64,000 bases of DNA from a virus. Lineage: Duplodnaviria; Caudoviricetes. Shown here one piece after another: positions 1 through 64,000 of this stretch. Location: IMG/VR virus record IMGVR_UViG_3300026549_000039, positions 64,001 through 128,000 of that record. One strand, 5' to 3'. A program made the translations under genes and the position numbers. The notes under the pieces were generated by a model, which was not told the origin of the DNA, searched no databases, and was given only the letters and a program-made list of their open reading frames with translations. Positions within the stretch are counted from its first letter, which is position 1; each line of letters opens with the position of its first letter.

Positions 1-29
1 TATTCCACGGACTATCCCATGTAGATGGT

Positions 30-1007
30 ATGCTGTTAGCCGGTATAAGATGGGACCATGCGCTGGTCCCATCTGACCTAGGACTGTGGCATCTGGATGA
101 AGCTAAATACCACTGTGCTCTGAAAAAAGAACTCGAATGGATTGTTGAGTGGGGTGAACCTGATGAAAATGGCAAAAAGAAACTGAAGAAAGGCCAAACC
201 AAAGGCCAGGTAGCGGGCTTCATAAACCATCCATCAGGAGATTTAGGCGAGGACACAAAAGGTATATCTGTAAGTTCTGGGGCATGGCTGAGTCAAGACA
301 GGGTAAAATGCACAAAAATGGTCAACGATCTCATACGGCGCGTAAACAGCATTGATCTATCTTCACTGAGACAGTCCACACCCATACTACAAACCCGAGG
401 TCAAACCGCTCTGGTTTCTATCAAAGAACCAGACTCCTATAATATGAAGGATATACCTATAGGTCTGCCATTGTTAGAATATAAGGTCGAGAATAACCAT
501 TACCCGTATGGGGTAGCAATGCCATACTCCCTAACTACAGACGGGTCTATGAGAACCATGTATGGGGTATTTGGTAATCAGCTGTGGATATTTGATGTAC
601 TGGACTACACCCTAATAGTAAGGCACCCTGTCCTGGATGAATCAGGACAGGTGGATCACTATGACTACTTTGAGGGCGACATTATCGACATGGCTGATAT
701 ACTAGAAGCAAATCGTTCCGAGCTTCAATGTTTCATAAGGAACGATTCTGAGTTTGATATGCTGGATGTTCACCTTATAATAGAGGTGGACAGGCACGAC
801 GATAACAGCAGGACACATGATGTGTTCTTGTCACACACGCAAGGCGCAACAGGAACAAAAGACCTAGCTGTTGGAGACATAGTGCCCGGAGGGTCAAAGG
901 AGTTCTGGATCGAAGTACACCCACTATATGTGCAAGTGTGGGAGAGGGGCTCAACTTTTTCGCTGCCCCTTCGTATCCAGTACACCACAGACTCAGACCT
1001 ATACTAA
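30..1007 (+). CDS. Hypothetical protein, probably virion/tail structural (may start upstream of window)
   Basis: 325-aa ORF directly upstream of tail-fibre-like genes on the same strand; no diagnostic motif recognised. Confidence 0.45.
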   Translation: MLLAGIRWDHALVPSDLGLWHLDEAKYHCALKKELEWIVEWGEPDENGKKKLKKGQTKGQVAGFINHPSGDLGEDTKGISVSSGAWLSQDRVKCTKMVNDLIRRVNSIDLSSLRQSTPILQTRGQTALVSIKEPDSYNMKDIPIGLPLLEYKVENNHYPYGVAMPYSLTTDGSMRTMYGVFGNQLWIFDVLDYTLIVRHPVLDESGQVDHYDYFEGDIIDMADILEANRSELQCFIRNDSEFDMLDVHLIIEVDRHDDNSRTHDVFLSHTQGATGTKDLAVGDIVPGGSKEFWIEVHPLYVQVWERGSTFSLPLRIQYTTDSDLY

Positions 1008-1022
1008 GCTGATGTAGGAAAG

Positions 1023-2099
1023 GTGGTTTTGTTAATGGCTGATGAAGTCACTGTATTTAAGCGATTAAAGTGGGCTCGGCGTGCGTCTGGTCAAGATCCT
1101 ATCTTGGCTCTTGGCGAAGTCATGATCGACCATACAGCCAAGGAGATGCGGATTGGGGATGGTATAAAGAAGTTCTCTGAACTGACAGACATTGTTCCTT
1201 TGGATGTAACACAATTTGGTCTTGAAGCGACCGGAACTTTGGGAGGATTAAAAGATGATGTTAAAAATGGTCCTGCTTATGTTTCTAATAAGTATCCCCT
1301 GGGCACTCAGATCGTAGTTGATTGGAAGTCCTCAGACGGCACAGTATATCAGTGCCCCTGGGACATTGTGAATTATCAGACGGTGACTCTTGAAGGTGGC
1401 ACAACCAGCAATGCCATGATTATACAGTGCCACTACGCATTACCTGTAAGTGGAATAGTATTTGATGCACCCGAGCCTACTAATACTAATACCACCAGAA
1501 ATACCGGTGGTAATAACAGGTATCTGCACTCCGCTGTGAGACAATGGTTGAACAGTGATGCTGATGCTGGCGAATGGTGGACTGCACAGCACTCGACTGA
1601 CGCTGCACCAGCCTATGCTGCTACAGAACCTGGGTTCTTAGCTGGGTTCTCCGCTGAATTTGTAGAGCTTCTTTCTCCTGTTAGGGTTAAGACCGCTACC
1701 GCAGACTTAGATAACAACGTGGTAGACACTACCTACGACAGGGTATGGCTACCATCCAAAGAAGAGCTATATAGTGTGGTGGACACCACAAACAGTAGTG
1801 TGTCTATTGATAATGTAGAGGGTCCCTACTGGGAGTATTGGAAAACACGGATGGGTACTAACAGCCCTGCTATAGATAATGACTCTAGCAATATTACAAA
1901 CAGGGTCACCTATGTGATCAGTGACCATTCCTCTGCACATGTCATATGGTTACGATCTGCCTATCGCAGCAACCCCGACCGAGCATGGTGCATACGTTCC
2001 GACGGAACCCTTAATTATGCAACAGTCAGTAACAATGTCAGTGGTATTCTAACCACACCAGCTGCGGCTATACTACTAGGTGACGATCCCACACCCTAA
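1023..2099 (+). CDS. Receptor-binding/tail fibre protein: Mtd_N-like N-terminus + DUF6273 (CLec-like) domain, paralogue 1
   Basis: N-term W..ASGQDPILALGEVMIDHTAKEMRIGDG (Mtd_N/hyaluronidase-N-like); GNNRYLHSAVRQWLNS, DRVWLPSKEEL and C-terminal WLRS motifs typical of DUF6273. Confidence 0.75.
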   Translation: MVLLMADEVTVFKRLKWARRASGQDPILALGEVMIDHTAKEMRIGDGIKKFSELTDIVPLDVTQFGLEATGTLGGLKDDVKNGPAYVSNKYPLGTQIVVDWKSSDGTVYQCPWDIVNYQTVTLEGGTTSNAMIIQCHYALPVSGIVFDAPEPTNTNTTRNTGGNNRYLHSAVRQWLNSDADAGEWWTAQHSTDAAPAYAATEPGFLAGFSAEFVELLSPVRVKTATADLDNNVVDTTYDRVWLPSKEELYSVVDTTNSSVSIDNVEGPYWEYWKTRMGTNSPAIDNDSSNITNRVTYVISDHSSAHVIWLRSAYRSNPDRAWCIRSDGTLNYATVSNNVSGILTTPAAAILLGDDPTP

Positions 2100-2126
2100 A
2101 TCTAGTTAGAAAGAGGTGATATAACA

Positions 2127-3203
2127 ATGGCTGATCCTGTGGTTATTCACAGAAGGCTGCTTATAGCAGAACGCGCTGCTAATACCAACCCTACCCTCCT
2201 TGATGGTGAGTTAATGATGGATCGCAGCATTGAAGGAGGACATTACCTGAAGGTTGGGAAACCAGGTGATGCTACAACATTTGATTCAAGCAACACTATG
2301 GTTTACTCAAATCCTGAAAAATACCGTCCAGCAACTGAGAGTACTACAACTGAGGATACTACATTTACCGATATCAAGGCGGCTATTGCTGGTGGTACAG
2401 CCTCCACGCTGTACCCCATTGGAGACCAGGTGGTTGTAACCTACACGGATCCTGTAGACAATAACGAGTATGAGCTTCCTTGGGACATAGTGTCGTATAG
2501 GACTGTGTACACGCAGGATAATGTAGCGCACCAGGCTATGATTCTACAGGCCCACTACGCTATACCCACTACCACCATCCAGTTCGATGCACCTGAGCCA
2601 TCCAACTCTGACGACTCTGACCGCAAGAACTACGGTAGCAACCGGTGGAGAGACTCTGCGATCAGACAGTGGTTGAACAGCAGTGCAGCAGCCGGATCGT
2701 GGTGGACAGCACAGACTAACACCGATGCAGCTCCAACTAGACCTACAGGTTGGGTAGACTGGCCCGGTTTCCTGAAGTGTTTGCCAGAAAGTCTGGCATC
2801 TTTCCTCCAGCCTGTAAAAGTACAGACTGCAACTGCCAACGTAGACTCCAGCGTAGTAGACACCACTTACGATAAGGTATGGTTACCATCCAAAGAGGAG
2901 CTGTATTCGGTAGTGGATACTACCAACACCAGTGTGAGCATCAGTGGCGTAGAGGGGCCGTACTGGGAGTACTGGAAAACACGCATGGGTACCGACAGCC
3001 CGGCGGCGGATAACAATAGCAGCACAAACTCAAAACGTATCACCTACCACATAGGGGACCCCACCAGTACCAGCCGTGTGTGGCTCCGTTCAGCTTGCCG
3101 TTCCTACCCTTGCATTGTGTGGTTTCTGGACATCAATGGCGTTCTCAACTACAACTACACTAGCAACATTTATCGGGCCGCGCCCGCTTGTGCCATCTTC
3201 TAA
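2127..3203 (+). CDS. Receptor-binding/tail fibre protein: Mtd_N-like + DUF6273 domain, paralogue 2, with VR-like C-terminus
   Basis: NPTLLDGELMMD..YLKVG; GSNRWRDSAIRQWLNS; DKVWLPSKEEL; C-terminal VWLRS...RAAPACAIF as in DGR CLec targets. Confidence 0.8.
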   Translation: MADPVVIHRRLLIAERAANTNPTLLDGELMMDRSIEGGHYLKVGKPGDATTFDSSNTMVYSNPEKYRPATESTTTEDTTFTDIKAAIAGGTASTLYPIGDQVVVTYTDPVDNNEYELPWDIVSYRTVYTQDNVAHQAMILQAHYAIPTTTIQFDAPEPSNSDDSDRKNYGSNRWRDSAIRQWLNSSAAAGSWWTAQTNTDAAPTRPTGWVDWPGFLKCLPESLASFLQPVKVQTATANVDSSVVDTTYDKVWLPSKEELYSVVDTTNTSVSISGVEGPYWEYWKTRMGTDSPAADNNSSTNSKRITYHIGDPTSTSRVWLRSACRSYPCIVWFLDINGVLNYNYTSNIYRAAPACAIF

Positions 3204-3212
3204 TCTCTTCAT
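3081..3212 (+). other. DGR variable-repeat-like segment with 14-nt G/C-only element (3174-3187) and IMH-like tail
   Basis: TGGCTCCGTTCAGCT...CGGGCCGCGCCCGC TTGTGCCATCTTCTAATCT; most codons in the segment end in C/T, as expected from A-mutagenesis of AAY codons. Confidence 0.55.
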
Positions 3213-3269
3213 TTGGGTTGATGAATCGGTAGCAGGTAAAAACATACGGGTAATGATATACTAGGTAAA

Positions 3270-3323
3270 GACAAGCTGCTAGATTGCTGCCAAAGCTGGT
3301 AGATCATATCTAAGCAGCTTGTC
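3270..3323. repeat. Long inverted repeat / hairpin downstream of the VR-like segment
   Basis: GACAAGCTGCT...AGCAGCTTGTC perfect 11-bp arms, extended by AGAT/ATCT and CTGCCA/TGGTAG. Confidence 0.7.
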
Positions 3324-3368
3324 AAGGCAGTGGGTAGAACCTACACCAAAATAGTGGAGGGATATTAG

Positions 3369-3548
3369 ATGTCTGATGTACGAATACGTCACCTCAATAC
3401 CAGCATTCAGGAAGCTGTTGCTCAAGAGTCTATGAAGGCTAGAGTTGCAAAGCTGGAGGCCAGTCTGGACTATTTGGCTATGATGTCCGACATCGATCTT
3501 GCTTCGGACAGCGAGATGGAAGGCGAGGGGGCTGAGCCTAATGGCTAA
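3369..3548 (+). CDS. Small coiled-coil protein (59 aa; XkdW-like position)
   Basis: Read directly: GGAGG RBS, MSDVRIRHLNTSIQEAVAQESMKARVAKLEASLDYLAMMSDIDL...; overlaps the xkdX-like gene. Confidence 0.6.
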   Translation: MSDVRIRHLNTSIQEAVAQESMKARVAKLEASLDYLAMMSDIDLASDSEMEGEGAEPNG

Positions 3549-3702
3549 GAAGAAAACCGCAGAGAGCGTAAAGTTTCAGTCTGTAAAATACTATTATGAC
3601 AACCATCTGTGGTCAAAGCGGCAGGTTAAGAATGCTGTTGCCAAAGCCAGGATTACCGAAGCCGAGTACGAGCAGATCACAGGCGAGACCTATACTGCTT
3701 AA
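3541..3702 (+). CDS. xkdX: XkdX family protein
   Basis: KFQSVKYYYDNHLWSKRQVKNAVAKARITEAEYEQITGETY matches the XkdX pattern; start at ATG 3541. Confidence 0.8.
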   Translation: MAKKKTAESVKFQSVKYYYDNHLWSKRQVKNAVAKARITEAEYEQITGETYTA

Positions 3703-3717
3703 GGACGGTGAAGACTA

Positions 3718-4521
3718 ATGGCTGAACCAGGCATGAGAGATATTTACTTTTTCGACATGCGCACAAAGGAGTTCCTCAGAGCTGACCAGGCTTCAGTATC
3801 AGAATCTGGGGGTATCATGGTACCAGCTAACACTACATTAACTCCTCCTCCCAGTATGGAAGACATGCCGCCAAACACAACCTACATTTGGGATGTTAAG
3901 GGTAATGAGTGGCAACTGACGCATGATTACAGAAATGTACCTGTATATAACATCAATACTAAGGAGCGCCTGTCTCTCAAACTTGGAGAATTTCCTGATC
4001 CTGCTATAACTACACTTGTAGAACCGGCAGATCCACGTATGGAATGGGATGAATCCATTAGAAACTGGAGGTTCCCTCTGGAGGTCCTAAAGGAAATCAA
4101 GAATGCAGAGCTGAAACAGGCATACCTTGACGCTGAAAATGGACCATTCCACACTGGAGTTAAAGGTACTGCTGTTAAGAAGGGCGAAATGGAAGACACC
4201 GAAGAAATTGAGATCGTAATTCGATCCAACCTCACTAGCAGGGACCATATCCAGCTCCTTCTTGAGACACCTGCTGTCAAAAAGGAAGGAAGTGAAAAAG
4301 CTGACGACCTTGTTGTGCTACGTGACTTTGATAACAGATACATACAGATTACAAGGGAACAGCTTGCGGAAGTATTGAAAGCCCAAAAGGCTGCTGCTAT
4401 TGGTTATCTACATAGGAAGTGGATGCTCCAGGAGAGAGTAAACGATGCTCAGACAAGGGAAGAAGTAGAGGCCATAACCTGGGATTCTGACTGGAGTGAC
4501 GTTGATTCCAAAGGAGAGTGA
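3718..4521 (+). CDS. Tail fibre assembly-like protein with C-terminal DUF4376-like domain
   Basis: IYFFD..TKEFL, PANTTLTPPP, W.L..DYRNVPVY; C-term VLRDFDN....ITREQL...AQTREEVEAITW. Confidence 0.7.
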   Translation: MAEPGMRDIYFFDMRTKEFLRADQASVSESGGIMVPANTTLTPPPSMEDMPPNTTYIWDVKGNEWQLTHDYRNVPVYNINTKERLSLKLGEFPDPAITTLVEPADPRMEWDESIRNWRFPLEVLKEIKNAELKQAYLDAENGPFHTGVKGTAVKKGEMEDTEEIEIVIRSNLTSRDHIQLLLETPAVKKEGSEKADDLVVLRDFDNRYIQITREQLAEVLKAQKAAAIGYLHRKWMLQERVNDAQTREEVEAITWDSDWSDVDSKGE

Positions 4522-4526
4522 ATTGA

Positions 4527-4721
4527 ATGGCAATAGGAAGACGAGTCAAAGGCAAATCAAGTAAAAAGCGTGACGAGAAAAGCCAGAGTCTGTCTTCTGG
4601 GCGGTCTGCAAAGAACCTTTCCGTTAAGGGAAACGACGCCACAATTCACCAGCGTAAGAACACTCAAAAGAAGTACTACCAGGCCAAGCGCAGAAGTAAC
4701 AGGGACCTGAAAGAGAAGTGA
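4527..4721 (+). CDS. Small highly basic protein
   Basis: 64 aa, very K/R-rich, GGAG RBS. Confidence 0.55.
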   Translation: MAIGRRVKGKSSKKRDEKSQSLSSGRSAKNLSVKGNDATIHQRKNTQKKYYQAKRRSNRDLKEK

Positions 4722-4727
4722 CGTAGG

Positions 4728-5108
4728 ATGGCTAAAGTTTTTGATCCAGGAACCACACCAAGATCTGGGCATCACGGGTTCCCAATACCAGAAGTACTTA
4801 GAGATCTGTTCAATAAAATATTCAGGAAGGAACAGAGCTTCTACACCAGGACAGAAGAACCTGCCTTAATGATACCTGAGTTCAGAACTTACTCATACCG
4901 AAACGTTCCTGTTAAACTGCTGTCCAGGATCATATTCGTCTATGATGATCCCATTATGCCTACAGAAGTGTACACCATACACAGAACAGGCGATGAAGGA
5001 CAGCTCCTTAAGGTAACAAAGGTTCTAACCAACAAGACGTTGGTACAGCTTGGTATTACAGAACCGCCAAATGATGATAAACTATCTCCAGATGCTACAA
5101 ACGTTTAA
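4728..5108 (+). CDS. Hypothetical protein
   Basis: 126-aa ORF continuing the operon up to a terminator. Confidence 0.55.
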   Translation: MAKVFDPGTTPRSGHHGFPIPEVLRDLFNKIFRKEQSFYTRTEEPALMIPEFRTYSYRNVPVKLLSRIIFVYDDPIMPTEVYTIHRTGDEGQLLKVTKVLTNKTLVQLGITEPPNDDKLSPDATNV

Positions 5109-5116
5109 CACAAATA

Positions 5117-5138
5117 AGGCCGGGCGTTTGCCCGGCCT
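5117..5138. terminator. Hairpin between convergent gene blocks
   Basis: AGGCCGGGC-GTTT-GCCCGGCCT. Confidence 0.65.
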
Positions 5139-5226
5139 CACTGTTTTCTACTCCCAATGCTTGCTTAGCCACCAACCATATACCACGCCAATTACAAAGA
5201 TACCAAACTCGCGCCACATGGTCACA

Positions 5227-5754
5227 TCACCAGAAGAACTCAGCAAACCTTGGATCAAAAGTTGGCTGAATACCATACTCGCTCTTTTCAGTTTTGTAAC
5301 GCACAGTATTAAACTGAATCTGGATGTACTCCTGTTTATCATAGTCTTTGGTTTGCCGCCACCACACACCAGACCAGTATTGAAAAATAGCCAACGAGAG
5401 TCCACTAGATATAGTAGTTGCAGTAATATTATAAATTATTTCATCACGCAACAGCGAAGCGTCAATGTGTGTCCTGTTCCCAACCATCCTGTAGCCAAGT
5501 GTCGGGGTAGTACCATACCTAGGTATATCAATGTTGTACAGTGTCAGATTCGTAGATGGATCCCTGCGTCTAGCCAGAGTATCCGAATCAAAGTTAGCAT
5601 ATGACAGCCTTCCAGTCTTTGAGAAAGCAGATAGTGTACCCTCTAGGTACTGAAACAGGTTGTCAGGAGAGTCATTTGGATCTGTCTCAAGAGCCATATC
5701 AGACAGTATAGCTACCCCAGTAAGGTACGTTCCTAGCCTGGCCATGCTCCTCAC
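5227..5754 (-). CDS. Hypothetical protein
   Basis: 175-aa ORF with 4-nt overlap coupling to upstream gene. Confidence 0.55.
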   Translation of the reverse strand: MRSMARLGTYLTGVAILSDMALETDPNDSPDNLFQYLEGTLSAFSKTGRLSYANFDSDTLARRRDPSTNLTLYNIDIPRYGTTPTLGYRMVGNRTHIDASLLRDEIIYNITATTISSGLSLAIFQYWSGVWWRQTKDYDKQEYIQIQFNTVRYKTEKSEYGIQPTFDPRFAEFFW

Positions 5755-6452
5755 CCCACATGATCACTCATGGTGATTATAGCTAGATTTCTTTCTTCAC
5801 CCAGCGCTGTATTCCTTAGCACAACATTCTCACGTACCAGCACCAGACCAGCCTCTTCCAAGAACTCAACCTTGTCCCATATTGGCTGATACTGTTCCGT
5901 CTTCGCTGGAACAAACGCAGTATGACCTGAAGGATCGGCTATGTCATCATTGTACTTATCCTTAATGTAGGTACGCAAGTCTGCAAACGCTGGATCATTA
6001 CCATACTTCAATCGGATCTGATTCAAATAAGACAGCCACAAATAATGAGGGATATGCTCCAGGACACCTTCATCCAAATCAGCAATCAGCTTTGGAATAT
6101 ACTTGTCACCCAAGCTGGTTGCCCTTTGAACCATTGGACCAAGGTTCTTCATTAGAACATTCTTTACCAGAGGTGGTAGAATCATCTTCGGTAGCGTTGG
6201 TACCTTGCGTTCTAGCTTCGCTACTAATGGGGCTAGTTTAGGACTTGTGTAGTCCTTCCTAAACATACGCTGCCTAGTATCTCGAAGGGCTTCCTGTATC
6301 TCTGAAATATACTCTGATACATCGTTCAGTGTAGGATCTCGGTCTGCATCATCAGAGTCCACTTCGTAGCTGGAAGTTTCAGCATCATCAGTAGGCCAAT
6401 TTATATCAGTCTTAGGGTTGCCCTTCCTCTTGTACTTGTCAAACCAACTCAC
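5751..6452 (-). CDS. Hypothetical protein
   Basis: 233-aa ORF coupled to the phosphoesterase gene. Confidence 0.6.
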   Translation of the reverse strand: MSWFDKYKRKGNPKTDINWPTDDAETSSYEVDSDDADRDPTLNDVSEYISEIQEALRDTRQRMFRKDYTSPKLAPLVAKLERKVPTLPKMILPPLVKNVLMKNLGPMVQRATSLGDKYIPKLIADLDEGVLEHIPHYLWLSYLNQIRLKYGNDPAFADLRTYIKDKYNDDIADPSGHTAFVPAKTEQYQPIWDKVEFLEEAGLVLVRENVVLRNTALGEERNLAIITMSDHVG

Positions 6453-7558
6453 TCATGTTCACCTCCAGCTTCATTTACAGTTTGAACAATGCTGTTAAAC
6501 TCATCCATAATACCTTTAAACAGCTCTGGGTTTGACTCATAGTAAGCACTACTTGTGCCCTTAATATAAGTCTCTAGCATCTGCTGTGGAGCTGTGCTCT
6601 CCTTCATCAACGAAGCCTTTTTTAGATCATTAAAAAACGTCCGCTCTGACTTTGGTAGTATGGATATAACACTACACTCATCCAACCGCTCCCTATAGAC
6701 TTCCCTAACAGCAGCCCTGATCTCAGCCAGCTGATTCGATCTCGCCTTGCCCTCTACAGACACCGACACATGGTAATACGTATTAGGTGCTGGAGATGGC
6801 AAACGCTTCACAAGATCATCAGCTAAGGACTTCCCAGCCTGAACATCAACACTCAGCCTGTTAAGATAGAACTGATCCTTGAACGATATCAGCTGGAAAT
6901 CAGAAGGATCTTCGACAGTCCAGCAGCCAAACTTGCGCTCAATCATGGGATCCGAGTACCTAGTCTGGTAAGGAGCACCTAGCAGGTAGATATTCTTATC
7001 CTGAACAATAAGTGGTGTATGGACGTGACCAATAAGAGCAAGCTCCTTACCATACAACTCAGCATCCGTAACAGCGTCTGGCTTCTCACCATAAAGCCTA
7101 TTACCATACAGTGGAGCCCTGTCATAGCCCTGGTGTAGAAACACCTGTGGATGAGACCTGATCGTATGCTTAGTCTTTGGGTCCAAGGACCTCCTGTATG
7201 GAACAAACAGGAGGTCCATGAACTCTGTAGGTTCATTGAATACAAGAATATTTTGGCTTGCTGCTATGTCATCCAGATAGTCCACAGCCGTACTGTCATT
7301 GTAACCATCAATATCATGGTTGCCCGGTATGATCAATACATGCTTTACATATCTAGCTAAAGCTGAAAACCACTGAGCCGCATACTCGATTATGTTGGCT
7401 GTTGGCTTCTTAGTATTGAACACATCGCCTAGACAAATCACAACATCAGGCTGTATCTCGCCCACAATTTGTGTAAGGAAGCTATTTAGGGCGTCAACCA
7501 TGCGCTCATGAAACATAGGGATCCCCAAATGGGGATCCGTAAAGGCAACAGCAATCAT
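6449..7558 (-). CDS. sbcD: Mre11/SbcD/gp47-like metallophosphoesterase nuclease
   Basis: TDPHLG, LGDVF, PGNHD, FLHQG, GHVH motifs; SbcC-like partner at 23828. Confidence 0.8.
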   Translation of the reverse strand: MIAVAFTDPHLGIPMFHERMVDALNSFLTQIVGEIQPDVVICLGDVFNTKKPTANIIEYAAQWFSALARYVKHVLIIPGNHDIDGYNDSTAVDYLDDIAASQNILVFNEPTEFMDLLFVPYRRSLDPKTKHTIRSHPQVFLHQGYDRAPLYGNRLYGEKPDAVTDAELYGKELALIGHVHTPLIVQDKNIYLLGAPYQTRYSDPMIERKFGCWTVEDPSDFQLISFKDQFYLNRLSVDVQAGKSLADDLVKRLPSPAPNTYYHVSVSVEGKARSNQLAEIRAAVREVYRERLDECSVISILPKSERTFFNDLKKASLMKESTAPQQMLETYIKGTSSAYYESNPELFKGIMDEFNSIVQTVNEAGGEHE

Positions 7559-7566
7559 TTGACAAT

Positions 7567-7905
7567 CTACCTGTTCTGGGCGCTAGGCTCGTAAGGAACT
7601 ATGTGCATCCGATCCATGATGCTTAGATCTGGGTTCTCACTAACAGCGGCAAGCCCCTCAAGCACCATAGCCCTAGCAATGTAGGAATCAGACCTATCAT
7701 TCGCCTTAGCCATAACCGACATCCAATTCCGCACACTATGAGGTATGCGAACATGGATCCAGTCCTCACCATTCTTAACACGTCTGCCTACATGTTTAGG
7801 CTTAACCTCAGTCTTAAATCCAACCTCATCCGCTACCCTTTCCATCTCATCAGGCATCATACTAATCATCCTCCACAGTATAAGTATAGTTTGAGTAGTC
7901 TCCAT
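7567..7905 (-). CDS. Ribbon-helix-helix DNA-binding protein
   Basis: WIHVRIPHSVRNWMSVMAKANDRSDSYIARAMVLEGL fits the RHH pattern. Confidence 0.6.
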   Translation of the reverse strand: METTQTILILWRMISMMPDEMERVADEVGFKTEVKPKHVGRRVKNGEDWIHVRIPHSVRNWMSVMAKANDRSDSYIARAMVLEGLAAVSENPDLSIMDRMHIVPYEPSAQNR

Positions 7906-10804
7906 GGTCTACAATATCAACCTTAGCGCCTTTGAGACTACCATAATTTGGACCAACTTCCAGGTCGCCCCTCATGTCGATGTAGTACTCCTTACCACCA
8001 AAAAGCTCGGCGCACCACTCATTCATCGAATCCATAGCCTCATAGTAGAAACGGATCAGATGCTCCTCATAGCCCTTTCTAACCTCAAATACTATAGAGT
8101 CATGAACTGTGTTCACCATACGTATTTTATCCCGCAAGCCCTTCTCCTTGACCTGGCCCATAATAAGCAGGATGAGGAAACAGTTGAAGTCAGATGCGAA
8201 CCCCTGTATAGGACTGTTACCAGCCTGGCGCTTCAGGTCTGCAAGATCTGCCTCCTTAGACAGTATAGCTGGTAGCCTGCGCTTCAGACCCCACAAACCG
8301 GTAACAAACCCCTGAGTCTCCACATCCGTACCACGTGCTTCCATCCAGGGCTTCACATTAGCATAGAAGCCAAACCACTTGTCCATAGCATCCTGCGCTT
8401 CAGCTATAGGAACACCGGCGTTGGCTGCTACAGTTGCAGCATTTGCACCATATACCAACGAAAAGTTTATTGTCTTACTAATCTGACGTTTCTGTTTTTC
8501 AACGCGACTTAGATCACCATTATAAAACATATTTGCCGCTGTATAGCTATGAAGGTCTAAGCCTTGATCGTAAGCGTGCTTCAGTTTGGGGTCTTTAGTA
8601 AACGACCCAAGACCACGCAACTCAGCCTGCGACAGGTCGAATTGCATAAACAGGTTTCTGCTATCGCGTGTTACGAACATCGACTTAATAGCCTTTGCTG
8701 TATCACCACGAGGGTAATTCTGCGCGTTGGGCCTAGTACTACTAAGCCTACCTGTTGCAGCTCCGTCCACATTCCACTGGCTGCGTACAGCCCAATCACT
8801 CCACGTCATCTTAACCATACCCTCTAGGTACGTACCATGTATCTTAACCAGCTTCTTGAACTCAGCGACCTTTTGCATCCCCTCTACTAAATGAACGTAC
8901 TTCTGGTCCTTACGACCAAACATATTCTCATTATTAGAAAGGATCTCACATATCTTCTCAAGGTTGTCCGCATTCAAAGACAGCTTACCTGTAGAAGTTT
9001 TTCCCTTACGACCCAGCTTCTTAAGCAGGCCCAGCTTCGCTGCATCGTCCAGGACAGCGGCTATCAAAGCTGCTAAATGATGCGCCGAGTTTGGATTGAA
9101 CACATGCTTCTCCGGGTTGTAGTCCTCAACCAGTGGGAAGGAGCACAGCGTTGTTGTAACAGCTGCCTTCATTTCCTTATCCATCTGCTCTATAGATGCC
9201 ACTATACGCTGGTACAAAGGCTGCCTGAACCAATCCCGTATCTCTGACATCTTTGATTCGTACTCCTTCATAAGACCGCCCATTACTTGCGGGTTGATCT
9301 TGAACCCGTTAATAGAAGCCTGCATAAGCTCCTTATTTAGACGGTGCTTGAAGTCAACGTAATCAATAACCCAGTAAGCTGAAACTTCATCCTCCTGACA
9401 CATCTCAGCAAACTTGTAATAGAGCTTAAGGTTCCAATACAAATCTCCTCTGTGGTACTTAAGCAGCGTATCAGCTGGTATCTTAGAGAAGTCAAGCTGC
9501 CCAGCAGCATTCGTAAACTGGTTTAGCTCCATAGACCAATCAGGAACTCCAAAGTACTTACCAACCAAGAACTTCAATTTGTTGTCTGTTGAGTTCTCAT
9601 CAATCAGCTTGTGCATTACTCTGGTGTCCCTGTGCTCTGGAAGGTCATCTACAGACTCAAACACTCTCTCCTTCCAGCACATCATAAGATCAAACCAAAG
9701 ATTATGACCGCAGACTTTAAACCCATCATCCCTAAGCCTTTTAAATATCTCACCCAAAGACCCAATAGCCTGATCCTTGAACTGGAACGTATAGCTTCCA
9801 ACAGCTCCAATACCAGCCACAATGATGAAGTTTGTCGGGTCTGCTGTGTTGATTGATTTCGTCTCAACGTCAAACGAAACAGTCTTATCCTCATAATCCT
9901 CATACAGCTGGTTGAGAGCGGCCATAAACAGGTCAAGTTCAGGAGGGGTAAGCATCTTATCATAGATAGCAGCATTCAAGTCTGTATCCAAATTGATGGT
10001 GTTCTCATCCCTACCGTCAATAATACTCTCACCAGGCTGGGCATTCTGGAGCTTTGTGTAATAGGCATACACCTTCTCGAAGTCCTGAATAATCTCAGGT
10101 AGCCTATCTGGATTATGAAGACCAGCAGCAGGATGCAGCGTAGGAAGCACATTAAATGTTCTGGCGGCATCCTCGTAACTAAACGTAAGCTCTGTAGGAA
10201 TACCATGTGCTGCTGATATACTCGTGATGGTTGCATTGTCGTCAGCCGCATCATGGATCATCTTATAGGGTACAGCACCCGTAACCACGATGAGACAGTT
10301 ATCAGCAACTAATGTCTTATCACATAGTATCCTAGGCCAGAACTTACCACCACAATTCCTATACCATCCAGCCGTAGGTGTCTTGTTGTCCGTAGGCCAG
10401 CACAGGACGGAATTGCCTAGCATGAGGTCAGGCATTGTATCCTTCCACATCTGTGTCAGCATACTGAACAGCAGCCTTCCAGCATCACCCACATAACCAA
10501 GACCACTTTCGTCTTCTCCTCGACCTGGAGCCTCACCTATCACAATTAAAGACACAGGTTTTACTTCATCAGCGTTTCGTGATACAGGCCTAACAATAGA
10601 TGGAAACACATACTGCTTCCTATGCCCATCCAGCTTGCACTTGTCACAATGGCTCCACAACGCCGGTTCTGTTCGTAGCTCATGCTTAAACAGATCCGAC
10701 AGACTGTACATAGCAATCTTACAACCATCAGCTTCAACTAAATAATCATTGTATTCTGGTTCAAACGGATCCCCAAGAGCTTCATTTGGAAACCAGTCAA
10801 GCAC
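7862..10804 (-). CDS. polA: Family A DNA polymerase with N-terminal family-4 uracil-DNA-glycosylase-like domain and 3'-5' exonuclease
   Basis: UDG: CDKCKL, IGEAPG..ED..G..YVGDAG, NSVLCWP, TLHPAA; Exo: FDVET, GHNLWFD, YHRGD; Pol: TGRLSS, DLSQAELR, KTINFSLVYG, VHDS. Likely GTG start 10804 after GAGGTGG. Confidence 0.92.
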   Translation of the reverse strand: MLDWFPNEALGDPFEPEYNDYLVEADGCKIAMYSLSDLFKHELRTEPALWSHCDKCKLDGHRKQYVFPSIVRPVSRNADEVKPVSLIVIGEAPGRGEDESGLGYVGDAGRLLFSMLTQMWKDTMPDLMLGNSVLCWPTDNKTPTAGWYRNCGGKFWPRILCDKTLVADNCLIVVTGAVPYKMIHDAADDNATITSISAAHGIPTELTFSYEDAARTFNVLPTLHPAAGLHNPDRLPEIIQDFEKVYAYYTKLQNAQPGESIIDGRDENTINLDTDLNAAIYDKMLTPPELDLFMAALNQLYEDYEDKTVSFDVETKSINTADPTNFIIVAGIGAVGSYTFQFKDQAIGSLGEIFKRLRDDGFKVCGHNLWFDLMMCWKERVFESVDDLPEHRDTRVMHKLIDENSTDNKLKFLVGKYFGVPDWSMELNQFTNAAGQLDFSKIPADTLLKYHRGDLYWNLKLYYKFAEMCQEDEVSAYWVIDYVDFKHRLNKELMQASINGFKINPQVMGGLMKEYESKMSEIRDWFRQPLYQRIVASIEQMDKEMKAAVTTTLCSFPLVEDYNPEKHVFNPNSAHHLAALIAAVLDDAAKLGLLKKLGRKGKTSTGKLSLNADNLEKICEILSNNENMFGRKDQKYVHLVEGMQKVAEFKKLVKIHGTYLEGMVKMTWSDWAVRSQWNVDGAATGRLSSTRPNAQNYPRGDTAKAIKSMFVTRDSRNLFMQFDLSQAELRGLGSFTKDPKLKHAYDQGLDLHSYTAANMFYNGDLSRVEKQKRQISKTINFSLVYGANAATVAANAGVPIAEAQDAMDKWFGFYANVKPWMEARGTDVETQGFVTGLWGLKRRLPAILSKEADLADLKRQAGNSPIQGFASDFNCFLILLIMGQVKEKGLRDKIRMVNTVHDSIVFEVRKGYEEHLIRFYYEAMDSMNEWCAELFGGKEYYIDMRGDLEVGPNYGSLKGAKVDIVDHGDYSNYTYTVEDD

Positions 10805-11159
10805 AAATACCCACCTCACTTGCAATACCTGGTATACGCAATGAACCACTAAGACGGTTCAATAATTCAATCGCATTCGCATGAGCTGCTGCTTCCTCAA
10901 GTACAGCCATATGTAGCCGTGGTACATTGTCTAGTTCACTAAGAGCTGCTATATGCTCCGTATGAGCAGCAGCAACTCTAACTAATGCCTCCAGTAGATC
11001 AGGCGCGCTCGAAATTAAAACAGCGTCACCATCAGGATTGTCACCTGAGTACTTGCTTACATCCATAGGAACACCTGATGGTACTCCACAAAACGACCCT
11101 GTTGGGATCAGAACCTTAGTTCCATCACAAACCCATGGACCCGGTGTATAAGTCCACAT
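10797..11159 (-). CDS. Conserved small phage protein (TPGPW...APDLLEAL type)
   Basis: MWTYTPGPW...DAVLISSAPDLLEAL. Confidence 0.6.
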   Translation of the reverse strand: MWTYTPGPWVCDGTKVLIPTGSFCGVPSGVPMDVSKYSGDNPDGDAVLISSAPDLLEALVRVAAAHTEHIAALSELDNVPRLHMAVLEEAAAHANAIELLNRLSGSLRIPGIASEVGICA

Positions 11160-11188
11160 ATATACCAGCCCCTTACCAAAGCATACGC

Positions 11189-11653
11189 CTAAGCTGCATA
11201 CAGTACCTTCAGGCCTAGTTTCCTTATGGCATAAACATCCCAGATACTGCCGATAATACCAGACGGATAAACTCCATGAAGAGTGTCAATGCCAAAACTC
11301 CTATACCCACACTGATCTGTAGGCCACATGATGTAATCCCTGAACTGTGGGCGGTAGCAAAGGCTACGGTCCCTTACGCACAAAGTACGCTTCTTTGTAT
11401 CGACAGCGATTCTCCTTATGCTACCGTAAAAAGGCGGCTCCTTCCCGTCATCATCACGATAATGTGTAGAATCGAACACTTCCAGCCAACTCTGACTATC
11501 ACTAGTTATCCTGTAATCATTGCTGGCTAGACGCTCATATATAACCCTACAGTCTGTCTCGTACAGCTTATTCTGGCTAATATCAACGTAAGCATAGTAT
11601 TTAGTAAAACTAGCATAAACAAGATCACCGTCATAAATCTTCATTTCGCTCAT
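11189..11653 (-). CDS. Hypothetical protein
   Basis: 154-aa ORF with AGGAGG RBS. Confidence 0.55.
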   Translation of the reverse strand: MSEMKIYDGDLVYASFTKYYAYVDISQNKLYETDCRVIYERLASNDYRITSDSQSWLEVFDSTHYRDDDGKEPPFYGSIRRIAVDTKKRTLCVRDRSLCYRPQFRDYIMWPTDQCGYRSFGIDTLHGVYPSGIIGSIWDVYAIRKLGLKVLYAA

Positions 11654-11682
11654 TCAACTCAGCCTCCTAATGTTTAACACCC

Positions 11683-12504
11683 TTAAACGTTACCTAACTC
11701 CATCTGAACATGTAGCCATCTCCTAACCGCCGAAGGCCCATACTTCAGCAAAGACAGCTTATTGTCATAAACAGATTGAGGCTCTACCGAACACATCTTA
11801 AAAATCCAAGACGGATCACTACGCCCCTTCTTACCAGCAAACCCAATAGCATCAGCAACACTATGAGGAAAAAATATTGTTAAGTACAAGAATGCTAAAA
11901 CATTGGGCTGCTTCACATACAATGCCATATTCCTTATCCACCTAGCAAAGTTGCGAGGATTCTCAGGTGCCTGTATAGTGTTTTCAGATGATGCTTCGTA
12001 GTAAAAGTCAGAGATAGCCTCACCTAAAATACAAAATACATCTATGGAATCTTCACCAAGCCAATGACCATCCACAGGAGGGTTGTAACTCAAAGCATTC
12101 CCGTATATAGCCAGCACTACAGGATACAGACTGCTCATCATATGCTTGTGTTTACTGTACTGGGGTTTGAAAACAGGTGGCATAGGCCACATCCCAGCCT
12201 TTGAATGGTTAGTGGCGTACTTCTTCAACAGATGCAACACACGAATGGAATCCCAGTATTCTGGTCTCCTCTCATGGCCCAAGAACTCATAATACAGGGG
12301 AGCCATAAGATAGTATGTACCAGTAGCCCCAGCATTCCTCATAGCATCAGCAAGCATAAAGGAACAGGACAACAGCTCATCAACATTGCCATCTGTTATG
12401 TCTCTACCAAACAGAGGATGGTTTAGGTTACGATGGACATTAGCACACCCCTCAAGTATGTTTAGCCCTAAAGATATATTAGGGTCTACATCAGAGTTCA
12501 TCAT
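11683..12504 (-). CDS. Hypothetical protein
   Basis: 273-aa ORF coupled to the upstream gene. Confidence 0.6.
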   Translation of the reverse strand: MMNSDVDPNISLGLNILEGCANVHRNLNHPLFGRDITDGNVDELLSCSFMLADAMRNAGATGTYYLMAPLYYEFLGHERRPEYWDSIRVLHLLKKYATNHSKAGMWPMPPVFKPQYSKHKHMMSSLYPVVLAIYGNALSYNPPVDGHWLGEDSIDVFCILGEAISDFYYEASSENTIQAPENPRNFARWIRNMALYVKQPNVLAFLYLTIFFPHSVADAIGFAGKKGRSDPSWIFKMCSVEPQSVYDNKLSLLKYGPSAVRRWLHVQMELGNV

Positions 12505-13037
12505 CTGTTAGCCTCCCTGCGTGACTTCTCCTTGTTAGGATCAGTGCTTCCACCCTGCTTCCCACCCGATCTAAGATATGTGATAAGCTGGTTGGCGTCC
12601 CCATAATACATCTTCTGCTTCTTTACATCCTTCCATTTGTTCTTGGCTGCACAGAAGTCAACCCATGGAGAATGCTTATGCTTCAAACGGATTATCCACA
12701 TCAACGAATCTGGATGAAACTTAACACCCTCAGACGTAGGTGTTATACCATTCTTGGCTAATATAGCAGCATTCCTGTCTGCTAAATCAGATGGTGTAGA
12801 GCTAGGTTTATTCTCACTATTCTCACTATCCTCATTACTAAGCCTATCTGGATCCCACCTGCAATGAGACTGACCATCATAGATACCTGCAATCTCATCG
12901 GCATAAGCGCAGGAACCATCACCAGAGCTACTGGGCTTATATCCAATGCACTCACAAGCATCTATTGCACTAAAAGCACCACAAAATGGAACAAGAACCC
13001 GGAACCTAACATGACCAGCCATCAGCTCACCTCTCAA
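12501..13037 (-). CDS. Hypothetical protein (Cys-containing N-terminus)
   Basis: 178-aa ORF overlapping the helicase stop. Confidence 0.5.
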   Translation of the reverse strand: MRGELMAGHVRFRVLVPFCGAFSAIDACECIGYKPSSSGDGSCAYADEIAGIYDGQSHCRWDPDRLSNEDSENSENKPSSTPSDLADRNAAILAKNGITPTSEGVKFHPDSLMWIIRLKHKHSPWVDFCAAKNKWKDVKKQKMYYGDANQLITYLRSGGKQGGSTDPNKEKSRREANR

Positions 13038-15712
13038 TACATAGCATCCTGGCTATTCATCTCACCCTGCTGTAGAGCTTTAGGTGGTGTCTTTGCTACT
13101 GGTGTTGGCTTCTTTGCCTGGTTCACATAAAGCGCATGTGGACGATCAGGCCGCTTGTACATAGGAACCATAACTTTCTCAGCCTTCACCTTGCGCTGTA
13201 GCTTGTTCATCTGCTCAAGCTCAAGTTCTGTAGCTCTCAGAAGATCATTAACTATATCGACACAATCACCATCCCCTTCATTCGGCAGTACACCCAAAGA
13301 CTTGATAGTAGACTTGGAGTAATCCATAGTGCAAGCAAAGTCATAAAACTCCTCACCATAGCGGTTCTTAATAGTGCTGATGACACCAGCTGCAAGCCTG
13401 GGGTGGTCCCTACTACGCAAGAACGATAAACCTAGCACAAGCGAAGCATCCTGCAACACTTCCTTTGAACCATACAAATCATTTCCGCGCATAGGTTTGA
13501 AGTTTGTTGGGTTTGATGTTGTAACCGTGTGTGCCTTCTCACCACCAGCCTGAGCTGCAACCCATATGGTTATACCTAGGCTCTTAGCTACAGCTGACAA
13601 CTCCTTAAGGATCACGCCTGTATATCCCCAGCCTATCTCCTCCCTACCAGTACCTGCATTTGTCTTCATAAGGGCTGCATAGTCAATAATCATGACTGGA
13701 ATATTAACCTTCTCCCTAAAATGCAAGTTCCTAAGATACAGAGCAAGTTGTGCTGGTGACACTTCTCCAGCAGGAAGATCTAAGAAATACACATTATGCC
13801 TGTTCTTAATCTCAGTACGGGCTGCTTCCTTCGCATACTTAACAGCATCACGCTCGTTATCGTCAACAGCTCTAGGGTCAAGGAACACATAGCTAGAAGG
13901 CACAGCTCCACCAGTACAGTTCGACATAACGCGGAACGCTAATGACTCCGCTGGGGTCTCAAGAGTTACATACAGCACATTGTGCTTTTTGCACAATTCT
14001 GCGGCCATTGTGCATAATGTGGATGTGTTGTGGGTGACTATGAAATCGTTCGTCAGGTACAACCCATCAGGATTAGCCACCTGTATGCACATACACTCCT
14101 CTTTCTTATCCAACTTCTCGATAGAGTCGATCCATCGTGTAAGATACCGAGCCTGGCACTGAGGCTTATTACGGTCCAACCGATTTGGTACAGAGCGAAA
14201 CGGAACAATAGTATTAGGCAATGCGAAGTTAATCCTGTAAAAATCTCGGCACGGTACTCTCTGGCCGTCTTTCTTATACCACGTATGCTTAACCCGTATC
14301 GGATGCACCTTTCCTGCAAGGCTACGAATCAAGATTGCTACTGCCTCACACAGGTTTCTGCTCGTTGAACCATAACAATAACCTAGACTATAACCAGAGC
14401 ATTCCCCATCAGAATCCATCAAACCCCGCAGGAGCTCAATTCGATCCTCAACAGAAGCCTTAAGATACATTGTTGGTATGTACTTCTCATAAGAGTGCAA
14501 ACCTAGCATCCCAAGTTCCCTAAGCTGTGCCCTAATACCCTTAACAGAAACATATGCCACTGTTTTCCTCCTATTGTCATAGTACGTTGAGAAAGAGCAG
14601 ATATGCTTCAGATAATCTAATACTGTTGTGTGGGCAGCATTTAAGCACAACCTTCCTTCTGTATCCCCATCGCCCAGCCACAATCCCATAATGTAAGGAT
14701 GAATAGGCAGCGTATGGTTGGAGCAGTAATGAACAGGCTGATAAGATGGAATCTCCCACTGCCGTAGAGGTGAGCATTTACCATGTGGTAAACGTACACC
14801 CAGCTTCATTATTTCAGCTGTAGTAAGAACTTGCCAGGTTTTAGTAACCGAATGGTGTCTCCTGTCCATCGTGCGAGCATTCTGCCCGCGAACTGTCCAT
14901 AGATGATCGGCACCACACAAGGTGGAACTACCGTCATCAAATGTAACTCGATAGATATCCTTCAATCCGTTATCAAAAACTTTAAGAACCTGTGTTGGTT
15001 TTCCATCTACACCAAATACCCAATCACCAGGCCTGAGAGAGCCCCACAACCTGTCCCCATCAGGAGTCGGTACAACAAGGCTTTTAGGCTGCTCTTTCCC
15101 GCTGCCATAAGACCCAACGATTACATTAACTGAACCCACAGGCGTACCAGCCATAAAACCTAAACCTGGTATCGGTATTGGAATCCTAGGCTTCTGCATC
15201 TGGAGCTTACCATCCATCCAGGTTTCAAATACAGAAGCCATGTCGCCTTCCTCTGTATTTGATGCAGCCCTCTCAATGATAGAGAGCTTGGTGTAAACGC
15301 TGTCTATAGCCTTTCGCGCCTTATCATTGTCAACCTTACCGTCTTCATATATCTCAGCCAGCTTACTGCTAACCTGCTTGAACACATTAGCTTTCATAGT
15401 ATCAGCAAACGTATCAAGGATAAATGAAGCCCTTGTCTCCTCTGATCCCGCTACCGCTATACCAAGCTCTAGGTTTTCTGATCCTTTTTCACCGAATACA
15501 GAAACAAAGTCACACTCATCAGGCAGTGCATTGTACTTGGTGTAGTACAAATACAAGGCTCGCCATATACTCTTAGCAGGCTCGGTGGATATCATGTGGT
15601 TTGTCTCAACAAAAGTAGCATAGCGAGCCATTTGAGGTGGATCCACAAACATGTTGCCTATAAACACCAGTTCCTGTGTCTTCAGCTCGACAGTCTGATC
15701 ATTAACAGGCAT
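13034..15712 (-). CDS. dnaB: Replicative SF4 (DnaB-like) helicase interrupted by an intein
   Basis: Walker A GSYGSGK|T reconstituted after intein removal; YVTLE, IIDY, AAQ, KNRYG motifs; likely start MPVNDQ at 15712. Confidence 0.85.
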   Translation of the reverse strand: MPVNDQTVELKTQELVFIGNMFVDPPQMARYATFVETNHMISTEPAKSIWRALYLYYTKYNALPDECDFVSVFGEKGSENLELGIAVAGSEETRASFILDTFADTMKANVFKQVSSKLAEIYEDGKVDNDKARKAIDSVYTKLSIIERAASNTEEGDMASVFETWMDGKLQMQKPRIPIPIPGLGFMAGTPVGSVNVIVGSYGSGKEQPKSLVVPTPDGDRLWGSLRPGDWVFGVDGKPTQVLKVFDNGLKDIYRVTFDDGSSTLCGADHLWTVRGQNARTMDRRHHSVTKTWQVLTTAEIMKLGVRLPHGKCSPLRQWEIPSYQPVHYCSNHTLPIHPYIMGLWLGDGDTEGRLCLNAAHTTVLDYLKHICSFSTYYDNRRKTVAYVSVKGIRAQLRELGMLGLHSYEKYIPTMYLKASVEDRIELLRGLMDSDGECSGYSLGYCYGSTSRNLCEAVAILIRSLAGKVHPIRVKHTWYKKDGQRVPCRDFYRINFALPNTIVPFRSVPNRLDRNKPQCQARYLTRWIDSIEKLDKKEECMCIQVANPDGLYLTNDFIVTHNTSTLCTMAAELCKKHNVLYVTLETPAESLAFRVMSNCTGGAVPSSYVFLDPRAVDDNERDAVKYAKEAARTEIKNRHNVYFLDLPAGEVSPAQLALYLRNLHFREKVNIPVMIIDYAALMKTNAGTGREEIGWGYTGVILKELSAVAKSLGITIWVAAQAGGEKAHTVTTSNPTNFKPMRGNDLYGSKEVLQDASLVLGLSFLRSRDHPRLAAGVISTIKNRYGEEFYDFACTMDYSKSTIKSLGVLPNEGDGDCVDIVNDLLRATELELEQMNKLQRKVKAEKVMVPMYKRPDRPHALYVNQAKKPTPVAKTPPKALQQGEMNSQDAMY
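14027..15094 (-). mobile_element. 356-aa intein with LAGLIDADG homing endonuclease, class 3-type, inserted in helicase Walker A
   Basis: Starts EQPKSLVVPTPDG, block B CGADHLW, LAGLIDADG motifs MGLWLGDG and LRGLMDSDG, block F ECMCIQV, ends VTHN before T. Confidence 0.88.
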
Positions 15713-15716
15713 TCTG

Positions 15717-15947
15717 TCACCTACCACCAACAGTAGACGGTATTGCAAACTTCGCAAGCCTAAAGCAGGAATCAGAAGTCTGATACAAAGGCACAGGTCT
15801 ATTACCATACCTGAGATCATATCCTAGCTTCCTACCGCTTATACGGCACGTGAACACCCTATCTCTTTGATCTCTACCTACAGCCATGGAAGCTACATTT
15901 GCACAGGACTCACAACTACCATTCCTAGGACAGCTTCGCAATGACAA
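15717..15947 (-). CDS. Small Cys-rich protein
   Basis: 76 aa, C-x4-C-x2-C...C...C; in operon. Confidence 0.45.
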   Translation of the reverse strand: MSLRSCPRNGSCESCANVASMAVGRDQRDRVFTCRISGRKLGYDLRYGNRPVPLYQTSDSCFRLAKFAIPSTVGGR

Positions 15948-15962
15948 GCACCCCCTGTCAAA

Positions 15963-16178
15963 TCACTTATCCGTATCACTCAAACCAAGGTAATCCCTAA
16001 CCCTTTCTAAAAGAACACTAACACAATGCTCTGAATCTTCCTTGAGCTTATCATAACTGCATCCGGGAAGATGTAGGTTAGTGGAAAACGTCTCGTCTAC
16101 ACCAGGCTCTTTAAACACATCAACCTTAAAGTCGATTACAAAACTTGCCATGTTCTCCCTACAATCCTCATAGCACAA
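15963..16178 (-). CDS. Hypothetical protein
   Basis: Short ORF; likely start MASFVIDF after GGGAGA. Confidence 0.45.
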   Translation of the reverse strand: MCYEDCRENMASFVIDFKVDVFKEPGVDETFSTNLHLPGCSYDKLKEDSEHCVSVLLERVRDYLGLSDTDK

Positions 16179-16305
16179 AAAGGCTTACCTAATGCCAGCT
16201 AAAAATACCCCCGTAGTGGCCCGTAGGAGGCCAGTACGGACACGAAAAATGGTTGGACATATAATCACACCAACCCACACTCCTGGCACCCCTCTGAGGC
16301 CATTT

Positions 16306-16941
16306 TTATAGGGTAGGGTTCCTGTCTGCTGAATAAACATCCAGTACAGACAGGTACACCAGGCCCAATATTCGTGTTTTGGCATCCGACCACGGATGCG
16401 TAACGACCTCCATAAGCCTATGCTTGTCGCTGTATTCAAACAACTGGACATTTTTACGGTCTACAGTTGGCTCAAACCACATACGGTGAACCAGATCCAT
16501 AATCTCCTCTGTAGATGGCACAATAGGACAGCTGCGGAGTACATTCTGACCGCCGGTCATAAAAAGTATGGCGTGGATTGTTGACATAGCCAAAGCCTTA
16601 TCGATCCTACGTGGAACCCAAGCATACTCTACGTCAAGATTTGCAAACCTTGCCCACTCCTTAGCCTGTGGAGCCAGGCCACACATCAAGTACATACTAG
16701 CAGCCATCCATGCCTGACTAGTACGAATGTCATCAATGGTATCCCTAGACGGTATGCGCAGAGTAGCGTCGCGCATGGCTAGGTACATAGTATCTAAATT
16801 TGCCCTAGCTATATCAGCATCTGGTAGGTCAAATCGAATCCTGTTGCTGCACTCACAATAGCGGTAAAGTGGAGAGCGCTCATCAAGGTTCAGGAACGTT
16901 AAACCATTACCATCTGTGCTGTCGTCACGCATCCGCCCCAC
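16306..16941 (-). CDS. Hypothetical protein
   Basis: 211-aa ORF in leftward operon. Confidence 0.55.
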   Translation of the reverse strand: MGRMRDDSTDGNGLTFLNLDERSPLYRYCECSNRIRFDLPDADIARANLDTMYLAMRDATLRIPSRDTIDDIRTSQAWMAASMYLMCGLAPQAKEWARFANLDVEYAWVPRRIDKALAMSTIHAILFMTGGQNVLRSCPIVPSTEEIMDLVHRMWFEPTVDRKNVQLFEYSDKHRLMEVVTHPWSDAKTRILGLVYLSVLDVYSADRNPTL

Positions 16942-17413
16942 CGCTTACAACACGAATGACAGCCGACTCAGAAGACGCACCCTCGCCAGTAGACTCAGGC
17001 TTCGCATCACCAACATTCATCACAGACTGTGCAACCTTTGTAGCCTGCATGTCAGCCAGGGACACAAACCCAACAGGAAACAGCAAGACCTGGGCCATAA
17101 GCGATGCGCTTGGAATGTCCATAATGACTTCAGAATGCACAACGCACACACTCATGCCGCTGTAGTCAGACATCTCAGGCATAAGGTCTTCCTTCACCTT
17201 CTGGAGAAGGGACGCGCCGTCCTCCACAGATGGAGCAATGATGGCATTCACAGGGGTGTTAAGCATGGACTTCACAGGCTCAAGTGCCAGTCCTCCATTC
17301 TCGCCATGCACAACCCAGCTGCCTTCAAAACCAGGATCGTTGGGCTTGCACGTACTCTTAGTAGCCATAACTGCACATACACGTGTTGCTGCAAACTGAT
17401 TACCTGCGTTCAT
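16925..17413 (-). CDS. Hypothetical protein
   Basis: 162-aa ORF, AGGAGG RBS. Confidence 0.55.
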   Translation of the reverse strand: MNAGNQFAATRVCAVMATKSTCKPNDPGFEGSWVVHGENGGLALEPVKSMLNTPVNAIIAPSVEDGASLLQKVKEDLMPEMSDYSGMSVCVVHSEVIMDIPSASLMAQVLLFPVGFVSLADMQATKVAQSVMNVGDAKPESTGEGASSESAVIRVVSGGADA

Positions 17414-17467
17414 AGAAAATCCCTCCTAAAATTTGTGGGAATTACCCACTACTCCCCAATAGTACCA

Positions 17468-18169
17468 CTAACTGTCACTGGTGTCAACAGCTTGGTAATC
17501 TGGATCACATTCCTTCCAAGCCTCCTCACACTGACACAGGAAGCAGTCAGAGACGCCGACCTGGCTTGGATTGCGTTCCTGGTAATAACACTGGAACCTG
17601 TTACCTTCCTCCGGGGCTTCCCAGTGTGTGCAAGTAGTTCTACCTGATACTGGCTGGTTACAAAGATACGCACCACCAGACTTTTTGCACGCATTACCCT
17701 TCAGCTTTTCCATACGAGCCTGCAATGTTTCTATATCAGCCTGTATATCTGAGCTTGCCTGCTGCTTAACGAGTGCCTCAAGGTCATAATACATACCAGG
17801 AGAAGCGTAGGCTAAAAAATCCTGGTTGTTACCCTGTGGATCTGTGAAGATCACAGTGTAGTAGTTTTTCATAACGGTATCGAAAACCTTCTTCAGGCTC
17901 TTCATCGCATCCGTATCCAGATTGGTGAAGGCGGTTTCGTACAATTCATCCAGGCAACGCGGCCCTGTGTAGGCCACACCATTAGCCTCAGCCTTGCGCA
18001 CCTTCGGTCCGAGCACGTCACCGGCGGCCATTTCTGTAGCGTCCCTGATAGAGAGAAGCAGGTTTCCTTCCACGGAACCAGGAGACAGGTCGGGTATGTC
18101 GCCGCCTGGTTTCCAAGCCCTCCAGGAATACTGTGTCACGTGCTGCGTCCGAACCGTTTGATCCAGCAA
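17468..18169 (-). CDS. Hypothetical protein with Cys-rich C-terminus
   Basis: 233 aa; AAGGAG RBS; multiple C-terminal cysteines. Confidence 0.55.
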   Translation of the reverse strand: MLDQTVRTQHVTQYSWRAWKPGGDIPDLSPGSVEGNLLLSIRDATEMAAGDVLGPKVRKAEANGVAYTGPRCLDELYETAFTNLDTDAMKSLKKVFDTVMKNYYTVIFTDPQGNNQDFLAYASPGMYYDLEALVKQQASSDIQADIETLQARMEKLKGNACKKSGGAYLCNQPVSGRTTCTHWEAPEEGNRFQCYYQERNPSQVGVSDCFLCQCEEAWKECDPDYQAVDTSDS

Positions 18170-18204
18170 TTTTTACACTCCTTTTGCAGCCGCCGCGCCG
18201 CCCT

Positions 18205-18324
18205 TTTTTAAACCAGCAATCTGGTAGCGGCGGCGGGTAAATTTTTAAACCAGCAATCTGGTAGCGGCGGCGGGTAAATTTTTTAAACCAGTCGTAGGTA
18301 ATGCTTGCCAGCCGCTGCCAGATT
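18205..18324. repeat. Two tandem 37-bp repeats plus partial and inverted copies
   Basis: TTTTTAAACCAGCAATCTGGTAGCGGCGGCGGGTAAA at 18205 and 18242, partial at 18280, inverted GCCGCTGCCAGATT at 18311. Confidence 0.85.
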
Positions 18325-18510
18325 ATTAAACCAGCAACCAATACTTTCACGCATGGGTAGCATTGCGTAGTTTCGTATACCCGCTACCCGTAAAAATTTT
18401 TCCTGATCGGCGAAGCCGTTTTCTTTTAAAAAGACTTTTATAATATACTTTACTTTATAAAATGAAAAATCCGCGTAAAACGTTCAGCCGCAACCACTTA
18501 CGCGTTTACG

Positions 18511-18640
18511 CCCCACATCAGATAGACCAGATCCCCACATCAGATAGACCAGGCTCCCCACATCAGATAGACCAGGCCCCACATCAGATAGACCAGATCC
18601 CCACATCAGATAGACCAGTCCCCCACATCAGATAGACCAG
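18511..18640 (+). repeat. Iteron-like array: six identical 20-bp direct repeats, putative replication origin
   Basis: CCCCACATCAGATAGACCAG at 18511, 18533, 18556, 18577, 18599, 18621 (21-23-bp period); AT-rich tract at ~18420-18470 adjacent. Confidence 0.85.
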
Positions 18641-18681
18641 GCTGACTTTAGATTGGAGTACGTATTTATACCTAGACGATC

Positions 18682-19602
18682 TTACTTTTGCTGTTCAACT
18701 TCTAGCTGTTTAGAAGTAACCGCCAGGTGTACACCATTGCTGGTCACATCGAGTAGCGTATATGCACCACACCCTTCAATAGCTGGTCTAAGGGTATAGT
18801 CTACCCAGCTCACCATACCTCTCCTCCACCCACGGTTATCATGGGTAGCTGTTTCAAAGGGAGGCAGCGTTGTGAATCTATACAGCAGATTGAATGGCAT
18901 TATGTATTCATTCTGTCTCTGCTCATAGTTCATTTTCCTGTCTAATAACAGGAACCTGTTTACGGAGAAGGCATGAATGCTGCGTTTCCTACCAAACTGG
19001 TACATCTCCCTATGTACTACTAGAGGAGACGGTGTTTGTGCTTCCTGCAATCGGGCTACTATGTCATAAGTAAGGGTTACTTTATAAGCATAACCATCAC
19101 ACGTAGCAGCAGACACCACACTAATAGGCTGCTCAATCGCGTGCAGGGTATTGTAAGCCGCATCAAGCCTGGTTTTGTACTTTCTTCTGGATCGTGTAAC
19201 AGCATCACTAGATGGGCCTGATCCTTTCGGATAGACCATCTCAGCAATACCGTTCAAGTTTAGATCCACAGTAGGGATCCAGTTTTGGTTTGGAGAGTTT
19301 ACTGAATTGAGTTTGATGATTGCTGACATAAGAAAATCAGCAATCATAGCAACATCCTCCTTACACCCTGCTGTTAAGAGAGCGTGAAGAATGTCGTTTC
19401 CAGCTTTGTTTTGGTACACTTCTATCCTGTTGTTCATCGAGTCCACCACCAGATAACAGCACAATATTTTGTCCTGCTTTTCAGAAGGATAAAACTTCTG
19501 TTCTATGTTATGAACCCGTTGATATCTATGGAGTTTTGGTTTATAATAAGCTCCGTACTCGGGTCCAGCTCCTGAGTGCGTCGCCTTCCTCAGCTGACCC
19601 AC
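18682..19602 (-). CDS. Putative replication initiator (Rep-like) protein
   Basis: 306-aa basic ORF ending 41 bp from the iterons; possible winged-helix segment LNLNGIAEMVY...SRRKYKTRLDAAY; function inferred mainly from position. Confidence 0.45.
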   Translation of the reverse strand: MGQLRKATHSGAGPEYGAYYKPKLHRYQRVHNIEQKFYPSEKQDKILCCYLVVDSMNNRIEVYQNKAGNDILHALLTAGCKEDVAMIADFLMSAIIKLNSVNSPNQNWIPTVDLNLNGIAEMVYPKGSGPSSDAVTRSRRKYKTRLDAAYNTLHAIEQPISVVSAATCDGYAYKVTLTYDIVARLQEAQTPSPLVVHREMYQFGRKRSIHAFSVNRFLLLDRKMNYEQRQNEYIMPFNLLYRFTTLPPFETATHDNRGWRRGMVSWVDYTLRPAIEGCGAYTLLDVTSNGVHLAVTSKQLEVEQQK

Positions 19603-19730
19603 TGAGGTGGCAACTATAGGCCCGATTTGAGCAATCCCTTTTGGGCCTATTTCTTACTATTGCATTATAGCATACCAGCTCTTCTGCTGTGTGGGCTGAC
19701 CCTCGCGTAGTAGACTAGCGGTATTGATGA

Positions 19731-19756
19731 GCCGGGCTTTCACCCCGGCCTTTTTT
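19731..19756 (+). terminator. Intrinsic terminator on + strand, antisense to both flanking genes
   Basis: GCCGGG-CTTTCAC-CCCGGC-C-TTTTTT. Confidence 0.55.
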
Positions 19757-19967
19757 ATACCTTCAAGCATTCATGGTCCCTAAACCACATACATGACCAT
19801 ACACCGTCAAAGACCTGTTTACCTTTTCTGTAATGTACACACCTGTTTTGTGCAAAGTAACCTAAAGGGCAGGTAGGCAGGTCTAAATCCAACCCTAACC
19901 TATAGTCATTGGCTTTTTTAGGCTTTACTGTACCACCTATGTCACGATTCTGCCTTAATAAGTTCAA
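19755..19967 (-). CDS. Small Cys-rich protein
   Basis: 70 aa with four Cys; coupled to the primase. Confidence 0.45.
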   Translation of the reverse strand: MNLLRQNRDIGGTVKPKKANDYRLGLDLDLPTCPLGYFAQNRCVHYRKGKQVFDGVWSCMWFRDHECLKV

Positions 19968-20950
19968 ATATCAGCACCTACCTGTTCCATTACCTGTCTA
20001 AGCGTAGATATCTTGTGGCATGATGTAGAGGTGCAGAAGAACATACCAAAGTAGTCCGAGTTTGGGTTAATATCCAGGTATGCTGATGGATGCCTGTCAT
20101 CATGAAACGGGCAGCAGCATATCACTTTACCACCTGCTCTACCGTAAGCCTTATAACCAGCACCATTTAGAACACCAACTACATCCACATGTTCAATGAT
20201 ACTCATGGCATCCTCTTTTACCTTCATACGCCTGGAAGTGAACTCGGCATCCATAGGCTTGAACTTCTGGTACATGTTCTGCCTAAGTTTCTGTAGCTCC
20301 TTACTCTCACACCTACCCAGGGCTGACTTCATATCATCTACCTTATAATAGTATGTCCTATTAGGAAACACTGGAAGAGACTTATTGATTGACTCAAACA
20401 CCATTGTGTCAACCATAACAGCTGGTTTCCTGGTATTCCTGGAATAGAAGTTCAAGCACTGCATGGGTAGTATACTCCTGGTATCAGCCTTTATACTAGC
20501 CTTCATCAGTGAAGCAGGATAGGCATAATCAAAGGCAGACATGGGCCTGTCCAGCACCCAGTACAGATGCCATCCGTTACCAGTTCGCACAGCAGAGGTA
20601 GGGGGTATCCAATCACAGAACTCATAGAGGGTAGCATCCTGTACCTGCCTCTTCTTACCTGCCCACTCCCCTCTATCATAATCAAAGTCCATAGCAACAC
20701 ACCATGCCTTCTCGACGCCTACAAGGCTCCTGTTAGGGGTATTGTACAGTCCCGCTGTACTCCTAACAACCTCTAGTATCTTCTTCAGGCCTGGATAACG
20801 TTTAGGCATCTCGGCCACAGAATAGAAGAAAGCAGGGTTGTTTGCACCAGTATCAGGACCAGCAAACATCTTGTCAGACTCTCCAGCAAAGTGCTGTGAT
20901 AAAAACTCCATAAACAGAATGTCTACTCCCTTGTCCACAACATCCATCAA
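19964..20950 (-). CDS. AEP-superfamily (RepB-type) primase with C-terminal CHC2 zinc finger
   Basis: AMDFD, RTGNGWHLYW motifs; CCCPFHDDRHPS...FCTSTSC. Confidence 0.75.
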   Translation of the reverse strand: MMDVVDKGVDILFMEFLSQHFAGESDKMFAGPDTGANNPAFFYSVAEMPKRYPGLKKILEVVRSTAGLYNTPNRSLVGVEKAWCVAMDFDYDRGEWAGKKRQVQDATLYEFCDWIPPTSAVRTGNGWHLYWVLDRPMSAFDYAYPASLMKASIKADTRSILPMQCLNFYSRNTRKPAVMVDTMVFESINKSLPVFPNRTYYYKVDDMKSALGRCESKELQKLRQNMYQKFKPMDAEFTSRRMKVKEDAMSIIEHVDVVGVLNGAGYKAYGRAGGKVICCCPFHDDRHPSAYLDINPNSDYFGMFFCTSTSCHKISTLRQVMEQVGADI

Positions 20951-20965
20951 GATGCCTCTCCTCTC

Positions 20966-21025
20966 TTGACAAGTGTAAGTATTTTGCTTACAATATCATT
21001 ATACACCGCAAGGTGAATTTAGCAA
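20966..21025. promoter_or_regulatory. Overlapping divergent sigma70-type promoters with palindromic operator (20975-20991)
   Basis: + strand TTGACA-17-TACAAT (20966-20994); - strand TTGCTA-16-TATAAT (21025-20998); GTAAGTATTTTGCTTAC. Confidence 0.75.
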
Positions 21026-21032
21026 GAAGGAG

Positions 21033-22079
21033 TTGGGTATTAAAATGATCGATGGAACTGCTTTTGGGTCTGACAAACCTGTTTCCTATAGGTCTAAGGT
21101 AGCAGAAAAGCTATTGAGGCAGGCTAGTCAATTTGTATCAGACCACCCGCATATGCTTAGTGATATTGACAACACGCTTAACAAGGCCATCTCTTGCGCT
21201 ATGGACTCTGTTGGTGTGTACCCTCCTGATATTTTAGGTGGTGATGGTAAGTACAAGATGCGTCTACCTACTATCAGTAATGGAAAGCTCTATATGGTCA
21301 CCATTACTATAAGAGGCAAGATCCCAGAAAGCATGGACGAGACTGATGTAGTTGAGTCAAATGTGGTATCCGTGGATCGTGTTCCTCTGGCTCAGTGGGC
21401 AAGCACAAATCTCAATGACGATCATAGGCAAGCTACCTATGAAGCCATCGAGCATGAGGTGATTGATTCAGCTATAAGTACCATACGGAAGCTAAGCACA
21501 GTAACGTGTGGCGATATGGCTACAGCTAAAAGAGCAGAAGAAACTCTAGCGGGTATGCTAGAGAACTACACTGCTGCTGCGAGCAACCTAAGCATGAGTG
21601 AGCGCCAGCTTATTGCCTATCTTCCTGATCGTGACTATGACGCAGAAAAGGCTAGGGTCGTTGTATCATTTCAGTATTTTGATGGGAAAACCAGGGTATA
21701 CCGTGTGCAAGCTGAGACGTGGGATGATGCTGATTCGACTTGGAGACCGCATATAGGTGATGATGATGACCTCTGCTCAGATGAGACAGTGCGCACTATG
21801 ATTGCAGCTGGTGAGCAAGGCCAGAACAGTATGGTCGATCATCCACAGCATTATGGTGGTGCTGATAATCCTTATGAGGCCATTAAGGTTATTGAAGCCT
21901 GGATGGATCCTAGCGCAAGCTATGGATTTTGTATAGGAAATGCTCTAAAGTATATATGTAGGGCTGGTAAGAAGAGTGGGTCAAGCACAAGGCAGGACCT
22001 TGAGAAAGCAATATGGTATTTGAACAGGGCATGTGAGGAGGCGAAGACCAATGAAGAAGAAACAGCAGACAAGAAGTGA
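21033..22079 (+). CDS. Protein with C-terminal DUF3310 (SaV-like) domain
   Basis: VDHPQHYGG..NPYEAIKVIE...GFCIGNALKYICRAGKK...DLEKAIWYL. Confidence 0.75.
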   Translation: MGIKMIDGTAFGSDKPVSYRSKVAEKLLRQASQFVSDHPHMLSDIDNTLNKAISCAMDSVGVYPPDILGGDGKYKMRLPTISNGKLYMVTITIRGKIPESMDETDVVESNVVSVDRVPLAQWASTNLNDDHRQATYEAIEHEVIDSAISTIRKLSTVTCGDMATAKRAEETLAGMLENYTAAASNLSMSERQLIAYLPDRDYDAEKARVVVSFQYFDGKTRVYRVQAETWDDADSTWRPHIGDDDDLCSDETVRTMIAAGEQGQNSMVDHPQHYGGADNPYEAIKVIEAWMDPSASYGFCIGNALKYICRAGKKSGSSTRQDLEKAIWYLNRACEEAKTNEEETADKK

Positions 22080-22431
22080 GGCTGAAGCACGGCAGGTCAT
22101 TAGCGACCTGAGTGGTTTTGTGGATGAGTACAGGAAGAAGCCAGCTAGGCTGAAGACGTACAATCCTTGGGTTTTGGACAAGCGTTTCGATAAGATGAAC
22201 CGCGAGTACTGGGATATTGAAGACACCAATGGTGGTATGTGCGTTATAGTAGCTCAATCTATGCGCGATGAATTTGAAGCAAGAATGGTTGCCAAGACAC
22301 CTGCTATGTTTAACATTATAGCTGGTATACTTGATGATACAGATGCCTCTGACTGGATGGACAAGAACAAGCCCGAATTGCTTGCGCAGATTATTGAAAC
22401 GCTTAAATCAATATTTAGCAGAAGGGATTGA
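22033..22431 (+). CDS. Hypothetical phage protein
   Basis: TYNPW...ARMVAKTPAM, resembling the 10797 ORF family. Confidence 0.5.
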   Translation: MRRRRPMKKKQQTRSEAEARQVISDLSGFVDEYRKKPARLKTYNPWVLDKRFDKMNREYWDIEDTNGGMCVIVAQSMRDEFEARMVAKTPAMFNIIAGILDDTDASDWMDKNKPELLAQIIETLKSIFSRRD

Positions 22432-22862
22432 GTATCATGCAGACGAAATTTCCACAGTGGACCAAGGTACTTGTAGTTCTTGCTGTTTTATGGGTAGCAT
22501 ACCGAATCTTAATGATTTGGTTCCCAGACCCACTCCAGAGTTTCATGGCCCTGTTTGGTATAGGTGCTGGTGCGTCTATGCTTGCTAGTAACCATAAGTC
22601 TCTGCGAAGCAAAGAAAAAGAGGATACGGCAGCAGATAGGGCTGAACTTGAAGCCAACAGGGAGACTATCAACAGCCATAAGGAAGAAATACGGCTCCTC
22701 AATCAGCAGATGCAGCAGATACCAATAACTGTAAATGAGGAACTGAAGGCAGAGTGGGATAACTTAGCTGATACCAAGAAGCAGATAGCTGAGCAGGAGA
22801 TGACTGAGGCTGAAGCCGTTAGCTTTCTTCGTCAGCGTCTAAACCAGCGTAAGCAGGGATGA
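22428..22862 (+). CDS. Membrane protein with coiled-coil tail (possible holin/spanin component)
   Basis: Two N-terminal hydrophobic segments then coiled coil. Confidence 0.5.
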   Translation: MSIMQTKFPQWTKVLVVLAVLWVAYRILMIWFPDPLQSFMALFGIGAGASMLASNHKSLRSKEKEDTAADRAELEANRETINSHKEEIRLLNQQMQQIPITVNEELKAEWDNLADTKKQIAEQEMTEAEAVSFLRQRLNQRKQG

Positions 22863-22866
22863 TGCC

Positions 22867-22932
22867 ATGTGGTCAGATATTATGTTTTTATTTTTGGCCG
22901 CTGTCTTAGCTTACACATTTGGTAGAAAGTAA
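22867..22932 (+). CDS. Possible 21-aa single-TM peptide
   Basis: MWSDIMFLFLAAVLAYTFGRK* fills the gap between two membrane genes. Confidence 0.35.
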   Translation: MWSDIMFLFLAAVLAYTFGRK

Positions 22933-22935
22933 GAG

Positions 22936-23358
22936 GTGTTTTCCATGTGGATCAAGAGGGTGCTAACAACTGCTGTTATAGCTCTGCTGCTTATCAACCA
23001 GGCATGTGCCCAACAGCTCACCAGTGAGGAAGTCAAGGAGCTGGCTAAGTACGTTCAGGAGCTAGAGGCTGAGAACGCAAGCCTAAAGAAGCAGGTCAAC
23101 ATCCTGTCTGGTGGCCTGGACAAGATGAGTGATACTGCTATCAAAGTGGATATGCAGACGCAGGCTCTAATTGCCAGGTACGAACACAGCATTGGGGTCA
23201 TGGAGAAGATGTCCCAGAGATACGAACAGTCTATAGTTCGTGCTGATACTGTTATTGACAGACTTGAGAGGAGAGTAAATAACTTGGAAGGTCAGAGGAC
23301 ATTGTGGCAGGTTCTTGGTATTGCTGGTATCGCTGTCGGAGTGGCAGCGAGTAGATAG
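22936..23358 (+). CDS. Exported coiled-coil protein with C-terminal TM (possible spanin)
   Basis: Signal-like N-terminus ending INQACA, long coiled coil, C-terminal WQVLGIAGIAVGVAA. Confidence 0.5.
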   Translation: MFSMWIKRVLTTAVIALLLINQACAQQLTSEEVKELAKYVQELEAENASLKKQVNILSGGLDKMSDTAIKVDMQTQALIARYEHSIGVMEKMSQRYEQSIVRADTVIDRLERRVNNLEGQRTLWQVLGIAGIAVGVAASR

Positions 23359-23367
23359 GTGACACGC

Positions 23368-23538
23368 ATGGCTGAACCAAACGTTTGCTGCGGGCTTGCT
23401 CCGAAGGGTATGTTTGATACCAAACTGAAGAAGTGGTTCTTTAGGTGTTCTGGTGCCTGTGGGCGTTCCACCACAGGCCACAGTTCAAAAAAGAAAGCTG
23501 TTGAGGCGTGGAATCGCGTAACTGTTGAAAGGTGGTAG
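23368..23538 (+). CDS. Lar-like (restriction alleviation) small zinc protein, 56 aa
   Basis: Read directly: MAEPNVCCG...FFRCSGACGRSTTGHSSKKKAVEAWNR; A.EAWNR ending is typical of Lar family. Confidence 0.55.
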   Translation: MAEPNVCCGLAPKGMFDTKLKKWFFRCSGACGRSTTGHSSKKKAVEAWNRVTVERW

Positions 23539-23543
23539 ATTAG

Positions 23544-23831
23544 ATGGGGGATCGTATGTACCGAGCAACGTTATCCATCAGGAAGACGGTAGACTTGTGG
23601 TCAACTATTGATGTTTTGGTTGATAGTGAGACTGAGATGGGTGCTGGAATCAAGTTGTCCGAGCTAATTGCAGAATTTGAGAATACTGCAACTTACGACG
23701 ACGCTACCGGCCTGGATGAGTTACTCTGTGATTCTGATTTTGATCGTAATGCAGATGAGAAATACGATGTTGTGACTACAGAGTACAAAATAGAAGTAGA
23801 GTCTATCGTTGAAGAGGACGAGCTGGAATGA
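23544..23831 (+). CDS. Small acidic hypothetical protein
   Basis: 95 aa, D/E-rich. Confidence 0.5.
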   Translation: MGDRMYRATLSIRKTVDLWSTIDVLVDSETEMGAGIKLSELIAEFENTATYDDATGLDELLCDSDFDRNADEKYDVVTTEYKIEVESIVEEDELE

Positions 23832-26032
23832 TCCGGTCAATATCAGTAGCTAATCTTGGTCCATTTAAGGGTGAGCAACACGTAGATCTCAAACCAGGAA
23901 TACTATCTGTTGAAGGTAGGTATGTTGACAAACCGGGTGAGTCAAACCGGTCTGGTAAGTCGGCATTCATAGACCTAATAAGGTTTGGGTACTTTGGGGT
24001 GCATCGCCATAGGTCTGTACAGAATTACATACATAGGGGTGCTGATACCAGAAACGACCCAATCTACCTGTCTATGGAAGTTGAAGACCCAAACGGCGAT
24101 GTGTACCACATAATACGTGAGTTTGATTACAACAAGCAGGGATTCACCACGAGAATACCAGAGATGGGTGACATTGTTACTCAGATGAAGCAGCCTGAGC
24201 TCCAGCGTTATATAGAGGATAAGCTGCTTGGGTGTTCCTACAATGATGCCATCAAAACATGGATGGTACTACAGGATGACGCTAGAGGACTGATGAACCT
24301 ATCGGTTGCTGATAGGAAGAGGTTTCTACTGGACTTATTCTCTCCGACTATGTTTCCTTGGGACAGCTACTTCTCAGAGGCATCAGCAAGGTACATATTA
24401 TGCAAAACTAGACAGTCTGAGATAATGTCCAGGATAAACAACCTACGCAATAGGCTGTACGAGATATCTGACATGGACTTCTCTTCTCTACTAGCTTCTA
24501 CGAAGGCTGAAATACTAGAGCTGCAACAGCGGAGAGACAAGGTTGTACAGCTTATTACAGACCTCGAAGCTACATCGTCTCCAAAGGCCCTAGATGATCT
24601 GGCTAGGAAGGTAGCACAGTACAATAAGAAGCTGAACGATATGCACGCTTCGTTGCTCTTGTCCAGGAAGACCCTAGACAAACTAGAGCATGATGTTGAG
24701 AGGTTGAACTCTAGGAACCAATCTCTTGCTGACCTACAGACTAAGAAGAAGAAACTAGAAGACAAAGCAGAAAAACTTAATATTAAGGGGGTCGAGGATG
24801 AGTATGGTAGGGTCTATGACCAGCACAAAGAGCTAAGCACACAGCTTAGCCTTGATGTACAGAAGTTCAAGCAGATTGACAAGTTCAGGGGATTGTGCCC
24901 GATTACACACGAGGATTGCCCGTCTGGCAGCGATATTAAAAAGGCTAAAGCTGCATTAAAGAAAGCTATAGAGTCAGCTACCGAGCAGGTTGACGCTCTA
25001 CAAACTAAACTTGACAAGCTGGTAGCTGTTATGGATGCTAATGATACTATCCGTAGAGATATGGATGTCATACAGCATAACATAGCAGCTACTGAGGCTG
25101 CTATATCTGCTTTGGATGGCGTTGCTCAGATGTATGAGGAGCACAGAAACCAGAACAAAAAGGATGAGAAGGAGTATGTGCTGTTCAAAGCTGAAGCGGA
25201 TAAGCTATCTAATGAGCTGGAAGCTAGACGGTCAGACCATGATCTTACGCACCATCGTAGGATACGTGAGCTGAAGCAGGAACAGGACACCATTACAAAG
25301 AAGCTGGACGAACTTGATTCTCGTCTGACTACCCTTATAGCTGACCAGCAGCGTAAGGATATACTAGAGCAAGACTTAGCTGACAGCCAGAAGGAGTACA
25401 ACTCTTTAGAGCTTAGGGAAAGGGCTTTGAGAAGCCTGAAGCCTATGCTTAGTCAGGATGGTATACCATTCACAAACCTGCTATCGTCGATCATAGACTT
25501 TGAAGCTGAGATCAACAAGGCGCTGGTGGATCTAGGAGACGACCTACTAATTGACATCGAACCCTATACCATTACCAATTCGCGGGCTCCTATTTGTCAG
25601 GTATGTGGGTATGAGTTTGGTAAGAGCCAAGCAAGCAAGTGTCCTGTAACCACTTGCCAGGCTCCTAGAGAGTATAAGAAAAAAGAAACACTAGAAGTTC
25701 GCATGAAGGGGCGTGTTTTTGATGTAGATTTCGACGAAGATTCTGGTGGTGGGAAGCAGAAGGTAGCTATGGCTATCAGGTTGGCCCTATTTAATGTTCT
25801 CAGGGATAGAGGCCTGTTAGGAAATGTGGATATGTGGTGCTTAGATGAGATATTTGCACCGCTGTCTGATGTAGGAAAGTTCAACATGCTTAACTCGTTT
25901 GAAAGTGTCTGCAACCAGTACAATATCAGGCAGCTGTTCTTAGTAACGCATACTGACATAAGCTCCATCATTCCACCTGCTGTTATAATCCAACGGTCAG
26001 ATTCAGACCAGGAATCAAGAATAATATCATAG
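23828..26032 (+). CDS. sbcC: Rad50/SbcC/gp46-like SMC ATPase
   Basis: ESNRSGKS Walker A, Q-loop VLQDD, long coiled coil with CPIT hook-like centre, DSGGGK signature, LDE Walker B, VTH. Confidence 0.88.
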   Translation: MIRSISVANLGPFKGEQHVDLKPGILSVEGRYVDKPGESNRSGKSAFIDLIRFGYFGVHRHRSVQNYIHRGADTRNDPIYLSMEVEDPNGDVYHIIREFDYNKQGFTTRIPEMGDIVTQMKQPELQRYIEDKLLGCSYNDAIKTWMVLQDDARGLMNLSVADRKRFLLDLFSPTMFPWDSYFSEASARYILCKTRQSEIMSRINNLRNRLYEISDMDFSSLLASTKAEILELQQRRDKVVQLITDLEATSSPKALDDLARKVAQYNKKLNDMHASLLLSRKTLDKLEHDVERLNSRNQSLADLQTKKKKLEDKAEKLNIKGVEDEYGRVYDQHKELSTQLSLDVQKFKQIDKFRGLCPITHEDCPSGSDIKKAKAALKKAIESATEQVDALQTKLDKLVAVMDANDTIRRDMDVIQHNIAATEAAISALDGVAQMYEEHRNQNKKDEKEYVLFKAEADKLSNELEARRSDHDLTHHRRIRELKQEQDTITKKLDELDSRLTTLIADQQRKDILEQDLADSQKEYNSLELRERALRSLKPMLSQDGIPFTNLLSSIIDFEAEINKALVDLGDDLLIDIEPYTITNSRAPICQVCGYEFGKSQASKCPVTTCQAPREYKKKETLEVRMKGRVFDVDFDEDSGGGKQKVAMAIRLALFNVLRDRGLLGNVDMWCLDEIFAPLSDVGKFNMLNSFESVCNQYNIRQLFLVTHTDISSIIPPAVIIQRSDSDQESRIIS

Positions 26033-26044
26033 GGGGTTTTCGTT

Positions 26045-26500
26045 ATGGATGAAATGTTTTCTGTAATGCCTGACCAGACCAAGGCTATACTTATGAGGGA
26101 GGCTATTGCGCAGGCTGAGGCCACAGTTGATATGATGAAACAGGCTGCCGATTCCTTTAGGAGCAATGATCTGGATGATGTTCCAGAGCAGGCTCGTGAG
26201 CTGGCTAGTGAGTTCTTCACTAACTTTGAGGAGGCAGACCACAAGATACTTACATCACTGTACATACACGGTTTCTTCGCGGGTGTATCCCACCTGTTCC
26301 GCACAATGAGTGTGTTGGACGCAATGTCTGAGTTCCTGAATAGCGACTGCCAGCATATGGCTGACATAGAGTTTGTTGAGGATGACGATGACACGGATCG
26401 AGCGGGTCTGCCTAAGCAGAAGCCTGGCTTGTCCAGTATGGGAGACGATGAGATACACCAGCTGATAAATAACATGACTCTGTGGAGGGGGCTGAAGTAG
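26045..26500 (+). CDS. Hypothetical acidic protein
   Basis: 151-aa ORF in operon. Confidence 0.55.
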   Translation: MDEMFSVMPDQTKAILMREAIAQAEATVDMMKQAADSFRSNDLDDVPEQARELASEFFTNFEEADHKILTSLYIHGFFAGVSHLFRTMSVLDAMSEFLNSDCQHMADIEFVEDDDDTDRAGLPKQKPGLSSMGDDEIHQLINNMTLWRGLK

Positions 26501-26758
26501 TTGAAAACAAACAGCTACACAGTAACGCTAGGTGTAAAGACTCCAAGCACGCAGGTCCAGTACAGAATGTTGAACGCAGAAGTATCAGTTTCAGGAGAGG
26601 ACCCTGATGCTGTACTGATGGAAGCATCCAAGCATCTTGTGTGTGCTATAGCTAAAGTAGCCAACGTGCTTGGCGAAGCCCCGCCTGACGAGATCCGTGA
26701 CGACCTTGAGCAGATAATTGGTAGTGAATCGGCAGCTGTTATGTACGGTGAGGACTAG
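26501..26758 (+). CDS. Hypothetical protein
   Basis: 85-aa ORF in operon. Confidence 0.5.
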   Translation: MKTNSYTVTLGVKTPSTQVQYRMLNAEVSVSGEDPDAVLMEASKHLVCAIAKVANVLGEAPPDEIRDDLEQIIGSESAAVMYGED

Positions 26759-26802
26759 CTTCTAACACGTGTCTTTTAATTTGAATTAACTCGGAATACG
26801 AA

Positions 26803-26832
26803 TAAGAGGGGGCGGTTTAACGCCCCCTCTTA
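26803..26832. terminator. Terminator hairpin between convergent genes
   Basis: TAAGAGGGGGCG-GTTTAA-CGCCCCCTCTTA. Confidence 0.7.
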
Positions 26833-27599
26833 ATTATCCTGTTCATAGATTTTATTTCACTCTGGTGGGCATCGCGTATTTGGTCAATACGAATCAGCCC
26901 ATGCTCCATTTGCTCAAACGCCATATAGGTGGTAAGAACCTGCTCTAACACGTAACTCTTGCTAGGTACAGAAAAGAATCGTATCAGGCCACCTATAATA
27001 GACTGTTCATACTGTATGTACCGTCTGAGTAAACAGCATCCTACCTTTACGCCTCCGTCTGCTGTTAGAATTGTTACATGATTCACGCCTAAAGATTGAG
27101 CTAACTTTCTGTGCAAAGGCCACATCACCTGCATAGCTCCTTTAGCTCTGCCTGCTTTAGTCTTTCTACCAACGGCATCAGCTTTGAAAGTACTTTCAAC
27201 ATCAACGACACCTACAACAAGACCGATAGGCAGGCAGTACATATGAGAATACCTTATGATTGCCTTTGCCATATCCTCCCTTTGCTGCTGAGTAAGGTTT
27301 GGGTTCACATAGTGTATATAGGACATAATATCTATGTAGGTCTTGAAGGTTTCAGCTGTCATTCCCAGCTTTTGACCTTCCTCTTGATGAAACCTATCAA
27401 GAACCATCTGGTACATTGGTTTTGTGTCTGATGCCTCGGCAGGTTTCGCAAATATGAGGTTGTTTGCTTTAACCAACATGTTATAGGCGCTGACCCAAAA
27501 TACAGCGGACAGAATCAGAACAAGTAAGCATAACCATCCTGCAAATGCCATTTCGTTGTCTCCTTTCAGATCCTTATAGGTAAGTTTTCGTAAATACAT
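26817..27599 (-). CDS. Membrane-anchored lytic transglycosylase (SLT domain)
   Basis: N-terminal TM; LVVGVVDVESTF (catalytic E), AKGAMQVM, GVKVGCCLL. Confidence 0.82.
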   Translation of the reverse strand: MYLRKLTYKDLKGDNEMAFAGWLCLLVLILSAVFWVSAYNMLVKANNLIFAKPAEASDTKPMYQMVLDRFHQEEGQKLGMTAETFKTYIDIMSYIHYVNPNLTQQQREDMAKAIIRYSHMYCLPIGLVVGVVDVESTFKADAVGRKTKAGRAKGAMQVMWPLHRKLAQSLGVNHVTILTADGGVKVGCCLLRRYIQYEQSIIGGLIRFFSVPSKSYVLEQVLTTYMAFEQMEHGLIRIDQIRDAHQSEIKSMNRIIKRGR

Positions 27600-27718
27600 G
27601 ATAGGTACCTCCCATTAGTTTGTGTCTGATAATTATAGCACAGTGATACCAAGGTTATACGGAGCACCATTGGTTGTCTGTATAGTAAATCTCTTTTAGG
27701 TCTACAGGACCAGCTATA

Positions 27719-29794
27719 TTGGGCACGACAGATTTGGTGGCTAAAAGCTATAATGGTTCGAGGTCGGCGCAGATAATAAGCAGTGATATCTGCGCCTTTA
27801 TTCTACTACAAGGTGGCGGAACAATCATGTCATTATCAAAGGAAACACTAGTCAGCATGGGTTACAACACATCGTTCTCGGAAAAGATAGCAGGATATCC
27901 AGACAGGCTTTTGGAGTTGAACGGGATCTCAGACCATCAATTAGGATTGGCTCAGTTCTATGAGAATCTAATGAAGCGAACGTCTAGGCTGGCTGATACC
28001 TCGGTGGACTCTAATGCTAACGTAGGTAGCAAAACGACAGCAGCTATCCTCCAGGAGATTGACAAGCCAAGGCAGAGGTTGTACGCATTGAATGGTATTT
28101 GGGAGTACCTGATTAAGAATGACGGGTATGAGCGTGCTGTAGAGGTAATGGACGCTATAATCGGGGGCTTGATCTACCCGCATGACTTACCACTGTTCAT
28201 GTATGACCACTACTGTTATGCCTTCTCTGCTGAGAAACTCATGAAGGATGGCCTGCCGTTTATCCCAAGGCTACCGTCTAAACCAGCCCAGCACGCACGC
28301 AGCTTCATCGCACATGTAAACCAGTTTATCCAGTTTGCGTCAAACCATCAGGCTGGTGCAACTGCTATACCTGGATTGTGGGTAGCTTATGCGTACTACG
28401 CCAAGAAGGACGGCCTCACACTGGAAGGCAGGCAGCAGGATTATCAGGAGTTCATATTTACCTGCAATCAGCCTGTTAGATACTCAGCTCAGAGCCCGTT
28501 CGTGAACGTATCACTCCTGGATAAGTACTACATGCAGGGGCAGTATGGTGATATCTACGACGAGGACGGGCGCGTTGTGGGTCACAAGTTCACCTATCCT
28601 GACGGTTCTTTACCAGACTGGAAGTTTGTGGATCAGATCCAGCGGGAATTTTATGAGTACTTTAATAAGTGTATTGATGACAATGGCAGACCTATTACCT
28701 TCCCTGTTATAACAGCGGCTATGATTAAGGACAAGAAGACTGGGATGCCTGCTGATAGGGAGTTCCTAGAGTGGTTCTGTAGCGAGAATGTCAAGCATTG
28801 TTCTGCAAACATACTTCTTAACTACGATCCGAACAACTTTGCGTCTTGCTGCCGTATGATGAACTACACTGATCCGCTCAAGTACACAAATTCGTTTGGA
28901 GCAGGCGGAGATTCTATTGGATCTTGGGGTGTGGCCACATTGAATTTGGCCGGAATTGCAGGAGAAGGGTTGAAAAAGGACAAAACGGGCTACTCCTACT
29001 CTAAGTTCCTGTCAGACGTTAAGAAGTATGCTGATATGGCTCGCGAGATTGTGGGCATACGCAGGCATTATGTCACCCAGAATATCCAGCGTGGTCTACT
29101 TCCTCTCTTCACGATGGGGTATGTAAAGCCCGAATCGCTGTACTTAACAGTGGGTATTGTTGGGGCATATGAAGCATTGGAGCAGCTTGGCTGTTTCAGC
29201 AGGGATAGAGTTGATAACTGCCTGCATTACTATGTTGACATGCTGGATGTGCTTAATGCCGGTAACAAGGAAGCCAATGATGAGCAGACCAATACTATCT
29301 ACAACCTTGAGCAGGTTCCGGCAGAGAATGCAGCTGTCAAGCTGGCTACGATTGACAGAGTGTTGGGTAGGCACGATTACCAGCTCCTGTCCAACCAGTG
29401 GCTTCCTCTATCCTACAACACAGACATCTTCTCTAGGTTGGAGGTATCTGGCGCTTTGGATACAGCTATGTCTGGCGGCGCTATCGTTCACATATCAGCG
29501 GGGCAGGAGCTAGATGCTAACTCGATGCAGTCCCTTATAGACTATGCGTCAAAGACAGAGAATGTCTACTTTGCTGTTAATTATATGTTTAGCTGCTGCC
29601 ATGATTGCCACTCTATATCTCACTCGGCAAACACTATAGCGTGCCCAAAGTGCGGTGGGAGCAATCTTGATAAGTTTACTAGGGTAGTAGGCTTTATTAC
29701 ACCCCTCGATACCTGGTCCACCCCTAGAAAGGAGGAGAAGAGGATCCAGCTGGATTTACAGATGAAGAATTATGTAGCAGGCAGGGCAGGTTAG
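27719..29794 (+). CDS. nrdD: Anaerobic ribonucleoside-triphosphate reductase (class III), no ATP cone; likely start 27827
   Basis: IYPHDL, QSPFVN, TFPV, SCCR finger loop, EQVPAE, SGGAI, CxxC..CxxC, TRVVGF glycyl-radical motif. Confidence 0.93.
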   Translation: MGTTDLVAKSYNGSRSAQIISSDICAFILLQGGGTIMSLSKETLVSMGYNTSFSEKIAGYPDRLLELNGISDHQLGLAQFYENLMKRTSRLADTSVDSNANVGSKTTAAILQEIDKPRQRLYALNGIWEYLIKNDGYERAVEVMDAIIGGLIYPHDLPLFMYDHYCYAFSAEKLMKDGLPFIPRLPSKPAQHARSFIAHVNQFIQFASNHQAGATAIPGLWVAYAYYAKKDGLTLEGRQQDYQEFIFTCNQPVRYSAQSPFVNVSLLDKYYMQGQYGDIYDEDGRVVGHKFTYPDGSLPDWKFVDQIQREFYEYFNKCIDDNGRPITFPVITAAMIKDKKTGMPADREFLEWFCSENVKHCSANILLNYDPNNFASCCRMMNYTDPLKYTNSFGAGGDSIGSWGVATLNLAGIAGEGLKKDKTGYSYSKFLSDVKKYADMAREIVGIRRHYVTQNIQRGLLPLFTMGYVKPESLYLTVGIVGAYEALEQLGCFSRDRVDNCLHYYVDMLDVLNAGNKEANDEQTNTIYNLEQVPAENAAVKLATIDRVLGRHDYQLLSNQWLPLSYNTDIFSRLEVSGALDTAMSGGAIVHISAGQELDANSMQSLIDYASKTENVYFAVNYMFSCCHDCHSISHSANTIACPKCGGSNLDKFTRVVGFITPLDTWSTPRKEEKRIQLDLQMKNYVAGRAG

Positions 29795-29807
29795 GTGGTG
29801 TACTACC

Positions 29808-30362
29808 ATGTTTTATGATTTGACGGTAGACTATGGAGGAGTGAACTTCCCGAAACCATATAGGAAGAAAGATGTTATCTATATCGGCTTCATAGCTGTT
29901 TTTTCTGGGTGCAATAGAGCTGTTAGTGGGAATCCGTGTCCTGATTGCCAAAACTCTAGCCTGTGGGAACATGCTTGTAAGTCTAGGTTTGATTCTATAA
30001 AGGATATAACAGCATTTGTACATAAGAAGGTTAGCATATTTGATGGAATCAGTGCTGGTAGAGCAGTAAAGTACTTCTACGCTGTTCTAGGTGGGGAGCC
30101 TCTGGATCAAGAAGCTGATGACCTGCGCATTGTGCATAGAGCAGTGCGAGCTGGTTTGGAAAGGCCGGTTCCTAGTGTGCTGTTTACAGGTTACTCATCA
30201 TTGAACCAGAACGGTATAAACGATGGAACCAAGCGTTACGTACTCGAACAGATCAATTATGTTAAGGTTGGGTCGTACCTAGGCGACGCCTACAAGGTTG
30301 ATGGCCTAGAATCTGGACTAGCAACAGCTAACCAGCGTTGGATAATAGTAAACCCTATTTAG
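29808..30362 (+). CDS. nrdG: Class III RNR activase (radical SAM)
   Basis: FSGC..CPDCQN, LGGEPLDQ, FTGY, ATANQ; adjacent to nrdD. Confidence 0.85.
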   Translation: MFYDLTVDYGGVNFPKPYRKKDVIYIGFIAVFSGCNRAVSGNPCPDCQNSSLWEHACKSRFDSIKDITAFVHKKVSIFDGISAGRAVKYFYAVLGGEPLDQEADDLRIVHRAVRAGLERPVPSVLFTGYSSLNQNGINDGTKRYVLEQINYVKVGSYLGDAYKVDGLESGLATANQRWIIVNPI

Positions 30363-30371
30363 AATAAGACA

Positions 30372-30399
30372 AGCCCCGTTCCATAATGGATACGGGGCT
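30372..30399. terminator. Hairpin between convergent nrdG and HU genes
   Basis: AGCCCCGT...ACGGGGCT. Confidence 0.6.
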
Positions 30400-30418
30400 G
30401 TTCCTTTAATGGATAGCT

Positions 30419-30781
30419 TTACTCAGCGTTCAGGTCTGCCTTCAGGGCTTTACCGACCTTCAGCCTCACCGTCCACTGGGCCGGAATGTCGATAATCTCA
30501 TCAGGTTTCTGAGGATTCCTTCCCTGCCTCGGCTGGCGGTAAACAGGCTCCAAGAGGAACAGGTTGTGGGCCGACACAGACTTCTTTTTGGCTAGAGCGT
30601 CACCAATGCATCTGAACGTAGACCTCACGACATCAGCAATCTGAGCCTTAGTAAGATCGTGGTCAGTGCTGGAGGAAACAAGATTTGCCACCTCGTCAAT
30701 CAGCTCACCGTACCCCAATCTCCCATTCAGCTCTTTTGTCGCGGCCTTCTTGGGCTCAACTTTCTTTGCCATAGCAACCAC
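30419..30781 (-). CDS. hup: HU/IHF-family DNA-binding protein
   Basis: ELIDEVA..LTKAQIADVV..F..IGDAL...RQPRQGRNPQ..EIIDIPA...VGKALK. Confidence 0.88.
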   Translation of the reverse strand: MVAMAKKVEPKKAATKELNGRLGYGELIDEVANLVSSSTDHDLTKAQIADVVRSTFRCIGDALAKKKSVSAHNLFLLEPVYRQPRQGRNPQKPDEIIDIPAQWTVRLKVGKALKADLNAE

Positions 30782-30897
30782 ACTACTCCTTTCGAGTATA
30801 AAAATTTAGCGCTACCAACGCTAGTAGCCTAATACTACTACATAACCCTGATTCTATCAAGTGTTTAGATATGGGTATAAAATGTAAGAAAAAGGAC

Positions 30898-30932
30898 TTG
30901 ACAAAGCAGTCATGGGTAAGTATAATACTTAC
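30898..30932 (+). promoter_or_regulatory. Consensus sigma70 promoter with palindromic operator over -10
   Basis: TTGACA-17-TATAAT; GTAAGTATAATACTTAC at 30916-30932. Confidence 0.85.
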
Positions 30933-30968
30933 ATCGTCCAGTGAGGGACGGAGTATTGGGGGTTAAAT

Positions 30969-31199
30969 ATGAAGTTAAAGCAGCTGTTGTGGTTGGGTAT
31001 GGGTTATATCTGGGAAGATGAAGAGTTTATGGAAAAGTTCTGCGCTGATTGCCCGAAGCGTTGTGCATATGGTGAACCAGCACCTGGATGTTTCAGGCTT
31101 GGAACTTACAACGAAATACAGGGGGTGTTATATGAAGCAGCTGAGAAATGTGTTTGTATTCTAACAAGGTATGGAGTACCAGATGAGGATGGTGACTAA
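30969..31199 (+). CDS. Small Cys-rich protein
   Basis: FCADCPKRC; first gene after the promoter. Confidence 0.55.
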   Translation: MKLKQLLWLGMGYIWEDEEFMEKFCADCPKRCAYGEPAPGCFRLGTYNEIQGVLYEAAEKCVCILTRYGVPDEDGD

Positions 31200-31201
31200 A
31201 A

Positions 31202-31615
31202 GTGTCAGGGTATAACTTAGGCATCGAAGTAAACGATGAAGAGTATTGCACTGCACTACGAATTGATGATTCTGTAGATCATCTTGAAGCAATGAACCGG
31301 GCCTTTTGGGCTATTAAGAAGGAATTTTATCCTGAAGGGAAGGATGAAAATCGAGCAAAGTGTAGTTTTAAGTACCTTATCAAGAGTGTGAATTATATTC
31401 GAGCTGCTGTTGAAGCTATTAAGGATGCTCGCTATGAGCTGCACAATGCTATCTATGATCCTGAGTATTATGAAAATTCTCTCTCTACTACGCTTGCTGA
31501 GGAGAGGCTCAAGAAGTTGGACAAGATGTTGTTCTCTCTCGAAAGCTGGGTAGCATACGTCATGTCAACATTGGAGATTACTGAAGATGAGCTCAACAAT
31601 TCAAGAGATGGCTAA
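31202..31615 (+). CDS. Hypothetical protein
   Basis: 137-aa ORF in operon. Confidence 0.55.
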   Translation: MSGYNLGIEVNDEEYCTALRIDDSVDHLEAMNRAFWAIKKEFYPEGKDENRAKCSFKYLIKSVNYIRAAVEAIKDARYELHNAIYDPEYYENSLSTTLAEERLKKLDKMLFSLESWVAYVMSTLEITEDELNNSRDG

Positions 31616-32114
31616 CAAGTTTTCTATCTTAGATGTTGCGTGTGGTGGGCGGACGTTTTACTACAACAAGAACGATCCTGATGTTCTGTTTGTAGATAAC
31701 AGGAACGAGTGCTTTGAACTGTGCGACGGTAGGACTTTCAACATAAGCCCCGATTTAACACTGGACTTTACGAATCTTCCATTTCCGTCTAACAGTTTCA
31801 AGATGGTTATATTTGATCCGCCACATCTTACAAGAGCAGAGGTGAATGGATGGCAGTACAAGAAGTATGGCGTCTTGCCTAAAGATTGGAAGCCTTACAT
31901 TAAGGCAGGGTTCAAAGAGTGCTTCAGGGTTTTGGAGGAAGGTGGTTCGCTGATATTTAAATGGTCTGAGGTACATGTTTTGCTAAATGAAGTGCTGCCA
32001 CTCGCAGCTTACAACCCTGTTATATTGGACAAAGGGCATGGTAGGGGTAGCAGATATGTTGTGTACATAAAATTACCATCGAAACTAAGGGTGGACACAG
32101 ATGAAGCGTTGTGA
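31587..32114 (+). CDS. SAM-dependent (probably amino-/adenine DNA) methyltransferase
   Basis: ILDVACGGR, VIFDPPH, GFKECFRVL...LIFKW. Confidence 0.8.
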   Translation: MSSTIQEMANKFSILDVACGGRTFYYNKNDPDVLFVDNRNECFELCDGRTFNISPDLTLDFTNLPFPSNSFKMVIFDPPHLTRAEVNGWQYKKYGVLPKDWKPYIKAGFKECFRVLEEGGSLIFKWSEVHVLLNEVLPLAAYNPVILDKGHGRGSRYVVYIKLPSKLRVDTDEAL

Positions 32115-32553
32115 TCTGCTAAGAATAGGCAGGCGTTATATGGTACAGGCCATACATCTGGATCCAGTATTAGTGGAGTATCCATCGCCGCCAGTACTGA
32201 ATTGGATGCCTGATCTTATAGGCTGGAAGCTGGATATAGGTTTTGGAGGGACATACGTACTAAACAGCTACATAATTGATGTATGTGCAAACCTAAAGGA
32301 GTTCCGAAAGGATAGTACCAACAAGGCACTGGCTAAGTCTAACTTAGGGCAGAATCGTTACTACTTAACACCGGATGGGTTGGTCCAGAAGGCTGATCTT
32401 CCAGAAGGGTGGGGTCTGATTTACTACAACACTAAAACTAAGAGATGTAGAAAGGTAGTACCAGCAACGTATAGAAGTAGGTTTGATGTGGAACGCCAAG
32501 AGGGACTTTTGCTCAGAAGCGTGGCACAAAACTGCACATGGGAGGATTACTGA
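32101..32553 (+). CDS. PD-(D/E)xK-like phage protein, apparently degenerate active site
   Basis: PDLIGW...IIDVC...RYYLTPDGLV..DLPEGWGL. Confidence 0.5.
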   Translation: MKRCDLLRIGRRYMVQAIHLDPVLVEYPSPPVLNWMPDLIGWKLDIGFGGTYVLNSYIIDVCANLKEFRKDSTNKALAKSNLGQNRYYLTPDGLVQKADLPEGWGLIYYNTKTKRCRKVVPATYRSRFDVERQEGLLLRSVAQNCTWEDY

Positions 32554-32813
32554 TGGGGAGGCCAAAGAATACAATCAGCAGAGATCAAGCCAAGCCAAAG
32601 GCTGCTAATATGTACTTCCGTGTAGATAGCGAGCTGTATCAGAAGTTCTGTAAGATAGCGGCTGTTCAGAAACTGAGCACACCACGCCTTGCTAGGCTTG
32701 CTGTTGAAGAATATGTGCAGAGGAATAAACAGCTGCTACAGCTTCATGACAGTATATGGGATAGCTCAGGGAAACTGAAGCTCAATGTACCAATAGAGGC
32801 TAACTATGACTAG
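32538..32813 (+). CDS. Ribbon-helix-helix DNA-binding protein
   Basis: MGRPK...MYFRVDSELYQKFCKIAAVQKLSTPRLARLAVEEYV. Confidence 0.65.
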   Translation: MGGLLMGRPKNTISRDQAKPKAANMYFRVDSELYQKFCKIAAVQKLSTPRLARLAVEEYVQRNKQLLQLHDSIWDSSGKLKLNVPIEANYD

Positions 32814-33375
32814 TACGCTTGATGAGATCTATAAGAAAGTGCTACCCTATCTTACCATTGATGTAAACAGCATCAGCGATGAGATGGTAAGGCATACAGC
32901 CGGATATGCGTACCTAGCCCAAGAGCTTGCTAGAGCTAAAGGTAAAGCTGCTGACCTCAAGAATAACCTTGAGTACAAGAAAGCTGTTGCACTAATCGAA
33001 AGCAAAGGATTGACTATAACTGACGGGCTGGGCAAAGAGATAGCTGTGACTGACTCTGTAGCAAAAGCGTGTGTAGATGCTTCTGAACCTGTAGCAGAAG
33101 CAAAGAAGGCTCTAGTAGCAGCTGAGAGAGACCTTGCGTTCTGGCAGAGTGTATTGGATGCTATGTATCAGAGGAGCTATATGCTTACCAAACTGGCGGA
33201 CATGCAACAGCATGAGCTGGCACTCGCTGGAAATGAGTACAACGAAGGCGTAAGGCAAAGTTTGAAGTCGGAGGTGGCAAATCAGGACACAAACAGGATT
33301 ACACGTGATGCGTATATGGCAAAAAGGCAGTCCCAACTAGAGACTATGAGAGATGCTGTTAGAAGCAGCAAATGA
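32806..33375 (+). CDS. UvsY-like recombination mediator (putative)
   Basis: Helical protein LTID..ISDEMVRH..YAYL...LDAMYQRSYML, next to SSB. Confidence 0.5.
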   Translation: MTSTLDEIYKKVLPYLTIDVNSISDEMVRHTAGYAYLAQELARAKGKAADLKNNLEYKKAVALIESKGLTITDGLGKEIAVTDSVAKACVDASEPVAEAKKALVAAERDLAFWQSVLDAMYQRSYMLTKLADMQQHELALAGNEYNEGVRQSLKSEVANQDTNRITRDAYMAKRQSQLETMRDAVRSSK

Positions 33376-33391
33376 AAGGGGTAATTAGAAT

Positions 33392-34630
33392 ATGAGTTTA
33401 CTTTGTGGAGGAGAAGCTGGGCGCAAGCCCATGAAGAGGTCTGGGTTCCAGGGTGCAGTGGCTGGTGCTTCTAGCGTGAAAGCAAAAGCTCAGGCGCAGG
33501 CCGGTAGTGGTATCATCAATATGAACAAGCTGAAGAACCTACAGGCCAAAAAGAAGGCTACCTTGGAGGCCTACAAGCTGAATGCCAACGGCCTGTCCAG
33601 GATGCGCTTAGTCAAGCCTATTGGTAACGATGACGTTCCTATGATGTCTGCGGATGCTCACTGGCTTCCTGTTGTGAACGATGATGGCAAGACGATCAAG
33701 CGCAAGGTCTACTGCTACTCGCAGTTTGGGTTTGACTTCTGCCCCATTTGCGCTTTGCATGATGCTCTTAGTGCTGCATCTGACCAGGCTTTGGTGGCTG
33801 ATGGCGATATACTGAAAGCATCTAACAAGTGGGCAGCCTACATCATCAACAGGGACTACATGGCTGGAGCTGAGGACCCTATTTCTGCTCACGACCCGCG
33901 CCAGGACAAGGTTGTGCTGTTCGACAACATGAACCCGAAGATTGCGGACGACATCATCAAGCATCTTGGTATGCGTGTATGGGGTGATGCTTCCGATCCT
34001 GTAAATGGGTATGACTTCGAGATTGAGGGTACACCCAGCGGAAAGATTTTCAACAACTACAAGGTGTCTGACTACGCCCTGTCTCCTATACCCAAGGATT
34101 TCTCGCCGCCCTATGATGAGGCGCTGCTGAAGAACATGAAGCCTCTCTCGGAGATCGTGAAGTACATGCCTAGGAACGATCTACAGAAGATCTTTGATCC
34201 CATTCTGGTAAGCCTCCAACAGGAGAGCGAAGAGGCTGCGGCTATTGTCGCTGCGTTCTCTGATGAGTATAATCAGATGCTGAGAGCCATCGAGGCTGGT
34301 CCTGAAGTCGAGATCGACGAGCAGGAGGTTATCGAGGTGCAGGGAGGTGAGGAGGATGCCGAAGGGCAGGACAATACACTCGAACGGGGGGCTGAAAGTG
34401 ACAGTGAAGCACCCGACGATGAGATCGGGGTCGAAAGCGATGCCGAAGGGGAAAGCGCTGAGGAAGATGCAGAACCTGGAGAGGAAGTCGAGGAACCCTT
34501 AGAGGAAGATGCTGACAATGAGGACGAAGAGGAGGCACCCAAGCAGACTGCTAAGCCTGCTCCATCTACTACCAATAGGAATGCAGCACTCCTGGGCGAG
34601 TTAAAGAACATAGGCAAGAAGAGTAAGTGA
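33392..34630 (+). CDS. gp32-like single-stranded DNA-binding protein
   Basis: HW, CPIC, DASDPVNGYDFEI motifs; long acidic C-terminal tail. Confidence 0.72.
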   Translation: MSLLCGGEAGRKPMKRSGFQGAVAGASSVKAKAQAQAGSGIINMNKLKNLQAKKKATLEAYKLNANGLSRMRLVKPIGNDDVPMMSADAHWLPVVNDDGKTIKRKVYCYSQFGFDFCPICALHDALSAASDQALVADGDILKASNKWAAYIINRDYMAGAEDPISAHDPRQDKVVLFDNMNPKIADDIIKHLGMRVWGDASDPVNGYDFEIEGTPSGKIFNNYKVSDYALSPIPKDFSPPYDEALLKNMKPLSEIVKYMPRNDLQKIFDPILVSLQQESEEAAAIVAAFSDEYNQMLRAIEAGPEVEIDEQEVIEVQGGEEDAEGQDNTLERGAESDSEAPDDEIGVESDAEGESAEEDAEPGEEVEEPLEEDADNEDEEEAPKQTAKPAPSTTNRNAALLGELKNIGKKSK

Positions 34631-34896
34631 ACCTATCAATGAGGAGTTCTCTACTAGCATGTGTTCTTGGTGTTAGCTTAATCTGTAGCCCTGTAAGTGG
34701 CTATACATGGGGCTCGCGAGCTGATCGAAACAGCAAGATTACTCTGTACTCTGAAGATGGAACCCCGGTTCATCAGTGGGTAGTGCCTCAAAGCTATATC
34801 CATGTCAGGGACCACGTTGTTACCATTAACCAGAACGGTAAGAAAACAACAATCCTGATATACACGGGATGGGTAATCATTGAAGATATGGAGTAG
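34627..34896 (+). CDS. Small exported protein
   Basis: Signal-like N-terminus; KITLYSEDG...W. Confidence 0.5.
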   Translation: MNLSMRSSLLACVLGVSLICSPVSGYTWGSRADRNSKITLYSEDGTPVHQWVVPQSYIHVRDHVVTINQNGKKTTILIYTGWVIIEDME

Positions 34897-34964
34897 ACAC
34901 TAGCAACTGTAAGTTGGGCAGGGTGCTATAGGCCTCTGCCCAACACTAAAATGGAGGTGATACG

Positions 34965-35279
34965 ATGCCAGCTCAGGTTGATCCGAATCCAGTAACAAAT
35001 CCGGGAATGGAACTGGAGTGTGTAAACTGCAAAGGAATGTTGGATGCTGGTTTGATTACTACACCTACAGATCCGTGGATATGGCATGTTCCAGAAGGTA
35101 ATGGACCCGATGGACAGGGCACAGAAGTAGGCGGGTTTGAGGACGAAGATAAGACTAGGCCACTTGAAACTAACGCTAAGCATCCACATTGCCCTGTTTG
35201 TGGATCCCATGCTGTAAGAGTACTTAGGACTATCAATTCTGGGAGCAAGAGAGATGACAATGGAACAAGTACCCCTTAG
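34965..35279 (+). CDS. Zinc-ribbon protein
   Basis: CVNC...CPVCGS; GGAGGTG RBS. Confidence 0.55.
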   Translation: MPAQVDPNPVTNPGMELECVNCKGMLDAGLITTPTDPWIWHVPEGNGPDGQGTEVGGFEDEDKTRPLETNAKHPHCPVCGSHAVRVLRTINSGSKRDDNGTSTP

Positions 35280-35736
35280 TATGATTCTAGCTGCTAGGGA
35301 CGTTATGATGTCTGCTACAGCTCTGGCTCTGTACAGAAAGGATAATCCTGGATACTTACACGTAGCGCAAACGTATCCGCATCTTGTATCACAGATGGAT
35401 GACCTTACACTTGGATGGACCGTTCTTCCAAAAGCCATAATTGGTAGTGCTGATGGATTCAAGCGGTACTACGATGTCTATACCCGCAACCTGGAATCTG
35501 GGTTTTATCCAAGCCTGCCCGAAGAAGTAACACCTGAAGAGTACAAGGAAATCATTCTGAAAGCATTAGACTACGCTAAGCAGAACATTCTACCACTGCT
35601 AGAAAAGTTACAGCATAATAAGCAGGTTTTAGTAGGAGACTTATTGCCAGAGGAGGTGAGGAGTATTGGCATTACCGACCCGTCTGAAGAAGACTTCATT
35701 GAAGAAGATGAAGGAGGAGAGGGACCAGAAGATTGA
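35254..35736 (+). CDS. Hypothetical protein
   Basis: 160-aa ORF in operon. Confidence 0.55.
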   Translation: MTMEQVPLSMILAARDVMMSATALALYRKDNPGYLHVAQTYPHLVSQMDDLTLGWTVLPKAIIGSADGFKRYYDVYTRNLESGFYPSLPEEVTPEEYKEIILKALDYAKQNILPLLEKLQHNKQVLVGDLLPEEVRSIGITDPSEEDFIEEDEGGEGPED

Positions 35737-36289
35737 AGCAAAGCTAGAACCTATATATCCATGGACTAGATACGCAATCGGTATTGATCCTGGTTTGAAA
35801 GGTGGTATAGCTTGTATAGACAACCTGCATAATAAGGTTGTGCTCGCAGTAGCAACACCCACTATTCTGGACCAAAAGTCTGGTAAACCTACATATGACA
35901 TCCGAAGTATGAATACAACATTAACGCTGCCATGTACACAGTATCAGGGAGACTGCTCAATCATTATAGAAAGGCAGCAAGCAATGCCACAACAGGGTGT
36001 TGTATCTATGTTTACGACTGGGTTTGGTTATGGTATATGGACAGCGCTGATAGCATTAACTGGTGTACCTGAAGTTATGAAACATGTTGTGAGATCCACA
36101 GAATGGCAGGTAATACTAAGGGGTGAGGATGCTAAAGATGAAACCAAGGCCAAGAGTATAGCTAGAGTACACAGGCTGTTCCCTGATGTAAACCTAGCCC
36201 AAGGCAGGAGGCGTGTTGACTCCGACGGTATAGCTGATGCTATCAACATAGCCCACTATGCTTGCATCAGGATGGTGAGTACAACGTGA
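35666..36289 (+). CDS. RuvC-like Holliday junction resolvase
   Basis: IGIDPGLKGGIA, IIERQQAMPQQGVVSMF..G.GYG, DGIADA. Confidence 0.82.
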   Translation: MALPTRLKKTSLKKMKEERDQKIEAKLEPIYPWTRYAIGIDPGLKGGIACIDNLHNKVVLAVATPTILDQKSGKPTYDIRSMNTTLTLPCTQYQGDCSIIIERQQAMPQQGVVSMFTTGFGYGIWTALIALTGVPEVMKHVVRSTEWQVILRGEDAKDETKAKSIARVHRLFPDVNLAQGRRRVDSDGIADAINIAHYACIRMVSTT

Positions 36290-37095
36290 TCCTTGGCAAG
36301 TATGCACGGTATAATCCGTTTGTTGGTCCAAATCTGTTTGTGTGTGTTAAAGGTACGCGAATAGTTGTGAGTGGCGGGAGTATTGTCTTGCTGTTGCAGT
36401 CTATGGACCTCGTAGACCCAAAACTTGATAATACCAAACCCGCTTCACTTTTACTGCAAGTCGATGTTAGGAAAGTATATATGTTATATGCTAAGGAGGA
36501 CAGCAAAAACAAAGAGTACAGGCAGAGCTTACTCTTAGCTGATCTTCAGGACCCTAATATGCAGCCTCATCTACGCTGGGTTATAGATACCACACTCAAC
36601 TTTTTGTATAGGTCTATTCTATCTAAGAATAATACTTCTGTTATATCTGTTGGAGCTGATGAGTATAAGGTATCAATACCGAGGCTGATACATGCGTCTG
36701 ACCTAACACCTCTGAGTCATAATGTTATAACCATTATTGACGAGATTACTGACGATATCAGTGGGCTGGATCAAGAGTGGCAGGTGGTACACAACTACTG
36801 CACTACTGGGCTGTATGCTAATGGCCTGTTGCAGATTGTTTCGGATCTATCAGGCATAGACCAGGACACAGTGGTAAAAGTACTTAGAAACACATCGCTG
36901 GCCCTGGTAGAGCTATCAACATTAGCACTATTATCTGGGGCATCGCAGATTAAAGTGAATGTACCAATGCTTGGATATATGTGCAGCACAATAACAGCAG
37001 ACGGTCCAAAAATTACCTGGGAGATGGCTAGGTCTATCGAGACTAGTGTGCATTCTAGGTTTAACAGCAGCATTAAGGAACGCACAAAGGAGTAA
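36262..37095 (+). CDS. Hypothetical protein
   Basis: 277-aa ORF between resolvase and recA. Confidence 0.5.
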   Translation: MHQDGEYNVILGKYARYNPFVGPNLFVCVKGTRIVVSGGSIVLLLQSMDLVDPKLDNTKPASLLLQVDVRKVYMLYAKEDSKNKEYRQSLLLADLQDPNMQPHLRWVIDTTLNFLYRSILSKNNTSVISVGADEYKVSIPRLIHASDLTPLSHNVITIIDEITDDISGLDQEWQVVHNYCTTGLYANGLLQIVSDLSGIDQDTVVKVLRNTSLALVELSTLALLSGASQIKVNVPMLGYMCSTITADGPKITWEMARSIETSVHSRFNSSIKERTKE

Positions 37096-37102
37096 GATAT
37101 GG

Positions 37103-38332
37103 ATGGCTAAGAAACAGAAAGACGTGACAGCAGCTTTACAGAATCGTCTTCTAAAAAAGATGGAAGCTGTTGGAGCAATAATGCCTTTCGAGCAGTCCAT
37201 GGTGGCGAAACCAAAAACCTGGCTGACATCAGATTTCTTGAACCTCAACTGGGCTATGGGACACGGTATACCATTTGGGTGCCTGTGGGAGCTAATAGGA
37301 CAAGAAAGTTCTGGTAAAAGCTCAGTAGCATTAAGTTTAGCTGCGTCCCTACAGCGGACACACAATGCCTTAGTGGTACCATATGATACAGAACGTATGG
37401 ATGATTCTATGGTACACCGAACTGGGCTAGACTTATCCAAGGCTGCCATACCAGTACCAGAGGCTAGGGATAGTATCTCCAGTGTGGTGAACAACATGAT
37501 GGAGATGATCCAGACAATACAAGAGGCAGAGGAAGAAGGTGATTACGACGCAGATGGCCCGGTTCCTGTTATAATGATCTGGGACAGTATAGCTGCTACA
37601 CCTACACAGACTGTTAAGCAGGCTATGGCTAACAAGCGCGATAATGTTGATATGGGTATCACTGTGGAACAGATGAGTGCTACTGCTGCTCAGCTTACAG
37701 TCGCCCTGAAGAACCTTCATCCCGCTATTGTAAAGTCGAATATACTAGCTATCTTTATAAACCAGATGCGAGTTACTATCAACAACAAGCCAACATGGGG
37801 TGGACCCACAGAGCATTCTGGAGGTGGACGGGCTCTCAAACATGCAGCAAATATCAGGGGCAAGCTCAGATACGAAAACATGTACAAGGAGTACAACAGC
37901 AATAAGAGAGACTTGCTGAACGGCAACCAGCAAATTGGTATCACATCTACCTTAGAGATAATTAAGAACAAGCTGGCTGCACCGTTCAAAAAGATCCAGT
38001 TCATTAACCTGTTCCAGACTGGTATTGACATATACACGTCAGCTATCCTACATGCAATATTCGATCTGGAAGATGCAGAGGTTCTACCAAGACCTATAAG
38101 GGGTAGGATCGAGTGGGGTGGAAAAAAGATGCTGTTTTCTCAGTTTGCTGACGCTATAAAGAATGACCAGTCAGCCTGGGAAGACTTGAAAGAGCGAATT
38201 ATTCAGGCTCAAAAGGATCTTGATTCCAACATAACACCAGACGATTTGTCAGCTCTACAGAGGCAAGCTGATAAGTTAGAACAGGAAGAAACTGGTACCT
38301 CTGATGAGAATGATGAGGGAGATGATGAGTAA
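37103..38332 (+). CDS. recA: RecA/UvsX-like recombinase
   Basis: ELIGQESSGKSS, YDTE, IWDSIAA, FINQMR, GGRALKH, KNKLAAPF. Confidence 0.9.
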   Translation: MAKKQKDVTAALQNRLLKKMEAVGAIMPFEQSMVAKPKTWLTSDFLNLNWAMGHGIPFGCLWELIGQESSGKSSVALSLAASLQRTHNALVVPYDTERMDDSMVHRTGLDLSKAAIPVPEARDSISSVVNNMMEMIQTIQEAEEEGDYDADGPVPVIMIWDSIAATPTQTVKQAMANKRDNVDMGITVEQMSATAAQLTVALKNLHPAIVKSNILAIFINQMRVTINNKPTWGGPTEHSGGGRALKHAANIRGKLRYENMYKEYNSNKRDLLNGNQQIGITSTLEIIKNKLAAPFKKIQFINLFQTGIDIYTSAILHAIFDLEDAEVLPRPIRGRIEWGGKKMLFSQFADAIKNDQSAWEDLKERIIQAQKDLDSNITPDDLSALQRQADKLEQEETGTSDENDEGDDE

Positions 38333-38419
38333 CCATGGCTAGGTTTAGATCGCATGATTCACACCGTAATGATGACTATTGGATGGATCAGTACGATGCT
38401 CAGGATATGCTATTAGCCA

Positions 38420-38929
38420 GTGGTTACTACATGGAAGGTAGCGCACGATATAGAGAGGAGCTTTATGATGCAGGTTACGAAACAGGAAACATATACTAAA
38501 CTTGCTGGTTTGGACTTGTTCTATGATGTAGTAAAGAAGTTTCACATTGCAGGCGGTCACCCAGCTGGAGAAATTACACAAGCATTGTCTGGGGATGAGA
38601 AAGCTCGCAGGATTGCCTGGATGCAGGAAGAACTTAACGAGTTTGCCAACTCTAAGTGCCTGGTTGACCAGTGCGATGCGATGGGCGACCTACTCTGGTT
38701 TGTGGTTGGTACAATGGTGTGCATGGGTGTTGAGCCCAGCGACATACTTGGTCCAATTACAACAGCCAATATGTCTAAGATTGGCGAGGATGGCAAGGTG
38801 AAGTACAGAGCCTCCGATGGTAAAATACAGAAGCCTGATGGTTGGGTTCCTCCAGAGGAGGAAATCGCCGCAAACTTGCGCAAAAGATACAGAGTTGACG
38901 ACCCGTACCAGATGGTACTCGACCTCTAG
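38420..38929 (+). CDS. MazG-like / PRA-PH nucleotide pyrophosphohydrolase
   Basis: VKKFH, WMQEELNEF, DAMGDLLW, ANMSK, DGKIQKPDGW. Confidence 0.8.
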   Translation: MVTTWKVAHDIERSFMMQVTKQETYTKLAGLDLFYDVVKKFHIAGGHPAGEITQALSGDEKARRIAWMQEELNEFANSKCLVDQCDAMGDLLWFVVGTMVCMGVEPSDILGPITTANMSKIGEDGKVKYRASDGKIQKPDGWVPPEEEIAANLRKRYRVDDPYQMVLDL

Positions 38930-38953
38930 TATGTGATTGGAGGGATGATTTAA

Positions 38954-39121
38954 ATGCCTACCAAAGATAAGGTAAAGGCTGTACTGAGTGTTAGGATTCT
39001 ACCTGAAGATATGGAAGATGCCAAGAGGCTATCGGAGCTCCACCAGCGCTCTATATCTGGTGAGATTCGTTATCTTATCAAGAAAGAGATTGCCGAGGTT
39101 TTTGGGGAGGGTGCAAAATGA
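38954..39121 (+). CDS. Arc-like ribbon-helix-helix protein (55 aa)
   Basis: Read directly: MPTKDKVKAVLSVRILPEDMEDAKRLSELHQRSISGEIRYLIKKEIAEVF; GGAGG RBS. Confidence 0.7.
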   Translation: MPTKDKVKAVLSVRILPEDMEDAKRLSELHQRSISGEIRYLIKKEIAEVFGEGAK

Positions 39122-39738
39122 AACCACAGTCTGGCCTGATTTCAAGATGGGCCAACTATGGGTACGACAGGGACTCTTGGCAAGAGTCCCTGTTGGACTT
39201 TATAGGGTTTGTATCGGACCCGTCTGATGTAAACACACCATTACCCGAAGCAGGTATGGCATGTGTAGTAGGACAAAATCCACAAGGTATACTATCACGG
39301 TATGAATATGGTGATGTGCTGTTCCATAGTACTGACCCAGATGAGTATTTCATCAGGAAACCTGATGAGGTTCGGGTTTTGCTAGATAGGAATACCAGAG
39401 AGATATGGCTGTGGAACTTCACACATGAAGTGTGGTACGTGGCTGGTTTGATTGACAATTCAGAGCTGGTTGAGAAAAGGATACTATTAACCAGCCAGGT
39501 TTTAGATGCAAGGCGTATAGAGCTTGCCCAACCTGTGCTAGATATGCCCCCTTTGGTTCACCTAATGGGATGTGGGACTCTAACCATTGATGTAAACTTC
39601 TGGATGCCAGATAACAGCACCATAACCTTTGAACCTACAGCTGGTCCACAGTCACTGATAAACTTCAACTTAACTGCTGGTGTGGACATATTAAGAGTAA
39701 GGTACCATAGCCCTAGTGTTTTGAAGATTGGGGGTTAG
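39118..39738 (+). CDS. Hypothetical, probably virion-associated protein
   Basis: 206 aa, beta-rich; coupled to the previous gene. Confidence 0.5.
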   Translation: MKPQSGLISRWANYGYDRDSWQESLLDFIGFVSDPSDVNTPLPEAGMACVVGQNPQGILSRYEYGDVLFHSTDPDEYFIRKPDEVRVLLDRNTREIWLWNFTHEVWYVAGLIDNSELVEKRILLTSQVLDARRIELAQPVLDMPPLVHLMGCGTLTIDVNFWMPDNSTITFEPTAGPQSLINFNLTAGVDILRVRYHSPSVLKIGG

Positions 39739-39740
39739 AT

Positions 39741-40520
39741 TTGATGCTAAAGGCACACGGGTACACACCAACTATAATTTGGGTCAAAGCTGGATCCGAT
39801 GTTGATAAGCACCGTGCTGTTATACTTACTGATGAATCCTTAATATTTCCTGCTCAGGAAACCGGATCACAAGCAATAGGATTCACACTCAAACCAGTGG
39901 TAGCTGATGAGTACGTAGCTGTGCAAACCGAAGGTATCATATATGAGTGGGAAGGGGATCCAGCAAATCTAGGAGCAAGCACCGTATACTATCAGGGGCC
40001 TGATGGAACATTACTGGATTCACCAACAGGTAGTGGCGACCCTCTAGTTGTAGGGTTTGCTGTTGACTCTACTACGCTCCATATCAGGATTGGCAGTTCA
40101 GGAGGTATTGCTTCAGGGTCCGTAAAGATGGTAACTCACTATCTAAAGGTTACCGTTGATCAGATTGCTGCCAAAGTGATACCCTTACCTGATGGAGTTA
40201 AGAAAGGTCAGGTTGAAGACCTAGTATTATATGGTGGAGACATCCATCTGGTGGAGTCTGTAGACTATGTTCTTGAAGATCAAGAGCATGATGGTAGCAC
40301 AGTAAATATATTAGATGGCAACAATGATACCGATGGCGTTGTAGATGCCATCTACCTAAATACTGATGTTATATCAGGCACACCAGGTAGCAGTGGTGAT
40401 ACAGTAATGCAGGCATCCATAGTATGGCAGGCAGCAAAGCTGGATCCTGCAAGCATTAGTATACTTGAGCGCTTAAAACCAGGGGATTTAATAACCGTCA
40501 AGCAGGTCATACGAACATAG
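39741..40520 (+). CDS. Probable virion protein with DUF2190/cement-like N-terminal domain
   Basis: KAG...AIGF...VAVQTEG...TVYYQGPDG; same module inside the vWA protein. Confidence 0.5.
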   Translation: MMLKAHGYTPTIIWVKAGSDVDKHRAVILTDESLIFPAQETGSQAIGFTLKPVVADEYVAVQTEGIIYEWEGDPANLGASTVYYQGPDGTLLDSPTGSGDPLVVGFAVDSTTLHIRIGSSGGIASGSVKMVTHYLKVTVDQIAAKVIPLPDGVKKGQVEDLVLYGGDIHLVESVDYVLEDQEHDGSTVNILDGNNDTDGVVDAIYLNTDVISGTPGSSGDTVMQASIVWQAAKLDPASISILERLKPGDLITVKQVIRT

Positions 40521-40536
40521 AAGGAGGTAATTTATT

Positions 40537-42354
40537 ATGCCGATAGCATGTCCCATGAAAATTATGGTTACTGTTCCTGATAAAGCTGCTCAGTTTGCTT
40601 TGCAAGCAAAAGGTGCAGAAGGTCTCCACTGGCTGGAAGACTCTACAGGTAACCCTGTTGTAGCTAAGCAAGACGGATCCTATTGGTATGCGAAGTGGGA
40701 TAGCAATAAGCAAAAATTTGAGCCCGATGAACAGTTTACCTGGGAATCTAGGAAGCGTAGCCTTAAACGCAGAGGTGGTCATATAACAAGGCAGCAGACC
40801 CAACAGCATATGCAAAGCTGGACTGAGAGAATGATCGAGGGTGGTGAAGATTTTCGTAGAAAGTTCGGCATTGGGTCACCAAGATCACTAAATAAGGCCC
40901 CAATATTAAGAACACCGGGCTCACCACCACCAGCAGGGAGCATTAAACGGAAGATATCTGTTGTCTATGTTAAGTTCCAGGATAGTGCTAGTCTTAGCAT
41001 AGCAGATATAACAGACGCATATATACAGGATGTATTCTTCAATAAATCAAGGTTTGGATCACTAGCCCATTACTATCACACTCAAACCCAGGGGATCATA
41101 AGCATAGAGAGTGCTGGTATATATAGAGTAACACTAAATAGTAATGCCATTGGCCTGGCAGGCGATACACTTACATCGGCAGATAATGTGAATGTTAAGA
41201 CAGATTGGATAGATGCTGCTGTTGCACAGGCGCTGACGGTTGGTATGCCAACACCAGAACCTACTGGTGGGCCCATATGTCTTCTGCATGGGTATGAATC
41301 ATCCTATGGCAATGCTGACCCAAGACTACCGACACCAAGAGTCTGGGGTCATGCTTACTTCTCCGGCTCATCCATGTTTGGTGCTTATCATTATGACCTA
41401 AACACAGGAACAGCAACTCCATTTAATAATGGTATTGTTATACATGAGTGTGGTCATTGCTTATTTGAGCTGCTAGATTTATATGATATAACACCGAGAT
41501 CTGCTACACAACAACCCGACACTAAAGGATTAGGACATTGGTCTGTAATGGCAAGTGGTAGCTGGGGCTACTCAGCTGCCAATCCAAAACAAGGAGATGT
41601 ACCAACAGGCCTGGATGCTTACAGTCTGTTTCAGATTAACCCTCTCATACTAGACCTAGATGACGCTTCTGGATCTGTACAGCATACCAGTCCATATACA
41701 CCTCATCTGATTAAGGGTAGGCGTGCGGAACAGGGATCACAGAAGGTTGATGAACTTGTATTTACACAGGTGCGATGCTTTAAGGACTATGACGTTGGTA
41801 TCCCTGATATGTTTGGTGGGACTGCTACACCTGGTATACTGGTTGAAGCACTCAACACTGACAGGTCCAATGTTCGTGGCTATGATGCACCCATAGCTAT
41901 ACTAGAGGCGCATGGGGGTACACAAAATCTACGGACTACTACTAAAGCAAACCAGAATGATGGCGATCTTGGAGACCTATTTGGTCCGACCAAAACGAGT
42001 GTTGGAAAGAGTGTAAGTGACCCTAGTGTGGAAATGGGTACCAACTTCGATATCGGATACCCAAGCCCGACTTGGACCGTAAGTGGTACAGACTGTGGTT
42101 TTGATATTGTAAACATAACAGCTGACTCTAGTTGTACGGGTAGCTATGAGATAACTTTTGATGGTACACATGACCAGGATGCCTACTATGTTGATGCCCG
42201 TGGACGCTACCAAAAAGCATCATGGGGATCTGGTGGAGGAGGTGGTGAACCAGAACCGGAGCCAGAGCCTGAGCCAACCCCACCTATACCAGCAAAGTGT
42301 GATCGACCTAGAATGTACCGACTGAGAGCTGCTACAGTTGTCACACCACCTTAA
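40537..42354 (+). CDS. M6 family (immune inhibitor A-like) zinc metalloprotease
   Basis: VVYVKFQD, GSLAHYY, HECGHCLFELLDLYD, GLGHWSVMASGSWG; PE-repeat linker near C-terminus. Confidence 0.85.
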   Translation: MPIACPMKIMVTVPDKAAQFALQAKGAEGLHWLEDSTGNPVVAKQDGSYWYAKWDSNKQKFEPDEQFTWESRKRSLKRRGGHITRQQTQQHMQSWTERMIEGGEDFRRKFGIGSPRSLNKAPILRTPGSPPPAGSIKRKISVVYVKFQDSASLSIADITDAYIQDVFFNKSRFGSLAHYYHTQTQGIISIESAGIYRVTLNSNAIGLAGDTLTSADNVNVKTDWIDAAVAQALTVGMPTPEPTGGPICLLHGYESSYGNADPRLPTPRVWGHAYFSGSSMFGAYHYDLNTGTATPFNNGIVIHECGHCLFELLDLYDITPRSATQQPDTKGLGHWSVMASGSWGYSAANPKQGDVPTGLDAYSLFQINPLILDLDDASGSVQHTSPYTPHLIKGRRAEQGSQKVDELVFTQVRCFKDYDVGIPDMFGGTATPGILVEALNTDRSNVRGYDAPIAILEAHGGTQNLRTTTKANQNDGDLGDLFGPTKTSVGKSVSDPSVEMGTNFDIGYPSPTWTVSGTDCGFDIVNITADSSCTGSYEITFDGTHDQDAYYVDARGRYQKASWGSGGGGGEPEPEPEPEPTPPIPAKCDRPRMYRLRAATVVTPP

Positions 42355-42360
42355 ATAACG

Positions 42361-42401
42361 AAAAAAGAAGCACCGGCATGGGAGAAACCGGTGCTTCTTT
42401 T
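42361..42401. terminator. Bidirectional intrinsic terminator
   Basis: AAAAAAGAAGCACCGG-loop-CCGGTGCTTCTTTT. Confidence 0.85.
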
Positions 42402-42495
42402 AATGCGCGGCGGGAGCGCATGTCACAGAGTTTTGTAATGAAGAGAACGATAACTAGAAATGGGAACCTTGGTCAATACACGCCAACACTCGATA
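42361..42495 (-). ncRNA. Predicted ~135-nt small RNA
   Basis: Bounded by a consensus promoter and a U-tailed terminator; no RBS-led ORF; internal hairpin 42403-42421. Confidence 0.55.
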
Positions 42496-42530
42496 GTAAG
42501 TATTATACTTACCTTAGTCTCAAATGTCAA
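42496..42530 (-). promoter_or_regulatory. Consensus sigma70 promoter with palindromic operator
   Basis: Minus strand TTGACA(42530-42525)-17-TATAAT(42507-42502); GTAAGTATTATACTTAC 42496-42512. Confidence 0.8.
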
Positions 42531-43155
42531 CAGGCTGAGTGATGTCTGTAAAGAATATGCCAGCCCTACCGGACAGCTTCTGGAAACAAAGAGCCATTAC
42601 CCTTCTTATATCAGGGTGTGCATGAGGATTCTCCATACGCTGCTTGAGGATGTGCCTCCACTGCCGGACGTTGTGGGTGACAACCATATTAACTGCAAGC
42701 GCTTGTGGCAGCACAGCACGAGCAATCTGTGGTTTGACTCCAGCAGCTACCATTTCTTTGTAGGCCTGTATCGCATCCTCTATAGCATCCATCATCCTAA
42801 TGCGGTCGTCGCCGTCTATACCACTAGGAAGAATACACTCCACTTCTTTACCAGCGTAGTTGACATACCTAGTGCTCTCTACAGAGTAAGCAGAGCCGAT
42901 GCGGTGCCTGGTCCACTCAGCCAACAAACCCCTGTCTATACGCACTTCCATAGTGTACGAGACATGCTCCAAAACAGACTCATGACCGTTCGCAATCAGG
43001 TTGGATATGAACTTCTCCTTATGTTCAATATCATTCACAGCTGAGCCGTGCGACTGGTAGCAGGTTCGGCCTGCATAGTTGATGGTGTCAATAGCTTCCA
43101 TGTACGTCATAGGATGAATCAAATCAGCGGCATACTCTACAAAGTGAACAGACAT
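42520..43155 (-). CDS. thyX: Flavin-dependent thymidylate synthase
   Basis: AGRTCYQS, GHESVLEH, EWTRHR, SVESTRYV, ARAVLP. Confidence 0.95.
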   Translation of the reverse strand: MSVHFVEYAADLIHPMTYMEAIDTINYAGRTCYQSHGSAVNDIEHKEKFISNLIANGHESVLEHVSYTMEVRIDRGLLAEWTRHRIGSAYSVESTRYVNYAGKEVECILPSGIDGDDRIRMMDAIEDAIQAYKEMVAAGVKPQIARAVLPQALAVNMVVTHNVRQWRHILKQRMENPHAHPDIRRVMALCFQKLSGRAGIFFTDITQPVDI

Positions 43156-43174
43156 ATGATGGCCTCCTATAATA

Positions 43175-43203
43175 GTAAGATGTATGCTTACATATTATAG
43201 CAC
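43175..43203 (-). promoter_or_regulatory. thyX promoter (extended -10) with operator
   Basis: Minus strand TGCTATAAT, then GTAAGCATACATCTTAC (43191-43175), then AGGAGG. Confidence 0.7.
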
Positions 43204-43229
43204 AGCAGGGCTTTTTATAGCCCTGCTGT
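43202..43229. terminator. Hairpin at end of the tail operon
   Basis: ACAGCAGGGCT-loop-AGCCCTGCTGT. Confidence 0.6.
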
Positions 43230-43236
43230 TTTAATG

Positions 43237-44031
43237 CTAAATGATATGCTGTGTAGCTGGGTATGCTCGTATGTAGAGCTTTGCCTCAGATTCACCAAGG
43301 TTTATAGATACCATTTTAGGTCCAGGACCAAGCATCCAGCCTGTTAATGTGTGAGTTCTAGCATTCCAGCTCATAGATGAATCCATTCCACTGATACCCT
43401 TTATTTCAGCTCCATCAGAAACAGCCAATCTAAGCGTGTATACTGAGTTAGGGTTCACCGTGACATCAATCTCAGAAATGCCACCAACAACAATCACATC
43501 TGGATCCTCTCCAGGGTCAACGGGTGGATCTGGTGGGTCGGACGGGTCGCTTGGATCAAGCCCTCCATTATCGCCATCCTGTTCAATAATGATGGATATA
43601 TTCGCCGACACCGTAGTTCTTATGTAGCCGAACTCCTCAACATTACCAACAAGGCCAGGCCATTGGATATCTATTTCATCCATAGCATTATTTGACCCTA
43701 GTTCACGATTCATGCGACCCTTGTTGTTAGGATCGTATCGATAGGCCAACCCAAGTCTCCTGTCATCCTCAACGACCACATCCACAGTAAGGGGTGAGCC
43801 GTCTAACGCCTCTAATGGATCATAACCTTCAGTAATATCCATAGTAGCCTGAACAGTAGTAGCCAACTTGTGGGCATCATAGTCATTACCAGGTTCTACC
43901 AGAAGAGTTATGACTTGATCCACATCGTCAATGTGGTGGTTAGACAGGCTCTTATCTAGGAGGAACATGGTATCCTCGGCAATCTGATGAGCCCCATTTC
44001 CAAGCGATAACCTACTTATCAAACTCGCCAT
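43237..44031 (-). CDS. Probable virion protein with PD-rich linker and C-terminal Ig-like domain
   Basis: DPSDPSDPPDPPVDP linker; ISGMDSSMSWNARTHTLTG resembles a putative Ig repeat. Confidence 0.5.
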   Translation of the reverse strand: MASLISRLSLGNGAHQIAEDTMFLLDKSLSNHHIDDVDQVITLLVEPGNDYDAHKLATTVQATMDITEGYDPLEALDGSPLTVDVVVEDDRRLGLAYRYDPNNKGRMNRELGSNNAMDEIDIQWPGLVGNVEEFGYIRTTVSANISIIIEQDGDNGGLDPSDPSDPPDPPVDPGEDPDVIVVGGISEIDVTVNPNSVYTLRLAVSDGAEIKGISGMDSSMSWNARTHTLTGWMLGPGPKMVSINLGESEAKLYIRAYPATQHII

Positions 44032-44049
44032 AGAGCTCTAGCCTCCCCT

Positions 44050-47000
44050 CTACTTCAATAGGGTAGCTACAACACTAACACGATCAGGACCAGATGCTCT
44101 AAACTCCAGCTCTGTATCAGCTCCAGCAGTCGTGGTTACTGTTATAGTATCTTCACCATTCGACACAAACTTAGCACTTCCACCTGTTAAGGTCAGCTTA
44201 ACTTCTCTGGAAACACGCTTATCTGCGTCTTCAGCCATTGGATTCTCCACCCAGGTTGACAGTTTCAGCAGTAGGGGCGTTCCGTCATACTCCACAGCAC
44301 TCTCCTGGAATTTGACATGAACTGTTTCCGCCGAGAAACTAGAATGGACACACAACGCACAGTAACCGTCTGGCTCTCCTGTTACCTCTACTGGATTATG
44401 AGCACTGGCTATGTTGGATGCTGTATTAGTCCAATACCAAATGTTCTTGCCTGAATCCAGAACACTACCAAGGATACTGTTGTTGTTAGGAGCAGCTAAC
44501 GTCCTAGTGATTTCCATCTTTTGCGATAGCGGGTTCAGCTTACGTACTACAATGGACTGAGAATGTACAGTCGCTAGAGATGAATCCGACAACCACAAAT
44601 TAGCAACAGGTGCATACACGTCGCTGGCCGTGTGAACAAGAGCTTCACCCGATTTTATCTTGAACAAAGACTGATCAGATTGGGTGGATGATGTCAGCGA
44701 TACAGCTTTGGTATTCAACAGCCAGTACTCAGTAAGCTCAGTCCATGGTATTGTAGGCTTATAGAAGATTACCCTAAAATACCTGTAAATACCTGGTGTA
44801 GACAGCATCACACGTTTACGGTACAAATCCTGCATATCCCATGTTAAATCCTGGGCCTCATAAACGGTCGCCCATGTTTCCTTATCAGTAGAACCCTCAA
44901 TCTTTATATGATTGGGTAACTCGTCATCCTCCATAGAGGGGTTAAGAGCTATTACCATAGACTGAGTATAGAGAGGCACAACCTGGTCTACGATAATATC
45001 AACGCGATCCGAATCACTATAAAGTAACGAGACAGCCTTAGAAATACCTGTCCAAGCAACGTGATCATGAGTAAATAGCCCTCTAATTATAGTACCAGAT
45101 TCCACTTCTGCATTAGAACTATACTTCACCATGCCGTTTCTTGGTACAATGGTATGGATATAAGGACAATCCTCATCTACTCCTGTTATAAATGTATCTA
45201 TAGACAGGAGGTTCAAACCGCCATCAGACGTTTCAAGGAACTCCCATTTGTAGTACACATACCAATCAGGAGTATCAACAGTGAACTCTACTACCGTTTC
45301 AGTAGACATCCAAGTTGTTTTTTCCTTCTCATCAATCAACGTCCAGGTCTGCCCATCAACTGAGCCATATACTTTCCACCTGTAAGGAAGACCAAGGGTT
45401 GCAGCCTTGTAGTTTGATCTGATAAATGAGTAGGCAACTATCTTAACCCTATCAGCGTACACAGCTTTACGGAATTGCTGGTCTTCCACAGTGAAGGTAC
45501 CATTAGCGTAATCGGCTAAGGGTCTTTCACCGTCGAGCCCCAAATTAGCCCTACGACTCAACATCCCTTTCCAAGAAGCCATAAGTGTTACAGACTTGTC
45601 TTGGGTAATATAACCAGCACTACATATAACATCCTGTGTTAGTGTCCCGTTGCTGGGCAGATAGCCTGATGCAAAATACCCACAGTTAAGGGTACCATGA
45701 GCGTCAAATCCTCCCCAAGTGAAACCTGTTGGCGTTTCACCGTATGTTGCTGGAGCATGTGTAAGCCATGGATCCCAAAATCCTGAGCTTACCCATCTGG
45801 ACGGGTCGTCAAACATGGCCGTGGTAGTGTAGCTCCACAAGGTACTCTTGCTATTTGCAAAGTAGTGCTTATCCAACACAGACTGCATAGGCATAGCAGT
45901 CTTGGCAAACTCAGGATTACGCTTCTGGATAGCACTAAAATTCTGTACTGTCCACATACGCTTCTGATTGCTGCTTCCACTACCTACTGCGCTCCCACCA
46001 CAAGTAGCACGGAAAAATCTATATGTCCTTGGGGCGTCAAACTCATATAAGTAGGTTTTACTCCAAACGGGAGTTGGACTGACATAACTACTTTCCAACC
46101 CAGGCAGATGATTAAGCGGTATTGTAGCAATCGTATCCCAATTAGAGTTGTCAATGCTTGCAGTAATTATCACACTTGATGGTACACCTGACCCATAACC
46201 GGATGATGGATTAACTCTGATACCAAGCATTGTAAACTGCAAACCTATCACTTCAATAGCTTGATTGAAAGTGAGGCTCATGTACAGTGCATTTGATAGA
46301 CCACTAGCAGAGGAATACATATAAACCCCATTATTGAAATATGGCAGTGTGGTAGAATCCTGATTCTCATTGTAGCATGGAGGAACATGAGCACATGTTC
46401 TAGGACCAACAATCGACAAACACGCCGGAGGTATTGGAAAGTAGCTAGTACTGCTGTTAAAGCATTGTATGGACTTAGGTGAAGACGCATAAACACCATT
46501 AGTGGCACTACTAATACCTGCTGCACCATAACTGTATGCAGGCTTAGAGCCACTGTACAAATGAGTAGCTTCTGGAACCTGAGCTTGCTTCCAAGGCCAA
46601 GGCTCTTCTTGAATCATCCAAGACCCAACTACAATATCAGTACCATTTGCAGAATCTGTAAACGTTATCCTAAACGCATGAGCTCCCTGCGGGCATTTTA
46701 CTCTCATATCCTTCAGGATAAAATAGTTACGGTACTGCTTATATTCAGCACACCCATTAGATTGATTAAGCGTATACAGACCAGCAGCACAATAATCTCC
46801 CCGCACAAACCTAGGCGGATAGGACAATGCTACATTCTCTTGCCTATCAACCTCAATCCATGTATCCGTTGCCACATCATGTGCTTCGATATACCACGAT
46901 ATTGGCGCTGCATCTCTATGGACAGGATGTGGGTTTATTGAATATGACACAGCATAAATGGGGAAGATGTCACCATTCAAATAAATAGCACAATCCTGCA

Positions 47001-48921
47001 AATTTGGCCCAGATCGTCGTAATGTATATGAACATCCCGGGAGTGTACCACGCCAGTAGACATAACTGTAATTCCAGTCGGGATGGACTGTAGCAGTATT
47101 ATCGGTATAGACTACAGGATAGCCCTGGCTACGGGGTGTCAAACCAAAGCAGTTTACCATTGAGTAAAAATAGCTGCTTTCCCCTACTTTAGTAAAACCT
47201 TCATGGGATACAATTACACCCCAAGGATGGGCAACACCACTGGATCCAGAATACCTAAATTGAGTAGCGGTCATCTGGGTACCATCATAATTACCTGCTG
47301 TATAACCTTGACCTATAATGTCTTCACCACAAGGAAGAATGGTCTTCTTTGGCTTACCCTCCGGTGACAGAGCATGAATCCTGAGTACGGGTTCTGTACG
47401 TTTGGTCACAAGATGATCATAGGAGGAAAATCTAGGCCTGGATATAGGTAACGCATCACGCTTACCCATATCAGTGGCAGCAGTCATGCCTTCACCCTCA
47501 AGCATGTTATTAAATCTATCAATCTGGCTCTCGATATATGGAATCGTATTCGCTGTTGGCACAAAAAACGATCCATATGAATAGTTACAGCTGTAAAGGG
47601 GATATGTGTAATTATCTACATTAAGGGGTGTAAATCCCGTAGAAATAGTGCCACCAACAGATACAGTCTGCCAGGATCCATAAGGTCCTACCACAGGCAA
47701 AATTTTAGAATCAAGAACCTCTGTATGATCCTGATTCATATAAACCTGGGCTACAGATTCAACAATAGCATTCTGCCATACAGCCTGGCAGGCCATAGGA
47801 ATGAAAACACTATCATCAAGCTCTGGTATTAACAGGCTACCAGTAAGAGGGTAAAGAGCTAGGTAGTATTTGTAGTCTGTACCACTACCCGTAGCGTTGG
47901 CTATTGGCGGCACCAAAGGTTTAGATGACCACAAAACTGTAGCATGGAAGTCATTAAGATCAAAGGCAACCAGCGCCTTGTAAAGACAACCTTGATCATA
48001 AACCGGTCTAACAGCCTGACTAGCTAGATAGGAACTCTCAGTTTGACCAGAAATCTGCTGTAGCTCGATTAAGAAGGTATGCTGGTCTGTAAATCCTAGA
48101 AATTTATACCCGATCCACCCAGAAGCACTTATATTCGTAACGCCCGCCGTGTAAATATTAAATGTAGATATCTCTGTAACAGCACCACTGTTTTTATTCA
48201 CACCATATATACACAGGGCTGATGGCGAGGACCCAAAGTTCCTATTTCTAGGCCAGGCATACAAGAAATACAATGATGTAGCATCCTGGTATAAATACTC
48301 AACAGGCAAAAAGGTCCAACCGAAAAGACCGGGTGCTGGGTTAGCAGTACCATATGAAGAGTCAACAGCCGTTGTATTCTCGGTGGTAGTATGACGCCAC
48401 ACAGTCTCACGTGTTGTAGTGTTGATCTTGGCCATACCAAAGAACTGATTCTTGTTCGGGCCAGATATAACAGCATACACGATGGATGAATCATTTGTGT
48501 CACGAATGACAGACATGGGACGGGCTCTTCGTCCGATGGTGCCACCCACAACAGCCCTATTTTTAAGGACAACTTCATCCGAATATGCGTTTAGGCTACT
48601 AACAACCTGAAATTGGCCTCCAAAGTAGCCAAGTAGTCCAGAATGAATCATGTTGGCGTTAAGCATAGAGGCATTGAGGGAATTCTGTTGGGTAGTAGCG
48701 TAGTCTGAAAGCGCCAAAGATTCCGTGTCAGTGTATAGACCAAAGTACCCATTCCTGACCGATGCGAGCAGTTCTTTAGAATACTCAAATCCGCCAATCA
48801 GGTAGTTGTATGGCATCTCAAGAAATGATGTAGTAGAACCTCCTGCTACAAAGCGCCTGTTTGGTACAGCACGATAGTAGGCTGGCTCTATAGGTGTTCT
48901 GAGGATTTCTGGCATCTTCAA
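44050..48921 (-). CDS. Large tail/adhesin protein with about four discoidin (F5/8 type C)-like modules
   Basis: Repeated P..W/H..xxS.D...W..I/V...Y.Y/FFR/K patterns; paralogous termini with 48943 ORF. Confidence 0.65.
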   Translation of the reverse strand: MKMPEILRTPIEPAYYRAVPNRRFVAGGSTTSFLEMPYNYLIGGFEYSKELLASVRNGYFGLYTDTESLALSDYATTQQNSLNASMLNANMIHSGLLGYFGGQFQVVSSLNAYSDEVVLKNRAVVGGTIGRRARPMSVIRDTNDSSIVYAVISGPNKNQFFGMAKINTTTRETVWRHTTTENTTAVDSSYGTANPAPGLFGWTFLPVEYLYQDATSLYFLYAWPRNRNFGSSPSALCIYGVNKNSGAVTEISTFNIYTAGVTNISASGWIGYKFLGFTDQHTFLIELQQISGQTESSYLASQAVRPVYDQGCLYKALVAFDLNDFHATVLWSSKPLVPPIANATGSGTDYKYYLALYPLTGSLLIPELDDSVFIPMACQAVWQNAIVESVAQVYMNQDHTEVLDSKILPVVGPYGSWQTVSVGGTISTGFTPLNVDNYTYPLYSCNYSYGSFFVPTANTIPYIESQIDRFNNMLEGEGMTAATDMGKRDALPISRPRFSSYDHLVTKRTEPVLRIHALSPEGKPKKTILPCGEDIIGQGYTAGNYDGTQMTATQFRYSGSSGVAHPWGVIVSHEGFTKVGESSYFYSMVNCFGLTPRSQGYPVVYTDNTATVHPDWNYSYVYWRGTLPGCSYTLRRSGPNLQDCAIYLNGDIFPIYAVSYSINPHPVHRDAAPISWYIEAHDVATDTWIEVDRQENVALSYPPRFVRGDYCAAGLYTLNQSNGCAEYKQYRNYFILKDMRVKCPQGAHAFRITFTDSANGTDIVVGSWMIQEEPWPWKQAQVPEATHLYSGSKPAYSYGAAGISSATNGVYASSPKSIQCFNSSTSYFPIPPACLSIVGPRTCAHVPPCYNENQDSTTLPYFNNGVYMYSSASGLSNALYMSLTFNQAIEVIGLQFTMLGIRVNPSSGYGSGVPSSVIITASIDNSNWDTIATIPLNHLPGLESSYVSPTPVWSKTYLYEFDAPRTYRFFRATCGGSAVGSGSSNQKRMWTVQNFSAIQKRNPEFAKTAMPMQSVLDKHYFANSKSTLWSYTTTAMFDDPSRWVSSGFWDPWLTHAPATYGETPTGFTWGGFDAHGTLNCGYFASGYLPSNGTLTQDVICSAGYITQDKSVTLMASWKGMLSRRANLGLDGERPLADYANGTFTVEDQQFRKAVYADRVKIVAYSFIRSNYKAATLGLPYRWKVYGSVDGQTWTLIDEKEKTTWMSTETVVEFTVDTPDWYVYYKWEFLETSDGGLNLLSIDTFITGVDEDCPYIHTIVPRNGMVKYSSNAEVESGTIIRGLFTHDHVAWTGISKAVSLLYSDSDRVDIIVDQVVPLYTQSMVIALNPSMEDDELPNHIKIEGSTDKETWATVYEAQDLTWDMQDLYRKRVMLSTPGIYRYFRVIFYKPTIPWTELTEYWLLNTKAVSLTSSTQSDQSLFKIKSGEALVHTASDVYAPVANLWLSDSSLATVHSQSIVVRKLNPLSQKMEITRTLAAPNNNSILGSVLDSGKNIWYWTNTASNIASAHNPVEVTGEPDGYCALCVHSSFSAETVHVKFQESAVEYDGTPLLLKLSTWVENPMAEDADKRVSREVKLTLTGGSAKFVSNGEDTITVTTTAGADTELEFRASGPDRVSVVATLLK

Positions 48922-48942
48922 TCTTCCTCCTTACATGGTTAT

Positions 48943-50937
48943 CTAATCAGCTGTTAAGGCCATAGTAATACTAGCATCGCCTACACCAGTGATGATAAAA
49001 GGTATGCGAACTAGCTGATGTGTCGATGTTTTAGCAAGAACAGCTTTGCTATTGGTGGATTTAAACTTCATTGGTCCTACAGCAGTCAATCGCACATCTC
49101 TTTCAATAGGATCGCCTAGGTCACCTATAGTTTGGATGTCAACATACGTTTCTATCTCTGTGCCAGAGAAAGTATACACCATGTTCTCAGGAACAATAAC
49201 CATCCTAGACACTGTAAAACTGTTAATGAAGTATAGAGATGATTGCCTCATCTCCGGGTGCATAGCATCTATGCCTGTCTCCAAGAACCACAAGTTTGAC
49301 AACTCATCTACACAAGCATAGCTAAAGGAATTAGAATTGGAGGCAGGTACCACATTCTTCAACATATCCAGTTTACCTGTTTCCAGATCTATAGAGTATA
49401 TCCGAATGCGATTGAGTCTAGCAGCCACAAACACATTATGTTTAAGCCATAGCATATCAGTACAAACCATAGACATACTGTCTACAAGCTGTAAAGTATC
49501 ATTATCTACGAACTTAAAAATGGCTACGTAACCGTACAAATCATTTTGGCCTCTAACGTCGTTCGTATTATAGATTGGATTGGTATATATCATAAGGAAC
49601 TTCGTATTAGCTCCATACAACACATAAAACTTAGAGAAGGATAAGCTGGTCATTTGGTGTAAGTTGACCCAATCCAGGTAGCTCATTTCCAGGCCATCCT
49701 TGTTCAGGACAGTCATGGGTTCAAAACGCTGTGCTCCATCCTGTAAGATATACTTGTAAATACCCAGCGCATCGTCTGCACCATTCCAGTTTATGAAGGT
49801 ACCACCAAAACCATAACAGGTTATAGAATCAGTTATGGTTCTATCTGGACTGGATGGCTTTGGTAAATAAGTAGCTAAACCATAGGATGAAATAGGGTTC
49901 ATATAAAACGTTGTGCCAAACGGCTTCCTAGCATGAACAAGAGGTGTACCATTAGGATGTAATGTTGTATGCGTTGCCCTGTCATAGTAAAAATACCCAA
50001 TCCTATAGCTGGTCTCTGGATTCGATGTGGTGTTGGCCGTCATATTGACAGTATCAAACCGGGACATCAAAAATATATCCCGATCATTTTCATCCATACC
50101 AATATACTGACAATCATGTGCGTCTCCAGGACTTATAAAAGAAGCATTATTGATGGCACCTGTACCAACATTAACAGGATAATAGGTTGGACCTCCTACA
50201 AGATCGCCTGTTTCAGTTGAAACCCTAATAATACCCCAATAGGCCCTGCTATGATATGGATAGGTATACATACGCCGTGTCATTGCCACTCCACTTACAG
50301 TTCCATTGGAGGTAGTATATGCAACTCCAGGTATACCCTGTACACCATCGCCGCAGAACAGTATGTACAACATACCATCCTGTATGGCAAAAATATTCAT
50401 TCTAACAAAGGCTTCACTACCAATATTCTTCCTGCACCATATAACCTTATGGGTCTCTGTATCATACTTAATCAGGAAGGTATTATCGCCTATACTGTCG
50501 CCGTTAAACTGTGTGTAGACTATGTTTGGCTCTATGGGATCCCTTACATAGGCTTTTGGCACGCTGTCCATATTATTAGTTGGACTGACAAACCGTACAG
50601 GGAAGAAGCCAAAGAGCATAAAACCACACTGACCCATAACTGAACCAGTACAAAATGTCTTAAAGAACTGGTTGTTGTTATAGGTAGTAGAAAATTCAGT
50701 AGTAGCGTTAGTACTAATTGGGTCTAGGCTGCTAAAGCTACTACCTGTAACATTTTTACCCCTCAAAGCCAACCTACCTGTGGATACTATAGGTGTATCA
50801 TATCCACCAACAGGCATTACTGTATGCTTATTCATCAGCATAGTACCGATCCAGTAGTGGTCTGGAAGTTCCCAGAACTGGTTCTGGATGATGCTGTCAT
50901 TTTGGGAACGTCTAAACAACGCCATCTGCTCTCTCAC
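48943..50937 (-). CDS. Tail/virion protein, shorter paralogue of 44050 ORF
   Basis: Shared motifs: ELPDHYWIG/EMPYNYLIG, RDPIEPNIVY/RDTNDSSIVY, DELSNLWF/DSGKNIWY, ERDVRLT/SREVKLT. Confidence 0.6.
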   Translation of the reverse strand: MREQMALFRRSQNDSIIQNQFWELPDHYWIGTMLMNKHTVMPVGGYDTPIVSTGRLALRGKNVTGSSFSSLDPISTNATTEFSTTYNNNQFFKTFCTGSVMGQCGFMLFGFFPVRFVSPTNNMDSVPKAYVRDPIEPNIVYTQFNGDSIGDNTFLIKYDTETHKVIWCRKNIGSEAFVRMNIFAIQDGMLYILFCGDGVQGIPGVAYTTSNGTVSGVAMTRRMYTYPYHSRAYWGIIRVSTETGDLVGGPTYYPVNVGTGAINNASFISPGDAHDCQYIGMDENDRDIFLMSRFDTVNMTANTTSNPETSYRIGYFYYDRATHTTLHPNGTPLVHARKPFGTTFYMNPISSYGLATYLPKPSSPDRTITDSITCYGFGGTFINWNGADDALGIYKYILQDGAQRFEPMTVLNKDGLEMSYLDWVNLHQMTSLSFSKFYVLYGANTKFLMIYTNPIYNTNDVRGQNDLYGYVAIFKFVDNDTLQLVDSMSMVCTDMLWLKHNVFVAARLNRIRIYSIDLETGKLDMLKNVVPASNSNSFSYACVDELSNLWFLETGIDAMHPEMRQSSLYFINSFTVSRMVIVPENMVYTFSGTEIETYVDIQTIGDLGDPIERDVRLTAVGPMKFKSTNSKAVLAKTSTHQLVRIPFIITGVGDASITMALTAD

Positions 50938-53138
50938 TCCTTAAATTTGTAAGCTGTAACTTGAATGCTGATCGTCGCCTCAACACTACCAGGAGTCGTA
51001 GTAACTAACTTTATGTCCTCCCTATGAAGATCAATCAACGTATCTGTACCAGGAGCTAGTTCAAATCTATAAAGTACTGTTCCACGTTTGTCTATGACGC
51101 TTACCTCAGCAGTATCATTAGTCAGTACATTTCTTAACAGAATGTTGCCTGTTATCATGTAGTCCGTAGACGCTATGGTAGCATCAATCCATGCTGGGAA
51201 ATCAAATAGGTTACCAGTAGTATCTTCCGTTGGATCAACCTCAATAGTAAAGCGCTTAATCTTGCCGATAACGATATACTTCTTCGTCTTATCGACAGGA
51301 TCAGTATACTCGTATACATCCAAGCCACTATCGGGCCCTGGATCAGTATCCAGGATGGTCGGGTTCAGCTTACCAGACAGAACTTCGATTAGAAGGTCAA
51401 TTTGATAAGAGCCGCGACACTGTAAAACCCAGTCTGTAGATATTGCTGGAATAGTCATTGAACTATTAGCAGGTAGAGTATCAGTAGCCCTAACTACTCC
51501 ATTATGTAAGATATTAAACTGTAGAGCAGCCACTCTGGAAGTATTTGTAATAGTTAGAACCTGCTTCAACATATAAGGACTGGATTTCCAGTCATCGGTT
51601 TGGAAGATGTCTTCCATAACGCGATCAAAGCTGCAAGCCTCTGTTAAAGCCTGTGTAGAATCTACAAACTGGCGCTCTTCTCTTTTGACACTAACAGCTT
51701 CAATGGTTATAGAATCTCCGCCACCGCCATCACCTGACCCAGTTCCCATATATATCTCTGTAAGGATGATGAAAGCGTTGCTGCTAATCGCTAATGCGGA
51801 TGGATGTTTGTGCGTATCATTTTCAGCGGCCTTCCACCGCATTTCACCAGCATCATCCTGGTAATAAACAGTACCTGGTGTGAGAATCCACCGGCTGTAG
51901 TTCGTAAAAACTCCGCCTACCTGTACATCAACCTGCTGCCAGGCGTTACAGTTAGCTAGAGCGAATCCTATAGCCTTACCGCCGTCTTTGGTTGCTGGTG
52001 ATACGCGACCATTTTCATTCATCCATACCAGTTGACCAGCCCCAATAGCCTCAGCTGCTGTCGCTGTTATGTACTGTTTATTTACATTAACCTCTGGTAT
52101 CTCCTGCTGTTTTGCTATAAGCAGCAAAATACCATTTGGTTGCACATACCATAATGTCTTATGGTACTCGTCATAGACTAGCCTACCAATACCAGCTTCC
52201 TGTGCTGGTAACAAATACTGGCTGTTGTCTTCTGGGTGCCTCTGTAGAGTCCAAACTGGTGGCACGCTAGGATCTATAATTCCACCTGTAATAATATTTC
52301 CTAGAGTTCCAGCCAGTAAGTCATCCCAATTATTAGCTGAGCTGCTATCTATAAACTCTCCACCTGTAGCCCAAGCTGTTGGAGCATAGTAGCTCTGGTC
52401 CTTGGCTATAACGATTAGGGTTATGTCATTCGATACAAGCAAAGACTGGACATCAGGCGGTGTAAGGGGGTCGCCTTCTCTACCAGTATCCGTAACGAGT
52501 ACTATGAACTTCTTAGTATCGTCGCGGAACTTGTATGTTTCTACACCCCACTTTATAGCAGACGCTGCCTGTGCATTTGAGCTGCCACTTACAATATTCG
52601 TAGCTAAGTTAGAGAACATTGAAATAGCAGCGCTGCTATAGTTAGCCCAAGGCGATGACCCGACCATAAGCTGTTTATGGTTGACCATGTAGGCCCCTAA
52701 TCCTACGCGCAGGTCATCGACACCATCCCCGTCTAGCTTAGTAAACAGCCCAGCTATACTAGCTTTCAGCTTGGCTATATCAGGAGACATCGACCCAGAT
52801 ACATCTACAAGGAACAATATGTCTCCGCCTGATGTAGTGCGGTCAGAGACATATACCCTGTCACTAGCTATATCGTATATAGGCCTTGTGGGCTTAGCAT
52901 TCGACCTGGAATCGCCAAGCTCAGAAACATCCTGCGCTACCGTGGCTAACCTTACGATATAATCCGTTTCGTATTTATCCGTATCATCTTCTGATACAAA
53001 CGCAAGTTGACCAAGACGACCGGTAGGCAGTAATGGGTTGGGATCTTCTACAATATTACCTTCAGGAGTAGTCAGCAGCGGCCTGTTGCCTATTGCATTC
53101 TCTACATACACAAAGCGTAAGTATGGCCTACCTTCCAT
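50934..53138 (-). CDS. vWA-domain virion protein with DUF2190-like module
   Basis: DILFLVDVSGSM (MIDAS DxSxS), IVLVTD, ATGG; TAAEAIGAGQLV...AIGFA. Confidence 0.75.
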   Translation of the reverse strand: MEGRPYLRFVYVENAIGNRPLLTTPEGNIVEDPNPLLPTGRLGQLAFVSEDDTDKYETDYIVRLATVAQDVSELGDSRSNAKPTRPIYDIASDRVYVSDRTTSGGDILFLVDVSGSMSPDIAKLKASIAGLFTKLDGDGVDDLRVGLGAYMVNHKQLMVGSSPWANYSSAAISMFSNLATNIVSGSSNAQAASAIKWGVETYKFRDDTKKFIVLVTDTGREGDPLTPPDVQSLLVSNDITLIVIAKDQSYYAPTAWATGGEFIDSSSANNWDDLLAGTLGNIITGGIIDPSVPPVWTLQRHPEDNSQYLLPAQEAGIGRLVYDEYHKTLWYVQPNGILLLIAKQQEIPEVNVNKQYITATAAEAIGAGQLVWMNENGRVSPATKDGGKAIGFALANCNAWQQVDVQVGGVFTNYSRWILTPGTVYYQDDAGEMRWKAAENDTHKHPSALAISSNAFIILTEIYMGTGSGDGGGGDSITIEAVSVKREERQFVDSTQALTEACSFDRVMEDIFQTDDWKSSPYMLKQVLTITNTSRVAALQFNILHNGVVRATDTLPANSSMTIPAISTDWVLQCRGSYQIDLLIEVLSGKLNPTILDTDPGPDSGLDVYEYTDPVDKTKKYIVIGKIKRFTIEVDPTEDTTGNLFDFPAWIDATIASTDYMITGNILLRNVLTNDTAEVSVIDKRGTVLYRFELAPGTDTLIDLHREDIKLVTTTPGSVEATISIQVTAYKFKE

Positions 53139-53354
53139 AATTGACCAACACCACCTTTCCTGCTATTATACAGGACACAGGCATAGATTCCCAACTATGT
53201 CCCGTGCCCAGTATGCGGAATGTCCAATTCTGTGCCCATTTTAACACTCTCCTTATGGTATGCCGAGTAGCTGTCTCAGGGCTACTCGGCGCTTACTATT
53301 CCGTTCTTCAGGGTGGAATGATTCTGTCAAGTAATTACTATAGCAGGTTGAAAC

Positions 53355-56300
53355 TCATACACGAGCCCCGATAACTTTAGAGGCTTCACGTGTCCAAGCT
53401 GTAAACAGCTCAGTAACTACTCTTTCAAGTTCTCTCCTGTGTGACGCCATAGCTAAGGCGGCATCGGTGGTAATGTTAAAAGTGCTATTGAACTTAACAA
53501 TTTTAACGGATTCGCTACTAACCGGAGGGGAAAATTCGTAATATGGAGTAGCCGTGCTTGGATCCTGGTAACTCCAAGTAAAGCCTTGAGCGTTAATAGC
53601 ATCACGCTGTTGCTTGAGCTGTTCTTCCTCCATCTCATTCACCCAATCACTGAACAAACCACCAATCAGGAAGCCTATGACATTACCAATCAAACCGGAG
53701 ATCATTGGAGCCAAAATACCGCCAAGAGACTGACCAAGAATGCTGCCTACCCCGTCCATAGTATCATTGAAGAACGAAGTAATAGCCTGTGTCATCTGAT
53801 CAGCAATCAGCCTCTGGATACCCTGGCTTACGCTCTTAGCTACAGTCATCTTCATATTCTTCAGAAGAGCCTTGTAACCTTCCTCAGTGAAGCCATGCTC
53901 GATACCGATGTTGAAGCCTTCCTCCCAGCCAGACGTGAGCGCTGATTTAATCTCGTCCATCATCATCTGCCTGGACTTGTCTAGGGCTTCCAGCTCCTTC
54001 TTGAAGTACTCAGCGTACTTATCACCATAGGATCGAATCATTTCCTGAAGTTCCGCTGAATTGATTTCAGATTCGGAGAAACCAGCATCACGGAACATCT
54101 GTGTGATTTCTTCAATCTTCTGGTCAATAGTCTCCTTAGCCTTTTCAAGAAGTTCTTTACGGTCCCTAAACGAAGTACCAAACGTCTTACCAAGAATGGG
54201 GTCGTGGATCTTCTGACCAGGAAGGATACGGTCCATATTGAAGTTATCCAAGGCTTCCTTGATTTCCTTATCAGCGCTGGCTAAGACAGATTTAAATCCA
54301 TCTATAGACTGAGCCTTCAGCTGGTCTAACGCTGTTTTCTTACCAGCGTCAGACAATTCAGTGTTTGACTCAATAGCCCTGCGCTGTTCAGCAATCTTGG
54401 CTGTGAACGACTCCATATTCTGCTGAATCTTCTGTGTACCAGACTCCAAAGCACCAGCGATGTTATTAAGGCCGTACTCAAGGTGCTTATGGGCTGCTGT
54501 GAAGTACTGAGGATTGGACTGTCTAAACTGCCTGTCGTATTCCTCCAACGGATTACTCTTGTTCTGAAGATCAATCTGCTTTTTCAAGTCAGATGTGATA
54601 TTCTTCACAATCTGTTCCTGGCGAGACAGGAGCTTATTCTCCCAAGCAATCTGTTCTGCCCGCTCCTTTATAGGATCACCCTTGGCCTCGGACATCTTCA
54701 TGTCGTGAATCTCTTTCTCTTTGGCATATATCTGGTCGAGCAGTTCATTTCTACGTTCTGCACCAAAGAGATCAACATTCATGTCAGCCCTCTTCTTAAG
54801 GAGGTCAATCTCGTGCTCGACTTCCTGCTTCTTAGCAGCATTTAGCTTAAGCTGGATTTCCCACTCAAGTTTAACCCTCTGAAGAGCAGCCTTTTCGATA
54901 TCCTTCTTAACCTTAGCAATATCCTTTGGATCCTTCAGCTTACTGAGAACCTTAGCCAACTCCTGCTCATAGTGCTTGATCTCTTCGATCTGAGCCCTCA
55001 TGTAGTCCACAGTACCTGTACGATCAAGATACTCTATGATATTGCCTTCGCTGTCCTTAATAGTCCTGAAGGCAATTTCAAGAGCTGACATACGTTCTGC
55101 GTGCTCGCTGGCAAGCTGCTGAAGAAGGTCTTTTTCTGCCTTGTTAGCTCCGCCACCGCCGCCTCTACGCTTTCGTCCACCGCCACCTTTAGGTTTCGAC
55201 CATCGTTCCCAGTCTCTCCTTTGAGCCTGATTACCCCTATTTGCATTTTTAAGGGCATTAGCTGCCCTCTTTGACTCTTTCTCGATAATCTGCCCGGCTT
55301 CAGTACCAGCAGCTGTAGCCACTGCGACCTCCTTTGCTACAGCGGCAGCACCAGACTCAATACCCTTAATCATATTCTCCCTTAGCGTCTTGATGATAGC
55401 ATTAACAGCCTTGCGCCCTGTTTCATCCAACATACGTATCATGCTGTTCAAGACATCACACAAGATGTTAATGGACTTGAGAGCAGCTTGCTTGGCCCTA
55501 GCTTGCTTCTCGGCATCATCGCCAGCTTCAGTCATAGCTTTCTGGTACTCTTGGGCTATCTTATCAATCTCGTCCCAGATACCGGTAAGGCGTCGCTGGT
55601 TTTCCTCTTGCATCTGTATGGCTTCCTCACGTGATACACCAAACTCAGCCATAATCTCGTCAATGGTTGCCCAGTGGTCGCCCATGTTCATAATGAGAGC
55701 TAACGATTCTTGGTCTAGCTGGATCAAATTAGCAATAGTTTGAGCAAAATAGGTATTAACAAGCTCATCCATCATATCATGTAGGATATCGAGCTGTTCC
55801 TGAGCCCTAGTAGCTTCTTCCTCGTAGGCAGCTATTATTTTTTCATGTGCCTCCTTTGCAGCCTCCTTGTTATCATCAGCTTTGGCGTCATTATACTCGA
55901 CTTGAAGATCGGCTATCCGCTCCTCGTTCTCGGCATTATCGCGCTTCATCGTTTCAAGCCTAGACTCCAAGGACTTGATTCTACTCTCAGTAACATCTGT
56001 GGCCTTAACGGTAGTCATGGCCTCAACCTGAGCCTGAGAATCTTTAAGGTTCTCTTGCTTCTCAGCGAGTTCTTTTGTACTCTTAGCCAACTGCTCCGTA
56101 GCAGTAACAGTACGTGTATTTGCATCAGCACGCACAGCCGCCTGATTCAACAGCTCTGCTGCCTCCGCTGCTCTACTCGCATTAGACTTAGACAACTCCG
56201 ATATTGCGGCAAGCCAGGCATCGGTAAGCTGTTTATACGTAGCATTCTCGATAGAAATACCATTAAGGTACTTAGACACTTCAGCAGCTATCACTGAGTT

Positions 56301-59300
56301 ATTGCTGAGAGTGTCCTTCATTTCCCTAATCATACCCATCTGGTCTGCTCCGAAGCCAAACGGGCTCTTTAACGTGTTCCATAAGGACGAGCGATCCTCG
56401 CCCTCAGCTTGGAACGCATTCCTTACTTCATTTATCTGATTATTTGCAATCAGATTTTGCGACCTAGTAATTTGCTTCTCGATGTCCTTGATGCGGGCCG
56501 CAGCCTCTTCGCTGTTTATCAGGTGACGCTCTAGGTTAGTCTGGAACTGCTTGATCATCTCCTGGAAATTGATATTCATAGCCTTAAAGATGGTCTCCAG
56601 CATACTGTAAACTTGAGCCCTCTTATCAATGTCCACTTCGAGATAATCCATAAGCCACGTCGGATAGTCTTGAACAGGATTAGATTTTATCCAATCTAAC
56701 CCATTCTGATTTGCCTTAAGCGTGTACTCATCAAGGTAAGCTGCATACTGGTCTGCGGCTCTGTCGATAGCCTTGCGTGCCTCGGCTTGGTCCTTGCTAC
56801 TAAACTTCGGAGAAAACTTAATAGCAATGTCAACCATAGCCTTCAAACCGGAAACGCTACTCAAACTCCTATAGGCAGAGTTAATATTTTGACCCAGCAC
56901 GAACTCAAGGCTTTCCTGGTCCTTCTGATAAGCCTCCTGAGTCTTGCGAAGTTCCTCTAAGGAACGTCTGGCATCATCCATACTAGCAGCAAGTTCTTTA
57001 GCTTTCATAGCAGCTTTGGTGGAACCTTCAGTCCAGCTCTTCCACCAACCTGTAGCTAGATTCCAAGCTGTGGTAACTATACCAATAATAGCTAAGACGT
57101 TTCCTAAAAATGTCACAACAGTCAGTACTGCCGACGTAACCCCCAGCAGTGCAGCTTTAGCTACTGTACCAAAAGTTGCAGCCGCACCCGTCAATGCGTG
57201 CCAAGACTGACGTGCAGTGTTCAAAGCCGTAACCTGTTCCGTAGTCATCCTGCCTACAACAGGCTTGACACCATTAAGAACGTTTATGTAGTTCTTAGTA
57301 CTTGTAATAGCTTCCTGAATCCTAGCACCCTGTAAACGGAACTGTTCAGCTAATCTAGGATCCAAGTTTATACGTTTAAGATTCCTCTCTACAACACTTG
57401 CTTCAGTATTCAGCCTCGCAAGAGCTTTGTTGGCTGCTTGCAGTTCGTCATGCAGACCACCATTCTTCCACCATCCAGCATTCATATTGTATTGTGGGCT
57501 CAAAGCAATGGCTTGGGTCTGCGTCTGCTTTGCAGCCTGGGCTGCCATCGACGCTGTTACTCCCTCAATATACTTAGCTTCGGATGCAAATAGCTGGTTC
57601 ACGTTAAGTAAACTTTGTGCCAACCGCTCATTAGCTACACTCATAGCGTTGGTTTGGGTAGCTAAAGCCGAAAGCGGATCCCCCCATGTATGAAGATTGG
57701 ATATTCCACTAAGAATCCCATTGGGAGATGTTCTGATTACATTAACTCTGGACATAAGGTTGGTAAGCGACATAGCAATACGGCTGAATGCAGATGTGCC
57801 AGCCTGTGCAATGTCCCAAAACATCTTTATCAGACGGGATCCGAGGTAAAAATCTATAAGCCTACCAAGATTCCTAACCCCGCGTTCCATATCTCCAAAG
57901 CCAATAGTTGTAAGCAGCGTACCTAAAGTAGACTTTAGAGTAGATGCCAGTACCCGGACTGTATCAATCGTCTTCTCAATACCAGCAGAAAACACTTTGG
58001 TAACATCAGCTGTTAAGAACTCAGACTCAAATACAGCCTTGAGCCTAGCTTTCTGCATAACCAGCGTGTTAGACATGGTTTCGAGAGCACGCTCACGCTC
58101 GGCACGCAGGTCCTCGGTTTCTGCGCGTGCCATCCTTGCAAACCTATCATATGGGGCCTCTAGCTTCTCTACAGTCTGAAGAACCGAAGCGTTGATATCT
58201 TCAAACAGGCTAGAATACTCCTTAATTATGGAGTTGGCCTGAGACCTGCTTATCTTGAAATCAAACCATTCACGGACCTGCGTAGGCATATCAGGCATCG
58301 TCAGCTTGTTTTTGAGTTTGAACTGATCCTGCATACTAGCGGTCAGCTTCTCTAACCCAGCACGTATTTTCTGTTGTACTTCATCAGCTGGTATGTCTAC
58401 AGCTGTGGTTTCTGTACGTAATCTTATACCTGCTTTGATTGGATGCTTGTCCAATTTGGACTGCATAGATGCCTGGAATTTGGCTAGTATATCCGCAGCT
58501 TCTGAGGCAGTTACCTCTGCTTTGCTCTGTTTATCCAAGCGGGATAAACCAGCAAACATGGTAGACTGCATTCTGGTACCAGCAAAGGTCTGGCCAAACC
58601 TGCGTATCAACGCTGTGTTCCCAGAACTCATTACCTTGCGGTACGCCTCAAGAAGCTGCTCGAAAGCTGATGTAGCTCTGTAAGTACCATTCTCAAGAAC
58701 CGTCATACTAATACCAAGCTCGCCGAGCATCTCTTGAGCCTTCTTAGTATTCTGAACCCTGGAAATTATGGTATTTAGAGCGGTACCAGCACGAGCTCCC
58801 CCAATCCCTATTTCAGTAAAAGCTGTAGCAGTCTGGACCATCTCATCCAGAGACATGTTTGCAACCTTGCCAGCCGCAGCGAATCTGTTAAGGGCAGTGC
58901 TAATCTGGTCAAAACTGGTAGCTGCCCTAATATCATATTCAGCAATCAGCTTGAGGCCATCTACAGCCTTTTCCACGCTTATATCCATCTGGTTCATAAG
59001 AGTGGTAGCAGACTTCATGGCACCCTGCATGTCCATAAATGAACCTGTAGACGTAGCCAGCATAAGGCGTAGCTCTGCCAAGCTCTGGGTCAGATATCGT
59101 ATCTCATTCTGACTCCTACCCTGCCTAGCAAACTCAACCATGACACCGGCAACATCTTCGATGGATGCTCCATACCTATATGCTAGAGCTATGGAATCAT
59201 CCATCATCTGGTTGGTAGCCTTACCAATGTATGTCTGGCCTACAGACGCACCCATAATACGACCATAAGAGGCTTGGATAGCATCCATACGCTCTACAAC

Positions 59301-59846
59301 ACCAGTGATTTGGCGTATATAGCGTAGTAAGGTATAAAGCCCAGCTGCGGTTGTTGTAAACTGTCGATCTAGGGATGTAAGAAAACCAGACTGGGCTGAC
59401 TGATATGTACCCATACCGGCTACCAGGTCTCTAAGACCAGAGCGCAATGTTACCGTACCAGCATTAGCCTCAGTAAATACTCTACTGGCTCCTGTACCAG
59501 TTTGCATCAAAGACGCAACAAGAGACTGTGCGCTGCGGTCTGCTTCACTAAAAGCACTCACAGCTTGTGTGCCAACTTTAGACAGCCTGGTGTTTAGTTC
59601 ATCCACTTGTCGGCTAACATTATTCAATGTGGTTCCCAAGTGGCTAATAGAGCTGTTAATACTATTCAATGTACCTTGCTGCGTACTGGCTATATGTTTA
59701 GCCATTTTGTCAGCTGTCGCGGATATCTTTTCAATACCGGCTACAAGTTTATCTGTAGACTTAGATATCTTATCTAAGGTTCCAGACATCTCATCCTTGC
59801 CACGTACTGCAAGTTCAGCTTCAATACGAGCCACGTTTTCCGCCAT
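53355..59846 (-). CDS. Tail tape measure protein
   Basis: 2163 aa, helical; FARQG, GARAGTALNTIISR TP901-like core; follows the tail chaperones. Confidence 0.9.
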   Translation of the reverse strand: MAENVARIEAELAVRGKDEMSGTLDKISKSTDKLVAGIEKISATADKMAKHIASTQQGTLNSINSSISHLGTTLNNVSRQVDELNTRLSKVGTQAVSAFSEADRSAQSLVASLMQTGTGASRVFTEANAGTVTLRSGLRDLVAGMGTYQSAQSGFLTSLDRQFTTTAAGLYTLLRYIRQITGVVERMDAIQASYGRIMGASVGQTYIGKATNQMMDDSIALAYRYGASIEDVAGVMVEFARQGRSQNEIRYLTQSLAELRLMLATSTGSFMDMQGAMKSATTLMNQMDISVEKAVDGLKLIAEYDIRAATSFDQISTALNRFAAAGKVANMSLDEMVQTATAFTEIGIGGARAGTALNTIISRVQNTKKAQEMLGELGISMTVLENGTYRATSAFEQLLEAYRKVMSSGNTALIRRFGQTFAGTRMQSTMFAGLSRLDKQSKAEVTASEAADILAKFQASMQSKLDKHPIKAGIRLRTETTAVDIPADEVQQKIRAGLEKLTASMQDQFKLKNKLTMPDMPTQVREWFDFKISRSQANSIIKEYSSLFEDINASVLQTVEKLEAPYDRFARMARAETEDLRAERERALETMSNTLVMQKARLKAVFESEFLTADVTKVFSAGIEKTIDTVRVLASTLKSTLGTLLTTIGFGDMERGVRNLGRLIDFYLGSRLIKMFWDIAQAGTSAFSRIAMSLTNLMSRVNVIRTSPNGILSGISNLHTWGDPLSALATQTNAMSVANERLAQSLLNVNQLFASEAKYIEGVTASMAAQAAKQTQTQAIALSPQYNMNAGWWKNGGLHDELQAANKALARLNTEASVVERNLKRINLDPRLAEQFRLQGARIQEAITSTKNYINVLNGVKPVVGRMTTEQVTALNTARQSWHALTGAAATFGTVAKAALLGVTSAVLTVVTFLGNVLAIIGIVTTAWNLATGWWKSWTEGSTKAAMKAKELAASMDDARRSLEELRKTQEAYQKDQESLEFVLGQNINSAYRSLSSVSGLKAMVDIAIKFSPKFSSKDQAEARKAIDRAADQYAAYLDEYTLKANQNGLDWIKSNPVQDYPTWLMDYLEVDIDKRAQVYSMLETIFKAMNINFQEMIKQFQTNLERHLINSEEAAARIKDIEKQITRSQNLIANNQINEVRNAFQAEGEDRSSLWNTLKSPFGFGADQMGMIREMKDTLSNNSVIAAEVSKYLNGISIENATYKQLTDAWLAAISELSKSNASRAAEAAELLNQAAVRADANTRTVTATEQLAKSTKELAEKQENLKDSQAQVEAMTTVKATDVTESRIKSLESRLETMKRDNAENEERIADLQVEYNDAKADDNKEAAKEAHEKIIAAYEEEATRAQEQLDILHDMMDELVNTYFAQTIANLIQLDQESLALIMNMGDHWATIDEIMAEFGVSREEAIQMQEENQRRLTGIWDEIDKIAQEYQKAMTEAGDDAEKQARAKQAALKSINILCDVLNSMIRMLDETGRKAVNAIIKTLRENMIKGIESGAAAVAKEVAVATAAGTEAGQIIEKESKRAANALKNANRGNQAQRRDWERWSKPKGGGGRKRRGGGGGANKAEKDLLQQLASEHAERMSALEIAFRTIKDSEGNIIEYLDRTGTVDYMRAQIEEIKHYEQELAKVLSKLKDPKDIAKVKKDIEKAALQRVKLEWEIQLKLNAAKKQEVEHEIDLLKKRADMNVDLFGAERRNELLDQIYAKEKEIHDMKMSEAKGDPIKERAEQIAWENKLLSRQEQIVKNITSDLKKQIDLQNKSNPLEEYDRQFRQSNPQYFTAAHKHLEYGLNNIAGALESGTQKIQQNMESFTAKIAEQRRAIESNTELSDAGKKTALDQLKAQSIDGFKSVLASADKEIKEALDNFNMDRILPGQKIHDPILGKTFGTSFRDRKELLEKAKETIDQKIEEITQMFRDAGFSESEINSAELQEMIRSYGDKYAEYFKKELEALDKSRQMMMDEIKSALTSGWEEGFNIGIEHGFTEEGYKALLKNMKMTVAKSVSQGIQRLIADQMTQAITSFFNDTMDGVGSILGQSLGGILAPMISGLIGNVIGFLIGGLFSDWVNEMEEEQLKQQRDAINAQGFTWSYQDPSTATPYYEFSPPVSSESVKIVKFNSTFNITTDAALAMASHRRELERVVTELFTAWTREASKVIGARV

Positions 59847-59859
59847 AATCTATACCCCC

Positions 59860-60348
59860 TCAGCCAACGGGTTTGGGCTTTGTTGGATCGCTGGCCTGTT
59901 GTAGTAGCTTTGCCCGAGACTTCGCATAAGCGGCAAATGCCTCTTCATTCGTCTCATCATCATTGTACAGGGTTTGTGTTTTCCCTCTTGGCTTACCAGA
60001 CTTACTTGCAACTTGGCGCAGCCGCTTAGTCTTGTTTTGCCAGTCTTCATACCATTTTAACAGCTTACCTGGGTAGGGCATGACCTTTTCTGGAATTTCT
60101 GTTTTAGTGTTACCCTCTTCGTAACTGTCATGAATCATGATGCCATTTCGGACTACATCATAGAGCTGGCTAAGGCTAATCAGCTTTAGCTGGTCACTGG
60201 TCAGATCCGATATACTATCTTCACCAAAAACACTACGGTGACCAAATTCACGGTAGACCAGATACTCGCGTATCCACCTTGCATCATTGAGGACAACCTG
60301 CACAAGTATCTGGTCCAACACAGCTTCCTTAGCCCACTCTATTACCAT
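59860..60348 (-). CDS. Tail assembly chaperone, frameshift-extension (gpT-like) part
   Basis: In the -1 frame of the upstream chaperone and open from the slippery site. Confidence 0.7.
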   Translation of the reverse strand: MVIEWAKEAVLDQILVQVVLNDARWIREYLVYREFGHRSVFGEDSISDLTSDQLKLISLSQLYDVVRNGIMIHDSYEEGNTKTEIPEKVMPYPGKLLKWYEDWQNKTKRLRQVASKSGKPRGKTQTLYNDDETNEEAFAAYAKSRAKLLQQASDPTKPKPVG

Positions 60349-60353
60349 CCAGG

Positions 60354-61106
60354 CTACGAAGAGGGGGATTCTTTTGGGGACAGGTCCTCTTGTGTCGGGA
60401 CAACGACTTCAAAAAGAAGCGGAAATCCGTTCCTGTACCGTGCAAACTCTTCGCGCATCCTAAGCAGGAAGGTGAGGTCGGTCTCGTTTGACAGGGAGTC
60501 TGGGTCAGGCCATACGAGTTTACCATCCTTATCATATGCAATCTGCGCCATAAGAAACATCTGGGTCTCTGCATCGGCAATAGCCTCAGCACAGTTAGAC
60601 ATAATCTGCGCCTCCATGGCCTCATTGTCAGCCATAGTATGAAGAAGTGCGAGCTCATCCTTGTCTAGCGTGCGAAGGTTCCTGTCCAAAGCCTTCATCA
60701 GCTCTGGAAGACTCTCCAAGATTTTATCAGCCTGCTCCTCATCCATCTCCTTAGACAGATGCTCGGCCAATTTTGCTTGGATATCATCCTTCCTTTTCTC
60801 ATACTCCTCAACATTGACGCCGGTGTTCTTAAGCCTAAGAAGAAACTCCTGCCTGGCTTCGGCCCTTGTAGGGATGCCATTCTTGAGAAGGTTGGAATAC
60901 AGAGCCGAATAGAATATGCGTGCATCAAGGTCATTCTGTTTGGTGGGCTTCTTGAGGATAACAATCTTGTAGTCACCCTCGTCACCTTTAACGCTGAGAA
61001 TGCGGTCTCCTGTACGCAATTCTCTAATAAACTCAGTCATCTGCTCCTGGCTAAGAATCTGCCGCTTCAATCCGCCATCCACCATAATTAAAATATCCCC
61101 TTTCAA
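60354..61106 (-). CDS. Tail assembly chaperone (gpG-like)
   Basis: Between tail tube and tape measure; C CCA AAA slippery site near its end. Confidence 0.72.
   Translation of the reverse strand: MKGDILIMVDGGLKRQILSQEQMTEFIRELRTGDRILSVKGDEGDYKIVILKKPTKQNDLDARIFYSALYSNLLKNGIPTRAEARQEFLLRLKNTGVNVEEYEKRKDDIQAKLAEHLSKEMDEEQADKILESLPELMKALDRNLRTLDKDELALLHTMADNEAMEAQIMSNCAEAIADAETQMFLMAQIAYDKDGKLVWPDPDSLSNETDLTFLLRMREEFARYRNGFPLLFEVVVPTQEDLSPKESPSS
60372..60378 (-). other. Programmed -1 frameshift slippery site C CCA AAA
   Basis: -1 shift gives ...PKRIPLFVAWMVIEWAKE, in frame with ORF 59860..60348. Confidence 0.75.
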
Positions 61107-61116
61107 GATACAAATT

Positions 61117-61149
61117 GAGGGAGAGCTGCTAGGTTATCAGCTCTCCCTC
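61117..61149 (-). terminator. Hairpin downstream of tail tube gene
   Basis: GAGGGAGAGCTG-loop-CAGCTCTCCCTC. Confidence 0.55.
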
Positions 61150-61222
61150 CTATTCTACACTACTCCTACCATCTAACCAAGACAGCTACGCCGCCCAGCT
61201 ATGCTGGTATGGAAGATTCAGG

Positions 61223-62518
61223 TTAGGAGATCGTAATCGTAAACTCCTTGGAGTGCATGGGCGTTGTGACACCATACTCATCCTGAAGGGCGGTGCCGTT
61301 GTAGTTGATGGTACCAAGGTATGTACCAGTGGTCGTCGGCGCTCCAGACACGTTCAGGTCGATAACGTTCTTGGTAATAACAAGGTCGGTACCAACCGTA
61401 ACATTGGCATCAATGGTATCAGGAGGACCAGACATCACCTGCACACCAGACGTATCAACAATGGTTACCGTGAAGTCATTACAGGCCGAGGTATCATTCA
61501 AGTAACCATAGCTGGGATCCGACGCACTAGAACCACTCTCAAACAGCTTGGACGCCAAATCGTGGGAGAACACGACACGGAGTTTACCATTGGCCCATGT
61601 GGTCATACCCGCCTCAATAGGCAGCAGCACCGTAGACATAACGGGTGCAGCCGTGACACCGGTCTGGGAGATCGGAGCATTACCATCAGCCAGCCACATT
61701 ACCTTTACAATATGATCCCCACCAGACGGCAGAGGATCCCTCAGATGGACAACAGATACAGGGTTAGAGTAGGTAGTACCACTCGACCCAACAGTCGGAA
61801 CAGCCGTGGTGATAACAGCGGCCTGATCCGGGTCGTCCAGAACGACGCCATCCACCCAAACCCTGAGCAGATACTGGAACGGGCACAGCTCATGCCTTCC
61901 GCGACCGGTAATCCTAAGTCCATCAGCAGCATCCCTCTTAGCCTCCTGTACAACAGGATCAACCAGCGCCGGATACTGGAGGGTAAACTCGGTATCGCCA
62001 TCCTTAGCCTGGTCTCCAATAAAGGTCTGGCATACAATCTGGTGGCCTTCAAAGTCGATCTTACGAATAGCCGTGTAGGCAATATCTTTGGTCTGGATCT
62101 CATCAAGGTTGTCGGTCTCACTCACCGAAGGAGTAAAATCAACAAACCAAGAAGAGCGCATGACCCGAGTCCTGGCTTTATCCCAAATGTTGCAGAAGAC
62201 ATCAACATGCTCCAAGCGGCTAGGATCGAAGATGAAGCTGGCACTCGGAGAGACACCAGTCATAGCGCGGAGCACATAGGAAGCATTGTTGAACTCCTTG
62301 AGGTTGACAGTACCAGAGCTGTTCTGGTAGTCTCTGGTAATCAAAACATCGCTCTTATAGCCAAACTGACCATGAGAGACCTCATCTGCATTAGAAGAAA
62401 CATCAATACTCTGTACGCCCTCAAAGAACACAGGCTCGTATTTCCTAGGCACAACCATGTAAACTGCCTGGCGTCCGGGGTAAGAGTTATACTCAGTGTA
62501 AAGCTCACTGATAGCCAT
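61223..62518 (-). CDS. Major tail (tube) protein with C-terminal beta-rich extension
   Basis: Position before chaperones/TMP; EGVQSIDVS; C-ending codon bias suggesting high expression. Confidence 0.7.
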   Translation of the reverse strand: MAISELYTEYNSYPGRQAVYMVVPRKYEPVFFEGVQSIDVSSNADEVSHGQFGYKSDVLITRDYQNSSGTVNLKEFNNASYVLRAMTGVSPSASFIFDPSRLEHVDVFCNIWDKARTRVMRSSWFVDFTPSVSETDNLDEIQTKDIAYTAIRKIDFEGHQIVCQTFIGDQAKDGDTEFTLQYPALVDPVVQEAKRDAADGLRITGRGRHELCPFQYLLRVWVDGVVLDDPDQAAVITTAVPTVGSSGTTYSNPVSVVHLRDPLPSGGDHIVKVMWLADGNAPISQTGVTAAPVMSTVLLPIEAGMTTWANGKLRVVFSHDLASKLFESGSSASDPSYGYLNDTSACNDFTVTIVDTSGVQVMSGPPDTIDANVTVGTDLVITKNVIDLNVSGAPTTTGTYLGTINYNGTALQDEYGVTTPMHSKEFTITIS

Positions 62519-62548
62519 ACCAAATCACCTCGTCTTGTGTTTTCTGGC

Positions 62549-63028
62549 CTACGTTACCTCGCGCAGCCAGAGATAATATATCCTTGCAAACAACCCATCT
62601 GGTACTACAGCAAAGCCACCAGATTGAGTATTCCATAGAACCCAGTTTGTGGCTGTACCATGGATCAGGCCGGGATTTGTCAGCAGGAAGTCAAATAACC
62701 TTGATCCCATCTCCTCCCGTAGAGTTGGGTCTGCTGTTATCAATGTGACTCCTATCCTTGTAGTAGCATCGACCTTATGAGTACCAAACCAGGCCCGCTG
62801 TATAGAAATGATACCATAATCTGCAACCGAAAGGATAGCCCTAAGCCCCTTAGAGTAATCTTTCAATTCATCCAAGTAGCTTGTGGTAGGCCTGTCCCCT
62901 ACATACCTTATCGGGTCTACACCGGCGACCAAACCAGAGGCCTGCTTAACAAAACCCCACATTTTGGTCTCATACCGTTTGAATATATCTATCAACTCAG
63001 GTACATGATTGTGCATCATAGCAGCCAC
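62549..63028 (-). CDS. Putative tail terminator/completion protein
   Basis: Synteny only. Confidence 0.45.
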   Translation of the reverse strand: MAAMMHNHVPELIDIFKRYETKMWGFVKQASGLVAGVDPIRYVGDRPTTSYLDELKDYSKGLRAILSVADYGIISIQRAWFGTHKVDATTRIGVTLITADPTLREEMGSRLFDFLLTNPGLIHGTATNWVLWNTQSGGFAVVPDGLFARIYYLWLREVT

Positions 63029-63044
63029 CTCCTAGCTGTCTAAG

Positions 63045-63731
63045 CTACCTTGCTGCGGCAGCAAGACGCGCTTGGGCTGCCATTTCAATCATCCTAAGAT
63101 TCTGCGCTCTAAGCTGATCAGTCTGAGCCCTGATGCCACTAATCTGAGCAGACGCATGGAACCATTCCCAAGCTGATCTAGCCTGGACTACTTCAATAAG
63201 TGCTTCTCGGACCAGCTTAATCATTTCAGATTCGTTCTGAAAGCGATCAAAATAGCGCTGACCATACCCTGCTACATTTTCACCCGTATTGTACAACCTG
63301 ACTCCTGCACCAGCCATCAGCGATGAATGCTCCTGACGTGTTGCTTCAGGATCCATACCTACCTGTATGACTGCGCGTACCGAACCAGCGTGACCTTTGC
63401 TACCGATAGGTCCTCGTATAGTATTGCCAGAAGACTGGTTCTCAATAGCGGATAACAATGATCCTGTAACAACGTGGATACGATCAGATGGTACACCATA
63501 GGGAACCATCTCAGCCTTCATTAGCTCTGCTGCATAGTCACCTAAAATGAATACAAACTGACCTAAAGCAGATTCAATCTTTTCGATAGTGCCTCTAACA
63601 TAGTAGGCGATGACCTTCTCCTTCAGAGCACTAATAGCCTTCCCAAACATATCGGCACCATGAAACTCAGCACGATATGTTTGAGCACCAAGTGCTAAAG
63701 TTAGCCTACAGCTCTTATGGTATTCTGGCAT
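63045..63731 (-). CDS. Putative neck/tail completion protein (HK97 gp10-like position)
   Basis: [10 protein letters not shown] motif and synteny. Confidence 0.45.
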
Positions 63732-64000
63732 CCTTGTTCACCTGCGTCATACCATAAATGGCTACAGCTAGAGTATCACCATCTCCACCTATGTAGTAGG
63801 GCATCTCAACCTGAACCATAAAAGTCAGACCTGCTGGATTAGTCCAGCGGTTGAATTTGGTTGCACTCTGAGTGATACCAAGCCAAGGCCAGGTAATATC
63901 TAACCCAGGTACTGTTTGAGTAGCTTCGCTACCTTTGTAAGCGAAGTTAGGAATCGCCAGGCCCCAAATTGTCTCAACCTCAAAGTAGCCTTCTGAACCA
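63715..64000 (-). CDS. 3' part of a putative head-closure/neck protein (truncated by window edge)
   Basis: Open frame [13 protein letters not shown]...VNKDARIP* read directly. Confidence 0.45.

Follow-up and report, generated by a model that had tools for sequence, protein, structure and literature searches.

The analysed window comprises 64,000 nucleotides of a 146-kb IMG/VR record, and the locus considered here lies between two convergent genes. On the minus strand, thyX (42520-43155) encodes a FAD-dependent thymidylate synthase (Pfam Thy1, E 2e-47), and on the plus strand a gene at 40537-42354 encodes an M6-like metalloprotease (Peptidase_M6, E 1.2e-4; its 21.9 bits fall just short of the cut-off of 22). 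At its C terminus (42200-42354, plus), the protease has a variable low-complexity linker that reads G5 and then (EP)n in the window; in the related contig L025, the corresponding tail (4730-4909, minus) consists of (PPD)n and an acidic stretch extending closer to thyX. Between the two genes, the minus strand carries a predicted non-coding transcript of 134-137 nt (42361-42497), which would start at A42497 or A42494. RNA positions are numbered below with 42497 as +1.

The original prediction placed a perfect TTGACA-17-TATAAT promoter upstream of this transcript, with its -35 box in the last thyX codons, and both points were confirmed. The minus-strand codons at the 3' end of thyX, GTT GAC ATT TGA (V-D-I-stop), contain the -35 hexamer TTGACA (42530-42525), and the -10 hexamer TATAAT (42502-42507) follows after a 17-nt spacer. 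No other site between 34 and 53 kb matches the consensus at 12 of 12 positions, and the 64-kb window as a whole contains two exact matches, this promoter being one of them, where shuffled sequences lead one to expect 0.02. The -10 box is covered by an operator of the form GTAAG-N7-CTTAC, a 17-nt palindrome at 42496-42512. Its sequence, GTAAGTATAATACTTAC (42512-42496), is a perfect 8-1-8 palindrome with the -10 box at its centre.

At its other end, the unit stops at a bidirectional intrinsic terminator (42361-42401, both strands) common to the sRNA, thyX and the convergent protease gene. The strong U-tailed hairpin described earlier is indeed present: a 15-bp stem carries a 9-nt loop and is followed by a U6 tail (-23.9 kcal/mol, z -7.5). 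Read on the plus strand, the hairpin has an energy of -21.9 kcal/mol and begins 7 nt past the protease stop codon. A simple terminator scan with a loop limit of 8 nt missed the hairpin because its loop measures 9 nt. From the thyX stop (42520) down to this hairpin (42401-42361), no further terminator is present; thus, the thyX mRNA also ends there, and the body of the sRNA is therefore at the same time the thyX 3'UTR. The description of the RNA as standalone consequently holds for its promoter, which is its own, but not for its body, which lies in the thyX 3'UTR, nor for its terminator, which thyX and the protease gene have in common.

Searches of the 64-kb window for the operator palindrome, allowing up to two mismatches, revealed six strand-matches against 0.19 expected. 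The operator sites in the window number four (42496, 30916, 20975 and 43175), and each overlaps the RNA polymerase footprint of a promoter. An exact copy of GTAAGTATAATACTTAC at 30916-30932 covers the -10 box of the window's second perfect promoter. This twin promoter and operator (30898-30932, plus), with an identical stretch of 18 nt, GGTAAGTATAATACTTAC, drives a 76-aa Cys-rich ORF preceded by a Shine-Dalgarno sequence (SD). The third promoter, TTGACA-17-TACAAT (20966-20994, plus), drives an SD-led gene at ~21046 and carries the operator in its spacer with two mismatches (20975-20991). The promoter of thyX itself (43175-43202, minus) has the extended -10 sequence TGCTATAAT at 43202-43194, directly followed by the GTAAG-N7-CTTAC palindrome at 43191-43175. 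The arms of this last operator, GTAAG and CTTAC, are invariant in 10 of 10 aligned relatives, among them ones whose thyX is merely 58-69% identical, and the seven central bases vary.

From the recurrence of the operator and the conservation of its arms we infer, on good grounds, that a predicted DNA-binding protein controls the sRNA promoter, as had been claimed. Co-regulation, which had been proposed with early genes, is plausible from the sequences because the operator is common to the sRNA promoter and to DNA-metabolism promoters. The thyX promoter and its operator are present even in relatives that lack the sRNA, and this conservation in sRNA-less lineages means that the regulon predates the sRNA gene. 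A gene of the HU/IHF family (Pfam Bac_DNA_binding, E 3.7e-15; 30419-30781, minus) lies divergent from the promoter at 30898; its product could be the operator-binding protein, and phage SPO1 TF1 offers an analogy for an HU/IHF-family protein as the operator binder of a regulon. The 5'UTR of the 30898 gene (30927-30968, plus) and the sRNA (42470-42501, minus) also share the motif ATCG...AGTG just past the start, beyond the 18-nt promoter/operator core, and a start-proximal hairpin occurs in both. These likenesses suggest that the two promoter modules are duplicates.

Another important question is how the locus is built in related phages. No GenBank phage DNA matched the window; the 412-aa protein encoded at 33392-34630 had no tblastn match among GenBank phages, and the thyX relatives there are at most 43% identical. 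Close relatives were likewise absent from IMG/VR, JGI metagenomes and GTDB genomes when queried with thyX, the protease, NrdD and operator patterns. Protein look-ups yielded approximately 30 contigs with the same thyX/protease junction, all from Logan and ENA assemblies; their sample labels, STEW19 and XIEF21 for example, hint at metagenomes from the ruminant gut. The window also contains an NrdD gene (27719-30362, plus; Pfam NRDD, E 1e-80), followed by a probable NrdG-like activase gene, whose match to Fer4_12 is weak and does not reach the Pfam cut-off (E 0.0017); the presence of both genes in a phage points to a strictly anaerobic host.

The copies of the unit fall into allele A (the window, L018, L040 and L042-46), allele B (L016, L020-21, L027-35 and L041), allele C (L019 and L022-23) and allele C' (L036-39). 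The transcript measures ~135 nt in the window and ~92-95 nt in alleles C and C'. In all four alleles, the -10 hexamer is invariant and the operator arms at the sRNA promoter are retained; the -35 hexamer is invariant in the same alleles and in L025, and it is missing from L024 and L026. The terminator is strong in every allele (-24 to -33 kcal/mol), and its stem has survived sequence change: A/B and C differ from each other at three compensatory pairs, and in C' each arm has gained 3 nt, the two insertions matching. In L025 (thyX 68% identical), promoter and operator are degenerate, and a different hairpin without a U-tail is found. Neither the promoter nor the RNA body exists in L024 (thyX 69% identical) and L026 (58%); thus, the ~100-nt body is found solely alongside the promoter. 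The terminator of L024 lies ~20 nt or less past the thyX stop, and in L026 an ankyrin-repeat gene (4639-6039, plus) fills the slot after thyX in place of the sRNA.

Identity between alleles A and B is at least 95% in thyX codons 101-200 and again in the 3' part of the unit, i.e., stem-loop 2 (SL2) and the terminator, versus 62-68% across stem-loop 1 (SL1) and the linker that follows it. In L041 (2100-2300), an A-type thyX end is joined to a B-type RNA, the switch falling at the -35 box, and this chimera indicates that recombination carries the 5' half of the sRNA gene between phage backgrounds as one module. Module exchange is also apparent in L016 and L020 compared with the window, from the promoter spacer to the linker. 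The near-identity of copies within an allele was rejected as a sign of purifying selection: it also spans the adjoining protease end and thus reflects common recombination blocks. The allele diversity amounts to about four independent sequences, and covariation is therefore thin.

Does the unit encode a peptide, or is it conserved as a non-coding element? In line with the predicted ~135 nt devoid of an RBS-led ORF, the sense strand of 42497-42361 contains no SD-led ORF. The sense-strand ORFs of allele A, which comprise 11, 17 and 26 codons, all lack an SD, and no ORF common to alleles A, B and C was found. The GTG at +9 in alleles A and C reads GCG in B, the 17-codon TTG frame of allele A lacks a start codon in B, and the ATG frame of 26 codons passes through the terminator and is shifted by an indel in L016.

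Selection on the unit was assessed by comparing the window (allele A) with L019 (allele C), between which 4-fold degenerate sites are saturated: 19 of 62 are identical in thyX (0.31) and 82 of 208 in the protease gene (0.39). Against this background, the -35 hexamer (6/6), the operator/-10 block GTAAGTATAAT (11/11) and the RNA from +1 to +15 (15/15; ~7e-7 by chance at p = 0.39) are fully identical, as are seven of the eight positions of GUUCCCNU. The promoter spacer between the -35 box and the operator retains 1 of 9 positions, and the linker, compared with that of type C, 11 of 38. The lack of a common ORF together with the conservation of these segments indicates, as far as sequence comparison can tell, that the unit is non-coding and that selection acts on its 5' end, namely on promoter and operator and on the initial ~36 nucleotides of the transcript, whose very start shows strong purifying selection. 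It thus shows what is expected of a phage sRNA, being non-coding and conserved above the neutral rate in related phages. These data support a real promoter and operator under selection, and the promoter is very probably functional.

The fold of the complete 137-nt RNA (-39.9 kcal/mol, z -4.5) owes its stability mostly to the terminator hairpin and the small SL2. The conserved 5' segment from +1 to +15, ACUAUCGAGUGUUGG (42483-42497, minus), overlaps the predicted SL1 (42464-42491, minus), the base of which, GAG(U/C)...GUUC, is conserved and the top of which varies in length and sequence. The two conserved elements, GAG(U/C)GUU at the 5' end and GUUC, can pair in all alleles and thereby close SL1. 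Above this base, allele A has UUGG/CCAA and a 10-nt loop, allele B a 7-bp GC-rich extension, and C and C' a 4-nt loop, with predicted energies of -5.0 (A), -13.3 (B) and -2.1 kcal/mol (C). Shuffled sequences fold equally well in 27% of cases for A and 15% for C, and SL1 is significant in B alone; as a strong structure it was rejected. The few substitutions in SL1 are one-sided, and paired bases stay paired: in B, U.G becomes C-G, and in L031, A-U becomes G.U. By these folding predictions, SL1 is plausible as a real structure, though not proven. A long-range helix between the two ends, in which GAGU-UUG pairs with CAA-ACUC in the minimum-free-energy fold, was discarded, as it is broken in B and absent in C.

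The SL1 base is followed by a stretch of 30-40 nt after GUUC that is predicted to be mostly unpaired and has a pyrimidine content of 62-72% in each of the four alleles; in the window, this pyrimidine-rich linker, also predicted mostly unpaired, occupies 42422-42461 (minus). SL2, in which AUGCGC and GCGCAU enclose a 7-nt loop (42403-42421, minus; -6.5 kcal/mol), exists in alleles A and B only. Its loop reads UCCCGCC, UCCAGCC or UCCCGCA, with UCCA in most B copies. Alleles C and C' have no SL2 and a terminator loop without UCCC, and contain one UCCC in total. In these two alleles (L019:7800-7850, minus; L036:2195-2252, plus), we observed a hairpin, CUCCUUU-AGGU-AAAGGAG, which is partly disrupted in C'. 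Because it takes up part of the terminator's 5' arm, only one of the two can form at a time, and it could be an antiterminator-like alternative or a product of chance.

These details bear directly on the design originally proposed for the RNA, in which UCCC motifs displayed in loops were likened to those of RsaE and RNAIII. The RNA of the window does contain three UCCC motifs, at positions 33, 83 and 115. As many or more are found in 1% of equally long genome segments, and composition-matched shuffles reach this number in 4% of cases. The only conserved UCCC is the one in the invariant GUUCCC (42462-42467, minus), which is located at the junction of stem and linker, outside any loop. The copies in the SL2 and terminator loops vary or vanish; thus, a design with three UCCC loops is limited to some alleles and is not the conserved trait. 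Structural conservation among relatives is similarly divided: the terminator is kept by compensatory changes, but SL2 is confined to A and B, and SL1 reaches significance only in B. Of the interpretation as a whole, the promoter, the operator and the non-coding unit have stood, but neither the UCCC-loop design nor membership of a known family has.

A search of the whole window against Rfam 15 returned no family at the gathering threshold, RsaE/RoxS (RF01820) included, and the best match of a permissive search was ncr1015 (28.2 bits; threshold 60), a score driven by the terminator. We also built a covariance model, R1, from ten distinct copies of the unit. It detected one copy per genome, including a single copy in the 146-kb genome, and no homologues in L024-L026 or at distant thyX loci.

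Potential targets were sought in the phage itself. Nowhere in the 146-kb genome is there a complement to the conserved 5' 15 nt or to GGUUCCCAU, and the genome-wide duplex scan was noisy, with GC-rich regions reaching equal scores. Among 441 SD-preceded translation-initiation regions of the phage, the best lies at 23798-23848 (plus), at the junction of a small acidic ORF and an sbcC-like AAA_23 gene (start 23828), with 39 predicted pairs and -44.0 kcal/mol; the next-best region reaches -36.9. The two genes overlap stop/start as ATGA. The predicted pairing spans the SD and the AUG and involves exactly the A-specific segments of the sRNA. Of 53 dinucleotide-shuffled RNAs, three reach -44 on some initiation region (p ~0.06), and the sbcC-like start region may be regarded as a lead, not a result. 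The thyX ribosome-binding site was rejected as a target, its start region being in the weaker half of the ranking in 8 of 8 genomes, whatever the allele.

Taken together, these observations suggest the following model. Transcription of a candidate RNA would begin at a sigma-70-type consensus promoter hidden within the final thyX codons, and a phage protein recognising GTAAG-N7-CTTAC would gate this promoter, so that the RNA would appear alongside the operator-controlled replication, recombination and nucleotide-metabolism genes. Termination would occur at the intrinsic terminator also used by the thyX mRNA. The arrangement of the operator is identical to that of the 30898 promoter, which drives an ordinary SD-led gene. 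The functional core would be a 5' module comprising +1 to +15, the SL1 base and GUUCCC, together with the unpaired pyrimidine-rich stretch, and the RNA would most likely act in trans by base pairing, its likely partners being purine-rich translation-initiation regions, probably of host mRNAs. The accumulation of the RNA, its action in trans and its pairing partners are what we infer here, and the parts of the model differ in strength. That a discrete regulatory RNA of ~135 nt is made from the sRNA promoter seems to us an evenly balanced proposition; that it pairs with purine-rich initiation regions through the GUUCCC-led pyrimidine stretch is a tentative one. Alleles A, B and C/C' differ in the SL1 top and the linker, and the promoter, the 5' 15 nt and GUUCCC are fixed. 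It is conceivable, if rather unlikely, that we are dealing with a new family of repressor-switched riboregulators with exchangeable specificity alleles, each suited to a target of its own in the host or the phage; the start region of the sbcC-like gene, predicted to pair with A-specific segments, would then be one example.

The same data can be read differently, above all at the level of DNA. The promoter/operator, +1 to +15 and GUUCCC might all be protein-binding sites, with the RNA a mere by-product, and the conservation of +1 to +15 in particular could act at this level. Conservation is confined to the promoter-proximal 36 nt, with the remainder drifting at the neutral rate; the two conserved boxes are 9-10 nt further apart in A/B than in C, approximately one helical turn, and both convergent genes need a terminator in any case. 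However, a binding site needs neither hexamers at perfect consensus nor their optimal 17-nt spacing, relatives without the promoter are also without the 100-nt body, and the conserved 5' and GUUC segments are able to pair in every allele, and we regard the by-product reading as unlikely, though it is the main rival. Under this reading, the site would be an extra operator that titrates or loops the repressor of the regulon, or a roadblock at the thyX end. Protein binding could instead concern the RNA: the SL1 base, GUUCCC and the pyrimidine tract might capture an RNA-binding protein of host or phage. SL1, with its variable top on a conserved base, looks like a hairpin recognised by a protein, and searches of the phage genome gave no base-pairing target, but repeated binding motifs are absent (there is no GGA for CsrA-type proteins), the conserved motif exists in one copy only and there is no candidate protein, so that we consider such a decoy improbable.

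Action in cis on the convergent RecA-to-protease operon, by duplex-dependent decay or transcriptional interference, would exploit the 3' hairpin, whose sequence is the exact complement of the hairpin that terminates the protease mRNA; read-through would be antisense to the protease 3' end. The terminator is bidirectional and common to the genes of both strands, and in L025 a promoter-proximal RNA lacking a U-tail would enter the end of the protease coding region, which extends there towards thyX. Nevertheless, the terminators of A, B, C and C' are strong in the direction of the sRNA, limiting the overlap to ~40 nt of hairpin; bidirectional terminators are commonplace, and conservation in the RNA lies at the 5' end, the overlap at the 3' end. 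We therefore hold an effect in cis to be distinctly unlikely. A leader of the lambda PR'/6S type, in which an antiterminator overrides the terminator to express downstream genes, would accord with the phage setting and with a strong promoter ahead of a short terminated transcript, as well as with the type C hairpin that competes with the terminator 5' arm; yet for more than 7 kb downstream the minus strand consists only of antisense to the protease-to-RecA operon, and, as there is no gene to express, antitermination of this type is rejected as highly improbable. Scarcely any probability attaches to a very small protein either: the three short frames of allele A might be put forward, but they have no SD and none is conserved across A, B and C, and the peptide reading was rejected.

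A putative trans-acting RNA gated by the phage operator remains our preferred reading, and the candidate, judged from its sequence, is a believable new phage regulatory RNA. Validated phage sRNAs are few and come almost entirely from model enterobacterial or staphylococcal phages (PMC12197685). The candidate would add a well-delimited, repressor-gated sRNA from an uncultured phage lineage infecting an anaerobe, probably in the ruminant gut. Its natural allelic variants would serve as ready-made mutants for mapping targets, and the locus would be an example of an independent RNA gene inside a thyX 3'UTR. Such an addition would be incremental unless a target or allele-specific regulation is demonstrated.

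Among known systems, the nearest in layout are Salmonella DapZ and E. coli MicL, sRNAs embedded in 3'UTRs, with a promoter inside the ORF and the terminator of the mRNA in common. The present unit resembles them at the sequence level in that its promoter occupies the end of the preceding ORF, and sRNA and mRNA finish at a common rho-independent terminator. In contrast to them, it is phage-encoded and would be gated by a phage operator, its terminator also serves a convergent gene, and it is not known to be related to them in sequence or to depend on Hfq. RsaE/RoxS (RF01820) and S. aureus RNAIII are C-rich, UCCC-containing sRNAs of Firmicutes. As in these RNAs, pyrimidine- and C-rich stretches are present that are predicted to be unpaired and could pair with SD regions, and allele A has three UCCC motifs; unlike in them, a single UCCC is conserved, and it lies outside any loop. 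The c4 RNA of P1/P7 is processed from an operon transcript and pairs with the nearby ant leader. It shares with our candidate a small size, a phage origin, a repressor-type circuit and discrete alleles differing in short segments, but for the present RNA we found neither a cis nor a phage target. The lambda 6S RNA (PR'-tR') likewise combines a strong promoter with a short terminated RNA, although the unit described here has no downstream genes in its orientation.

The c4 antisense RNA has been tabulated (PMC12197685) and, in addition, the trans-acting sRNAs of phages include lambda PreS/LPR1, VP882 VpdS, Qin DicF and StxS (10.1101/2024.10.31.621285; PMC12197685). These named sRNAs are 50-90 nt long, end at terminators, are expressed in the lytic or early phase and are proposed to pair with host mRNAs (10.1101/2024.10.31.621285; PMC12197685), and lambda PreS/LPR1 is a lytic-cycle sRNA ending at an operon terminator (10.1101/2024.10.31.621285). 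PreS/LPR1, VpdS, DicF and StxS have been detected experimentally and their targets mapped, whereas the present RNA is a prediction from an uncultured phage; it differs from them further in its own consensus promoter and operator and has no sequence similarity to any of them. In biology, the candidate comes nearest to such validated phage sRNAs, lambda PreS/LPR1 among them: it, too, would be a short, terminator-ended phage RNA with a proposed role alongside early functions, and LPR1 likewise ends at the terminator of an operon.
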